Positions 1-64,000 of a DNA stretch of 64,000 bases are shown here, piece after piece. The number at the start of each line of letters is the position of its first letter. Position 1 is the first letter of the stretch. The notes beneath the pieces are model-generated. The model worked only from the letters and a program-made list of their open reading frames with translations, did no database searches and had not been told where the DNA came from. The stretch spans positions 8,990,001 to 9,054,000 of the forward strand of contig OZ024753.1 in NCBI GenBank assembly GCA_964016885.1, read 5' to 3'. The translations under genes and the position numbers were made by a program. This DNA is from Eledone cirrhosa. Its lineage: Eukaryota.

Positions 1-295
1 TTACATATATATGTGTGTATATATATATATATTTATTCATTATAATTCTATTATGGTTGTGTGTAGCGGAGGGGGGGTCGCTATATTTATATTTTAATAT
101 TACAGTGTTGGTGCATAGTGAGGGACTTCAGCTGTGTTCATATTTTAATAAAACTTAGTGTTATTAATATTTATAATTGAAGAATGGTCAAGAGAGAAGA
201 ATAAATGGAAATACCAGTCAAAAGCTTTACAGTTCCCATCATCTCATTGCTACAATTTTGATTTCTATTTTAAATAAAAGGCCAGCAACTTTTAA

Positions 296-503
296 CCCTC
301 TACCTTTTAAACCTGCCATATCCGGCCAGAATTCTTTCAACTTTTTCCATTCAAATTGGCCATAACCAGCTACTCATACTTATGTTAAGGGATTGTTCTC
401 AAAATAAATAATCTCAAAATCTTGTAGATTCGATATTATGTGAGGTAAAGCCTTTACCGTGAAAATACATTAGTATATATAGAGTAATGTAAATGCTAAA
501 GGT
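296..503 (+). mobile_element. piggyBac-like MITE family 1 (about 210 bp)
   Basis: TTAA on both flanks, degenerate CCCTTTAGCATTTA-type TIRs; same internal sequence recurs about 10 times in the window. Confidence 0.75.
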
Positions 504-545
504 TTAAGTGAAGGAGGAAGGTCGATTATATTATCCTGCTCCTAG

Positions 546-764
546 TATTTTACACTATATATTACTCTATATATACTATTATACTTTCATGCTAAAAGCT
601 TTACCTCATAATCATCTGACATAATATCGAATCTATGAGATTTTGATATTATTTATTTTGAGAACAATACCTTAACATCAGAATGAGTGGCCAGTTACAG
701 CCAGTTTGAACAGAAAGAGGTGAGAGAATTCTGGCCAGACACAGCTGGTTTAAATGCTAAAGGG
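546..764 (-). mobile_element. piggyBac-like MITE family 1, opposite orientation, one end decayed
   Basis: Ends TAAATGCTAAAGGG-TTAA; internal sequence is the reverse complement of 296-503. Confidence 0.7.
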
Positions 765-1209
765 TTAATATATTTATCAATTTGCTCCCTTGGGGCCCCA
801 ACCAGGAGTGTTAACAATGATGTTAAGTCATGCTATGTTGATAAAACACTTCATATACAGTGTATATCAAAAAGAATCATCTGGTTTTATTTAAAGGTTT
901 TACAAATTCAGATGATATACCCTGTATTTGGAAGGAACAAAGCATTCCACCTGTTACAATGTGAGCCTCACAATCTAGTGAGGTGTTTTATACTCCTACA
1001 GAGGAAGAAAATGAAACCATTTCTGGGAAAATAAAGTCAGAAAAGCGAAACAGAATCTCAATCCATGTGAATCCTACTGTGACAGAAATTCAATAATATA
1101 AAAATCAATATTTTGGATCAGTTACGACACAAATCCACAAAATTCTTTGAAAAGATTTGAATACAAAGTAAATTTCTCTCTTTCTCTCTCTCTTCAACTT
1201 TCTCTCCCT

Positions 1210-1662
1210 ATACACACATACATATACCCCCCCCCCCATATATATATATACCCACACACATATATGCCCCCCACATATATATGTGTGCATGTGTGTGTTC
1301 ATACATGTGTGTGTTCGTGAATGTGTGTGTTCGTGCATGAGTGTTTGTGTGTTTGTGAGTTTATATATGTATGTATGTGGTATGTATGTGTGTGTGTGTG
1401 TGTGTGTGCTTGAGTATAGCAGTATGTATATGTGTTTATGCATGTGTGTGTGTGTTTGTGAGTGTATATGTGTATGTGTGTGTGTATGTATGCATGTGTA
1501 TGTTAGTGTGTATATGTGTGCATGTATGTGTTCAACCATGTGTGTGTGTGTTTGGGTGTCTGTGTGTGTGTGTGTGTGCGTGTGTGTCTGTGTGCATGTG
1601 TGTGTTCATACATGTGTATGTTTGAGAGTGTATATATGTATGTATGTGTGTATGTATATGTC

Positions 1663-1720
<58 letters not shown>
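1210..1720. repeat. compound (TG)n/(TA)n microsatellite
   Basis: Direct reading; explains the C/V/Y/M and H/T-rich ORFs. Confidence 0.95.
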
Positions 1721-1721
<1 letters not shown>

Positions 1722-1744
1722 ATGTATTGATAAGAAATCTAATT

Positions 1745-1890
1745 TAAGATTATCTTCAAATGATAACTTACCAACTAATCTTGTTAAAAATCTCCTCTCA
1801 GACATTTTGTCTCTGCTTGTAAATATTGTAAACATATTCTTAAGTACTAGTTCAATAGAATGTCTGCAAGATCCATCTATCACACCTAAC
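1745..1890 (+). pseudogene. decayed L2/CR1-group LINE ORF2 fragment (region just N-terminal to RT)
   Basis: SSNDNLPTNLVKNLLSDILSLLVNIVNIFLSTSSIECLQDPSITP resembles the DPIPTxLLK...IVNxSLxxG...AxITP pattern. Confidence 0.45.
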
Positions 1891-2293
1891 ATAAATAGGA
1901 GCCATTATTGATTGATACTCGCCTTAATTATCACCCAATCAATTGTGACTCTTTCCTGAATAAGCTCTTTGGTATGATTACAGTCTATTGTCTTTTTCTT
2001 AGTCTCTCTCCCACAACAGCCTGGCTGTGATGCAATCAACTTCCAAGAGTGGACACAGCTTTGAATTCATCTTTCTGCTTTGTCTAGATACATCAATGGT
2101 ATCTACATGAACTTACATGTGGATTATAGTATTTGATACAAAGTATTAAAATAATCTAAAGGAAATGAAGTGGCAGAGTCGTTAGAATGTCGGATAGAAT
2201 GCTTTGTGGTAAATGGTCTCACCCTCTGCTCTCTAGGTTCAAATTCTACCGAGGTCAACTTTTTTCCAATCTATGTACGATTATCTCATTTAA

Positions 2294-2511
2294 CCCTTTA
2301 ACATTTAAACTGGCCATATCCGATCAGAATTCTCTCACCTCTTTCTCTTCAAACTGGCCACAACCAGCGCTTTGTAGTGATATTAAAATATTGTTCTGAA
2401 AATAAATATCAAAATCTTGTATATTCGATATTATGTGAGATAATTATATAAAATTAAGTCTTTACTGCGAAAATACAATAGTATATATAGAGTAATGTAA
2501 ATGCTAAGGAG
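2294..2511 (+). mobile_element. piggyBac-like MITE family 1
   Basis: TTAA-CCCTTTA...TAAATGCTAAGGAG-TTAA. Confidence 0.8.
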
Positions 2512-2679
2512 TTAAATATTCTACTAAATACATATAAATATACAGCAGGGCTTTGAGGGAACACCATTAACCTAACTGTGACATATCACTGAATAGAAAC
2601 TCCATAAGTAATTTTAATTGTTGTCCATGTCATTTTATGCATGCAATTTTTATTCATGTAACTTTCTGTTCATATAACA

Positions 2680-2738
2680 GCTGTCTGATGAGGTTGTAAC
2701 TGTAACATAACAGTTACCACTGAAATACGTATAATAGC
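2680..2738 (+). ncRNA. type I hammerhead ribozyme (minimal stem III)
   Basis: GCTGT CTGATGA [GGT-T-GTAACTGT loop ACAGTTAC-C-ACT] GAAA TACGTA TA ATAGC; stem I GCTGT/ATAGC, palindromic stem III, AUA site. Confidence 0.8.
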
Positions 2739-2912
2739 AATTGTGTAACAAATAACTGAGGTAAATTCTAACCTACTGACTTTTACTTCATTTTTATACT
2801 AATACTCCAGAATACACATACCTACATATATACTTTGTCAAGTGCACTATCTTGCTTACACTCGTGTCTCTTGATTAACTAACACAAGATATACCAAGTA
2901 TATAAATATATA

Positions 2913-3065
2913 TTGGTGTTAGGAAGGGCATCCAGCTGTAGAAACCAAGCCAAAATCAGTTCTGTATGAGCAAGACATGGTCACCTGACCTGGCATTGCC
3001 CACAAGAAAACCCATCTAACCCATGCTAGCGTGAAAGAATGGACGTAAGACTGTGATGATGTTGA
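2913..3065 (+). mobile_element. RTE-type 3' tail fragment (shared by SINE-B and RTE 3' UTR)
   Basis: GGTGTTAGGAAGGGCATCCAGCTGTAGAAA ... GGACGTAAG..GATGAT. Confidence 0.7.
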
Positions 3066-3204
3066 TATACATATAAATACAGTAATAATTTCAACAATTA
3101 ACTGTGTTTAGTTGTATTTATCTCAATAAACCAATTGTTATTCAGAATGTGCAAGTTATCTCAGAATACAATTCTTTACACAAGATAGAAAATTTTGCTA
3201 GGTC

Positions 3205-3426
3205 ACATCGACAGTCGATTGACTTTCATCAAATCGGACCGAGGAAACAATGTTTCCATTGGTCTTTCCAATTGCTAATACTATCTATCAGTCGCAACTC
3301 CAGGTAGAAAGAACAATGTGAAATATAATGTCTTGCTCAAGGACATAACGCATCACCTGGTGCTGGAATCAAACTCACAACCTCACAATTGCGAATCCAA
3401 TTCTCTAACCACTCAGCCACACGCTT
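3205..3426 (-). mobile_element. tRNA-derived SINE variant C
   Basis: A-box/B-box head plus CCTTGAGCAAGACA central domain; body matches 17182-17410 and 42160-42370. Confidence 0.7.
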
Positions 3427-3850
3427 TCATTTATGTTGTAAAACTATAGTAAATATTATATCTTGTATACTGATAGTACTTTTGTATAGCTAAAATATTT
3501 AACATTTGATGTATGAGCAAAATTCAAAGAAGGAAGCATTAAAAGACTTTTCAAAACTGTTTTAGGCATTGTTTTACCCTATATAAAAGGCAACATTTAA
3601 AGGAAGGAAAGCATACAAGTTAATGAAGAAGTCAATAGCAGAGCAAACGGCTTAGAAATGAAAAAGTCTAAGCTGCTAGACAAATACAAAGATAGAAAAA
3701 AATTTAAATGATAGATATTTAACAAAGACAGACATGTTTGTATGGTTAAAAAGTTTGCTTCACAACTGCAGGCTTTTCGGTTTGAGACCAGTGTATGACA
3801 CTTTGAACAAGTGAGTAAAAATAGAAACTATGGGGAAGCCTATCTCACAC

Positions 3851-3887
<37 letters not shown>

Positions 3888-4014
3888 GAAGTTGGGTCAA
3901 GGACAGGCAGCCAGAACAACCCCAAAAGTCATATTCAACCCATACCAGCATGGAAAAGTGGGCATATAAATGATAAGGGTTATTATGATAAGGATATATC
4001 TACATCTATATATT

Positions 4015-4065
4015 TCTCTCTCTCACCCACTTTCTCTCTCTCTCTCACTCTCTCTCTCTCTCTCA

Positions 4066-4099
<34 letters not shown>

Positions 4100-4134
4100 A
4101 ACTGTTTCTCTTCCTCTCTCTTTATCTGTTTCTC

Positions 4135-4206
<72 letters not shown>
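4015..4206. repeat. (CT)n-(TA)n microsatellite
   Basis: Direct reading. Confidence 0.95.
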
Positions 4207-4209
<3 letters not shown>

Positions 4210-4314
4210 GAAGTAATTCCGTGGGAAAGGTACAGGAAAAAAGAGTGCTCTATGTAGGCTACAGAACTTATCAGGTTTTCAAATCCATATTTAATAAAAA
4301 CACCATGTTTTTTA

Positions 4315-4375
4315 TTCATTCTGACGACTGAAGATAGACACAACATCTGTCTTCAAGAAACCACTGGTAAATGAA
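4315..4375 (+). ncRNA. type I hammerhead ribozyme
   Basis: TTCATT CTGACGA C[TGAAGATAG loop CTGTCTTCA]A GAAA CCACTGG TA AATGAA; 6-bp stem I, GUA site. Confidence 0.85.
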
Positions 4376-4432
4376 ATAATTATCTTATGTTGTTTATTAC
4401 ATAACTAATAAGCTCTGTAACCTACATATAAC

Positions 4433-4465
<33 letters not shown>

Positions 4466-4681
4466 ATGAAGGAAGTGTGGTAAGGAACCAGGTGGACCAT
4501 AATGCACCAGAATACTCAATACTATGAGTAGTAGAGTGGGTATATATATATTTATATATATATATAAGACAAGTTTATCCAGGGTTCAATGGGGGTAACC
4601 ACAGTAAGTAAGGTACTCAAAACATAGCAGAGAATAAATATTTAGTCCTGCAGAAGCCATTTCTATATTATATATATATAA

Positions 4682-4729
<48 letters not shown>

Positions 4730-4774
4730 CACTCTTTGGTTGTCAGTTACATTGTATTTTGACTCTGTAATCAT

Positions 4775-5104
4775 CATCATGATCATTTCCTTTTACGACC
4801 ACTTTTTCCCTGCTTGCAAGGGTGGGACGGGAACTTATTTTGGTTTGATTTCTACAGCTGGATGCCCTTCCTAACACCAACCTCGTTTACTGTGAGTGCT
4901 GGGTGCTTTTTTGCTGTGGCACCTCCACGACCACTTTGCAGTGGAATGATAGGGACCCCAGTCCTATTATCTCATTTCTACAGCTGAGTAAATTGGAGAA
5001 ATGTGAAATAAAGTATCTTGCTCAACACATCACCCGGTCTGAGAATTAAACTCACAACCTTTCGATTGCAAGGCCTATGCTCTAACCACTAAGCCATGTG
5101 CCTC
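4775..5104 (-). mobile_element. tRNA-derived SINE-B (RTE-type tail), with partial head duplicate at 5117-5215
   Basis: TGGCTTAGTGGTTAGAGC A-box, GAGTT..ATTC B-box-like motif, GGAAGGGCATCCAGCTGTAGAAA, (ATG)n tail. Confidence 0.85.
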
Positions 5105-5456
5105 CATAATATACTTGTGTCTTGCTCAAGGAAACAACACATCACCCGGTCGGAGAATTGAACTCACAACCTTTCGATTGCAAGGCCAATGCTCTAACCA
5201 CTAAGCCATATACCTCCTGTAATATACTTGTTATTTTACATTGAGCTATTTTATTTATTTATTTTATTATACATATTTCGAAGCTGCAAGGCTTAAGTAT
5301 AACATAATCCAAAATATGTTCTCGGCAGAGAAAATGCGTAGGAGATGCAGGTTTCTTTTTATATACTGGCGGTCAAATAAGCTGGACAGATCGGTGACAA
5401 CTAAGCATATGATTAGAACCAAGCATATGATTAGAAAAAAAGAATAGATGATGATG

Positions 5457-5504
<48 letters not shown>

Positions 5505-5661
5505 TCATCATCTATTCTTGGACGTTAAACGATGATGATGATGATATATATATAGAGAGAGAGAGAGGTAGAACACTGGAAGGTAATATCCGTAGTGGTA
5601 GAGCACTCAGTCCATGGGACGAGTTTGGTAGAGGTAGTAACACAGCAGTTAGTTCACCATA

Positions 5662-5702
5662 CCGAGAACAATTGTTTCACCTTATGCGGATCTTCAGTTC
5701 AG
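5662..5702 (-). ncRNA. type I hammerhead ribozyme (stem I partly decayed), facing an inverted half copy at 5711-5730
   Basis: Minus strand CTGAA CTGAAGA TCCGCATAAGGT GAAA CAATTG TT CTCGG; the + strand half copy keeps the complementary CCGAG-CTGAAGA. Confidence 0.65.
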
Positions 5703-6844
5703 ACTCAGATCCGAGCTGAAGATCCGCATATATATATATACCATTCTCGTGATCTCCCTTGCTAGCAGGAAGGGCAAATGGATGTTAAAATGATGATGAT
5801 GATGATATATATTATCATACTTTGGGACGGCTATGCTGCCAATAAAAACACACAACCAAAGTATAAGAATATCTTTTTCAACACATATTTTCACATCAAA
5901 AACTTTGCAAAAAAAAGGAATTTTGTATGTATATATGTATATATACATATATATATACATATATATATATACACAGACACACACACATATATATATATAT
6001 TCAAGTATTAGTCTCTTTTTGTGATTTGATTCCAAACAATTTGTGGTAATGTTGTCAACCACTTTGGTTAATAAGATTGGTGTTTCTGAAAGAAGTTCTA
6101 AAACCTCATCATATCATTTATTCTATCTGCTAAAGATAAGTTCTGAAATTTATTGTCATTGTTACTGAAGTGTAGTGAGTGGCACAGACAGTATTTTTTT
6201 ATTTTTTATTTTGTTTTATTTTATTTCTTACATTAATATATTTGGTGCTTGCAGTTAAGGTATTACTGTGTGTTGAATTGATTCTACCATGAATAAAAAT
6301 TACCATCTTTTGACAATGATACCAAGTAATTATTATCATCTCCATCGGTGCTTTTTATCTGCAAGCTCATACTTGGGTTAGACTTATTTATTTATTTAGT
6401 ATTTTATACTATCTATTTATTTATTTATTTTTATTTTATTTATTATTTATTTTGTTTATTTATTAGCGAACCAGTTTCTGTTGCAATTTGTCGTGGCTGT
6501 TATGACTTTTGAATGTAATAAATTCTAGTAAATGTTCAGTTCTGTCATAAGTTTAAATAATGCTTTTATTGTTTGTAATATGTACATGTTACATTGTTGA
6601 ATCGACTTCCTCTGATCACATAGTGATTATATTATTTAGATATTGGTTATCTATCCACTTAATAAGAAGATGGTAGTCATATACAGGTATCGTATAAGTC
6701 TATGATTAATTCATATATCTGCTATATGACTCGAGTGCAATGTAATTTCTTACACCTGTCTGTCAAAATTATACTCAATACATTTACTCATCATCATCAT
6801 TTTTATCCCAATCACAACATCATCTTCTGATGTACACAAGGTGC

Positions 6845-8300
6845 ATCTGGGAGCAGTGGCTAATCTGTCAGAGGCTGAGGTCACACGTGCAGTTAAAGAG
6901 TTCAAATATAGTAGCAAGGCCTCTGGAAAAAATGAAATCTGGCCCATATGTTAAAAGCCTTAAATAGAGAAGGTATTTTCTTGTGTGTGGAAAAGCACCT
7001 AAGTAATGGCAATCTGGAGTGATAATCCCAATTTCAAAAAGGGGGACAAGAGAGATTGATTACTGAGGGATCTTCTTGTTAAACCTCCCCAGTAAAGTCT
7101 ATGCATTTGTCTGGCAAATAGATGCAGGAATATTGTCATGTCCAAGCTAGCTGATGAACAGTGCAGTTTTTGCCCTGGACACAGCACAGCCAACAAAATA
7201 TATACACTGCAGCAGGTCTTTGAGAAATCGTGGGAGTATTGCCAAGAGGTATATTCTTGTATTGTAGACCTCGAAAAGGCATATGACTACATTTCTTGGG
7301 ACCTGCTGTGGAAGGTTCTACAGGAGTATGGGTTTAATGGTCAGTTTCTTGTTGCTCTGATGTCTCTATAAGAATGCCCGAGTATTTTTGTTCTGCTAAA
7401 TGGTGCTAAATCGAAACCATTCAATGTGGGAACCAGACTCCGCCAAGGGTATGTACTGTCACCTCAACTGTTCATTATTTTCATGAACAGAATTGACATG
7501 CCAGCCAGGTTGGAAGTGATATCAAAACTGGTGGGTGTAAAATCAGTCAGCTGGAATTTGCAGACGACATGGTGCTACTTAACTTGACAGAAAGTGGTCT
7601 CTGACTTGCACTTGATAGATTTGATGCCAAGTGCTGTATGAAAATCAATACTGCAAAAACTGAGACACTTGTCCTCTCAAGGAAGCCTGTGCAATGCACT
7701 CTAAATGTGAATGGAGTTCCACTGAAGCAGGTGGAGAAATTCAAGTATCTCAGGGCCGAGTTCACGAGTGATGGAAGGCAGGAGGCTGAATTAAGTGTAA
7801 AAATTGTAACAACTGCTGTAGTGATGCACAACTTCAGCATTCAGTAATCAGAAGAAGGGCGGTAGGTGTAAAAGCCAATCTTGCTATCTTCAATTCGATA
7901 TTTATGCCAACTCTTACCTATGAATCTTGGGTAATGACTGAAAAATACGATCATGAGTACAAGCGGCCAAAATGGGGTTCCTCCAAATGGTCTTTGGAGT
8001 AACATTACTTAATAGAGTGTGTAGCTCAGAGACCAGATAGTCACTCCAGATAGAGCTACTATGTCTCCAAATTGAGAGATCTCAGCTCGATACAATGGGC
8101 ATGTGGTTAGAATGTGTAAGGAAAGAATTGCTGGTCAGACAACAGGCAGGAGACTCAGGGGTAGACCCCGAGCAAGATGATTAGATAACATCCATGAGCT
8201 TGGCTGGTTTTGCTTGGGGATCCAGCCGGATCAATTGGAGATGGTTGCTTCTGGCAGGACCCACTGGAAGCAGTGTTTGAGAACTCGTCTTAATCCATTA
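6845..8300 (+). pseudogene. RTE-clade LINE, degraded RT and 3' end
   Basis: EQCSF..G.ST...IYTLQQVFEKSWEY..VDLEKAYD, LRQG, FADD, MKINTAKTE, VEKFKYL, GRRxRGRP motifs with stops/frameshifts. Confidence 0.9.
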
Positions 8301-9038
8301 ATTCCTTCTCAAGAATAACTGGGCAAAATAGAAGGGAAGAGAAGCTTACAAATTTATAGAAAAATATTGGGATTTTTTCATGTGTACTTATCATTTTAGC
8401 CTGGTACCATCTGCCATACAATAAAATCTTATATTGTAGGTATTTCGATATATATTTTATTTTTTCATAACATTAATAATTTTATGAAATGCCTGCATGA
8501 ACATTTCAACTATTTCTTTTCACCTAAAAATCTACATCCATAAATCTATTAAAAAAAGAAAATATATATATATATGACAGCTTGGAGAAGGCAAGAGAAA
8601 AACACAGTAGTTTATGCTAGATTAAACACTATAGCAATGTTGCTATAGTGTTTGCAGAAGTTTTAGAAAATCTACTGCAGTTAACTTAGACTATGAATCA
8701 TTCGTCTGAGGGAAAAATCAAGTCAAAGAATAAATCTGCGAAATTTGGCAATACACTTCATTACAATTGGAATTTTGAATCAAACAAATTAGCTAAAAGA
8801 AACAACTAATTGCTTTCAATTCCACAATTTAGCTTAGTCTATTGTTGTGGTAAGAAATGATTCTACACTGTTTATACTAATTAGACAACAATAATCAATT
8901 TCACCTCATCTATCTTAATCATATTGATTTTCTTCTAGCAAATCCACAATAACAGGTCCATATTCCTCAGACATTTCCCTTCACTTTGATTTATGAATTC
9001 TAACTGTATCTTAGATTTTCTGGTCACATGAAGATCGC

Positions 9039-9600
9039 TTTGTTTGAGCAAAATAGAATAGTAGTAGAGACATATTATGTAAAGTTTGAGCCTTTGTTTG
9101 AGCAAAATAGAATAGTAGTAGAGACATATTATGTAAAGTTTGAGCCTTTGTTTGAGCAGAATTGAATGGTAGTAGAGACATATTATGTAAAGTTTGAGCC
9201 TTTGTTTGAGCAGAATTGAATGGTAGTAGAGACATATTATGTAAAGTTTGAGCCTTTGTTTGAGCAAAATAGAATAGTAGTAGAGACATATTATGTAAAG
9301 TTTGAGCCTTTGTTTGAGCAAAATAGAATAGTAGTAGAGACATATTATGTAAAGTTTGAGCCTTTGTTTGAGCAAAATAGAATAGTAGTAGAGACATATT
9401 ATGTAAAGTTTGAGCCTTTGTTTGAGCAAAATTGAATGGTAATAGAGACATATTATGTAAAGTTTGAGCCTTTGTTTGAGCAAAATTGAATGGTAGTAGA
9501 GACATATTATGTAAAGTTTGAGCCTTTGTTTGAGCAGAATTGAATGGTAATAGAGACATATTATGTAAAGTTTGAGTCTTTGAGCAGAATAGAATAGTAT
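9039..9600. repeat. 54-bp minisatellite, about 10 copies
   Basis: Unit TTTGAGCAAAATAGAATAGTAGTAGAGACATATTATGTAAAGTTTGAGCCTTTG; 18-aa periodicity in the ORF track. Confidence 0.95.
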
Positions 9601-10053
9601 TAAAGCTATTTCACACTGAATCTGACTCTTTGAGCAGAATAGAATGGTGGTACGGTTATTTCCAGCTGAGTCTGTCTCTTTGATTTTCGATGGAATGATA
9701 GGTAGGCCATTTCCACTCACATCTATCATTCCACTCATTGTTTTTACTGGCAATGTTCTACATGTGTCAAACTGACAGGAACTTTACAGCATTACAGACA
9801 AATGTCTTGTACTTGCAGTATTTACTGTAGCTTTTTGTGATCTGAGTTGAAATTTTGATGAAGTTAACTTTACCATTCAGTATTTCAGGTCTGATAAATA
9901 AAGTATCAGTCTAAGCTGAACAGGATGCCTTGCAGTTTGGTTTTGGATCCTTTTTATTTTGTGTTTTTATTCCTGCTATGACCTAGCAGCAACTATGGAA
10001 AAGATTAGAGCCCCACCATATACACACTCAAAGTTAATGGTGGATCATATTAA

Positions 10054-10284
10054 CCCTTTTATTGCCAAACCTGCCAAAACTGGCTTTCATTCTATGAAAT
10101 AAATCGCCCATTTTAAAGGTTTCCAGTTTGAATTAAAATCTTCCAACATAGTTTTATATAAGAACCTTACATTAAGTTACTATTTCAGTAATGAAATAAT
10201 TGGTAATATTAGTAAATTCCTCAAAATTCTTCTTTAAATAATTGAAATAGATTGTGTTTCATTAGAAATGCGGTCATGAAAGGG
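10054..10284. mobile_element. piggyBac-like MITE family 2
   Basis: TTAA-CCCTTT ... AAAGGG-TTAT; internal sequence differs from family 1. Confidence 0.5.
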
Positions 10285-10982
10285 TTATAGCAATCAGTGG
10301 TGGCTAACCTGATGATGATGTATCTCTAAATGATTGTGCCCTTCCAGGTCAGCCTGTCCATGATATATGAAAGCTATAGCTTTCATTTGTAAATAGTTTA
10401 ATGTCATGTCTAATGAGACTATTCTGTTACCAAAAACTATACTATGAACATGCAACAAAGACATATAACTCTGAATGTCCAGTCTTTCTAGTTTTAAATA
10501 GATATCACTGGGTGGTACAGCTTACTGCTCTAGGCAAGTTTATCACTATAAAATGAAAATGAATGTATTTTGTCTACTTAGTGTTAAATTTCATTCTTCC
10601 TGCAGAGAAAGTTCCCTAAAATAGACTAGCTTCCTACTCACTGAAAGAGTTTTTTCTGATCCACTTAACAGGATAGAATATAAAACTAACTAATACTTTA
10701 ACCCTTTAACGTTTACATTACTTGAGCATCAGAGACCATGCTTTGCACCATAGAGTTATGGCCCTTTATGTTCAAATCCAACCAAGATTATCTTTGCCTT
10801 TCATCCTTTGATAAGATAAATTACCAGTAATGTACTGGGGTAAATGCAGGCTTTGTGTCAAAAGTTGAAACAATTATTAACCCTTTAGCATTTACATTAC
10901 TCTATATATACTATTGTATTTTGTGGTAAAGGCTTTATCTCACTTAATTATCTCATATAATGTTGAATCTATTAGATTCCAG

Positions 10983-12300
10983 TACCACATCATGAGACTT
11001 ATGAATGGCAAGCAGCTCAGCGACCATATCTGTATCAGTGAGCTGCTCAACATTACCAGACTTAGACCAATTACATCAATTGTCAAGTCAAGAGTACTCA
11101 AACTATACGGTCATATAAAAAGATCAACTCTTGATGTGAGTAGGTTATGCCTGGAAGGAAGGTTGGCTGGTAAGAGAAGCAGAGGCCGGCAGCCAAACGA
11201 TGGCTTGATAATGTCAACTTATGGACTGGACTTGATCTTTGCTCTTTAAACTCTGCTGTTGGTGATCAAAAGGTATTATATATTCCTGGAAGGAAGATTG
11301 GCTGGTAGGAGAAGCAGAGGCCGGCAGCCAAAACGATGGCTTGATAATGTCAACTTATAGACTGGACTTGATCTTTGCTCTTTAAACTCTGCTGTTGGTG
11401 ATCAAAAGGTATTATATATTCCTGGAAGGAAGATTGGCTGGTAGGAGAAGCAGAGGCCGGCAGCCAAAACGATGGCTTGATAATGTCAACTTATAGACTG
11501 GACTTGATCTTTGCTCTTTAAACTCTGCTGTTGGTGATCAAAAGGTATTATATATTCCTGGAAGGAAGATTGGCTGGTAGGAGAAGCAGAGGCCGGCAGC
11601 CAAAACGATGGCTTGATAATGTCAACTTATAGACTGGACTTGATCTTTGCTCTTTAAACTCTGCTGTTGGTGATCAAAAGGTATTATATATTCCTGGAAG
11701 GAAGATTGGCTGGTAGGAGAAGCAGAGGTCGGCAGCCAAAACGATGGCTTGATAATGTCAACTTATGGACTGGACTTGATCTTTGCTCTTTAAACTCTGC
11801 TGTTGGTGATCAAAAGGTATTATATATTCCTGGAAGGAAGATTGGCTGGTAGGAGAAGCAGAGGCCGGCAGCCAAAACGATGGCTTGATAATGTCAACTT
11901 ATAGACTGGACTTGATCTTTGCTCTTTCAACTCTGCAGTTGGTGATCGAAAGGTATTATATATTCCTGGAAGGAAGATTGGCTGGTAAGAGAAGCAGAGG
12001 CCGGCAGCCAAAACGATGGCTTGATAATGTCAACTTATAGACTGGACTTGATCTTTGCTCTTTAAACTCTGCTGTTGGTGATCAAAAGGTATTATATATT
12101 CCTGGAAGGAAGATTGGCTGGTAGGAGAAGCAGAGGCCGGCAGCCAAAACGATGGCTTGATAATGTCAACTTATAGACTGGACTTGATGTTTGCTCTTTC
12201 AACTCTGCTGTTGGTGATCGAAATTTGTGGAGAAAAATATCTCATGTTGATGCTCAGTCTGCAACTGGCGGAGTTTAATGTCACAAGAAGAAGAAGAAGG
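10983..12300 (+). pseudogene. RTE-clade LINE 3' fragment with (AAG)n tail
   Basis: RVLKLYGHIKR...LEGRLAGKRSRGRQPKRWLDNV typical RTE C-terminus. Confidence 0.85.
11150..12222. repeat. 136-bp tandem repeat, 8 copies, derived from the RTE C-terminus
   Basis: CCTGGAAGG unit starts at 11150, 11285, 11421, 11557, 11693, 11829, 11965, 12101. Confidence 0.95.
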
Positions 12301-12304
12301 AGAG

Positions 12305-12900
12305 GAGGATTAGCAAATATGTCATTGCAGTATTTATTTTGGCTCTTTACATTCTGAGTTCAAATCCTGCTGAGGTCAACTTTGCCTTTTATCCTTCCAA
12401 GGGTTGACAAAATAGAGTACCAATGAAGTACTCTGGTTGATTTGATTGACTTTGTCCTGGCTCTACCCCCCCCCCCCCCAAAAAAAATTTACTGGCCTAA
12501 ATTAGAAACCATTGTATACAATTACATATATAATTATAGCATTAGAAAATATGTGGTTATGCGTTCATTAGGAATTTAAAAGGATTGAATATATCCCGCT
12601 GAGGTTAACTTTGCCTTTCATCCTTATGGGGTCAATAAAATAAAGTACCAGTAATGCACTGGCGTATTTGCTGGCCTTGTGCCATGCCAAAAGTAGAAAC
12701 AATTATTACTGCAGTGGATTGGTAGTATCGCTAGAGCATCAGACACCATACTTTGTAGCATGGAGTTACGGCCCTTTACAGTGTGAGTTCAAATCCCGCC
12801 GGGGTTAACTTTGCTTTTCATCCTTTTGGGGTCGATAAAATAAAGTACCAGTAATGCACTGGGGTAATTGCTGGCCTTGTGCCAAAAGTAGCAACAATGT
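12305..12900 (+). mobile_element. cluster of three SINE-A copies (tRNA head, Nin/Deu-like central domain, (ATT)n-type tail)
   Basis: GAGTTCAAATCC B-box followed by GCCTTTCATCCTTACGGGGTCGATAAAATAAAGTACCAG and GGCCTTGTGCCAAAAGTAGAAAC; another copy at 10725-10878. Confidence 0.85.
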
Positions 12901-12995
12901 TATAAGTAGAATATTATCTACACAAATGTAAACAATTGAATTTGGGTATCAAGATATTTATAAAAATATTGTTAGAATTTAGTTATAAATATATA

Positions 12996-13670
12996 GGCGC
13001 ATGGCTTAGTGGTTAGAACATTGGGCTTGCAATCGAAGGGTTGTGAGTTCAATTCTCAGACCGGGTGATGTGTTGTTTCCTTGAGCAAGACACTTTATTT
13101 CACATTGCTCCAGTTTACTCAGCTGTAGAAATGAGATGATAGGGACTGGAGTCCCTATCATTCCACTGCAAAGTGGTCGTAGAGGTGCCATGGCAAAAGA
13201 AGTACCCAGCCCACACTGTAAAGTGGACGTGTAGGTGCCACGGTAAAAAAGCACCCAGCACTCACTGTAAAATGGTCGTGGAGGTGCCACGGTAAAAAAG
13301 CACCCAGCACTCACTGTAAAGTGGACGTGTAGGTGCCACGGTAAAAAAGCACCCAGCACTCATTGTAAAGTGGACGTGTAGGCGCCACAGAAAAAAAAGT
13401 ACCCAGCACTCACTGTAAAGTGGACGTGTAGGTGCCACGGTAAAAAAGCACCCAGCACTCATTGTAAAGTGGACGTGTAGGTGCCACGGTAAAATAGCAC
13501 CCAGCACTCATTGTAAAGTGGACGTGTAGGTGCCATGGTAAAAAAGCACCCAGCACTCATTGTAAATGAGGTTGGTGTTAGGAAGGGCATCCAGCTGTAG
13601 AAATCAAGCCAGAATCAGTTGGCATCCCACCCTTGCAAGCAGGGAAAAGTGGACGTAAAACGGTGATGAT
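12996..13670 (+). mobile_element. SINE-B with internal 49-bp unit amplified about 8 times (13168-13566)
   Basis: Full head and tail; unit GTAAAGTGGACGTGTAGGTGCCACGGTAAAAAAGCACCCAGCACTCACT. Confidence 0.9.
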
Positions 13671-14109
13671 AGTGAAGAGTTTCATAATTAAACAGCTTAA
13701 GTGATAATGTAAAAAGTTCTTTAAAATCTAGATATGAAGTTTAAATTTAAGTAGAATAATAGAAAATATATTGAAATAATTGTCCACTGAAAATAAGACT
13801 AAAATATTTAAAACTAAAAGTAAGTGGATCTCCGTCAGTTTCAATGATGAGTATTTAGCCTCCCCTTCTGCCTCCTCCTCATCAACTTCATCTTCATCAT
13901 GCTCCCATCCTCCTCTACCTCCCCTTCTTCATCATCATCATTATGCTCCCCTCTTCCTCCTCCTCATAATCATACTCCCCTTTTCTTACTCCTCCCCTTC
14001 ATCATCATCATTAGCCCCCCCCTCCCCCTTCTTCCTCCACCTCCTCTCCTTCCTCATCCTCATTATCTCATCATCAATAGAGTTTTTGAAACATTGAAGC
14101 GAAACTATA

Positions 14110-14470
14110 AGGTCGGATGCTATGCTTTGCAGCATAGAGTTACGGCCCTTTACGGCCTGAGTTCAAATCAAGCTGAGGTTAGCTTTGCCTTTCATCCTTA
14201 CGTGGTCGATTAAATAAAGTACCAGTAATACACTGGAGTAATTACTGGCCTTGTGCCAAAAGTAGAAACAATTATTACTATGGCGGATTAGCAGTATCGG
14301 TAGAGCATTAGATACCATACTTTGCAGCATAGAGTTACGGCCCTTTATGTTCTGAGTTCAAACTCCGCCGAGGTTAACTTTGCCTTTCATCCTTATAGGG
14401 TTGATAAAATAAAGTACCAGTAATGCACTAGGGTAATTGCTGGCCTTGTGCCAAAAGTAGAAACAATTAT
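14110..14470 (+). mobile_element. two head-to-tail SINE-A copies
   Basis: Same SINE-A motifs repeated, separated by ATTATTACTAT. Confidence 0.85.
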
Positions 14471-14587
14471 TTAGCATAACAGTTCATTCAGAAGTTTAAT
14501 GTTTCCTAGGAAACACAGCCAGTCAAGAAAAAAAACCCCAAAAAAAATTTTGGTTAAAAGGTTAAAGTTTCAAAGTTCTATGTAGTT

Positions 14588-15300
14588 TCCGGATCTGCCA
14601 GCCACACCAATGTCGCTGCGGTTCCACCGTGGACTCTTTCGGCCTCCACCCGCTTTCCTGTCGCCACAGTGCTAGCCGCATTCCACGCCATGCTGCCCTC
14701 AATGGGGTCATTAAGCATGGCTTGGATGCTGCAGGCTTCTCTTCCCAGTTCGAGCTGGTGGGGCTGGATCGAGGGGATGGCAAAAAGGCCAGATGGCATG
14801 ACCATCTTCCCGTTCCGTGGTGGCAAACCCCTCGTCTTGGATGCCACTTGCACCGACACTTTCTGCAGCCGCAACCTGGTGCAGTCTGCAACTGACCCAG
14901 GTTCTGCTGCACGTCGGGCTAAGGGGACTAAACTCCTCAAATACCAGTCGCTCTCCGACAGGTTTGCGGTCGTACACCTGGCAGTGGAGACTTCTGGTGT
15001 CCTCAGCCCCAGGGTTACCTCCTTACTCACCACCATAGGTGCTGAGCTGGCCAGCCGCAGGTGTGAGCCCCGCGAGTTGGGGTGGCTTTTCCAGCACGTC
15101 TCCCTTGCCGTACTCTGGGGAAACGCCTTCTCCATTCTGTCAGCCGGGGCTGTGGGTGGGCCCCATCACGTACTGTTGTAGTTGTTGTAGAAGAAACAGG
15201 AAGACAACAATATCTGTAGTGTTGCTGTTATTTGAAATAGAATTGTATACGGTTGTTTATTAATTGCATCCGGATTTAAGCAAACTTTCAAATTAATAGG
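14588..15300 (+). mobile_element. CRE-clade non-LTR retrotransposon 3' fragment (CCHC knuckle plus restriction-like endonuclease), one frameshift
   Basis: CRCG..VDSFGLHPLSC..RHAALN..GLDRGDGK/RPDG.T.FP...G..LVLDATCTDT..K..KY..L..AVETSG..SLAVLWGNA. Confidence 0.85.
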
Positions 15301-15898
15301 TCGTAGTAGTAGTAGTAGTAGTAGTAGTAGGTGGTGGGTAAAAACCTCAGGGAAGAAGAAAGAAGAAAGAAAATAGAGCAGAAGTCTAACTAGTTAATAT
15401 ATAATCAACTTCAATTGTAGAACTGTAGCCAGAGAGAAGTGATTATCAGAAAATAAAATATTAAACAAGAGAAACCATATCAATTTTTCAGTGGTATAAG
15501 CTGTTTGAACTAGGTTTCTTCTTATAAGAAGTAAGTAAAAAAAAATAATGTTATCAGAAAATAATATGAAATGGTTTTTTTTTAGGGGTTTTTTTTTTGG
15601 TTTCTTTACTCTGAGAGGATTTGAGGCATATTATTATTTTTTTTTTTCAAGACAAAAAATTTCTTTTTTAATATATTTTTCAACTTAGTTATCTATAGAG
15701 TTTCTTAAACAACCAAGTTCTCTCACACACATCTATTCTCTCTAGAAATTACCAATTGATCAAACCTAACAGAACATTAGATTATATATGTATGTGTGTA
15801 TATATATATATATATATTCATATACATATATATATTCACATATATATATATTCGCATATATATATATATCTATTCACATACATATATATATTCATAAT

Positions 15899-15962
<64 letters not shown>

Positions 15963-16014
15963 TATATATATGTATATATATATATATGTATATACACATA
16001 TATATATATATATA

Positions 16015-16307
16015 ATCATCATCATTTCATTTTTACGTCCGTTTTTCCCTGCTTGCAAGGGTGGGACAGGAACTGATTCTGGCTTGATTTCTACAACTAG
16101 ATGCCCTTCCTAACACCAACCTCATCTACAGTGAGTGCTGGGTGCTTTTTTTCTGTGGCACCTACACGACAACTTTACAGCTGAGTAAACTGGAACAATG
16201 TGAAATAAAGTGTCTTGCTCAAGGAAACAACACATCACCCAGTCTGAGAATTGAACTCACAACCTTTCAATTGCAAGGCCAATGCTCTAACCACTAAGCC
16301 ATGTGCC
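16015..16307 (-). mobile_element. SINE-B (internally deleted) inside (TA)-rich tract 15785-16700
   Basis: Head and tail motifs as other SINE-B copies. Confidence 0.85.
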
Positions 16308-16466
16308 TATTCATATACATACATATATATATATATATATTCAAATATCTATATATTTGCATATATATATATATTCACATACATATATATATATTCATAT
16401 TTATATATATATATATATTCATTCATATATATATATATTCATTCATATATATATATATATATATTC

Positions 16467-16569
<103 letters not shown>

Positions 16570-17181
16570 TATATATATATATTCATATATATATATTCAT
16601 ATATATATATTCATATATATATATATTCATATATATATATTCATATATATATATATTCATATATATATATTCATTCATATATATATATTCATATACATAT
16701 ATTATTTTTTATCTTTTTCTTAAATATTCAGTTCATAGAAAATTTATTTTCTTTCGTATATGAAATAAACTCTTCTGATATTATTTCGGAAACTCAATTT
16801 CCACAATCCAGTCGGTTTTTCAAATTTTGAATTTAAATAACTTCTTGAATTCAATTATAAACCATTGGGAAGTCCTTGGAGTAGGAAGATGGTTTCCAGT
16901 GAACCAAATCAACAAAGGAGCCCCTACATGATTGCTTGACTTGCTATAACTAGCAGAAATACTGTCTTCAAATCACATACAATTATCTTAAAAAAGAAAT
17001 GACCCTATACATTTTGAGTTCAAATCCCGTCGAGGTTAACTTTGCCTTTCATCCTTACGGGGTCGATAAAATAAAGTACCAGTAATACACTGGGGTAATT
17101 GCTGGCCTTGTGACAAAAGTAGAAACAATTATCTTAAAAAAAGAAAAAGGCTCAATCTGTAATATAGTTTGAGTTTGTAAA

Positions 17182-17410
17182 GGTGTATGGCTAAGTGGTT
17201 AGAGTATTGGATTTGCAATTGTAAGGTTGTGAGTTCGAATCCTGGGCTGGGCATTGCATTATGTCCTTGAGCAAGACACTTTATTTCACGGTCCTCCTTC
17301 TGCCTGGATTTGCGACTGGTAGATAGTATTAGTAATTGGAAAGACCAATGGAAACATTGTTTCCTCAGTCTGATTTGACGAGATATGAGATCTTGTCAAT
17401 CAACTGTTGA
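17182..17410 (+). mobile_element. SINE variant C
   Basis: TGGCTAAGTGG A-box, GGTTGTGAGTTCGAATCC B-box, GTCCTTGAGCAAGACAC domain. Confidence 0.75.
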
Positions 17411-17480
17411 CTGACGATGCACTGACTGAATAAAATATGGAACACTCAGAACTGGAATATCTTTGATCATAGGTCTATTC

Positions 17481-18097
17481 CAGCAGTCCCCACCCTTTTT
17501 GTGCCTTGGACCAGTGTCATGCAAAACTATTTCTCCACGGTCGTAGGGTCAGTGTCAGTATTGCACATAACAGAACACAATAAAGATTAAACTGCATATA
17601 TCTAATTTTATTATTTATTTAATTATTAGCTATATACTGTAAAGCTGAGTCAATTCAACATAATGCAGACTCAACTCAACTTAAGTTAGACGCAACTCAA
17701 CATAAGGTAAACTCAACTCAACATAAGGCAAACTCAACTCAATATAATGCACACTCAACTCAACATAAGTTAGGCTCAACTCAACTTAAGTTAGACGCAA
17801 CTCAACATAAGGTAGACTCAACTCAACATAAGGTAGACTCAACTCAACATAAGGCAAACTCAACTCAATATAATGCACACTCAACTCAACATAAGTTAGG
17901 CTCAACTCAACTTAAGTTAGAACCAACTCAACATAAAGTAGACTCAACTCAACATGATGTAGACTCCACTCAACATAAGTTAGACTGCAATAGTCAATGA
18001 AATGGAAAGAAAAATGTTAAATTTTTTTTTGTGCGGTGTTGTACCAAATGGTCCACAGTCCGTTACCAATCCACAGCTCAGTAGTTAGGGACCACTG
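17481..18097. mobile_element. non-autonomous hAT element with internal about 21-bp minisatellite
   Basis: TIRs CAGCAGTCCCCA.. / ..TAGGGACCACTG; 8-bp TSD GTCTATTC / GTCTATTT; ACTCAACTCAACATAAGGTAG-type repeats 17650-17985. Confidence 0.8.
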
Positions 18098-18939
18098 GTC
18101 TATTTAATCAGTGCTTAACTGAGGGCTAACCAACATCAATTAGCTTTTATTTGAATATTTTACTTCACTTGGAAGGAAAATAAAAGCCCAACTACCACCA
18201 CAAAAATCCAAAAATACATTCCTCCTCTCTTTAGAGAAATACCTAAGAAATCACTGTACATTGCACAACCTAACACCCCATATATACTCAAATATAAGTC
18301 CATTAGAATATAAGCCAGCCCTACTATTTTGTAGATATAGTGTATCTACTTGTGTAGTACTAAATCAGCTCTGATTGAGCAAACGCAAACCTATGATCAA
18401 AAGTCTTCCAACTGTAAGCGTCTATTCTAACTATTTTATAGATACTGGCAAAAAAACCACCCTTTGGGTTGTTTTCTGCTAGCATGTGTAGTGTGTATAT
18501 TGATATTATACGCAAATATATATATATACATGTAGATATGATACATCAAATAAAATCTTAATTGACAATATGCATAGAAATTGAAGAGAGTCTGTGTTAC
18601 ACTCTCTTCTGTAATCAGTAAAGTAATCCATGATATATTTAAAAATCATGATATTATATATAAACTGCATTACGGTGAAATGTTATGAAAACGAAAAAGG
18701 AGAAAATTAGTGATGGAAATATAATCGTTATGATATAACGATGCAAATATATGAACATTTATATAAGTGATATGATATAGCATATGGATGCTAACTGGAA
18801 GTATTGACATTTGAAAATTTTAAAAGAAGTGAATCTTAAAATAAGCAATCATTATATATAAGAATATTTATGTTTAATCAACAGCTACGAAATTTAGTGG
18901 ATAAATTATGTAATATTCATTCATTATTTATTCAAACAG

Positions 18940-19130
18940 CGGTGGATTGGCAGTATCGGTAGAGGGTCGGACGCCATGCTTTGAAGCATAGAGTTACGGC
19001 CCTTTATGATCAGAGTTCAAATCCGGCTGAGGTTAACTATGCCTTTCATCCTTATGTGGTCGATAAAATAAAGTACCAGTAATACACTGGTATAATTGCT
19101 GGCCTTGTGCCTAAAGTAGAAACAATTATT
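18940..19130 (+). mobile_element. SINE-A, full length
   Basis: TGGCAGTATCGG A-box through AGTAGAAACAATTATT tail. Confidence 0.85.
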
Positions 19131-19250
19131 TATTCAAAGTAATCCAACTTATTTTACTAACGGGATAAAAAAATATATCTAGGAAACAGTCCCGCACTCC
19201 TTACTTTATTATATTATGATAGTGTATCTAGTTTAAAATGCCATCTTTAA

Positions 19251-19470
19251 CCCTTTAGCATTCACATTACTCTATATATACTATTATATTTTCATGGTAA
19301 AGGCTTTACCTCACATAAATATCTCACATAATATCGAATCTATGAGATTTTGAAAGTATTTATTTTGAGAACAATACCTTAACATCAGTTTGAGCGCCCA
19401 GTTTCAGCCAATTTTAACAGAAAGAGGTAGAGAATTCTGGATGGTTTTGGCTGGTTTGAACATTAAAGGG
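19251..19470 (-). mobile_element. piggyBac-like MITE family 1
   Basis: TTAA-CCCTTTAGCATT ... TAAAGGG-TTAA. Confidence 0.85.
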
Positions 19471-20634
19471 TTAAGCTGAACCAGAAATCAATTCACAGTA
19501 CCTCACCTGATTTTCTACCAATTTCACATATAAAATTATCTTATTTTTGGGGGTTTTTTCACCTGAATGACATTAACAATCTCATCACTTGTGACACATA
19601 AAAGAAACTTTAAATTGAAAAAAAAACTATATTATACAAAGTGCTCTTTAGTTTTTTAAGATAAGAGATGTTGTAATTTGAATGAGATTTGACTGCTATT
19701 TTTAGCAAATTGAGCAGCTATGTAGAGCCTCCTCAACTGGCATGTGATTTTAGATATTACAAAATCTATTATATATATATATATACATATATAATATTTA
19801 AACATATTTTTATATATATAAATATATTTAAACATTTATAAATATATATATTTAAACATATTTATATATATATATATGTATATACATGTGTATGTGTACA
19901 CACACACAAACACACACGTGTATATATATATATATATATTTATTTAAGTAGCCTCATATATATAACCACAATATATATCTATTTTATAACAAGTAAAATA
20001 TTCAATAGCTAGTGGAATATAATTACATTAACTTGTACATTTTAAACTTTCCATTTTCATTTGATATCTCAATGGCTTTTCATTTCATTTCATTTTAAAA
20101 TATATTTTAATATTTGTTTATTTAGATCTATTTACATTATACAACTTATTTTTTAAAAACAACAACACTAAAAATTATATAGCATGCGGCAAAGTTTTGG
20201 GTTAGAGAGTACATAGATAAAATTCTATTAGAACTTTATAATTGCTAAAAGATACAGAGAAAATTAACAGAGATGATAATAACAACACCAGCAGCTGCCA
20301 GAGAACAACAAACGTAAAGAGAGAACAATGGGGAAAAGAAAGACAAAGAGTGCTTTCATTCTATATAACTAAAGTTATATAGAATAAACTGGAAGTTTGA
20401 CAAAACACAACCAGAGTAATTTGTAAAAGCACATGCATTTGACTGTGTCACATCTTTTATGTATTCTGTATATATATGATAATTTTTAAAGAGGGGAACA
20501 AAACGAACTAAAAATATAGATGTAATAATATAAAACTTTAAACAATATTGTGCTAGGATGTTGATGAAATAATAAAGACAAGAGAATATATTGGAAATAA
20601 CAGCAATAACAACAATAATAACAATAATAGCAAC

Positions 20635-20664
<30 letters not shown>

Positions 20665-20665
<1 letters not shown>

Positions 20666-20949
20666 TTTTCTTTATTAACCACAAGGGTTTACATAAAGTA
20701 GACATTAAGGACAGTACAGGACAATAGAGGACGGTACAAATGGGCATTTCTGTGTGTAAAAAAAACAGAGGATGTAATAAAATAACAAAGAAAAATTCCC
20801 CAATAGGGGGTAGACTTCCGAGGGACATTTGTGGAGAAAGCCCATTAAAAGACCACAGTGACCCTGACCACCAGGGCAAGTGCCCTCTCCCAGTTTTCCA
20901 CCTTTAATTTACAGACACATACTCAGAGAAGGCCCATTCATTCGGGCCA
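20665..20949 (-). mobile_element. Tx1/L1-clade LINE, 5'-truncated copy (mostly 3' UTR)
   Basis: Highly similar to 21197-21500; AATAAA near the 3' end; (AAT)n on both sides. Confidence 0.65.
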
Positions 20950-20990
20950 TAATAATAATAATAATAATAATAATAATAGTAATAATAATA

Positions 20991-21178
20991 ATTGTTTCTA
21001 CTTTTGGCACAAGGCGAGCAATAACCCAGTACATTACTGGTACTTTATTTTATCGACCCTGTAAGGATGAAAGGCAAAGTTAACCTCGGCGGGATTTAAA
21101 CTCAGAATGATAAAGGCCGTAACTCTATGTGTCAAAGCATGGCGTCCGACCTTCTACTGATACTGCCAATCCACCGCC
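20991..21178 (-). mobile_element. SINE-A
   Basis: Reverse complement of SINE-A consensus. Confidence 0.85.
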
Positions 21179-21196
21179 CATAATAATAATAATAAT

Positions 21197-21827
21197 GCTT
21201 TCTTTATTAATCACAAGGGTTTACACAAAGTAGACATTAAGGACAGTACAGGACAATACAGGACGGTACAAATGGGCATTTCTGCGTGTAAAAAAAAAAC
21301 AAAAAAAACAACAGAGGATGTAATAAAAGAAGAATGAAAAATTCCCCAATAGGGGGGAGACTTCTGAGGGCCATCGTGGAGAAAGCCCATTAAAAAAAGC
21401 CACAGTGACCCTGACCACCATGGCAGGTGCCCTCACCCAGTTTTCCACCTTCAGTTTACAGGCATATACTCAGAGTAGGTCCACTCACTCGGACCATTCT
21501 TGCCTCTCTCACCCAGCTTTCAACAAAAAGCTGGGAAGAGAGCACCTCCCTCTCTACCCTGATTTTCCTTTTCAAATGAAATTGGAAAAAGTTAATCAGG
21601 ACATCACTGAAGAGGTAAGGGCTCGTCTTCAGTCCTTTCAGACGCGTCCACCATACTATCTCTTTCGCCATGGCCACCAGACAGATAAAAACTGCCTGCC
21701 CTTCCCGGCTAAAGGAAGAGGGCGGGGCAATCCACACGATGGACTCAGCTGATACTCGGATCCGTTCCACACGCGACAGCAGGTGTTCGACATAAACCCA
21801 CAAGTCAGCAATGCTCGGACACTGCAC
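21197..21827 (-). mobile_element. Tx1/L1-clade LINE 3' fragment (ORF2 C-terminus plus 3' UTR)
   Basis: QCPSIADLWVYVEHLL...VAMAKEIVWWTR...FVESW matches the post-CCHC C-terminus (CP...W, AKxxIWxxR, FxxxW) of L1/Tx1 ORF2; open frame 21456-21827. Confidence 0.7.
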
Positions 21828-21861
21828 AACAATAATAACAAAACAACAATAATAATAATAG

Positions 21862-22238
21862 TTGTTTCTACTTTAGGCACAAGGCCAGCAATTACCCAGT
21901 GCGTTACTGGTACTTTATTTTATCGACCCCGTAAGGATGAAAGACGAAGTCAACCTCGGCGGGATTTGAACTCAGATTGTAAAGGGACGTAACTGTGCTG
22001 CAAAGTATGGCGTCCGACCCTCTACCGATTCTGCCAATTCACCTAATAATAATTGTTTCTACTTTAGGCACAAGGCCAGCAATTACCCAGTGCATTACTG
22101 GTACTTTATTTTTTCGACCCCGTAAGGATGAAAGACGAAGTCAACCTCGGCGGGATTTGAACTCAGATTGTAAAGGGATGTAACTGTGCTGGAAAGTATG
22201 GCGTCCGACCCTCTACCGATACTGCCAATCCACCACCC
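21862..22238 (-). mobile_element. two tandem SINE-A copies
   Basis: Near-identical direct copies. Confidence 0.85.
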
Positions 22239-22384
22239 ACAATAATAATAATAGTGATGTAAAATGGATGTTTATCATTGTCACTTTTGAAGAAATGGAA
22301 ATTCTTCACTGATGATATATTTATAGTCTTTTAGAATTTCTAATTAGTTTCAAAAACCTGTAGTTTCTTTTTTACAAAGAAAAG

Positions 22385-22920
22385 AGCACACACACACACA
22401 CTTGTGCACGTGTGTGTGTTTGTACATATGTGTGTGTACATCATGATCGTTTAAGATAGACGTTAAACGATGAGGATGATGATGTACACACACACACACT
22501 TGTGCATGTGTGTGTGTGTATGTGTGCACGTGTGTGTTTTTGTACATATGTGTGTGTACATCATGATCGTTTAAGATAGACGTTAAACGATGAGGATGAT
22601 GATGTACACACACACACACACACACATGTACACACACACACACTTGTGCACGTGTGTGTGTGTATGTGTGCATGTGTGTGTGTTTGTACATATGTGTGTG
22701 TACATCATGATCGTTTAAGATAGACGTTAAACGATGAGGATGATGATGTACACACACACACACACACACATGTACACACACACACACACACTTGTGCACG
22801 TGTGTGTGTGTATGTGTGCACGTGTGTGTGTTTGTACATATGTGTGTGTACATCATGATCGTTTAAGATAGACGTTAAACGATGAGGATGATGATGTACA
22901 CACACACACACACACACACA
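22385..22920. repeat. 4-copy tandem repeat (120-150 bp) of an RTE/SINE tail plus (CA)/(TG) tracts
   Basis: GTACATCATGATCGTTTAAGATAGACGTTAAACGATGAGGATGATGAT recurs at about 22436, 22556, 22700, 22848. Confidence 0.9.
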
Positions 22921-23114
22921 CACATGCATACACACATACACACACACACATACAGACATGCACACACGTATGCACACATATGCGTGCACACACACGCATG
23001 CACACGCACACATCAGTTGTTTTGCTTGTTTCAATCGTCATATTATACAAAACCTTCACCGTCACATCGTGTAATGTCCCATTTCTTGTGTACCCTTGTG
23101 GCAAATAAAGAAAC

Positions 23115-23149
23115 ATATATATGTATATGTGTATATATATATGTATGTA

Positions 23150-23228
<79 letters not shown>

Positions 23229-23371
23229 ATATATATGTATATATATATATGTGTATATATATGTATATATATATGTATGTGTATATATATATATATATAT
23301 ATGTATGTGTATATATATATATATGTGTATATATGTATGTGTATATATATATATATATGTGTATATATATG

Positions 23372-23422
<51 letters not shown>

Positions 23423-23793
23423 GTATATATATATATGTATATATATATGTGTATATATATATGTGTATATATATATGTGTTTATATATATGTGTATGTAT
23501 ATATATATGTATATATATATGTGTATATATATGTATATATATATGTATATATATGTATATATATATGTATATATATGTATATATATATGTATATATGTAT
23601 ATATGTATATATGTATATATATATGTATATATATATGTGTATATATATGTATATGTATATATGTATATATATGTATATATGTATATATATGTATATATGT
23701 ATATATATATATGTATATATGTATATATATATATGTATATATGTATATATATATATATGTATATATGTATATATATGTATATATATGTATATA

Positions 23794-23842
<49 letters not shown>

Positions 23843-24256
23843 GTATATATATGTATATATATGTATATATATGTATATATATATATGTATATATATGTAT
23901 ATATATATGTATGTATATATATATATGTATATATATGTATATATATATGTATGTATATATATATGTACGTATATATATATGTATGTATATATATATATGT
24001 ATATATATGTATGTATATATATATGTATGTATATATATATGTATGTATATGAATATATATATGTATGTATATGTATATATATATATGTATGTATATGTAT
24101 ATATATGTATGTATATGAATATATATATGTATGTATATGTATATATATATATGTATGTATATGTATATATATGTATGTATATATATATATATGTATGTAT
24201 ATGTATATATATATATGTATCTATATGTATATATATATATGTATGTATGTATGTAT
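23115..24256. repeat. long degenerate (TA)n/(TATG)n microsatellite
   Basis: Direct reading; a similar tract occupies 24885-25268. Confidence 0.95.
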
Positions 24257-24257
24257 A

Positions 24258-24884
24258 AAGTAAGTAAAAAAATTTTTAAAATTTTTTTTATAAATATTTT
24301 CTTATTTTACGTCTTTTATATTATTGTTCTGCATCCTCCTGCATTGAACCACCTAGGTACTATGACATAACCTGTGTATTTGCTGGCATGGGCGTGCATC
24401 TGTGCACTTATGTTAGTTGATATATTAAATTATCTATATTTATCTCCAAATCACTGATTTGTCGAGCAAACCTGCCAAAACCACTTCTAAAAAATTTTTT
24501 TTTCTTTGGGGTGTTAGTAGGCGTCAGTCATCTTACCATCCCATTCCTTCTAACTAGCCTCTGTGTCGCGTGATTGATTCTTTAGAATCGGCCATTTGAC
24601 TTGAAGCAGTGAGAATTTCAGTACATAGAATCCAGTCCTCGCCGGCTGTTCTATCTACCGAATTATTATTATTTTTATATGAGCCGCCAGTGTCCGCGCA
24701 TTGCCTGGAGACTTAGCTGAGAATAGACTCCCTGATGACGCAATGAATTCTCGACAGTTGGATTACGTAACTGTCTTTATCCCATTGCAGAAACTAATTA
24801 GTTGGAGTGAAAATTTAAGTAAGTAAGTAAAAATTTTTTTTAAAATTTTTTTTAAAAATATTTTCTTATTTTACGTCTTTTATA
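24258..24884 (+). mobile_element. non-coding hammerhead-bearing element with about 64-bp terminal direct repeats (retrozyme-like or Penelope pLTR)
   Basis: AAGTAAGTAAAAA...TATTTTCTTATTTTACGTCTTTTATAT at 24258-24321 and 24821-24884; (TA)-rich flanks; no ORF. Confidence 0.7.
24727..24808 (+). ncRNA. type I hammerhead ribozyme with extended stem II
   Basis: ACTCC CTGATGA C[GCAATG...GACAGTT/AACTGTC...CATTGC]A GAAA CTAATTAG TT GGAGT; GUU site. Confidence 0.85.
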
Positions 24885-24892
24885 TATGTATG

Positions 24893-24925
<33 letters not shown>

Positions 24926-25048
24926 ATATATATGTATGTATATATATATGTATGTATGTATATATATGTATGTATGTATATATGTATGTATATATATATG
25001 TATGTATATGTATATATATATATGTATGTATATATATATGTATGTATG

Positions 25049-25083
<35 letters not shown>

Positions 25084-25270
25084 GTATATATATATATGTA
25101 TGTATATATATATGTATGTATATGTATATATATATATGTATGTATATATATATGTATGTATATATATATGTATGTATATGTATATATATATATGTATATA
25201 TATATATATGTATGTATATATATATGTGTATATATATATATATGTATATATATGTGTATATATATATACA

Positions 25271-26547
25271 TGTAGACGTGATATATCTTGACTTTGCGAA
25301 GGCCTTTGACAAGGTCGACCACGGAATGATATGTCACAAACTACACGGACTCGGCATAACTGGAAAAGTAGGTGAGTGGCTGCATGGCTTCCTAAGGGAC
25401 AGAAGCCAGGCAGTCGCAGCAAATGGGGCCCTCTCGAGGGAAACACCGATAACAAGTGGGGTGCCTCAGGGGACAGTCCTGGGACCACTACTGTTTTTGG
25501 TGGCTCTCTCGGACATGCCCTCCGTGGTGCATGCAACAACATCCCTCACTAGCTATGCTGATGACACTAAGGTAGCACAGGCAATCAAAAACCCGGCTGA
25601 CGCTGCCCTCTTACAGCAGGATCTGGATGCCATATACAGATGGGCGGAAGAAAACAACATGCAGTTTAATGCTGGCAAATTCCAAGCCCTACAATACAAA
25701 CCTGCAAACACAAACACAAATATAGCGGAACACAGCTACACAGGACCAGGAGGGACCGATATCCCCGTGTCAAAATCGATACGAGACCTGGGCATAGACA
25801 TGAGCGATGATGCATCTTTTTCTTCACACATCATGAAGGTGGCGACAGCATGTAGACGATTCGCTGGCTGGATCTTGAGGACTTTCCTTACAAGAGATCG
25901 AGACACCATGTTGACACTGTGGAGGACTTTTGTCCTAAGCCGCCTGGACTACTGCTCCCAGCTGTGGTCACCCCATAGTGTCAAACTAACCACGGAGCTT
26001 GAGGCAATCCAGCGAAGCTACACCAAGAGGATTGCCAAGATGAGGGAGACAAGCTACTGGGAGAGGCTGAAGGAACTGAACCTCTACTCCTTGGAGCGAA
26101 GACGGGAGAGATACGCAGTGATCTACATGTGGAAAATCCTGGAGGGACTAGCACCAAACTTTGGCATTGGGAGCTGGACCAACCGTCGAACAGGACGTCA
26201 CTGTGTGGTGCCAAAGGTCCCGTCTTCCACATCTAGAATAAGGAGCAGGTATTGCAATAGCCTGGGATTCAAGGGCCCTCAACTCTTCAACAGGCTGCCG
26301 AGGCATCTGCGAGACTTGCATGACGTGGAGGTGGATGTCTTTAAGAAACATCTCGACACCTTGTTATCCAGGATCCCGGATGAGCCCACAGCAAGACACG
26401 AGGGAAACCTAAGGGCAGCAGCAACAAACTCCCTCCTACACCAGTGGCCAACCTATACAGGCTGGAGATAAAATGTGTAGCAACAAGGGCGGTGCCCCAG
26501 CATGGCCTCAGCCGGATGGCTGAAACAGGTAAAAGAGTAAAAGAGTA

Positions 26548-26548
<1 letters not shown>
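25271..26548 (+). mobile_element. CR1-group LINE, 5'-truncated, uninterrupted RT ORF remnant (about 400 aa) plus 3' UTR
   Basis: [62 protein letters not shown]; stop 26471; tail (GTAAAAGA)2; (TA)n flanks. Confidence 0.95.
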
Positions 26549-26623
<75 letters not shown>

Positions 26624-27134
26624 CTACTTACGAATGTATATAAATGTGCTTGTATATATTTATATATACACACACCTACTTAAGAATGTATATAGGTATA
26701 TATATATATGTGTGTCAATATACACATATATATATGTGAGTGCTTATGTATCTGTATGAGTATTTATCTGTATTGTGCCATATGCTACATGCAAGATTTT
26801 AGACATTCAACCATATTTGTCCATTCACATTTCTGCTGTCTTAAATTATAAGACACATTTAACCTGAATAAGAAATCAATTCACTGTATCCCATTTTCTG
26901 TTCTGTTGGACTTAGCAATTTTATTTCTCTCAACCAATGTCACACTGAAAAGGAAGTTTACCTTCAAGAACATATGTGTAACATTTTTTTTCTATCTCAC
27001 TGAATTATACATTTGACTTTACAAATGCTAACACATTTATAGGTATTTTCTCCTGCATATTTATTTCATTGGTTTCGTAGTTTGGTCTGAAAGAAGAATC
27101 TGTGTTCTCATTTTTATTATCTTACATAACTGTT

Positions 27135-27325
27135 TAACATTTAAACAGGCTGTATCAGGTCAGAATTCCCTCACCTATTTCTGTACAAACCAGCTGTATC
27201 TGGCCAGAATTCTCTCACCTCTTTCTGTACAAACCGGCTGTATCCAGCCAGAATTCCCTCACCTATTTCTGTACAAGCCAGTTGTATCCGACCAGAATTC
27301 TCTCACCTCTTTCAGTACAAACCAG
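27135..27325 (+). repeat. 44-bp unit x4 derived from MITE family 1 subterminal sequence
   Basis: CTGTATC.GGCCAGAATTCTCTCACCTCTTTCTGTACAAACC repeated at 27150, 27194, 27238, 27282. Confidence 0.8.
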
Positions 27326-27565
27326 CCCAAGAGCTAGTTTGGAACTAGCTGTTGAAGCAGCAAGACCTCAGCTCTTTCAGTTGGTGTTAGGAAGGGCATC
27401 CAGCCATAGAACAGCTGCCAGATACAGTCCTATACGAGCATACATGGTTATTCGATCAATCTTGCCATGGTTATTCGATCAAGTGGGACAATTGCCGTCT
27501 AACCCATGCTAGCATGGAAGATAGACGTTAAACGATGATGATGATACTGATATATATATATATGT

Positions 27566-27953
27566 AGGCGCATGACTTAGTGGTTAGAGCATTGGGCTTG
27601 CAATCAAAAGGTTGTGAGTTCAATTCTTGGACTGGGTGATGTGTTGTTTCCTTGAGCAAGACACTTTATTTCACATTACTTCAGTTTACTCAGCTGTAGA
27701 AATGAGATGATAGGGACTGAGGTCCATATCATTCCACTGCAAAGTGGTCATGGAGGAGCCACGGCAAAAAAAAAGCACCCAGCACTTACTGAAAATGCGG
27801 TTGGTGTTAGGAAGGGCATCCAGCTGTAGAAACCAAGCCAGAATCAGTTCCCGTATGAGCAAGACAAGGTCAGCCGACTGGACACTGCCCACAACAGGAC
27901 AACCCTAACGAATGCTAGTGTGGAAGAACGGACGTAAAACAGTGATGATGATG

Positions 27954-27955
<2 letters not shown>
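27566..27955 (+). mobile_element. SINE-B full length (tail-only piece also at 27380-27545)
   Basis: Head, central domain, RTE-type tail, (GAT)n. Confidence 0.85.
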
Positions 27956-27991
<36 letters not shown>

Positions 27992-28891
27992 ATATATAAC
28001 TTTTTTGATTCTGCCAACAAAGTAGCAGACATAAAATACATAAGCGTTACAGAGTAAAAGCTAAATTATACGGTACCAAAAAGATTGTCAGTATTAATGA
28101 GATTTGGAGATAAGACGTATCCCAAATCTAATGAATTTATATTTTACACCAAACTGAATTCAGTTAGCTTAAATGTTTTGTTCCTTTGTTATCATGGTAG
28201 GGAGGATTCACAACTGTAGGCATCTACACATTATGTTGTTTGATAGCTATTGACAACTGAACAGACACATAGTAAAAATTATGAAGAAATAATCATAGAA
28301 TGTCTATCAATAGGTGATGGAGCTGGAAAGACTTTTGACAAACTATATCATACATATACATAGTCTTTATATCATACATATACACACTCTTTATATCACA
28401 CACATATACACTCGAAATATCACACACATACACATACATGTACGTATGCAGACACAGATATACTAACATAGGCAGACATACACATATACAGATATACTGA
28501 CATATACTCACACACACATACTGACACAGACACATACGCTCACACATACTCACACGCACATACACTCACATACACACACACACACTCACACGCACATCCC
28601 TTCAGACATACATCCATACAGACATATATCCATACATGCACACACACACACACACACATCCATACACACACTTATACTCACACAGACACACACACAGACT
28701 CACACACACACATACAGACTCACACATCCATAGAGACACACTTACTAGTCCTCTCAGTTATATATTTCAGGAAATCAGTCCTTCAAGATTCTGAATCTAT
28801 TAATGATTTGATTATGAGCTCAAACTTTACATTTCCACACTTATTGTTATATTTGATATGACTCTAACACTTACCTAGGTTTAGCTGGCTT

Positions 28892-29515
28892 CCTAGGAGA
28901 TTTCACCTCCTAGGAGATTTCACCTCCTAAGAGATTTCACCTCCTAGGAGATTTCACCTCCTAAGAGATTTCACCTCCTAGGAGATTTCACCTCCTAGAT
29001 TTCACCTCCTAGGAGATTTCACCTCCTAGGAGATTTCATTTCATAGGAGATTTCACTTCATAGGAGATTTCACCTCCTAGGAGATTTCACCCCCTAAGAG
29101 ATTTCACCTCCTAAGAGATTTCACTTCATAGGAGATTTCACCCTCTAGGAGATTTCACCCCCTAAGAGATTTCACTTCATAGGAGATTTCACTTCATAGG
29201 AGATTTCACCTCCTAGGAGATTTCACCTCCTAAGAGATTTCACCTCCTAAGAGATTTCACCTCCTAAGAGATTTCACTTCATAGGAGATTTCACCTCCTA
29301 GGAGATTTCACCTCCTAAGAGATTTCACCTCCTAGGAGATTTCACTTCATAGGAGATTTCACCTCCTAAGAGATTTCACCTCCTAGGAGATTTCACTTCA
29401 TAGGAGATTTCACCTCCGAGGAGATTCCATCTCAGAGGAGATTTCACCTCCTAAGAGATTCTATCTCATAGGAGATTTCACCTCCTAAGAGATTCCATCT
29501 CATTGGAGATTTCTA
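28892..29515. repeat. 17-bp minisatellite, about 36 copies
   Basis: Unit AGGAGATTTCACCTCCT with variants. Confidence 0.95.
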
Positions 29516-29847
29516 GGATATTGTTTAATGCTAGGGCCTGCAGACCAATTATATCACAGTTTTCTTGTGAGAGGAGGAAGGATTTGAACTGAGAATATTC
29601 AGATTTGGCACAGATCAGATACTGCATGGTATCCTGTTTGACATTTAAATAATCTTGCCAACTCACAACCTTGCTCCAGTATACTCAGCTGAAAATGAGT
29701 ACCAGTAACAGCTGGGGGTTTAAACCCTGCGAGGATAAGCACTGGCCAAATGAGCCTGCTGGCTAAGATAGACTTTAGATGTATATATATATATATAGGA
29801 ATAATACATATATATATATATATATAGGAAGAATACATATATATATA

Positions 29848-30352
29848 TCATCATCATCATCATCATCATCAGGTTTAGCGTCCGTGTTCCACGCTTGCAT
29901 GGGTTTGGACGGGGGTTTTCCCACTTGAGGCAAGAGTGGTTGTCTTGCTCGCCTAGGACTGTCTGGCGGGTTTTCTACAGCTGGATGTCCTTCCTAACAC
30001 CAACCACATTTACAGTGTGGGGCTGGGAGGTTTTTACCGTGTTGCCTACACGGCCACATTACAGCGTGGACTCTCTGGCGGGTTTTCTACAGCTGGATGC
30101 CCTTCCTAACACCAACCATATTTACAGTGTGTGGCTGGGAGGTTTTTACCGTGTTGCCTACACGGCCACATTTACAGCGTGGACTGTGTGTTTTTTTGTC
30201 GTGACACCTACACGATCTCATTTGTTTCGGCCTGGATGTTGTGGCACCAACATAACTTTACATTGAAAGGGGCGGTGTGGATGGGGTGGAGGGTGGTGGG
30301 ACGGGGGTGTGTTTTGATAGAGATGCCTACTGACTGTAGTAGGTTTTTACTT
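29848..30352 (-). mobile_element. RTE 3' UTR, 5'-truncated copy with internal duplication
   Basis: Near-identical to 53218-53605, which directly follows the RTE ORF stop. Confidence 0.85.
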
Positions 30353-30449
30353 TATATATATATAAACTAGCATTTACTCTAATTAATATATATATATAAC
30401 AGAGTGCTGTAGTTTGCTTGAAGCATTGTTGAATAGGATGTATAAATTC

Positions 30450-30738
30450 AAATAATTTTAAAGCTCTACAATGCATTAGAAAATTAAAGGTGCCAAGATA
30501 ACAATAGAATTTTACCTTAGCAAATTTAATTATCCCAAATATTTTCGGGTTTAAAAACCTTCCTAACAACAACTCAACTCTGATCGATCCTTTAAGCCCT
30601 TCACAGGGATACTTACTTGATAATGGGTTTTTAAACCCCAAAATATTTGGGATAATTAAATTTGCTAAGGTAAAATTGTATTGTTGTTATTTTGACACCT
30701 TTAATTTTCTAATGCATTGTATGGCTTTTAAAATTATA
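30450..30738. repeat. inverted repeat, about 110-bp arms with about 65-bp spacer, inside (TA)n-bounded element
   Basis: ACAATGCATTAGAAAATTAAAGGTG...TTTAAAAACC mirrored at 30626-30738. Confidence 0.8.
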
Positions 30739-31030
30739 TATATATATATATCATTTTTTCTTCTAACTTCGATTTTGTAGCTAATTACGTGTAGTTAACT
30801 ATATGTCTAGTCAATTTCTACAGGCTAGTAGAAATATTAGGTAAATATTTTGTAGTTATAAGTCGCAGATAAGAAGCTATATCATTTATCTATTATTTCT
30901 TCATAAGTATATTTTAAACTTATAACCTCGTTTAAATGATTTTTTTGTGTGGTTGATTTATACAGATTGGGAGAAGAAATACTGTATATATTTTATCTAA
31001 TGATTCTTTGGACTTACTTTTTTATATATA

Positions 31031-31222
31031 TATTTAATATAGAAATGGCTTCTACAGGACTAGCACTGTTTCATTCGGGAGAAATCATCAAGGCTTTGCT
31101 GATGATTTCTTCCGAATGAAACAGTTCTAGTCCTGTGGAAGCCATTTCTATATTAAATAATTATACTCTATGTATTGAGTACCTTACTTACTGTGGTTAC
31201 CCCTGATTGAACCTAGGATAAA
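31031..31222 (+). mobile_element. Penelope-like pLTR remnant as a fold-back palindrome carrying hammerhead core halves
   Basis: 31031-31159 near-perfect palindrome; + arm CTGATGA TTTCTTCCGAAT GAAA CAGTTCTAG TC; related pieces at 4570-4670 and 32014-32064. Confidence 0.6.
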
Positions 31223-32205
31223 CATATATATATATCGGTTGGATGATATATATATATATCCCGTCCAACCCATGCTAACATGGAATAATGGGATACATAT
31301 ATAAGTATGTATATAATTATTTTTTGTGAAGATAACAGCACATTCTGTCAAACAAAACATTAAAAAACACACCTTCAGGCAAGGAAAATTTTTACCAAAA
31401 AACTTATGTAATTACATTTTCATTCAATCATTTTACCAATTTACGAGTGTATTAATATATCTGTTAAGACAACTCATTATATTTTCCTTGTGATTTTGAT
31501 TACAATTTGCAGATAACCTATGTATTATAATTGCTCCAATCTGTCTAAAAACTGATCAGCTGACAGAAAACCTATATACCACATATAATTAAAAAAGATT
31601 TATCTTCTGCAAAGTTTCTATAGTAAGCTTTTAAATCATAATTGTTTGCTAATATGGAAAATTTAAACATGCAAAGCTTTATCATATAACAGAATTTTTT
31701 TATCAAGTAAGAATACAAAGCTAATAATTTCTAATCAGAATGTGGAAAATAAAAATAATTATAGAGTTGTTATATATAATTGACTTTCAACAAGGAATGA
31801 AGTAGCCTAGAGAATTACAGAATTCAGATATGGTGGCTTTTCTTATATTCAGGGGAATACATTTAAGCAATAACGAATGTAAATGATTTTCTGAAAAACA
31901 TTTATTTATTCTGAAAAAATGTTCATGGTTTCGAATTTTACAGGTTTTTCCTTGTTTTTATTTTTAGCTGTTTTTCTTTCTTTTTTTAACTTTCTTTTTA
32001 TTACTGAAATACTGAAATGACTTCTACAAGACTAGAACTGTTTCATTCGTTTTGAAATCATCAGGATGTCAGATAAAGTTGATCTGATTCTTTATTTGTA
32101 GATAAGGTATAAAAAGGAAGAAGAAGAAGAGGAAGGATCATTAGAAGGTGGGGGGGGGGTCTTTGATCATTTTTTTTTTTTTATTAGGATTGAATTCTGG
32201 TTTAA

Positions 32206-32421
32206 CCCTTTAGCATTTAAACCGGCCTTATCCAGCCAGAATTCTCTCACCTCTTTCAGTTCAAACCGGCCATAACTGGCCACTCATACTGATGTTAAGA
32301 TATTGTTCTCAAACTGAATAATATCAAAATCTCATAGTTTCGATATTATATGAGATAATTATGTGAAATAAAGCCTTTATCGTGAAAATATAATATATAG
32401 AGTAAAGTAAATGCTAAAGGG
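32206..32421 (+). mobile_element. piggyBac-like MITE family 1, best-preserved copy
   Basis: Perfect 14-bp TIR CCCTTTAGCATTTA and TTAA on both sides. Confidence 0.9.
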
Positions 32422-32475
32422 TTAATGTATGAGTAGGGTGGCAGTCTGCATGTGAAAGGGTTGATAATGCTGACA

Positions 32476-32517
<42 letters not shown>

Positions 32518-32535
32518 CACACATGCATACACAAG

Positions 32536-32567
<32 letters not shown>

Positions 32568-33049
32568 ACCGTATAAGTAAATACTAAGTGCAGGATGTTA
32601 TGTTTTATTTGAAAGTAGTTCCCTTTGAAAACAGTCAAAATGTTCAACAAATGCTTCTTTCTAAGAACTGACAAGTACTTTATATATATCCAGAAAGAGG
32701 AAAAGCAAACCTGGGATTTGAACAAAGTGCCAGAATAAATAATTGTTTCTACTTTTGACACAAGGCCAGTAATTACCCCAGTGCATTACTGGTACTATTT
32801 TTATCGACCTCATAAGGATGAAAGGCAAAGTTAACCTTGGCGGGATTTGAACTCAGAACTTAAAGGGCCATAACTATGCTACAAAGAATGGTGTCTGGTG
32901 CTCCACCGATACTGCCAGAATAAATAACACGACCCATATTGGTCAATGTTCTGATAATCTTGCCAATTTGCAACACGAACAACCAGAATGAGGAAAAGCA
33001 AACGACAGATTTGAACTCAAATTGCAAAGTGCCAGAATAAATAGCACAA

Positions 33050-33303
33050 GGTATATATGGTACAGGCACGTGACAAGATCTTCAGGGCTTGCCAAGACTG
33101 TCCTACGGGGGACAGTACAATGTGGAAGGAAGAGAGGCAGACCGCGAAAGAGATGGGAAGACATCATCCCGGAATCGACTGGCATGAGGCTGGGTGTAAC
33201 CATGAGGATGGTGGAGAGGTGAGAGGAATGGAAGGAGATGGTTACCAGGTCATCTGTGGTGCCCCAACAGTCCACCAGACTACAGGACAGATAAGATAAG
33301 ATA
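33050..33303 (+). pseudogene. RTE (BovB-like) 3' fragment
   Basis: WYRHVTRSSGLAKTVLRGTVQCGRKRGRPRKRWEDII; (GATAA)n tail. Confidence 0.85.
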
Positions 33304-33380
33304 TTGCCAACTTTCTGATATTCCTGCCAATTTGCCCCACAAAGAACCACTTCATGTTTCCAGTAAAAGAATACATAACG

Positions 33381-33722
33381 GAGGCATATGGCTTAGTGGT
33401 TAGAGCATTGGCCTTGCAATCGAAAGGTTGTGAGTTCATTTCTCAAACCGAGTGATGTGTTGTTTCCTTGAGCAAGACACTTTATTTCACATTGCTCCAG
33501 TTTACTCAGCTGTAGAAATGAGATGATAGGACTGGGGTCCATATCATTCCACTGTAAAGTGGTCGTGGAGGTGCCACGGCAAAAAAAGCACCCAGCACTC
33601 ACTGTAAATGAGGTTGGTGTTAGGAAGGGCATCCAGCTGTAGAAATCAAGCCAGAATCAGTTCCCGTCCCACCCTTGCAAGCAGGGAAAAGCAGACGTAA
33701 AATGATGATGATGATGATGATG
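33381..33722 (+). mobile_element. SINE-B full length
   Basis: Head to (ATG)n tail. Confidence 0.9.
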
Positions 33723-34958
33723 AACCAGCAAAGTTGCAGCTGATAGCCTGACATCTTATCAACTCAACAATCTCCATATTTTAACTATGATAATATAGAC
33801 AGAAGGAGATAAAAGAAGAAGAAGAAGAAAAAAGAAGAAACTGATTGTAGAATTTTATAGAAGCTTCCAGAACGTATATATTTGCCATCATTGTCTTGAC
33901 ATACGTTATTATTCTATATGATCAATAAACAGTTACTATAACTTCCGATAATCTGACAGAGAGAGAGAGAGTGAGAGCAGGAGTGAGAGAGGGGGAAGAG
34001 AACGAGAGATAGAGTGAGAGGGGAGAAAGAGAGAGAGCAAGAGAGAGAGAGAGAGATGGGGAGTGCAAGAGTGAGAGAAAGAGACCAAGAGATAGAACAA
34101 AAGAGAGAGAGAGAGAGAGAGAGAGAGCAAGAATGAGATAGAAAGGGGGAGATAGATGGGGAGAGCAAGAGAAAGAGAGAGTGAGAGAGAAAGGGGGTGA
34201 AGATGGGGAGTGCAAGAGTGACATAGATAGATAGAGAAAGAGAAAGAAAGAGAGAAAGAGAAATAAAGTATTGAAATATTCTGGCAAGTCAAAATATTTA
34301 TTGCCAGGACTGGCTTAGTTTGAAGTACAAAGGTAGAAATTATGGTCAAACGAGTTACAGAGAAATCAATTGAAGTTACCTGTCTTACTTCATAATAAAG
34401 ATTTTACTCAATACATAAAAATAGTTGAAAATACACAATATATATCTAGTATAAAGTATTTTATCTTAGTTGATGGCCACATATTGGGCAGCAGTTGCAT
34501 TGGAAGCAGATAGACAACTGTAGTACTTGATAGTTGTAAAAACTCAGAATTAAAAAGAATAACTGTCAGTACAGGTAAGAGATGTACTGTGATTACAGGT
34601 AAGAGATGAACTGTGATTACAGGTAAGAGATGAAGGAATATACAGTGGAACAACAATTGAAGAAATTAGCCTTTACTGCGAAAATACAATAGTAGCTATA
34701 GAGTTATGTGAATGCTAAAGGGTTAAGCTAAGCAAGTAGCAAAAGTTTGTAACTAAGAGTTAACTCTTTAGCATTTAAACCAGCCTATCCAGCTAGAATT
34801 CTTTCACTTCTTTCTGTTCAAACTGGCTGTAACTGGCCACTCATACTGATGTTAAGGTATTGTTCTTAAAATATATACTACCAAAATCTCATAAATTCAA
34901 TTTTTTTTTAGATATTTATGAGATAAAGTGTTTACCATGAAAATACAATAGTATACAT

Positions 34959-37478
34959 CATTGTTTCCCAAAGTGGACGGTACCGACCCCCTGGGGGGCG
35001 GTGCTTTGATATCGTTGGGCGGTTGGGGGGCGACAGTGTAGTATTAAAAAAAAGAAAAATACAAACTATTTATTGTTTAAATTTTAAACAATAAATAGCT
35101 TGTTTTTTTTCTTTTTTTTACAAATATATTGCATATGTATATTAAGCATTTATATAGACATCTATAATAAAGACATATAGACATCTATAATAAAGACATA
35201 TAGACATCTATAATAAAGACATATAGACATCTATAATAAAGACATATAGACATCTATAATAAAGACATAGACATCTATAATATAGACATATAGACATCTA
35301 TAATATAGACATATAAACATCTATAATAAAGACATATAGACATCTGTAATAAAGACATATAGACAGCTATAATAAAGACATATAAACATCTATAATAAAG
35401 ACAGACAGACATCTATAATAAAGACATATAGACATCTATAATATAGACATATAGACATCTATAATAAACACATATAGACATCTATAATAAAGACATATAG
35501 ACATCTATAATAAAGACATATAAACATCTATAATAAAGACAGACAGACATCTATAATAAAGACATATAGACATCTATAATAAAGACATATAGACATCTAT
35601 AATAAAGACATATAGACATCTATAATAAAGACATCTAGACATCTATAATATAGACATCTAGACATCTATAATAAAGACATATAGACATCTATAATAAAGA
35701 CATATAGACATCTATAATAAAGACATCTAGACATCTATAATAAAGACATCTAGAGCTCTATAATAAACACATATAGACATCTATAATAAAGACATATAGA
35801 CATCTATAATAAAGACATATAGACATCTATAATAAAGACATATAGACATCTATAATAAAGACATCTAGACATCTATAATAAAGACATATAGACATCTATA
35901 ATAAAGACATCTATAATAAAGACATATAAACATCTATAATATAGACATGTATAATAAAGACATATAGACATCTATAATAAAGACATATAGACATCTATAA
36001 TAAAGACATATAGACATCTATAATATAGACATATAGACATCTATAATAAAGACATATAGACATCTATAATATAGACATATAGACATGTATAATAAAGACA
36101 TATAGACATCTATAATAAAGACATATAGACATCTATAATAAAGACATATAGACATCTATAATAAAGACATATAGACATCTATAATAAAGACATATAGACA
36201 TCTATAATATAGACATCTAGACATCTATAATAAACACATATAGACATCTATAATAAACACATATAGACATCTATAATAAACACATATAGACATCTATAAT
36301 AAACACATATAGACATCTATAATAAACACATATAGACATCTATAATAAACACATATAGACATCTATAATAAACACATATAGAGCTCTATAATAAACACAT
36401 ATAGACATCTATAATAAACACATATAGACATCTATAATAAACACATATAGACATCTATAATAAACACATATAGACATCTATAATAAAGACATCTAGACAT
36501 CTATAATAAAGACATATAAACATCTATAATAAACACATATAGACATCTATAATAAAGACATATAGAGCTCTATAATAAACACATATAGACATCTATAATA
36601 AAGACATCTAGACATCTATAATAAAGACATATAGACATCTATAATAAAGACATATAGACATCTATAATAAAGACATCTAGACATCTATAATAAAGACATA
36701 TAGACATCTATAATAAAGACATCAAGAGCTCTATAATAAACACATATAGACATCTATAATAAACACATATAGACATCTATAATAAAGACATATAGACATC
36801 TATAATAAAGACATATAGACATCTATAATAAAGACATATAGACATCTATAATAAACACATATAGACATGTATAATAAAGACATATAGACATCTATAATAA
36901 AGACATATAGACATCTATAATAAAGACATCTAGACATCTATAATAAAGACATCTAGAGCTCTATAATAAACACATATAGACATCTATAATAAACACATAT
37001 AGACATCTATAATAAACACATATAGACATCTATAATAAAGACATATAGACATCTATAATAAAGACATATAGAGCTCTATAATAAACACATATAGACATCT
37101 ATAATAAACACATATAGAGCTCTATAATAAACACATATAGACATCTATAATAAAGACATATAGACATCTATAATAAAGACATATAGACATCTATAATAAA
37201 GACATCTAGACATCTATAATAAAGACATCTATGAGATTGTGTAGATTCTAGACAATCTCATAGATGTCTTTATTCTTATTGGCAAAATCACATTCTTTTT
37301 ACATCTATGTTACTAATGATAAACTAACATCATCACCATCATTGTTTAATGTCCACTTTCTCTGCTAGTAAGGTTTGAATGTGTCATCACAGACTGAGGG
37401 TGGGTTGGGGAGACGGCGCTGAGGGTATTATGTGGCTATGAGGGGGTGGGGGGTGGGACAAAAGTTTGAGAACCTCTG
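34959..37478. mobile_element. non-autonomous hAT (Charlie-like) element
   Basis: Ends CATTGTTTCCCAAAGT / AGTTTGAGAACCTCTG; 8-bp TSD GTATACAT / GTATATCT. Confidence 0.75.
35155..37231. repeat. 23-bp satellite, about 90 copies, inside the hAT element
   Basis: Unit AGACATCTATAATAAAGACATAT. Confidence 0.95.
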
Positions 37479-37884
37479 GTATATCTAGAGTAATGTAAAC
37501 GGTAAAGGGTTAAAGTTGACATCATCCTTGTCATCATCATCATCGTCATCACTATTGCTGTGATTGGTATTTTCATCACCACCAGGGCGGTGTATTGGTA
37601 GTATCGGTGGAGCATCGGATGCCAAGCTTTGCAACATAGAGTTACATTCTGAGTTCAAATCCCACTGAGGTTAGCTTTGCTTTTCACCCTTACGGGGTCA
37701 TTAAAATCAAGCACCAATAATGTACTGGGATTAATTTAATCGACTTCCCCCCCCCTCCCTCCCCAAAATTGCTGGCCTTGTGCCTATAGTAAAAATCATT
37801 ATTTGTATTTACTGAAGGGTGGAGAGAGCGTTGGGTAAGATGCATAGCCGTATATAGTTACGTCCCTATATGTAAGTATTTGTA

Positions 37885-38015
37885 TAATAATCATTTGAAG
37901 CAGGTATTCTTCTCACGGTTGCCTCCAAATGTACAGGCCATTCTCACCCCTATGATGGAGGTCTGTAATGTTGATCAGTTGGCTTCTTCAGCTGATAACA
38001 TTCTGGAATATTCAA
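37885..38015 (+). pseudogene. Ty3/Gypsy gag remnant
   Basis: LKQVFFSRLPPNVQAIL...VDQLASSADNILE matches the LxxxFLxRLPxxVQxIL...LAxxADxI gag pattern. Confidence 0.6.
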
Positions 38016-38101
38016 GTGACAGAGTAAATGATAGACTTGCTACAGCTTGTCATCCAGTTGGAACCTACCCGTCCCCTCAATCTATCTTATTTCTCATTCT
38101 T

Positions 38102-38137
38102 TCTTCTGATGAAAGACTAGAGTCCAAAACGTTAAGA
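38102..38137 (+). ncRNA. decayed minimal hammerhead (G12 to A)
   Basis: TCTT CTGATGA AAGACTAGAGTCC AAAA CG TT AAGA. Confidence 0.55.
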
Positions 38138-38410
38138 CCCTCTTCCTGCTATATCAAGCATTAACCTAATATATACCTTCCATATACTGTACCAATTGTG
38201 TTGTTATTTCTGTTTATCTTTTATAATACATACGTATATATATATATATATATATATAAAATTCGTTTTTGAATTGGTTTTGTGAGATTTCTTATCTGAA
38301 AACGTGTGTTGAAACAAATATTGTTATACTTTGCGAGGGTCATGTTGGCAATAAAAACACACGCACCTGTTGGTTGATTGGTTCAATAACTGGAAAGTTG
38401 TTTAGATATT

Positions 38411-38453
38411 GTCAAAGCTCTTTTGTCATACATTCTATAACCTCTTCAGTGAC
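38411..38453 (-). ncRNA. decayed minimal hammerhead (G12 to A) in Penelope-like pLTR
   Basis: Minus: GTCA CTGAAGA G GTTATA loop TATGAC AAAA GAGC TT TGAC; downstream ATGACCCTC..AAGTATAACAATAT also seen at 50521-50545. Confidence 0.55.
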
Positions 38454-38518
38454 TAGGATTTTATTTTGTGTGTCTTTCCTTTGTTGTGTCCTACACCATC
38501 TTGTTTTTGTGTATGTGC

Positions 38519-38554
<36 letters not shown>

Positions 38555-39699
38555 TTATCAGCATGAGATCACAAATATTTGTGCATCATACAAAATATAC
38601 CACCTATTTTGCCCAAAGGTATCAGTCCATTCCTAAAAAAATAGCCTTAAATATCTAATCTATCTAATCTGGCCAAGTTTATACTCGCAAATAAGAAGAA
38701 CCAGGGCCACCCCTAGGAGCATTGGATTTGGTATGCTTCATATTTGTTTCAATTGCTGAATCAGGGGTCACTGCTTCACCTGAAGGTCATTAGTTCTCTT
38801 CTAACTCGAGTGGGAGCGCCTTTCCACTGTCAATTTGCATTAATCATCTACAAAGCTGCATTGTTCTCAGAACCACTACACCAGTCTTTCGATGCGTGCA
38901 GCTGGAACTACTGCCACCAATTGATTTGACAGGATCGCAACTCATTTCTACGGCTGAGTAAACTGGAGCAACGTAAAATAAAGTGTCTTGCTCAAGGAAA
39001 CAACACATCACCCAGTCTGAGAATCAAACTCACGACCTTTTGATTGCAAGCCCAATGCTCTAACCACTAAGCCATGTGCCTTCACGACCTTAAAGAACAA
39101 ACCTTTAAAGTTAGTAAAAGTTATAAGAAGACAATTTTATAATAACATCATTCATTTCCACTCCAAATGTACTTCTTTATTAATCTGTAGCACGCTAGAA
39201 ATTGTTATGTATTGCTTCTCTTCACACTGTATCAAGGGGAGATTATTGTGTCACAATTTGTCGCTGATAGCGTGTTAAAGGTTAATATGTGTCTTAAGAC
39301 AGAATACCATTTCTACCAACAGCCACACAGACAATACAGACCAGATATATTTATCATGTCACAAATAATAAAGCAGTTACTTCTCTGACAAGAAACTACA
39401 TATGTATCTACTTACCTGTGCAATGTTGCTCTAATGAACAAAGTGACGAACATTTGTATTACATATTTTTACCTGTTGGAAATTACTTCGTTCGGAATAC
39501 TAAAACATCCATGTTTTCTTTTTCTTTTATTTATGGTTGTTTTATTATTTTGTTGAATTATTTCATTTTTTTTTTTTCTTTTCTTCTAAATATGTGAAAA
39601 AGTCAGAAAAATGTTCGCTTTTTGATAAAAATATAAAAATTGTGAGAGAATCATTGGAATTCTGGATAAAATATCTAATATTTCATTTCATCCCTTTAA

Positions 39700-39922
39700 C
39701 CCCTTAGCATTTAAACTAACCATATCCGGCCAGAATTCTCTCTCTCCTGTTTCTGTTCAAACCGGCTCTAACCAGCCACTCATACCGACATTAAGGTATT
39801 GTTCCCAAAATAAATAATATCAGAATCTCATAGATTCGATACTATGTGAGATAATCATGTGAGATAAAGTGTTTACTGCGAAAATACAATAGTAAATATA
39901 GAGTAATGTAAATGATAAAGGA
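39700..39922 (+). mobile_element. piggyBac-like MITE family 1
   Basis: TTAA flanks, degenerate TIRs. Confidence 0.8.
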
Positions 39923-40006
39923 TTAAATTCTCTGTCCATATCCTTTAGGGGTCAATTTGTCTTTCATCCCCCTCATTTTGCTGTTTTTATCTTTTATTAT
40001 GATACT

Positions 40007-40392
40007 TGGATTGGCAGAGCGTCGGACAGCATGCTTTGTGGCATCGAACTATCGCCCTTTATGGTCTGAGTTCAAATCCCGCCGAGGTTAACTTTGCCTT
40101 TCATCCTTACGTGGTCGATAAAATAAAGTACCAGTAATGCACTGGGATAATTGCTGGCCTTGTGCCAAAAAGTAGAAACAATTATTATATTTGGTCTAGG
40201 GGTAGTGGATTGGCAGTATCAGTAGAGGGTCGGACGCCATACTTTACAGCATAGAGTTACGGCCCTTTTCATTCTGAGTTCAAATCTCGCTGAGGTTAAC
40301 TTTGCCTTTCGTCCTTATGGGGTCAATAAAATAAAGTACCAGTAATGCACTGGGATAATTGCTGGCCTTGTGCCAAAAAGTAGAAACAATTC
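40007..40392 (+). mobile_element. two tandem SINE-A copies
   Basis: SINE-A motifs repeated. Confidence 0.85.
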
Positions 40393-40705
40393 TTATATTT
40401 GTTCTCTTGGCTTTGATTGTTCTGCCAGTGTATATTGTGGAACCCTACCGTGTTATGACATTACCAATTTCTACTACTGGATGGTGTTGGTACCAGTTTT
40501 CATTGTTTCTTTTCCATAGAATTTACAAATTTTTCCATTCTGTCATGTTTGTTTTTGTTTTATTCAAATAATTGTTTCTACTATTGGCACAAGGCCAGCA
40601 ATTACTCAGTACATTACTGGTACTTTATTTTATCGACCCCGTAAGGATGAAAAGCAAGGTTAATGCTAACGTCCTACCAATGCTAGCGTGGAAGATGGAC
40701 ATTAA

Positions 40706-41294
40706 CCCTTTAGCGTTTACATTACTCTATACATACTATTGTACTTTTGTGGTAAAGGCTTTATCTCACATAATTATCTCACATAATATTAAATCTAGGG
40801 CGGGGGATTGGCAGTATCGGTAGAGGGTCGGACGCCATGCTTTCCAGCCTAGTTACGTCCCTTTACAATCTGAGTTCAAATCCCGCCGAGGTTGACTTTG
40901 CCTATGGGGTCGATAAAATAAAGTACCAGTAATGTACTGGGTAATTGCTGGCCTTGTGCCTAAAGTAGAAACAATAATATTAAATCTATGAGATTTTTTG
41001 GCAGTATCGGTAGAGAGGGTCGGATGCCATGCTTTGCAGCATAGAGTTACGGTCCTTTATGGTCTGAGTTCAAATCCCTCTGAGGTTAGCTTTGCCTTTC
41101 ATCCTTAAGGGGTCAATAAAATAAAGTACCAGTAATGCACTGGGATAATTGCTGGCTTTGTGCCAAAAGAAGAATCAATTATTTATTTTCAGAACAATAC
41201 CTTAACATCAGTATGGGCGGCTTGATACAGCCAGTTTGAACAGAAAGAAGTGAGATAATGCTGGCTGGATATGGCCGGTTTAAATGCTAAAGGG
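40706..41294 (-). mobile_element. piggyBac-like MITE family 1 carrying two SINE-A insertions
   Basis: SINE-A 40798-40973 flanked by 15-bp TSD ATAATATTAAATCTA; second SINE-A 40998-41180; MITE parts rejoin. Confidence 0.8.
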
Positions 41295-41388
41295 TTTAAC
41301 AATGATGATGATGGTGTAGGCAAATATAAGGTAACCCACTGTTTCAGTATTTTTTTCACAATATATTTGCCTAATAATTGTATATATA

Positions 41389-41997
41389 CTAGATCACCCG
41401 TGACCCGTTGGGTCACATTCACTTCAAAATATTTTTTTAATATCATGTTCACTAAAAAATAATTTTTAAATAATTAAAATATACACTGACATGTTATAAT
41501 GTGAAATGAAACTGGAAGGCCCATATATATACGTGTGTGTATGTATATATATATATAAATGTATGTGTGTGTATACATATATGTGTGTGTATGTATATGT
41601 GGGTGTCTGTGATCTATATACACTGGTGATAGACAAACACACACATACACACATATATATATACACATACACTCACATATATATATACGCAACAACACCA
41701 TCAGCTCTCTCTCTCTTCTATTCTCCTTCTCTGTCTCCTCTCCCTCTCTCTGTCTCTTTTTCCAGCTACTCTCTCACAAACAAACACTATCTCTCTCTCT
41801 CCGTTTATGAAGGCACCCCAAAAAACCCATATCTCAGGAACCCATGCTCTGATTTACGCGAAACTTGTATTATTCCATTTGTATTCCCATTTCAGAGTCA
41901 ACTTCCTTTCAAAGTATTTTCCCATTATGCACCCTTTTGGTTGTATTACATTACAGACAAGCAAGCAAGCAATCACAGAGTTTTAGTAGTATATAGA
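41389..41997 (-). mobile_element. non-autonomous Helitron
   Basis: Minus strand A|TCTATATACT... ...GTGACCC AAC GGGTCAC GGGTGAT CTAG|T: 5' TC, subterminal hairpin, 3' CTAG, A/T target. Confidence 0.85.
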
Positions 41998-42159
41998 TGG
42001 ATGGAATTGATCTTGTGCAGCCAGTATGAAACCTGTTTGTGCTCTCAGTCCTGAACTGTGTAACCCTTGATGAGTCTAAGTTTTGTTTATATCAGCTTGC
42101 ATAGTTCAGGTCAAGTACTGGCCATGTAGAGGTTTATCTTGCCATTTTGTCTTCATGAA

Positions 42160-42370
42160 GGCATGTGGCTGAGTGGTTAGAGAATTGGATTCACAATCTT
42201 GAGGTTGTGAGTTCAATTCCTGGACCGGGCGATGCATTATGTCCTTGAGCAAGACACTTTATTTCACATTGCTCCTTCTACCTGGAGTTGCGACTGATAG
42301 ATAGTACTAGCAACTGGAAAGACCAATGGGAACATTGTTTCCTCGGCCCGATTTGACGAAAGTCGATCAA
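42160..42370 (+). mobile_element. SINE variant C
   Basis: As 17182-17410. Confidence 0.8.
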
Positions 42371-42375
42371 TCCTT

Positions 42376-42670
42376 TTGTCTTCATCTATTGAAGGGTTGT
42401 TTCCTTTGTTCTTATTTTTGTGGGCTTTGCTGTCAGTGTTGCTGGCAGAAGAGTTCCTTTGTTCTTATTTTTGTGGGCTTTGCTGTCAGTGTTGCTGGCA
42501 GAAGAGTTCCATATGTCACAGCGTTGCTCAGATTTATTTTCTGTTTATACTGAATGCTTTCTTTTATCACGGAGTAAAGTGTTTTGCTTGTTTCATGTTG
42601 TTTTCCTGCCTGCATCATCCAATCTTTGTTTGCTTCAAGATATTTGGTGCAAGTCCTTTATTGTTGTCTT
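42376..42670 (-). pseudogene. possible R4/Dong-clade fragment (post-RT region) with about 53-bp local duplication
   Basis: DWMMQAGKQHETSKTLYSVIKESIQYKQKINL resembles the R4 post-RT segment; abuts (AAT/AAC)n. Confidence 0.4.
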
Positions 42671-43307
42671 GTAAGTCACTATTATTATTGTTGTTATTGT
42701 TACTGTTGTTATTTGTTGCCAACCAACCTTTGAAGATGTTCTTTTGTTTAATGCTCTTAACAGCTCTGAAAATTCTGGCTAATTTTACCGTTTACAAAGC
42801 GAATGAAAAACATTTTTCTTCACTTGGATTAACACTAAAAATGTTCACAATGATTGGAGAAGGTGGTTGCTTTCTGATATTTTCTTTTTTACTTTCCTCT
42901 TTGGAGATTTTGTAAACAATGGTGTCCACAACAACAACAGGAGTATATGGCCCCCAGAACACAGAAAAAAATACAAACAAAAAAAAAGAAAAACAATCAA
43001 AAAGCAGACACAAAAATAAATGGGAAAAAAAAAATCTTCTTCTTTGTCACATCACGACACACATGAGAAAAAATGTTGACAAATTGAAATTAAAAAAATA
43101 AGCGACTTTATTCTAAACAACAGCAGCATGTACACACAAGTCTCATTGAGGGAAAATGCTGTCACATCAGAAATTTCTTGCTTGCCTTCATTTTCTAGTG
43201 TTATTAGTAACATAAATAAGTTTTGGGATTGAAGATTTTGCTCAAATGGGGTCAGTATGGCAAAGTTTTGAAACCATGAAGCTTCTACAAGTATCAGCTG
43301 AAAAAAT

Positions 43308-43635
43308 AAGCTGACCAAGATACTCTCATGGAATGACCAAATGACGTTTATTTTTCAACATAGTCCCTGGAAAGAAACAATGTAGTTATTGATAAGAAGA
43401 GTTGAAATTCATATATGCAAGATTTCACAGCCCTAGCATCATTTCTTCATAAGCTGACCAAGATACTCTCATGGAATGAGCAAATGAGGTTTATTTTTCA
43501 ACATAAGAAACAATGCAGTTATTAATAAGAAGAGTTGAAATTAATACATGCAAGATTTCACAGCTCTAACATCCCTTCTTCTTAGGCTGACTAAGATACT
43601 CTCATAGAATGACCAAATGAAGTTTATTTTTCTAC
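43308..43635. repeat. about 135-145-bp tandem repeat, about 2.4 copies
   Basis: AAGCTGACCAAGATACTCTCATGGAATGA at 43308, 43451, 43584. Confidence 0.85.
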
Positions 43636-43721
43636 ATAAAGCGTCGCACAACCTGCTTTGCAGCATATTGTTGAGGCCCTCTACATTCTGATTTCAAATC
43701 CCACCAAGGTTAGCTTTGCCT

Positions 43722-44290
43722 TTAGAGGGCCGGACGCCATACTTTACAGCAAAGAGCTACGGCCCTTTATGATCTGAGTTCAAATTCTGCCGAGGTTAAC
43801 TTTGCCTTTCATCCTTACAGGGTCGATAAAATAAAGTACCAGTCACACACTGGGGTTGATTTAATCGTCTGTCCCCTAGCCTAAAATTTCTGGCCTTGTG
43901 CCTATATAAGAAACCATTATTATAGGTGGATTGGCAGTATCGGTAGAGAGTCGGACGCCATGCTTTGCAGCAAAGAGTTACGGCCCTTTCCATTCTGAGT
44001 TCAAATCCCGCCGAGGTTAACTTTGCCTTTCATCCTTACGGGGGTCGATAAAATAAAGTACCAGTAATGCACTGGGATAATTGCTGGCCTTGTGCCAAAA
44101 GTAGAAACATTTATTATTATTTTTATTATTAATGATGATGTGGATTGGCAGTATCGGATGCCATGCTTTGCAGCATAGTTACATCCCTTTACTGACTGAG
44201 TTCAAATCCCATCCTTACGGGGTCGATAAAATAAAGTACCAGTAATACACTGGGTAATTGCTGGCCTTGTGCCAAAAGTAGAAACAAATA
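43722..44290 (+). mobile_element. three tandem SINE-A copies
   Basis: SINE-A motifs with ATT spacers. Confidence 0.85.
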
Positions 44291-44554
44291 TTACAATTTT
44301 TATTATTAATATTATATTCACTGTCCTCAACTTTTAAAAAAAATTTTTTTTATTTATCTCTATTTCTATTTTACTAAAAATATTTGTTTTTTTTTTTGTT
44401 TTATTTATTTATTTTGTTTTTCTTTTAGTTTATTTTTTTTTGTTTTTTTTTTGTTTTTCTATTTCATTCTTTTGACAGAATTGTGTCAAGAGAATTTCAA
44501 GATTTTTCAATATTTATCTGTTTACCTCTTTCAAGAAAGAATACTAAAAGATCA

Positions 44555-45910
44555 ATATCAACTACTACTAGTAGTACTAGTAGTACTACTGCTACTACTA
44601 CTGCTACTACTACTGCTACTACTACTACTACTGCTACTACTACTGCTACTACTACAATTGCTACTACTACAACTACTACTACTACTACAACTGCTACTAA
44701 AACTACTACTACTACTATTGTTGCTACTACTACAGCAGCAGTGACTAACACAACAGCAACAACAACAACAATAACAACCACAACAATAAACACATCTACC
44801 ATAACAACAACAACGACGACAACAACGACGACAACAATAACAACAAATACATCAATAACAACTATAACATGAAATAATTTTTGGTAAAAAAAATAAAATG
44901 GAATTATTTCTTGACAATATTCATATATTTATTTATATTATTTTCGCTTTTGTGTTGTATTTGTTTTGTTTTTGTGTTGTTGTCATATTTATTTTGTTTT
45001 GTTTTTGTGTTTGTTGTTGTTGTTGTCATATTTATTTTATTTTGTTTTTGTGTTGTTATATTTATTTTATTTTTATTGTTGTTGTTGTCATATTTATTTT
45101 ATTTTGTTTTTGTATTGTTATATTTATTTTAGTTTTATTGTTGTTGTTGTCATATTTATTTTATTTTGTTTTTGTGTTGTTATATTTATTTTGTTTTGTT
45201 TTTGTGTTTGTTGTTGTTATGTTTTTATTTTGTCAGCCATTTTGTAAAATGGTGGCCATCCTTTGTTTCGTTCTTCCATTGTTCTCTTGAAATTATTCTT
45301 TGTTGTTCAGATTCTTGGAGAGTTTTGTTTCCCTTTCTTTAAATTTAAGTCAAAAAGTTAAGTAATGATGCCAGCTGTTGATGACTAATGCACAAGAGTG
45401 TACTAGAGTAGTAGTAGTAGTAGTAGTAGAGGTAGTGGTGGTAGTGGTAGTGGTGGTGGTGGTGGTTGTAGCAGTAGTGGTGGTGTTAGTAGTAGTGATG
45501 GTGGTGGCGGTGGTAGTGGTGGTTGTGGCGGTGGTGGTGTTGGTAGTAGTAGAGGTGGTGGTAGTGGTGGTTGTGGTGGTGGTGGTAGTAGTAGAGGTGA
45601 TGGTAGTGGTGGTGGTGATGGCAGTGGTTGTGGTAGTAGTTGTGGCGGTGGTGGTGGTTGTGGCAGTGGTGGTGGTGTTGATGATGGTAGTGGTGGCAGT
45701 GGTAGTGATAGTAGAAGCGGTAGTAGTGGGAGTGGTGGTGGTGATAGCGGTGGCGGTGGTGGTTGTAGTGGTGGTTGTGGTGATGGTTGTAGTAGTAGAG
45801 GTGGTGGTGGTGGCGGTGGCGGTGGTGGTGGCGATTCTGGTGGTTGTAGTTGTGGCGGTTACGGTGGTGTTAGTGGTGGTGGTGGTGGTGGTAGTGGCAG
45901 TGGTTGTAGT
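44555..45910. repeat. low-complexity triplet tracts (ACT/ACA)n, (TTG/TTA)-rich and (GTG/GTA)n
   Basis: Direct reading; produce poly-T, poly-V and poly-L ORFs. Confidence 0.9.
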
Positions 45911-46696
45911 TTTAATACTAATAATTTTTTCTACTTTTGGCACAAGGCCAGCAATTACCCCAGTGCATTACTGGTACTTTATTTTATAGACCCCCGTAAG
46001 GATGAAAGGCAAAGTTAACCTCGGCGGTTAATAGTGGTGGTGATGGTGGTGGGAGTGGCGGTGGTGTTGATGATGGTGGTGGTTGTTATAGCGGTGGCAG
46101 TGGTGTTAATAGTGGTAGTAGTGGTTGTGATGGTTGTGATAGTGTTTTCGCTTGTAGTGTAATATATCTAGTATTCACTTTAAGTTCAGGTGTGAATAAT
46201 TACAAAGGATGTGACAGTGTGAGAGATGTAATGATAGAATACCTTTGGAATGAACAAAGAGGATGCTTGTACATCAAAAGCTTTGAAAAAAATACTTCCA
46301 GCAGAGATGACAGGTGATATTGTGTGAAAGAGAATAACTATCGCTGAAGGGATAAACTAAGAGAGATTGTTCGAAGAAGGAAACAGATTGCCGAACTTAA
46401 GATGAAGATCGTGTAGAATAAATGTAGGAAACAGGAACACATGAAGGCAGGTTTCATGGCTGTTATCATTAGCCCATCCCAGCATGGAAAAACTAATTTT
46501 AAAGCATTCTATAACTACCACTGTACTTCTGCAGCTACTATAGCTACTATAGCTACTCGAGTTAATGTGTGTAAGTTGAAAGACAGGAATTTCTCATTTC
46601 GGAAGTATCAACTCTACCTATATTATTCCATTGAAAACTCAATAGTTGATTGTCAACAGAATCTATTTATGCTATATTTGTAATTTATAATGTGTG

Positions 46697-46727
<31 letters not shown>

Positions 46728-46868
46728 AGGAGGTGAGTTTTATTGTAGTACAATAAAGCAATGCAGATATCGGATAAGAAGCACTCTACAGTTTGTAGGA
46801 CTGGAGTATACATAATATATAAGATCAAAAGATGGTTAAATGGAACTCATTTAACCATCTTTTGATCT

Positions 46869-46900
<32 letters not shown>

Positions 46901-47102
46901 TGTATGTATAACAATGTTAGTGAGTAAAATCGAAGTTGTAGCTACGAAAGAACAATCCTCAGAATATATATATATCATCATCATCATCATATATATATAG
47001 ACGTGTGTGTGTGTATATATATATAGACGTGTGTGTGTGTATATATTTAGACGTGTGTGTGTGTATATATATATATAGACATGTACATATATATAGGCAT
47101 GT

Positions 47103-47434
47103 GGAGGCACATGGCTTAGTGGTTAGAGCCTTGCAATCGAAAGGTTGTGAGTTCAATTCTCAGACCGGGTGATGTGTTGTTTCCTTGAGCAAGACACATT
47201 ATTTCACATTGCTCCAGTTTACTCAGCTGTAGAAATGGGATGATAGGGACTGGGGTCCCTATCATTGCACTGCAAAGTGGTCGTGGAGGTGCCACGGTAA
47301 TAAAGCACCCAGCACTCACTGTAAATGAGGTTGGCGTTAGGAAGGGCATCCAGCTGTAGAAATCAAGCCAGAATCAGTTCCCGTCCCACCCTTGCAAGCA
47401 GGGAAAAGCGGACGTAAAATGATGATGATGATGA
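47103..47434 (+). mobile_element. SINE-B flanked by about 200-bp direct duplication
   Basis: 46895-47102 repeated at 47436-47640. Confidence 0.85.
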
Positions 47435-47547
47435 TATATATATACATGTATGTATAACAATATTAGTGAGTAAAATTGAAGTTGTAGCTACGAAAGAACA
47501 ATCCTCAGAATATATATCATCATCATCATCATCATCATATATATAGA

Positions 47548-47581
<34 letters not shown>

Positions 47582-47691
47582 GACGTGTGTGTGTGTGTAT
47601 ATATATATATATAGACATGTACATATATATAGACATGTGTGTATATATATATATATATATGACATGTATATATATATATATTATATAGAGA

Positions 47692-49868
47692 GTGAATGAC
47701 AGAATAATTAAAATAAGACTTGTCCTCAATAGAACTATAATATCCGCATATGCACCCCAATCCATACAGCCTGGCATTATAAAAGTCAGATTCTATGAGT
47801 CGCTAATGCAGACTACCTCCCAAATAACCAACAGTGACTACATAATTATTGCTGACGACCTAAATGGTCACACTGGACAACTTTGTGACGGCTATGATGG
47901 AATCTATGGAAGCAATGGGTTTGGTACTAGAAATGAGGAAGGTTCCAGAATCCTGGAATTCTGTGATGCAAATAACCTAACTATCTGTAACACAAACTTC
48001 AAAAAACGAGACAATCACTTGATCACCTATAGATCAGGGGAACACGCCAGTCAGATAGATTATATCCTTACCAGAAGACGTGACAGAGTGTCTGTTGTAA
48101 ACACTAAATCCCTCCCCCCATAAAGAATGCACCTCCCAACATAGCCTCATAGTTAGCGACCGCATAGTCAGGACGAGACGTACTCGACAACACAAGAGGA
48201 CTACCCAAAGGAGAAGAATATGGAAGTTAAAGGACCCCACAGCCAGTAATAAATTTAAGAGCATATTACTTGATGCTTTTGACAGTAAGGAAGAGCAATT
48301 AGAGTCGTACAATATAGAGGAACAGTGGGCATTCCTGAAAGCTAACCTGCTGAAGGCGACAGATGAAATATGTGGCTGGAGCAGACCTATAGGCAGGAGG
48401 AGAGTAACTTGTGGTGAAACAGTAAGGTGGAGGAGTCAATCAAGGCCAAAAAGCAGGCTTGGAAAGTATGGCGGAATCGGGGAAGTAGAGAAGACTATCA
48501 AGTGGCCAGGAGGGAAGCTAGGAGACAAGTGTACTTCGCAAGAAGGGAAGCAGAGGAAAGAAAGTTCAAGCATGTTCTACAATGCGAGGACCAAACACGT
48601 GAGGTGTTCAGGATTGCTAGGCAATGTGTCAAGGAAAACCATGATATTGTCGGGGAGAAGTGTGTCCGTAATGATGAGGGTGTACTTGCCATCACTGACG
48701 CTGATAAGAAGGTAGCTTGGAAGTGTCACTACGAGAGGCTACTAAATGAGGAGAATAAATGGGACAAAGACAGTTTGCTCCACATCGATCCAATAGAGGA
48801 ACCAGCAGTGCAAGTTGAAGGTAGTATAATAAGTAAGGCAATCAAAGATATGAAGACAGGCAAGGCAACTGGGCCTTCGGAGATAGTTGCTCAAATGCTG
48901 AAAGCATCTGGAACGGTGGGACACACTATGGTCATACCAAAGGACTGGCGTAGCAGCATCATCATTAACTGCTACAAGGGTAAAGGAGATGCCCTAGATA
49001 GGGGAAACTATAGAGGCATTAAATTAATTGACCAGGTCATGAAGGTCACAGAAAAAGTTATAGCGCAACTAATCAGAGAGCGAATTGATCTAGATGAAAT
49101 GCAGTTTGGGTTTGGGTCAGGTAAAAGTACCACAGACGCTCTTTTCCAAGTTCGACAACTACAAGAGAAGTACCTAGCTAAGCGTAAACCCCTATACTAA
49201 CTTTTGTTGACTTGGAAAAAGCCCTGACAGAGTTCCCCACTCCATTATCTGGTGGGCTCTCAGAAAACTAGGTGTTGATGAATGGCTTGTTAGAGCTATA
49301 CAAGCCATGTATAAAGAAACATTCAGCAAGGTTAGAATTAACAACGAATATAGTAAAGAGTTTAGCGTAAAAGTTGGTGTTCATCAGGGCTCTGTTCTTA
49401 GCGCTCTCCTATTTATTATTGCCCTTCAGGCTATAACAGAAGAGCTCAAGACGGGCTGCCCAAGGGAACTTCTATACGCAGATGATCTAACGCTCATAGC
49501 TGAATCAATGGCTGAACTAGAGAAGAAATTCCAAACATGGAAGCATGGCCTAGAATCAAAAGGCCTTAAAATTAACTTGTCTACGACTAAAGTTCTAGTA
49601 TGTAGGAAGGAAAATAAGGCACTGGTCCCCTCTGGGAAATGGCCATGCTCAGTGTGTAGGAAAGGAGTAAGCAGAAACTCCATTTTATGTCGAAAATGCA
49701 CAGTATGGGTGCATAAAAGATGTAGTGGGATCACAGGTAAGCTAACTAAGAACATAGATTTTATATGTGGCCGGTGCTCAGGTGCAATAAGTAGTAGCAA
49801 GTGCCCACAGGATACTAGCTCCTTCCATTGCTCAGATGGTTCTATAGAAATAGTGGACACCTTCTGTT
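47692..49868 (+). pseudogene. RTE-clade LINE 5' part: APE endonuclease plus RT plus PHD-like finger, with stops/frameshifts
   Basis: ISAYAPQ, DLNGH, RNEEG, SQIDYIL; KGKGD..RGNYRGIKL, QFGF..G.STTDA, VGVHQGSVLS, LLYADDL. Confidence 0.95.
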
Positions 49869-50538
49869 GTCTGGCATATTCGTATAGTACTATACGAACA
49901 TGCCAGACTACAACACGACAGTAAATAGACAACATAGAAATTAGAATAATATCTAAACATAGAAATGACCCAGCAGATAGGCAAATCAGAGAGGCCAGCG
50001 AAATAGAACTTAGAAGGCCAAGGCTAAACAGAAAAAAATGAATGGAATAACAACAACACCATAAATAAATAAATAAATACATACACAAGCCCAATAACAA
50101 CAAACACATATAAACACACACTAGTAAACTAAGATAGAATACAATAACCAATACACAGTCACCCAAACACGAACACACATCAAACAAAACACTATACACA
50201 CACGCAAATGCATGCGCAGAGAAGCCAAAAAAATAAAAAATAAATAAACAAACTAAATAAAGATGGCGTAGGCATACAATACAACGGGAGGAAACATAAT
50301 AGCACCACTGACGATGTTGCAGATGTGCAACGAAAGAACTTTGTTAGACTATATATATGTGTTTCTGTCTATATTGTATCTGTATTTTTGACCGTTGGTC
50401 AGTCAATGGCAACATTGAGGACCGAATAAATTAAATTACCCGATATAAAAGACACAGAAGCGAAAACCAACCAAATAGTGAGTGTGTTCTGTTATTATTT
50501 CTTGCAATATTATAACAAATATGACCCTCCCCAAGTAT

Positions 50539-50545
<7 letters not shown>
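49869..50545 (+). mobile_element. Penelope-like element 3' fragment: GIY-YIG C-terminus plus pLTR, with palindromic 5' junction
   Basis: VLYEHARLQHDSK/IDNIEIRIISKHRNDPADRQIREASEIELRRPRLNRK (one frameshift); palindrome GTCTGGCAT.TTCGTATAGT/ACTATACGAA.ATGCCAGAC. Confidence 0.75.
50304..50345 (+). ncRNA. minimal hammerhead-like motif in the Penelope pLTR (stem I imperfect)
   Basis: ACCA CTGACGA T GTTGCA GATG TGCAAC GAAA GAAC TT TGTT. Confidence 0.55.
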
Positions 50546-50569
<24 letters not shown>

Positions 50570-50610
50570 ATATTAATAAATGGAAACTATCTTTATAAAA
50601 CCAAATTTAT

Positions 50611-50666
50611 TTTATTATATATATTTCAAGGGTACCAAAATTTTGGTATGCTCTCATCAAATAAAT
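50611..50666 (-). ncRNA. decayed hammerhead (C3 to U), same family as 55882-55938
   Basis: Minus: TTTAT TTGATGA GAGCATACCA loop TGGTACCCTT GAAA TATATA TA ATAAA. Confidence 0.65.
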
Positions 50667-51711
50667 ACAAAAGTTGTTTTACAGATAGTGACATATCCCA
50701 AAACAAGAACTTATCGTTTTAAGTTCAGTTTGAATATCAAATCTTTGGATGAATATGTTAATGAGGATAATGTTAAAATTGAAAAAGATTGTTATATTTC
50801 GACGGTAGGTAAATTAAAATAATTATTAGGATTATTTTTTAAGGGAAGAGGAAAAAAGAGGTTAATATTAGGGTAGAAGAAATTAAGAAAAGAATATAAG
50901 AAAAAAGTATATTAGAGTTAGAAATATATTATTTATATTAATATATGTATATAAATTGTATGGAACCTATTTGAGAGGTTGTAGAGAAAGTGAAATAATT
51001 ATATTTGATTATGTATTTTGGGAGTATCTATAATATAATGTGTGAATTATAACTGTTAAAGTGGGAGAATATTAATTTAAAAAGTGAGAGATATATTGTA
51101 TTTATATATGTAATTTGGTCAATTCTAATGGTGTGTTTTAATACTATAGAGATAATATTTATAAGTATATGTTATGAAGATTAGAGTTGAAAGTATATTT
51201 TATTTTATTAGGTTATTTATATATAAATAATTTTGGTGAGTATATATGTTGTTTTTATTAATAGATAGATAATTTAACTATTTTTTATATGTGAATAGTT
51301 ACGATGAATTTTTGTTTACATTTAATATATGTTTTAAGAAAACAGGAAGTAGTTTTATTTTATTATAGATTATTTTGTACATTCAATAGTTGCATCAAGA
51401 TAGGAATAAATTTACGAAATTATAGAAAATGTTCATATTTATGTAAGATAGGCACGTGTGTGCGTTTTTGTGTGGTATGGATATGTGGGAATGTATGGTT
51501 GCGTTTGTGCCAAAATAGTGTGAGTGTTTGTGTGTGCTCCTGAATGTTTTCCCGGTGAGTGTGTGGACAGATGGTGAAAAAATTCCGGTATAAAAAAGGT
51601 GGATGTCTAGAGTGTGTGAGCAGTGGTGTAGGATCTGTGGAATGGTGCGGAGAAAGTTGTGGGTTGCGAGTGCAACAGGAAGTGGTCAAGAAGGTCAAGG
51701 CAGGCAGTGGA

Positions 51712-51760
<49 letters not shown>

Positions 51761-51816
51761 AATGTAAGTATGTATGTATACGTACATACATATATGTATA
51801 CAGACGTACAGTAGCA

Positions 51817-51861
<45 letters not shown>

Positions 51862-51863
<2 letters not shown>

Positions 51864-52050
51864 CGAAGGAAATGTGGTAAGGAACCAGGTGGACCATAAC
51901 GCACCAAAGTACTCAATACTTGAGGTAGTAGAGTGAGTAATAGGAACCAGTAAGACCCCGACAGCTGAGCTCAAGCCGTTTCGACGGCTAATTCTGTCCA
52001 GAATTAGCCGTCGAAACGGCTTGAGCTCAGCTGTCGGGGTCTTACTGGTT

Positions 52051-52055
<5 letters not shown>
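51862..52055 (-). mobile_element. Penelope-like pLTR remnant with perfect palindrome (51940-52055) of a hammerhead 3' half
   Basis: AGAATTAGCCGTC GAAA CGGC TTGAGCTCA GCTG TC GGGGT on both strands; related pieces at 4465-4540 and 54507-54562. Confidence 0.6.
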
Positions 52056-52098
<43 letters not shown>

Positions 52099-52263
52099 CA
52101 GGTACACATACATATATGTACGTATCAGTTTAGCGGACGCTTATCGTTTTTGGTACGCCTGACCGATTTAACTCACTCGATATGCAAATTAGGCTGCTCA
52201 GCCGTTAATTTTCATAAGGAAAGTATATACTTTCGAACGTTCAACCATCTGGCAGAAGGGTAT

Positions 52264-52306
52264 ACGGTGCTGATGATAGCTAACAAGCTTGAAACTAGTA
52301 CATCGT
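52264..52306 (+). ncRNA. type I minimal hammerhead ribozyme
   Basis: ACGGTG CTGATGA T AGCT AACA AGCT T GAAA CTAG TA CATCGT; 6-bp stem I, palindromic CTAG, GUA site. Confidence 0.85.
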
Positions 52307-52463
52307 TCCTGTGTCAGTGTTGAACAAAAAGGTGACGTGGTTGCCTTAACACCGTACGGCATAAATTCAGGCTGTTCAGTTTGTTTACAAACGAACAAAG
52401 CGGGCGCTATAATAAGCGTCCGCGAAACTGATACGACAATATATGTATGTGTACCTGTATGTA

Positions 52464-52496
<33 letters not shown>

Positions 52497-53217
52497 GCAT
52501 GCTACTGTACGTCTGTATACATATATGTATGTACGTATACATACATACTTACATTTAAGTAAGTGCCATACTAAGAGTGAGAAATGAAATTTCGTTTTCA
52601 TTTTATTACAACTTATATATATATTCAAAATCTAAATCAATCAAATTTTTGCTTAATGCATTTAATATATAAGTATGAACTTTCTGCATATATAGAAGAT
52701 ATATGATAATAATAGTATTTATACTTATATATATAAGTATAAATACTAATATATATAAGTATAAATACTAATGTATATAAGTATGAATACTAATATATAT
52801 AAGTATAAATACTATTATTATCATATATCTTCTATATATGCAGAAAGTTCAGTAAATCAGAAGAAAACTGGTGAGAGAACCAAAGTCAGCCCTTGATGCA
52901 GACATATATATGTCTGCATCAAGGGCTGACTTTGGTTCTCTCACCAGTTTTCTTGGATTTTAACATCAATTCCAATGAGTCCAGGTCTGTGTTTTTTATC
53001 ATTTATTTTGTTTTGACCTGTTTAGCTTGATTTGCTTTTTGGCTGAGGTGGTTTATGCTTTCTTGACCACTATTTCAGTTTTGTATGGCGTTATTATTGT
53101 TTAGCTCTAGTTTTTTAACTATGGAGCGCTTGCCAGCTTTATTTCTGATTTTTGCGTTTCGTATCACCTTTTCTACCCGCCGAAATGCGATTCTCGCTAA
53201 ATCTATATTTGTATTTA

Positions 53218-54194
53218 TATCATCATCATCATCATCAGGTTTAGCGTCCGTGTTCCACGCTTGCATGGGTTTGGACGGGGGTTTTCCCACTTGAGGCAAG
53301 AGTGGTTGTCTTGCTCGCATAGGACTGTCTGGCGGGTTTTCTACAGTTGGATGCCCTTCCTAACACCAACCACATTTACAGTGTGGGGCTGGGAGGTTTT
53401 TACCGTGTTGCCTACACGGCCACATTTACAGCGTGGACTGTGTGTTTTTTGTCATGACACCTACACGATCTCATTTGTTTCGGCCTGGATGTTGTGGGAC
53501 CAACATAACTTTACATTGAAAGGGGCGGTGTGGGTGGGGTGGAGGTGGTGGGACGGGGGTGTGTTTTGATAGAGATGCCTACTGACTGTAGTAGGTTTTT
53601 ACTTTGTATTTAGGTAAGGCGGGTCTTCTCTATTACTGAGTACCGCCAAAGGTCTCGGTCCAGTGACATTGTCTTGGAGAGGTGTAAGCGTGTGAGGTCG
53701 GAATTTATCAGCTCGTCCCATGTTTTTCTGGGTCTGCCTACTCCGTGGCTACCGTCTATCTTTATTGCCCTGCACTTTGTTATACAGCTGTCGTCTTTCA
53801 TGCGCATCACGTGACCGTACCAACGTAGCCTTCTCTCGAGTAAACAACATCTGATCCCTCTTATTTCTAATTTTTTCCTTAGTTCGTTTATGCTTTGCCG
53901 TTCACGTATATTACTATTGCACATCCAGCGGAGCATGCAAGCTTCGTTCCTCTCTAGTCTGCGTATATCCTCTGCACACAATGCCCAGGTCTCACTGTCA
54001 TGCAGCATTGCTGTTCGTATGCAGGCATCGTATAACCTGCCTTTCATTTTTAGGGAGAACCCTCTAGCGGCTAATAGTGGTATAAGCTCTCTGAACTTTT
54101 TCCATCCAGTTCTGACTCTAGCTGTACTTTCAGAGCACCCTCCCCCACTGCTGATTTTGTCACCCAGGTAACGGAAGCTGTCCACTATTTCTAT
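53218..54194 (-). mobile_element. RTE-clade LINE 3' part (ORF end 54194-53610 plus 3' UTR, (ATG)n tail), inverted relative to its 5' part
   Basis: IEIVDSFRYLGD...GWKKFREL...RRLRWYGHV.R...GRPRKTW; continues the protein from IEIVD at 49844. Confidence 0.9.
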
Positions 54195-55251
54195 TATATA
54201 TATATATATATTGGTAAAAGGAAAAGAAAATGCTGACAAACTGTTCCCAGTGAAAGATTAGAGCAAACAACACGGGCGTTCTATCTCAAAATTATTTTTG
54301 AAAAGCATTAGAAATGCGCAACCGGTAAAAACTTTAAACCAAAACTGAATACTAACCAATACTTATTACTAATTTTTACTTATTCCTAATTAAACTATTT
54401 TTCACTGGGAACAATTTGTCAGCATTTTCTTTTCCTTTTACCAATATATCATAACTCGAGTGTTACACCTCTATTCTTTTAAATATATATTCCTTTAAAT
54501 ATATACAGAATTAGCCGTCGAAACGGCTTGAGCTCAGCCATCGGGGTCTTACTGGTTCCTATTATATATATGTATATGGCGGTGGATTGGCAGTATCGGT
54601 AGAGGGTCGGGCACCATGCTTTCCAGCATAGTTACGTCCCTTTACGATCTGTGTTCAAATCCCGCCGAGGTTGACTTTGCCTTTCATCCTTACGGGGTCG
54701 ATAAAATAAAGTACCAGTAATGCACTGGGTAATTGCTGGCCTTGTGCCTAAAATAGAAACAATTATATATATGTATATATATATATATATATGTATATGT
54801 ATATATATATGTATATATATATATTTATATTTATATGTGTGTATATGCATATGTGTGGGGATGTGGTATGTATATGTATGTATGAACTTGTACGATTTCT
54901 ACATGTGAGAGAGTGTATGTATGTATGTAGGCATTTTATGCACGTGTGTGTGTGTGTGATCATGTAAACGTTGATATATTTCTTTATTTATATCCATTAA
55001 TTTTGTTTTTGTTTATAACAGTTATTTTCTTGTAATGCTTGAGATAGGTGCATCCGTTGGATTCTACGCCCATGTTTGGTCATTCTATATGCTTGTTTGT
55101 GTTTTTGCTGGTTCATCCACAGATTTGATGTGATTTTTGTTGTGTTAACACTGATCTGAGGATCAGAGAGTCTTGGAGTCTGTCTGGGGGTGCCATCCCA
55201 GATCACAAGCCAGCTGTTTGGGAAACATTTGTAATATCTTCACTATGTTCT

Positions 55252-55733
<482 letters not shown>

Positions 55734-55881
55734 TATATATATATATAAATATACATGTATATAGTGGTAATTCAACAAATATAAATGATTATAACTGATT
55801 CAAAGCACTCGATAAGTTTTCTGGAGTATAATATTCAATGATATTAAATAAATGGAAACTATATTTATAAAAGCATATTTA

Positions 55882-55938
55882 TTCTATTATATATATTTCA
55901 AGGGTACCAAAACTTTGGTACGCTCTCATCAGATAAAA
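55882..55938 (-). ncRNA. type I hammerhead ribozyme, with inverted internally deleted copy at 55950-56033
   Basis: Minus: TTTTAT CTGATGA GAGCGTACCA AAGTTT TGGTACCCTT GAAA TATATA TA ATAGAA. Confidence 0.8.
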
Positions 55939-56078
55939 CACACTTCGTATTTTATCTGATGAAAGCGTACCAAATATATATAATAGAATAAATATGGTTT
56001 TATAAATATAGTTTCCATTTATTTAATATCATTGTATATATATAGATAGATATAGATATATATAGATATCATATATGT

Positions 56079-56112
<34 letters not shown>

Positions 56113-56215
56113 AAAATAATAGATTAAAGTATAAGCAAAGAATCGCTGCGTTCACCCTTAACGGGATCTTCTGAAACTGAGTTTAATCTGTTATTTTATT
56201 AATTGCTCTACGGTT

Positions 56216-56263
<48 letters not shown>

Positions 56264-56615
56264 TGTTTCCTTGAGCAAGACACTTTATTTCACATTGTTC
56301 CAGTTTACTCAGCTGTAGAAATGAGATAATAGGCACTGGGGTCCCTATCATTCCACTGTAAGGTGGTTGTGGAGGTGCCACGGCAAAAAAGCACCCAGCA
56401 CTCACTGTAAATGAGGTTGGTGTTAGGAAGGGCATCCAGCTGTAGAAATCATGCCAGAATCAGTTCCCATCCCACCCTTGCAAGCAGGGAAAATCGGACG
56501 TAAAATGATGATGATGATATATATATATATAAATATACATGTATATATATATGTCCCAGGGCTCTGATACCATCAACACTATAAACACAGAGCTGGCATA
56601 TCTAAGAACTGATTA

Positions 56616-56675
56616 ACTGCCTGATGAGGACATAGCCATTCATTCAATGGCTATCATCGAAATATATATAGCAGT
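56616..56675 (+). ncRNA. type I hammerhead ribozyme
   Basis: ACTGC CTGATGA GGAC[ATAGCCATT loop AATGGCTAT]CATC GAAA TATATA TA GCAGT; in a 170-bp unit between (TA)n tracts. Confidence 0.85.
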
Positions 56676-56715
56676 AAATAAAGGATTATGAGTCATGCAA
56701 TTGACTTATGTTTCG

Positions 56716-56760
<45 letters not shown>

Positions 56761-56843
56761 GTGAGGTTTTTTTTTACAAAATGAAAAATAACCGAGGTGT
56801 CCTACACGAGTGAAAGTATAAAGAAACCCTCCATCTCAACTCA

Positions 56844-56881
56844 CCTTTTGAAAAGCAGAAGAACTGCGAAACCGGTAGAGG
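56844..56881 (+). ncRNA. decayed minimal hammerhead (core TTGAAAA)
   Basis: CCTT TTGAAAA GCAG AAGAA CTGC GAAA CCGG TA GAGG: all three stems present, two core substitutions. Confidence 0.5.
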
Positions 56882-56950
56882 AACCAAATAAATATATATA
56901 TTTTTTTTTAAAATAAGACTTCAGTTGCATTTTCGATTTCATCTCTTTTT

Positions 56951-57050
<100 letters not shown>

Positions 57051-57099
57051 CCTTATCAAGCCCTCTTCGGATTTTAGTCTTCACATTTATTATTATTAC

Positions 57100-57131
<32 letters not shown>

Positions 57132-57980
57132 TATATAAATACATTTTGGTTATCGTTAGGAATATATATATAAAGTTACTTTTACGTCACCATCATTGTT
57201 TAGGCTCACATTTTACCAAAAAAAATTCCAAAAAGGAATTATAGGGAAAGTCTATTTTTCATTCAGTAACGTGTCTTGTATGCAGCAAAATATGTCTATG
57301 TCAAGAAAGTAGACATATCAATATAGATCTCTGCCACTTGATAATACTGCTTGATATGCCCAGAAAGCATTAAGAATTCACTTTTTATTGTCATGCAAGA
57401 TTGATGCAGTGTAATCTTTTACACATACACCGACTCTATCATCAAAATAATATCAATGTTGTTGAACATACAGAGTATATTATTATCTAAATTTATCAAA
57501 AAATTTCTAGTCTACATGCCTCTCTGCACAGTGAAACAACACAGACCAGAAATTTAATTTTACTTCAGAATAAAGCCGAAAAAACATTTGCCAAGCTAAT
57601 GCGATGATTACTTTAAACAAACAATAGACTAAAAAAGAAACTGTGTCATACTTTTCTTTTGTGTTTTTCAATTTTCTTTCAATTTATATATCTATATATA
57701 TATATATATATATAATATTTATATTTATTTGTTCATTTGTATATTTATTTATTTTATCTATTTATTATATTTATTTATTTGTTTATTCTACATGATGATC
57801 AAGACACATTACTGACCTCAATTTCACCATCTTAATTTTATTAAATATTGGTTATTTTCCATTCTTGCATGAATTTAAAGAGTTCTGCCAAACTACATCA
57901 ATCATCATAACTGATTATAGTCAGGTGTGACAACAATTTGAATATCAATACATTCACTTGGAAGAGTCACAGCAGGTGTC

Positions 57981-58038
<58 letters not shown>

Positions 58039-58067
58039 GTTGTTGTTGTTGTTGTTGTGGAGGGTGA

Positions 58068-58688
58068 TGGAGTGGCAGTATCGGTAGAGCGTGAGACACC
58101 ATGCTTTGCAGCATAGAGTTGAGCCCCTTCGTGATCTGAGTTCAAATCCCGCCAAGGTTAACTTTGCCTTTCAACCTTACGGGGTCGATAAAATAAAGTA
58201 CCAGTCACGCACTGGGGTCGATTCAATCGACTTTTCCTTCACCCAAAATTGCTGGCCTTGTGCCTATATAAGAAATCATTATTATTATTATTATTGGTGG
58301 TGAATTGGCAGTATCGGTAGAGGGTCGGACGCCATGCTTTGACGCAGAGTTACGTCCCTTTACAGTCTGAGTTCAAATCCCGCCGAGGTTAACTTTGCCT
58401 TTCATCCTTACGGGGGCGATAATATAAAGTACCAGTAATGTACTGGGTAATTTGCTGGCCTTGTGCCTAAAGTAGAAACAATTATTATTATTATTATTGC
58501 GGGCGGTGGATTGGCAGTATCGGTAGAGAGTCAGACAGCATGCTTTGCAGCACAGAGGTATGGTCCTTTACAGTCTGAGTTCAAATCCCGCCGAGGTTAA
58601 CTTTGCCTTATGTGGTCGATAAAATAAAATACCAGTAATGCACTGGGGTAATTGCTGGACTTGTGCCAAAAGTAGAAACAATTATTAC
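58068..58688 (+). mobile_element. three head-to-tail SINE-A copies joined by (ATT)n
   Basis: SINE-A motifs three times, preceded by long (ATT)n. Confidence 0.9.
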
Positions 58689-58897
58689 TGCATTCATTAT
58701 ACACCTTTCTAGATGTCTGAGTCTACTCACGACTGCTTAGGAACATAAACCCGTTAGTAAGTGAATGGTTAATACTCGCAAGTCATACACAATAACAAGT
58801 GTTGTTTTGTGTGATGTTTGATGAAAAAATCTTATGTTGAAACAGTTAATATAAAGAGTGGTGAGCTCATGCACTATAATAGGGTGATGACTCTTAA

Positions 58898-60587
58898 CCC
58901 TTTAATATTTACATTGACCAGTAATGCACTGGGTATTTGCTGGCCGTGTGCCAAAAGTAGAAACAAATATTCTATATATACTATTATATTTTCGTGGTAA
59001 AGGTTTTAACCCTTTAGCATTTACATTACTCTATATGTACTATTATATTTTCGTGGTAAAGGTTTTAACCCTTTAGCATTTACATTACTCTATATATACT
59101 ATTGTATTTTCGTGGTAAAGGTTTTAACCCTTTATCATTTACATTACTCTATATATGCTATTATATTTTCGTGGTAAAGGTTTTAACCCTTTAGCATTTA
59201 CATTACTCTATATATACTATTGTATTTTCGTGGTAAAGGTTTTAACCCTTTATCATTTACATTACTCTATATATACTATTGTATTTTCGTGGTAAAGGTT
59301 TTAACCCTTTATCATTTACATTACTCTATATATACTATTGTATTTTCGTGGTAAAGGTTTTAACCCTTTATCATTTACATTACTCTATATATACTATTGT
59401 ATTTTCGTGGTAAAGGTTTTAACCCTTTAGCATTTACATTACTCTATATATACTATTGTATTTTCGTGGTAAAGGTTTTAACCCTTTATCATTTACATTA
59501 CTCTATATATATTATTATATTTTTTTGGTAAAGGTTTTAACCCTTTATCATTTACATTACTCTATATATACTATTATATTTTCGTGGTAAAGGTTTTAAC
59601 CCTTTATCATTTACATTACTCTATATATACTATAAAATTTTCATGCTAAAGGTTTTAACCCTTTATCATTTACATTACTCTATATATACTATTATATTTT
59701 TGTGCTAAAGGTTTTAACCCTTTATCATTTACATTACTCTATATATACTATTATATTTTCGTGCTAAAGGTTTTAACCCTTTATCATTTACATTACTTTA
59801 TATATACTATTATATTTTCGTGGTAAAGGTTTTAACCCTTTATCATTTACATTACTTTATATATACTATTATATTTTCGTGCTAAAGGTTTTAACCCTTT
59901 ATCATTTACATTACTTTATATATACTATTATATTTTCGTGCTAAAGGTTTTAACCCTTTATCATTTACATTACTTTATATATACTATTATATTTTCGTGC
60001 TAAAGGTTTTAACCCTTTATCATTTACATTACTTTATATATACTATTATATTTTCGTGGTAAAGGTTTTAACCCTTTATCATTTACATTACTTTATATAT
60101 ACTATTATATTTTCGTGCTAAAGGTTTTAACCCTTTATCATTTACATAACTTTATATATACTATTATATTTTCGTGGTAAAGGTTTTAACCCTTTATCAT
60201 TTACATTACTTTATATATACTATTATATTTTCGTGCTAAAGGTTTTAACCCTTTATCATTTACATTACTTTATATATACTATTGTATTTTCGTGGTAAAG
60301 GTTTTAACCCTTTATCATTTACATTACTCTATATATATTATTATATTTTCGTAGTAAAGGTTTTAACCCTTTATCATTTACATTACCCTATATATACTAT
60401 TATATTTTTGTGGTAAAGATTTTACCTCACATAATTATTTCAGACACTATCGAATCTATGAGATTTTGATAGTATTTATTTTGAGAACAGTACCTTAACA
60501 TTAGTATGAGTAGCAAGTTATGGCCGGTTTAAACAGAAAGAGGTGAGAGAATTCTGGCCGGATATGGCCAGTTTAAATGCTAAAGAG
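58898..60587 (-). mobile_element. piggyBac-like MITE family 1 with its terminal 59 bp amplified about 25 times
   Basis: 59-bp unit TTAACCCTTTA(G/T)CATTTACATTACT...GGTAAAGGTT from 59006 to about 60420, then remainder of the MITE ending GCTAAAGAG-TTAA. Confidence 0.9.
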
Positions 60588-60899
60588 TTAAAGTTGGAAA
60601 AAGAACTTGCTATTCAGTGGCCAATGACAACTTCTTTTCCCATTTTTTAAGGGTCTTCACCCTAATCTATAGAATATCCATGGTTGTAATACAGATTGAA
60701 CCCAAACATATAATAATACATACAAGAATCGCAAACACAAGGTTCTAAAAACCTTTGCTACGTACAAACCACTTCCTCCCTATGGACAACTGATGCTGCA
60801 AACCAGGTCCGACCATGGAAGAGCAGAACTCCCACTGTCATCGCCTCCATTTCTCTCGCCCTCCCCATCTCTCTGTATTATGAGCAAATGGGGTTCCAT

Positions 60900-60975
60900 A
60901 TGCTGGCCGCCCCATGGCCCTGGTGGACAGAACGGAGAAGGTGTTTCCCTGGAGGATTGTAAGGGAGATGCGGAG
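60900..60975 (-). pseudogene. second CRE-clade C-terminal fragment
   Basis: RISLTILQGNTFSVLSTRAMG aligns with HVSLAVLWGNAFSILSAGAVG at about 15095-15160. Confidence 0.6.
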
Positions 60976-61139
60976 CACACTGCTCTTTATAGATACTCTT
61001 ATACATTGAGAGGGTAATGCTGTCAAAAGACACCCTAGTTAAGTTTTATTTCAAGAAAGGTCTTATTCTTTTAAACAATCAACAATTCCCAGACCTCATT
61101 CACTTACCAAGTGAGGTAGAACTCATTAAATCGGACTGA

Positions 61140-61652
61140 GGAAACAATATTTCCATTGGTCTTTCTATTACTGATACTGTCTACCAGTCATAACTCATGG
61201 CAGAGAATGATCTAGTTTGCATTTATTTTCTATTCTGTTTGAATGCTTGATACCACAAAATTGAAATGGAAACAATATTTCCATTGGTCTTTCTATTACT
61301 GATACTGTCTACCAGTCATAACTCATGGCAGAGAATGATCTAGTTTGCATTTATTTTCTATTCTGTTTGAATGCTTGATACCACAAAATTGAAATGGAAA
61401 CAATATTTCCATTGGTCTTTCTATTACTGATACTGTCTACCAGTCATAACTCATGGCAGAGAATGATCTAGTTTGCATTTATTTTCTATTCTGTTTGAAT
61501 GCTTGATACCACAAAATTGAAATGGAAACAATATTTCCATTGGTCTTTCTATTACTGATACTGTCTACCAGTCATAACTCATGGCAGAGAATGATCTAGT
61601 TTGCATTTATTTTCTATTCTGTTTGAATGCTTAATACCACAAAATTGAAATG
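61140..61652. repeat. 128-bp tandem repeat x4 spanning a SINE-C / R4 junction
   Basis: GAAACAATATTTCC at 61141, 61269, 61397, 61525. Confidence 0.95.
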
Positions 61653-61943
61653 TGGCCTCTTTCAAGTACGGAAGGTGGTTGATGCTTCCACCAATTCTTT
61701 TGATGGGGAAGATCAAAATACTTGTACATTATCCAACATATGTGCAGCTCTGCTGTACGTATTAAGGTATTCAGTTGGAGCTAAGCACATTGAAACAGAA
61801 TGATTAATGGTCTCTGGTTGTTCTTTACATACATGGCATAATGGGTTGCATCTATTTTTTATGATATTGGTTTGATAGTTTTTGTCGGTGGACAGTGATC
61901 TTGTGTTGATATAATCAGTCCTTCAGTTTCCGATATCAGTCCA
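61590..61943 (-). pseudogene. R4/Dong-clade non-LTR fragment (CCHC knuckle and start of RLE), frameshifted
   Basis: GLISETEGLIISTQD..TKNYQ.NI...LCHVCKEQPETINH..S.C..TEY...WWKHQPPSVLE..ISILW..IQT...NAN. Confidence 0.75.
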
Positions 61944-61954
61944 TTATTATTATT

Positions 61955-62365
61955 GTGGATTGGCAGTATCGGTAGAGAGTCGGACGCCATGCTTTGCAGC
62001 ATAGAGGTATGGCTCTTTATGATCTGAGTTCAAATCTCGCCGAGGTTAACTTTGCCTTTCATCCTTACGGGGTCGATAAAATAAAGTACCAGTAATGCAC
62101 TGGGTGTTTGCTGGCCTTGTGCCTAAAATAGAAACAATTATTATTATTTGGATTGGCAATATCAGTAGAGTGTCGGGCACCAAGCTTTGCAGCATAGAGT
62201 TATGGCCCTTTACGTTCTAAGTTCAAATCTTGCCGAGGTTAACGTTGCCTTTCATCCTTACGGGGTTGATAAAATAAAGTACCAGTAATGCACTAGGGTC
62301 GATTTAATCAACTCACCCCTCTCCTTCAAATTGCTGACCTTGTGCCTAAAGTAGAAATAAGTATT
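61955..62365 (+). mobile_element. two tandem SINE-A copies
   Basis: SINE-A motifs. Confidence 0.85.
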
Positions 62366-63400
62366 ATTATTGTTTGTTATTATTGCTGTTGCTATTGCTG
62401 CTACTGTTGTTGTTGTTACTGCTGCTGTTGTTACTGCTGTTGTTGTTGTTGTTACTGTTGTTGTTGTTGTTACTGCTGCTGCTGTTGTTGTTACTGCTGC
62501 TGTTGTTGTTGTTACTGCTGCTGTTGTTGTTACTGCTGCTGTTGTTGTTGTTACTGCTGCTGTTGTTGTTGCTGTTGCTGTTGTTGTTACTGCTGCTCTT
62601 GTTGTTGTTATTGCTGCTGTTGTTACTGCTGCTGCTGTTGTTACTGCTGCTGTTGTTACTGCTGCTGTTGCTATTTCTGTTGTTGTTACTGCTGCTGTTG
62701 TTACTGCTGCTGTTGCTATTTCTGTTGTTGTTACTGCTGCTGTTGTTACTGCTGCTGTTGTTACTGCTGCTGTTGCTATTGCTGTTGTTGTTACTGCTGC
62801 TGTTGCTATTGCTGTTGTTGTTACTGCTGCTGTTGTTACTGCTGCTGTTGCTATTGCTGTTGTTGTTACTGCTGCTGTTGTTACTGCTGCTGTTGTTACT
62901 GCTGCTGTTGCTATTGCTGTTGTTACTGCTGCTGTTGTTATTGCTGTTGTTGTTACTGCTGCTGTTGCTATTTCTGTTGTTGTTACTGCTGCTGTTGTTA
63001 CTGCTGCTGTTGCTATTGCTGTTGTTGTTACTGCTGCTGTTGTTGTTACTGTTGTTGTTACTGCTGCTGTTGCTATTGCTGTTGTTGTTACTGCTGCTGT
63101 TGTTGTTACTGTTGTTGTTACTGCTGCTGCTGTTGTTGTTACTGCTGTTGTTACTGCTGCTGTTGCTATTGCTGTTGTTATTACTGTTGTTGTTGCTGTT
63201 ATTATTACTGTTGCTGCTGTTGCTATTGCTGTTACTGCTGTTGCTGTTATTACTGTTGTTGTTGTTACTGTTGCTGCTGTTGTTGTTATTACTGTTGTTG
63301 TTGTTACTGTTATTACTGTTGTTGTTGTTACTGTTGCTGCTGTTGTTGTTATTACTGTTGCTGCTGTTGTTGCTGTTATTACTGTTGTTGTTATTACTAT
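62365..63400. repeat. compound triplet tract (GTT/GCT/ACT/ATT)n
   Basis: Direct reading; produces poly-L, C/Y, V/A/T and N/S ORFs. Confidence 0.95.
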
Positions 63401-63834
63401 TATATACCCCCTGTATTTCCTTCCACTTCATTAAATATATGCTTTTAAAGTGTTATTCCAATAATGAATATATAGGCACACAATTATATACAACAAAAGT
63501 TATGATTGTGAATAGTCCAGAATGAAAACAGGTCTTATGTGTTTATATTATCCTTTGGGAATAAAAGAGATTGGTAAATTTTTTTGTTTTCTTTTAATAT
63601 ATATTCTACACATAATTCAGTGTTAAATTATTTGTTAATAAAAATAATGTTGCCATAAAAGTTTATTTCTAATAAATAATGTTTTTCATACGTTGTGTTT
63701 AACCCATAATTCAATGAACGCAATGCTTAGATTCACTAAATACAATATACACATAAAACACTATTCATAAATAATGTTAAACTTTTTGCATCATTGCATC
63801 ATCACATGTTTATAATGCATATAATGCATGTGAA

Positions 63835-64000
63835 GGCGCATGGTTTAGTGGTTAGAGCATTGGGCTTGCAATCAGAAGGTTGTCAGTTCAATTCTTGAAC
63901 CAGGTGATGAGCCAAACCCTATATATATTAGTGTTAGGTAGGGCATCCAGCTGTAGAAATGTGAAGGAGCATGGGTTAGTGGTTAGAGCATTGGGCTTGC
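63835..64000 (+). mobile_element. SINE-B head fragments
   Basis: GGCGCATGGTTTAGTGGTTAGAGCATTGGGCTTGC-type head twice. Confidence 0.75.

Follow-up and report, generated by a model that had tools for sequence, protein, structure and literature searches.

A non-LTR retrozyme family in Eledone cirrhosa with an apparent Penelope-type two-start signature at its insertion ends

Non-LTR retrozymes of metazoans, as described in coral, mussel and axolotl, are tandem or dispersed units without an open reading frame (ORF) that carry one type I hammerhead each, have a GC content below 50% and a highly self-paired monomer, and co-occur with Penelope-like elements (PLEs) (PMC7229834; 10.64898/2026.07.22.740005). 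From this co-occurrence and from homology to pLTRs, PLEs were proposed to move animal retrozymes (PMC7229834; 10.64898/2026.07.22.740005). PLEs leave partial tandems, an inverted truncated arm and a tail at one end, and have a bias toward microsatellites (10.1101/2021.04.23.441226). For an Anolis PLE, two internal starts of reverse transcription that define the tail, with both strands extended, were seen in vitro (PMC11167929). The sections of Li et al. (2026) cited here report a sample without molluscs (10.64898/2026.07.22.740005).

The repeat family described here from Eledone cirrhosa is like the metazoan retrozymes in the respects listed above. It fits the sequence-level definition of a non-LTR retrozyme, the class proposed in an earlier note on this DNA, and appears to resemble a non-autonomous PLE in the way it works. 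Circular RNAs of metazoan retrozymes have been seen by northern blot, whereas that of the Eledone unit is predicted. We assign a probability of about 0.6 to the reading that a Penelope-like RT/GIY-YIG protein copies this retrozyme in trans, with a circular RNA monomer as the probable template, and that the copy under study is a 5'-truncated product.

The copy lies in a window of 64,000 nucleotides, to which all positions below refer. Sequence alignment delimits it at 24258..24885 on the + strand, as a 5'-truncated, single-armed insertion of about 1.1 units of a non-coding repeat of about 555 nt. The earlier note had recorded a 64-nt terminal direct repeat, a hammerhead at 24727-24808, the absence of an ORF and TA-rich flanks, and each of these observations was borne out. 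The two copies of the redundancy (24258..24321 and 24817..24885, both +) match in 63 of 64 columns, and two insertions, of 2 nt and 3 nt, set the right copy apart; the repeat period is 559-564 nt. The left copy consists of an A/T hairpin and an internal copy of start site A; the right copy terminates at site A (CGTCTTTTATAT), one of the fixed 3' ends, and continues into (TA)n. No stop-free frame longer than 52 codons lies wholly within the insertion. On the left is a (TA)n/(TATG)n tract at 23115..24257, likely the target, and on the right another at 24881..25268. The interior had also been described as rich in GC and CpG. The first part holds, with 40% GC against about 10-13% in the flanks, but 15 CpG were observed for 20 expected; the interior is thus GC-richer, not CpG-enriched.

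Within the copy, a tail of about 118 nt (24322..24439, +) separates fixed ends A and B and contains a long hairpin in which the subfamilies differ by compensatory changes. Site B (AATTATCTATAT; 24428..24439, +) is the second fixed 3' end in other copies and is internal in this one. Counted from the position predicted for the cut in the preceding unit, the 5' end of the insertion is about 17 nt further on. Alignment also revealed a conserved box of the CACGTG type (CGCGTG in the window copy), followed by TGATT, at 24565..24582 (+); position 24568 is A in other samples. We take the box and TGATT to be a possible internal promoter element. A promoter scan with bacterial models, which are irrelevant to this host, remained at chance level.

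The hammerhead (24727..24808, +) is a type I motif whose GUU triplet places the predicted cut after 24803, and all of its parts can be read on the + strand. Stem I pairs ACTCC (24727-31) with GGAGT (24804-08) and is followed by the core CTGATGA (24732-38). Stem II pairs GCAATG (24740-45) with CATTGC (24783-88); its loop is enlarged by an insert of 37 nt, and its base shows a C-A mismatch. GAAA follows at 24790-93, and stem III is palindromic with 3 bp. Rfam did not match the hammerhead at the gathering score or at E up to 10, and the fold therefore rests on motif reading and covariation. In 16 hammerheads chosen for diversity, 98.6% of stem II cells were paired, with double changes at 3 pairs; 0 of 500 shuffles scored as high, and slid controls reached 34-51%. 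The constancy of stem III is uninformative because this stem formed part of the search motif. A mismatch at the base of stem II is also found in axolotl HHR_Amex2 (PMC7229834; 10.64898/2026.07.22.740005). Compared with the PLE pLTR hammerheads in the cited part of PMC4209133, the Eledone hammerhead has an extra unpaired A before GAAA, and its 3-bp stem III could also fold in the monomer. The GUU triplet and the C-A mismatch may slow the predicted cleavage. In addition, a conserved long-range pairing joins the post-cut GGAGUG (24804-24809) with an internal CA(C/U)UCC (about 24540-24545) and competes with stem I; it could hold the predicted ribozyme off in the monomer. Two other type I hammerhead candidates in the window, with GUA and AUA triplets (about 4317-4376 and 56617-56676, both +), are unrelated to the unit in sequence.

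The unit belongs to an abundant family. A 24-mer from the hammerhead has 1,907 exact matches in the genome, and a 22-mer across the cut, common with older subfamilies, has 9,169. The reversed control patterns of both have 0 matches, so the repeat is not a product of chance. A genome search with the 627-nt query yielded at least 100 matches among the matches listed, with 39 of 508 candidates scored, and the full-length ones were 93-97% identical. The same search indicated that head-to-tail order is normal in the family; the 64-nt repeat is therefore not a locus-specific duplication, the alternative that the earlier note had allowed for. Sixty-eight distinct cut-to-cut units formed a main group of 63, with a mean identity of 95%, and three small groups. 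The subfamilies are 73-88% alike, with representative units of 526-554 nt, and unit length across the family is 526-560 nt. In this length, as well as in the GUU triplet and the 37-nt stem II insert, the Eledone unit is unlike the invertebrate retrozymes of 170-400 nt in the sources cited. The monomer folds more stably than its shuffles (z -4.3 linear), and five circular folds gave z of -4.1, -6.6, -4.6, -7.1 and -2.0. Among the insertions analysed, 23 have at least two consecutive hammerhead units, whereas the window copy has one hammerhead. A plant LTR retrozyme was considered and rejected, as the motif is type I, not type III, and the length of the redundancy varies among copies. A comparison of rare variants for scars of RNA editing gave no A-to-G excess (3 vs 4; 10 vs 15). 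Parts of the unit are present in DNA-like contigs under three organism labels, and none of the data sets listed as containing it is on record as RNA. Three sequencing runs presumed to be RNA matched over no more than a 31-nt stretch of low complexity, which says nothing about expression.

The anatomy of the insertions was parsed at 86 loci, 61 found through the 24-mer on one chromosome arm and 25 as the best full-length matches; two of them (L005 and L009) look like duplicates. The 3' ends fall at two internal sites, A (24321 = 24885) and B (24439), which follow the predicted cut at distances of about 81 nt and about 199 nt, respectively. A predicted hairpin immediately precedes each site, and the one before site B shows compensatory changes. 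A total of 126 arms were classified as A or B, and 119 of these run into (TA)n, with (TA)4 required. The 5' ends are scattered round the unit, and arms reach 3,478 nt with a median of 640. Since 5' ends vary and 3' ends are fixed, the 64-nt redundancy marks where this copy was truncated and is not a repeat built in by design. The earlier note had interpreted it as the mark of copying slightly more than once round a circle; taken by itself the redundancy does not argue for this, as its length only reflects 5' truncation.

Fifty-two insertions consist of two arms back to back. In 42 the ends are A+B, in none A+A or B+B, and in 10 one end was unclassified; one of these 10 became A+B with more sequence. 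Inversion points commonly overlap by 0-4 nt. The single arms comprise 23 A, 9 B and 1 other, and one locus is odd. When target sites were checked for a duplication, the 5' side of single arms was also TA in 18 of 31, and the ends lie in TA tracts. With its two fixed 3' ends and the pairing of A with B, this non-LTR retrozyme carries the two-start tail signature of Penelope elements. As in the Anolis Poseidon PAc, the tail in the Eledone family is defined by two internal 3' ends that lie downstream of the hammerhead (PMC11167929). As with EN+ PLEs, insertions can be 5'-truncated or form partial tandems, inverted ones bear the tail at one end, and the targets are AT-rich or (TA)n (PMC11167929; 10.1101/2021.04.23.441226). 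Unlike EN+ PLEs, the unit has no ORF, and its tail is about 118 nt compared to 30-40 nt. Both Eledone starts have UAU microhomology to the target, whereas the PAc starts are non-homologous to theirs (PMC11167929). The A+B pairing has been counted here (42 of 42 classifiable insertions), unlike in the cited parts of the EN+ PLE accounts. Fixed A and B ends with back-to-back arms are a feature of the Eledone family that the cited sections of PMC7229834 and 10.64898/2026.07.22.740005 do not describe.

The same genome is rich in GIY-YIG elements, with more than 10,000 candidates. In a young autonomous RT+GIY-YIG family, ends that run into (TA)n are likewise fixed at two points: of 30 loci, 16 have the short end, 12 have the long one and 2 were unread, and both two-armed copies seen combine a short and a long end. 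We infer that the machinery is Penelope-type, and it is very probable that this machinery moves the retrozyme. In the Eledone family the Penelope footprint is visible in the insertions themselves, and two start sites on the template can be named. The unit thereby offers a short, protein-free substrate for learning how PLEs make tandem and inverted copies. As a separate observation, the 3' ends at four loci (L061, L067, L078 and L079) carry terminal hammerheads of autonomous PLE families with a TTGAAAA core and GAAACCGGTA, which by eye correspond to the U3-A8 variant in the cited part of PMC4209133.

The nature of the template is less clear than that of the machinery. The cut position is crossed by 114 of 126 arms. 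Over 22 nt, 182 of 189 junctions at the cut are identical, 6 have substitutions and 1 has a deletion, which indicates that the template was continuous at the predicted cut. At 60 polymorphic sites, mismatch was 1.3% between tandem units, 2.3% between arms and 29% between loci, figures in which pairs within long arrays are not independent. The sharing of one haplotype within an insertion argues against jumping among random RNAs. Furthermore, the 23 multi-unit insertions contain 16 haplotypes, which favours a template that any dimer can make, namely a circle. Two insertions complicate this picture. L242 has GUG in two neighbouring units of one arm and GUU in the other arm, and L224 has GUU and GUA units, and for these a single monomer circle is insufficient without later change. 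Overall, we lean slightly toward a circular rather than a linear multimeric template.

Based on these observations, the following course of events is proposed. Tandem copies would be transcribed, and the predicted hammerhead would cut the transcript at GUU, perhaps as a dimer through the palindromic stem III, after which the monomer would be ligated. A Penelope protein would nick both strands of a TA tract, and the DNA ends would prime at A and B, which are both rich in UAU and directly follow a hairpin. Synthesis would then pass the cut position; its DNA outcome, passage without indels for at least one unit, is seen in the copies. The product, likewise seen in the DNA, is one arm, or two back-to-back arms (one A, one B) of one haplotype. 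The enzyme may sometimes slip at initiation and add (CT)n at B, and some insertions later grow in place, as long arrays demonstrate. On this account the window copy would be a single arm, primed at A, whose synthesis ended after 1.1 units.

The strongest alternative, which we nevertheless regard as rather unlikely, retains the same element and Penelope-type machinery but takes the template to be a linear read-through multimer, uncut or cut at its 5' end only. The 5' ends of arms do accumulate just past the cut, being 3.5-fold enriched in the following 60 nt (25 of 85 arms in the set picked by the 24-mer). This enrichment fits linear RNAs with a cut 5' end, if the predicted cut is used; no more than 2 of these ends are 1 nt or less from the cut, however, and the zone itself is the A/T hairpin. 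The mixed-triplet insertions L224 and L242 also count for a linear multimer. In the cited parts of the Anolis study, a PLE inserted in vitro despite hammerhead mutants, and uncut RNA was its main substrate (PMC11167929). Possible sources of long RNAs also exist, as homogeneous arrays of 3-4 units, an array of about 20 units and one of more than 40 kb are present. The first of the long arrays (G000:C4:291005050-291016210; L115 and L221) is an arm of about 20 units with locus-private variants in a higher-order pattern, indicating that the arm expanded in place. The second (G000:C5:84687000-84727000; L243-L245) is satellite-like and at least 40 kb in length, with three stretches seen; it is built of a 526-nt subfamily unit with decaying ribozymes and ends at site B and TA. 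Long arrays had been considered as proof of rolling-circle copying, but with their private higher-order patterns they are no such proof.

The same arrays weigh against the linear multimer. With 16 haplotypes among 23 insertions, each homogeneous over multiple units, each would need a long homogeneous source, whereas the long arrays seen are heterogeneous, with variants private against all other sampled loci. Moreover, the hammerhead stems are kept by compensatory change, and GUG occupies no whole insertion. In the subset of loci examined among the 83 non-GUU sites listed, variants shared by all units were GUA in 12 insertions and GUC in 1, and none had the uncleavable GUG in all units. Where GUG occurred, it was confined to single units, to a satellite-like array of more than 40 kb or to the two neighbouring units in one arm of L242. 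However, the GUA insertions may be one lineage, which makes the triplet test a weak one.

The B ends have a further peculiarity. A (CT)n of three or more repeats separates the element from TA at 10 of 56 B ends and 0 of 69 A ends (Fisher p 2e-4). The longest such tract, in a young copy, has about 20 repeats, and ATCT is duplicated at six further B ends. Internal B sites have no such (CT)n (0/141), and adjacent (CT)3 was found at 12 of 1,304 background TA-tract ends. In seven two-armed cases with (CT)n at B, the opposite end starts directly with TA. Compound (TA)(CT)(TA) targets were rejected as the source, as 0 of the 1,304 background ends have that form. The simplest reading is repeated slippage on template UCU at initiation, and slippage at the 3' ends of LINEs is a precedent. 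It is also possible that later DNA slippage, seeded at the junction, produces (CT)n at B. A more far-reaching suggestion, offered tentatively, is that the Penelope-type enzyme takes one small RNA circle at two sites, stutters, and writes part of the flanking microsatellite, (CT)n at B and perhaps much of the (TA)n, rather than just inserting into it. Both nicked strands of the TA tract would engage the circle and be extended in both directions to give A+B arrays, with a stutter like that of telomerase, a relative of the enzyme; we would sooner expect this suggestion to fail than to hold. The (CT)n at B ends provides a test of whether an enzyme adds microsatellite at initiation, which, if true, bears on the high TA content nearby. 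In the open-access literature searched, there was no report of a cephalopod retrozyme, of counted A+B pairing or of PLE initiation stutter.

An origin of the copies as truncated remains of an autonomous Penelope-like element, with the unit as its orphaned pLTR, is very improbable. The type I hammerhead, the tail, the TA targeting and the inverted 5' arm would all be expected of such remains, and a pLTR origin has been proposed for retrozymes in general (10.64898/2026.07.22.740005). In 103 loci, however, what lies upstream of the units is another unit or a truncation, never an ORF. A PLE protein match was nearby in 7 of these loci, and in 0 of 103 was the element contiguous with a PLE ORF, indicating that it is non-autonomous and not an autonomous Penelope-like element, in which an RT + GIY-YIG ORF would lie between pLTRs. 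Attachment of the copies to Penelope ORFs, which would have refuted the earlier note, was thus not seen. At least four ORF-less subfamilies, 73-88% alike, retain the whole unit, which also counts against this reading. The search for a partner covered a small sample, 50 loci with GIY-YIG and 30 from a single young PLE family, and revealed no pLTR with homology to the unit. Matches at L068 and at L048/L111 were considered as linked pLTRs and turned out to be separate insertions of older subfamilies beside a PLE. The earlier note had raised a partially duplicated Penelope pLTR as the alternative to a retrozyme; the two need not compete, as the element lacks an ORF and at the same time bears the Penelope insertion signature.

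Downstream of the copy is a 5'-truncated LINE-type RT fragment (25275-26468, +) with 398 codons open and a Pfam RVT_1 match, a separate insertion that is presumably CR1/L2-like by its motifs. That a LINE-type protein with L1-like twin priming, or DNA recombination spreading a satellite, generated the family is hardly credible: the presence of this fragment by the same TA tract, the common junction overlaps of 0-4 nt and the growth of some arrays in place could be cited for it, but the fragment starts about 390 nt past the element and outside the TA tract, in other copies the TA at the end gives way to unrelated sequence, the two arms cover overlapping sequence, each from a fixed internal start, which is unlike L1 twin priming, and recombination leaves the fixed ends, the 5' truncation and the A+B pairing unexplained.

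Two minor features of the window may be added. A tRNA-like Rfam match barely above threshold (39013-39076, -) is possibly the head of a SINE. A tandem pair of copies of a 191-nt repeat lies at 21853-22234; the repeat is probably an abundant short mobile element, and by eye it is also present at several unrelated loci (L073, L078 and L130).
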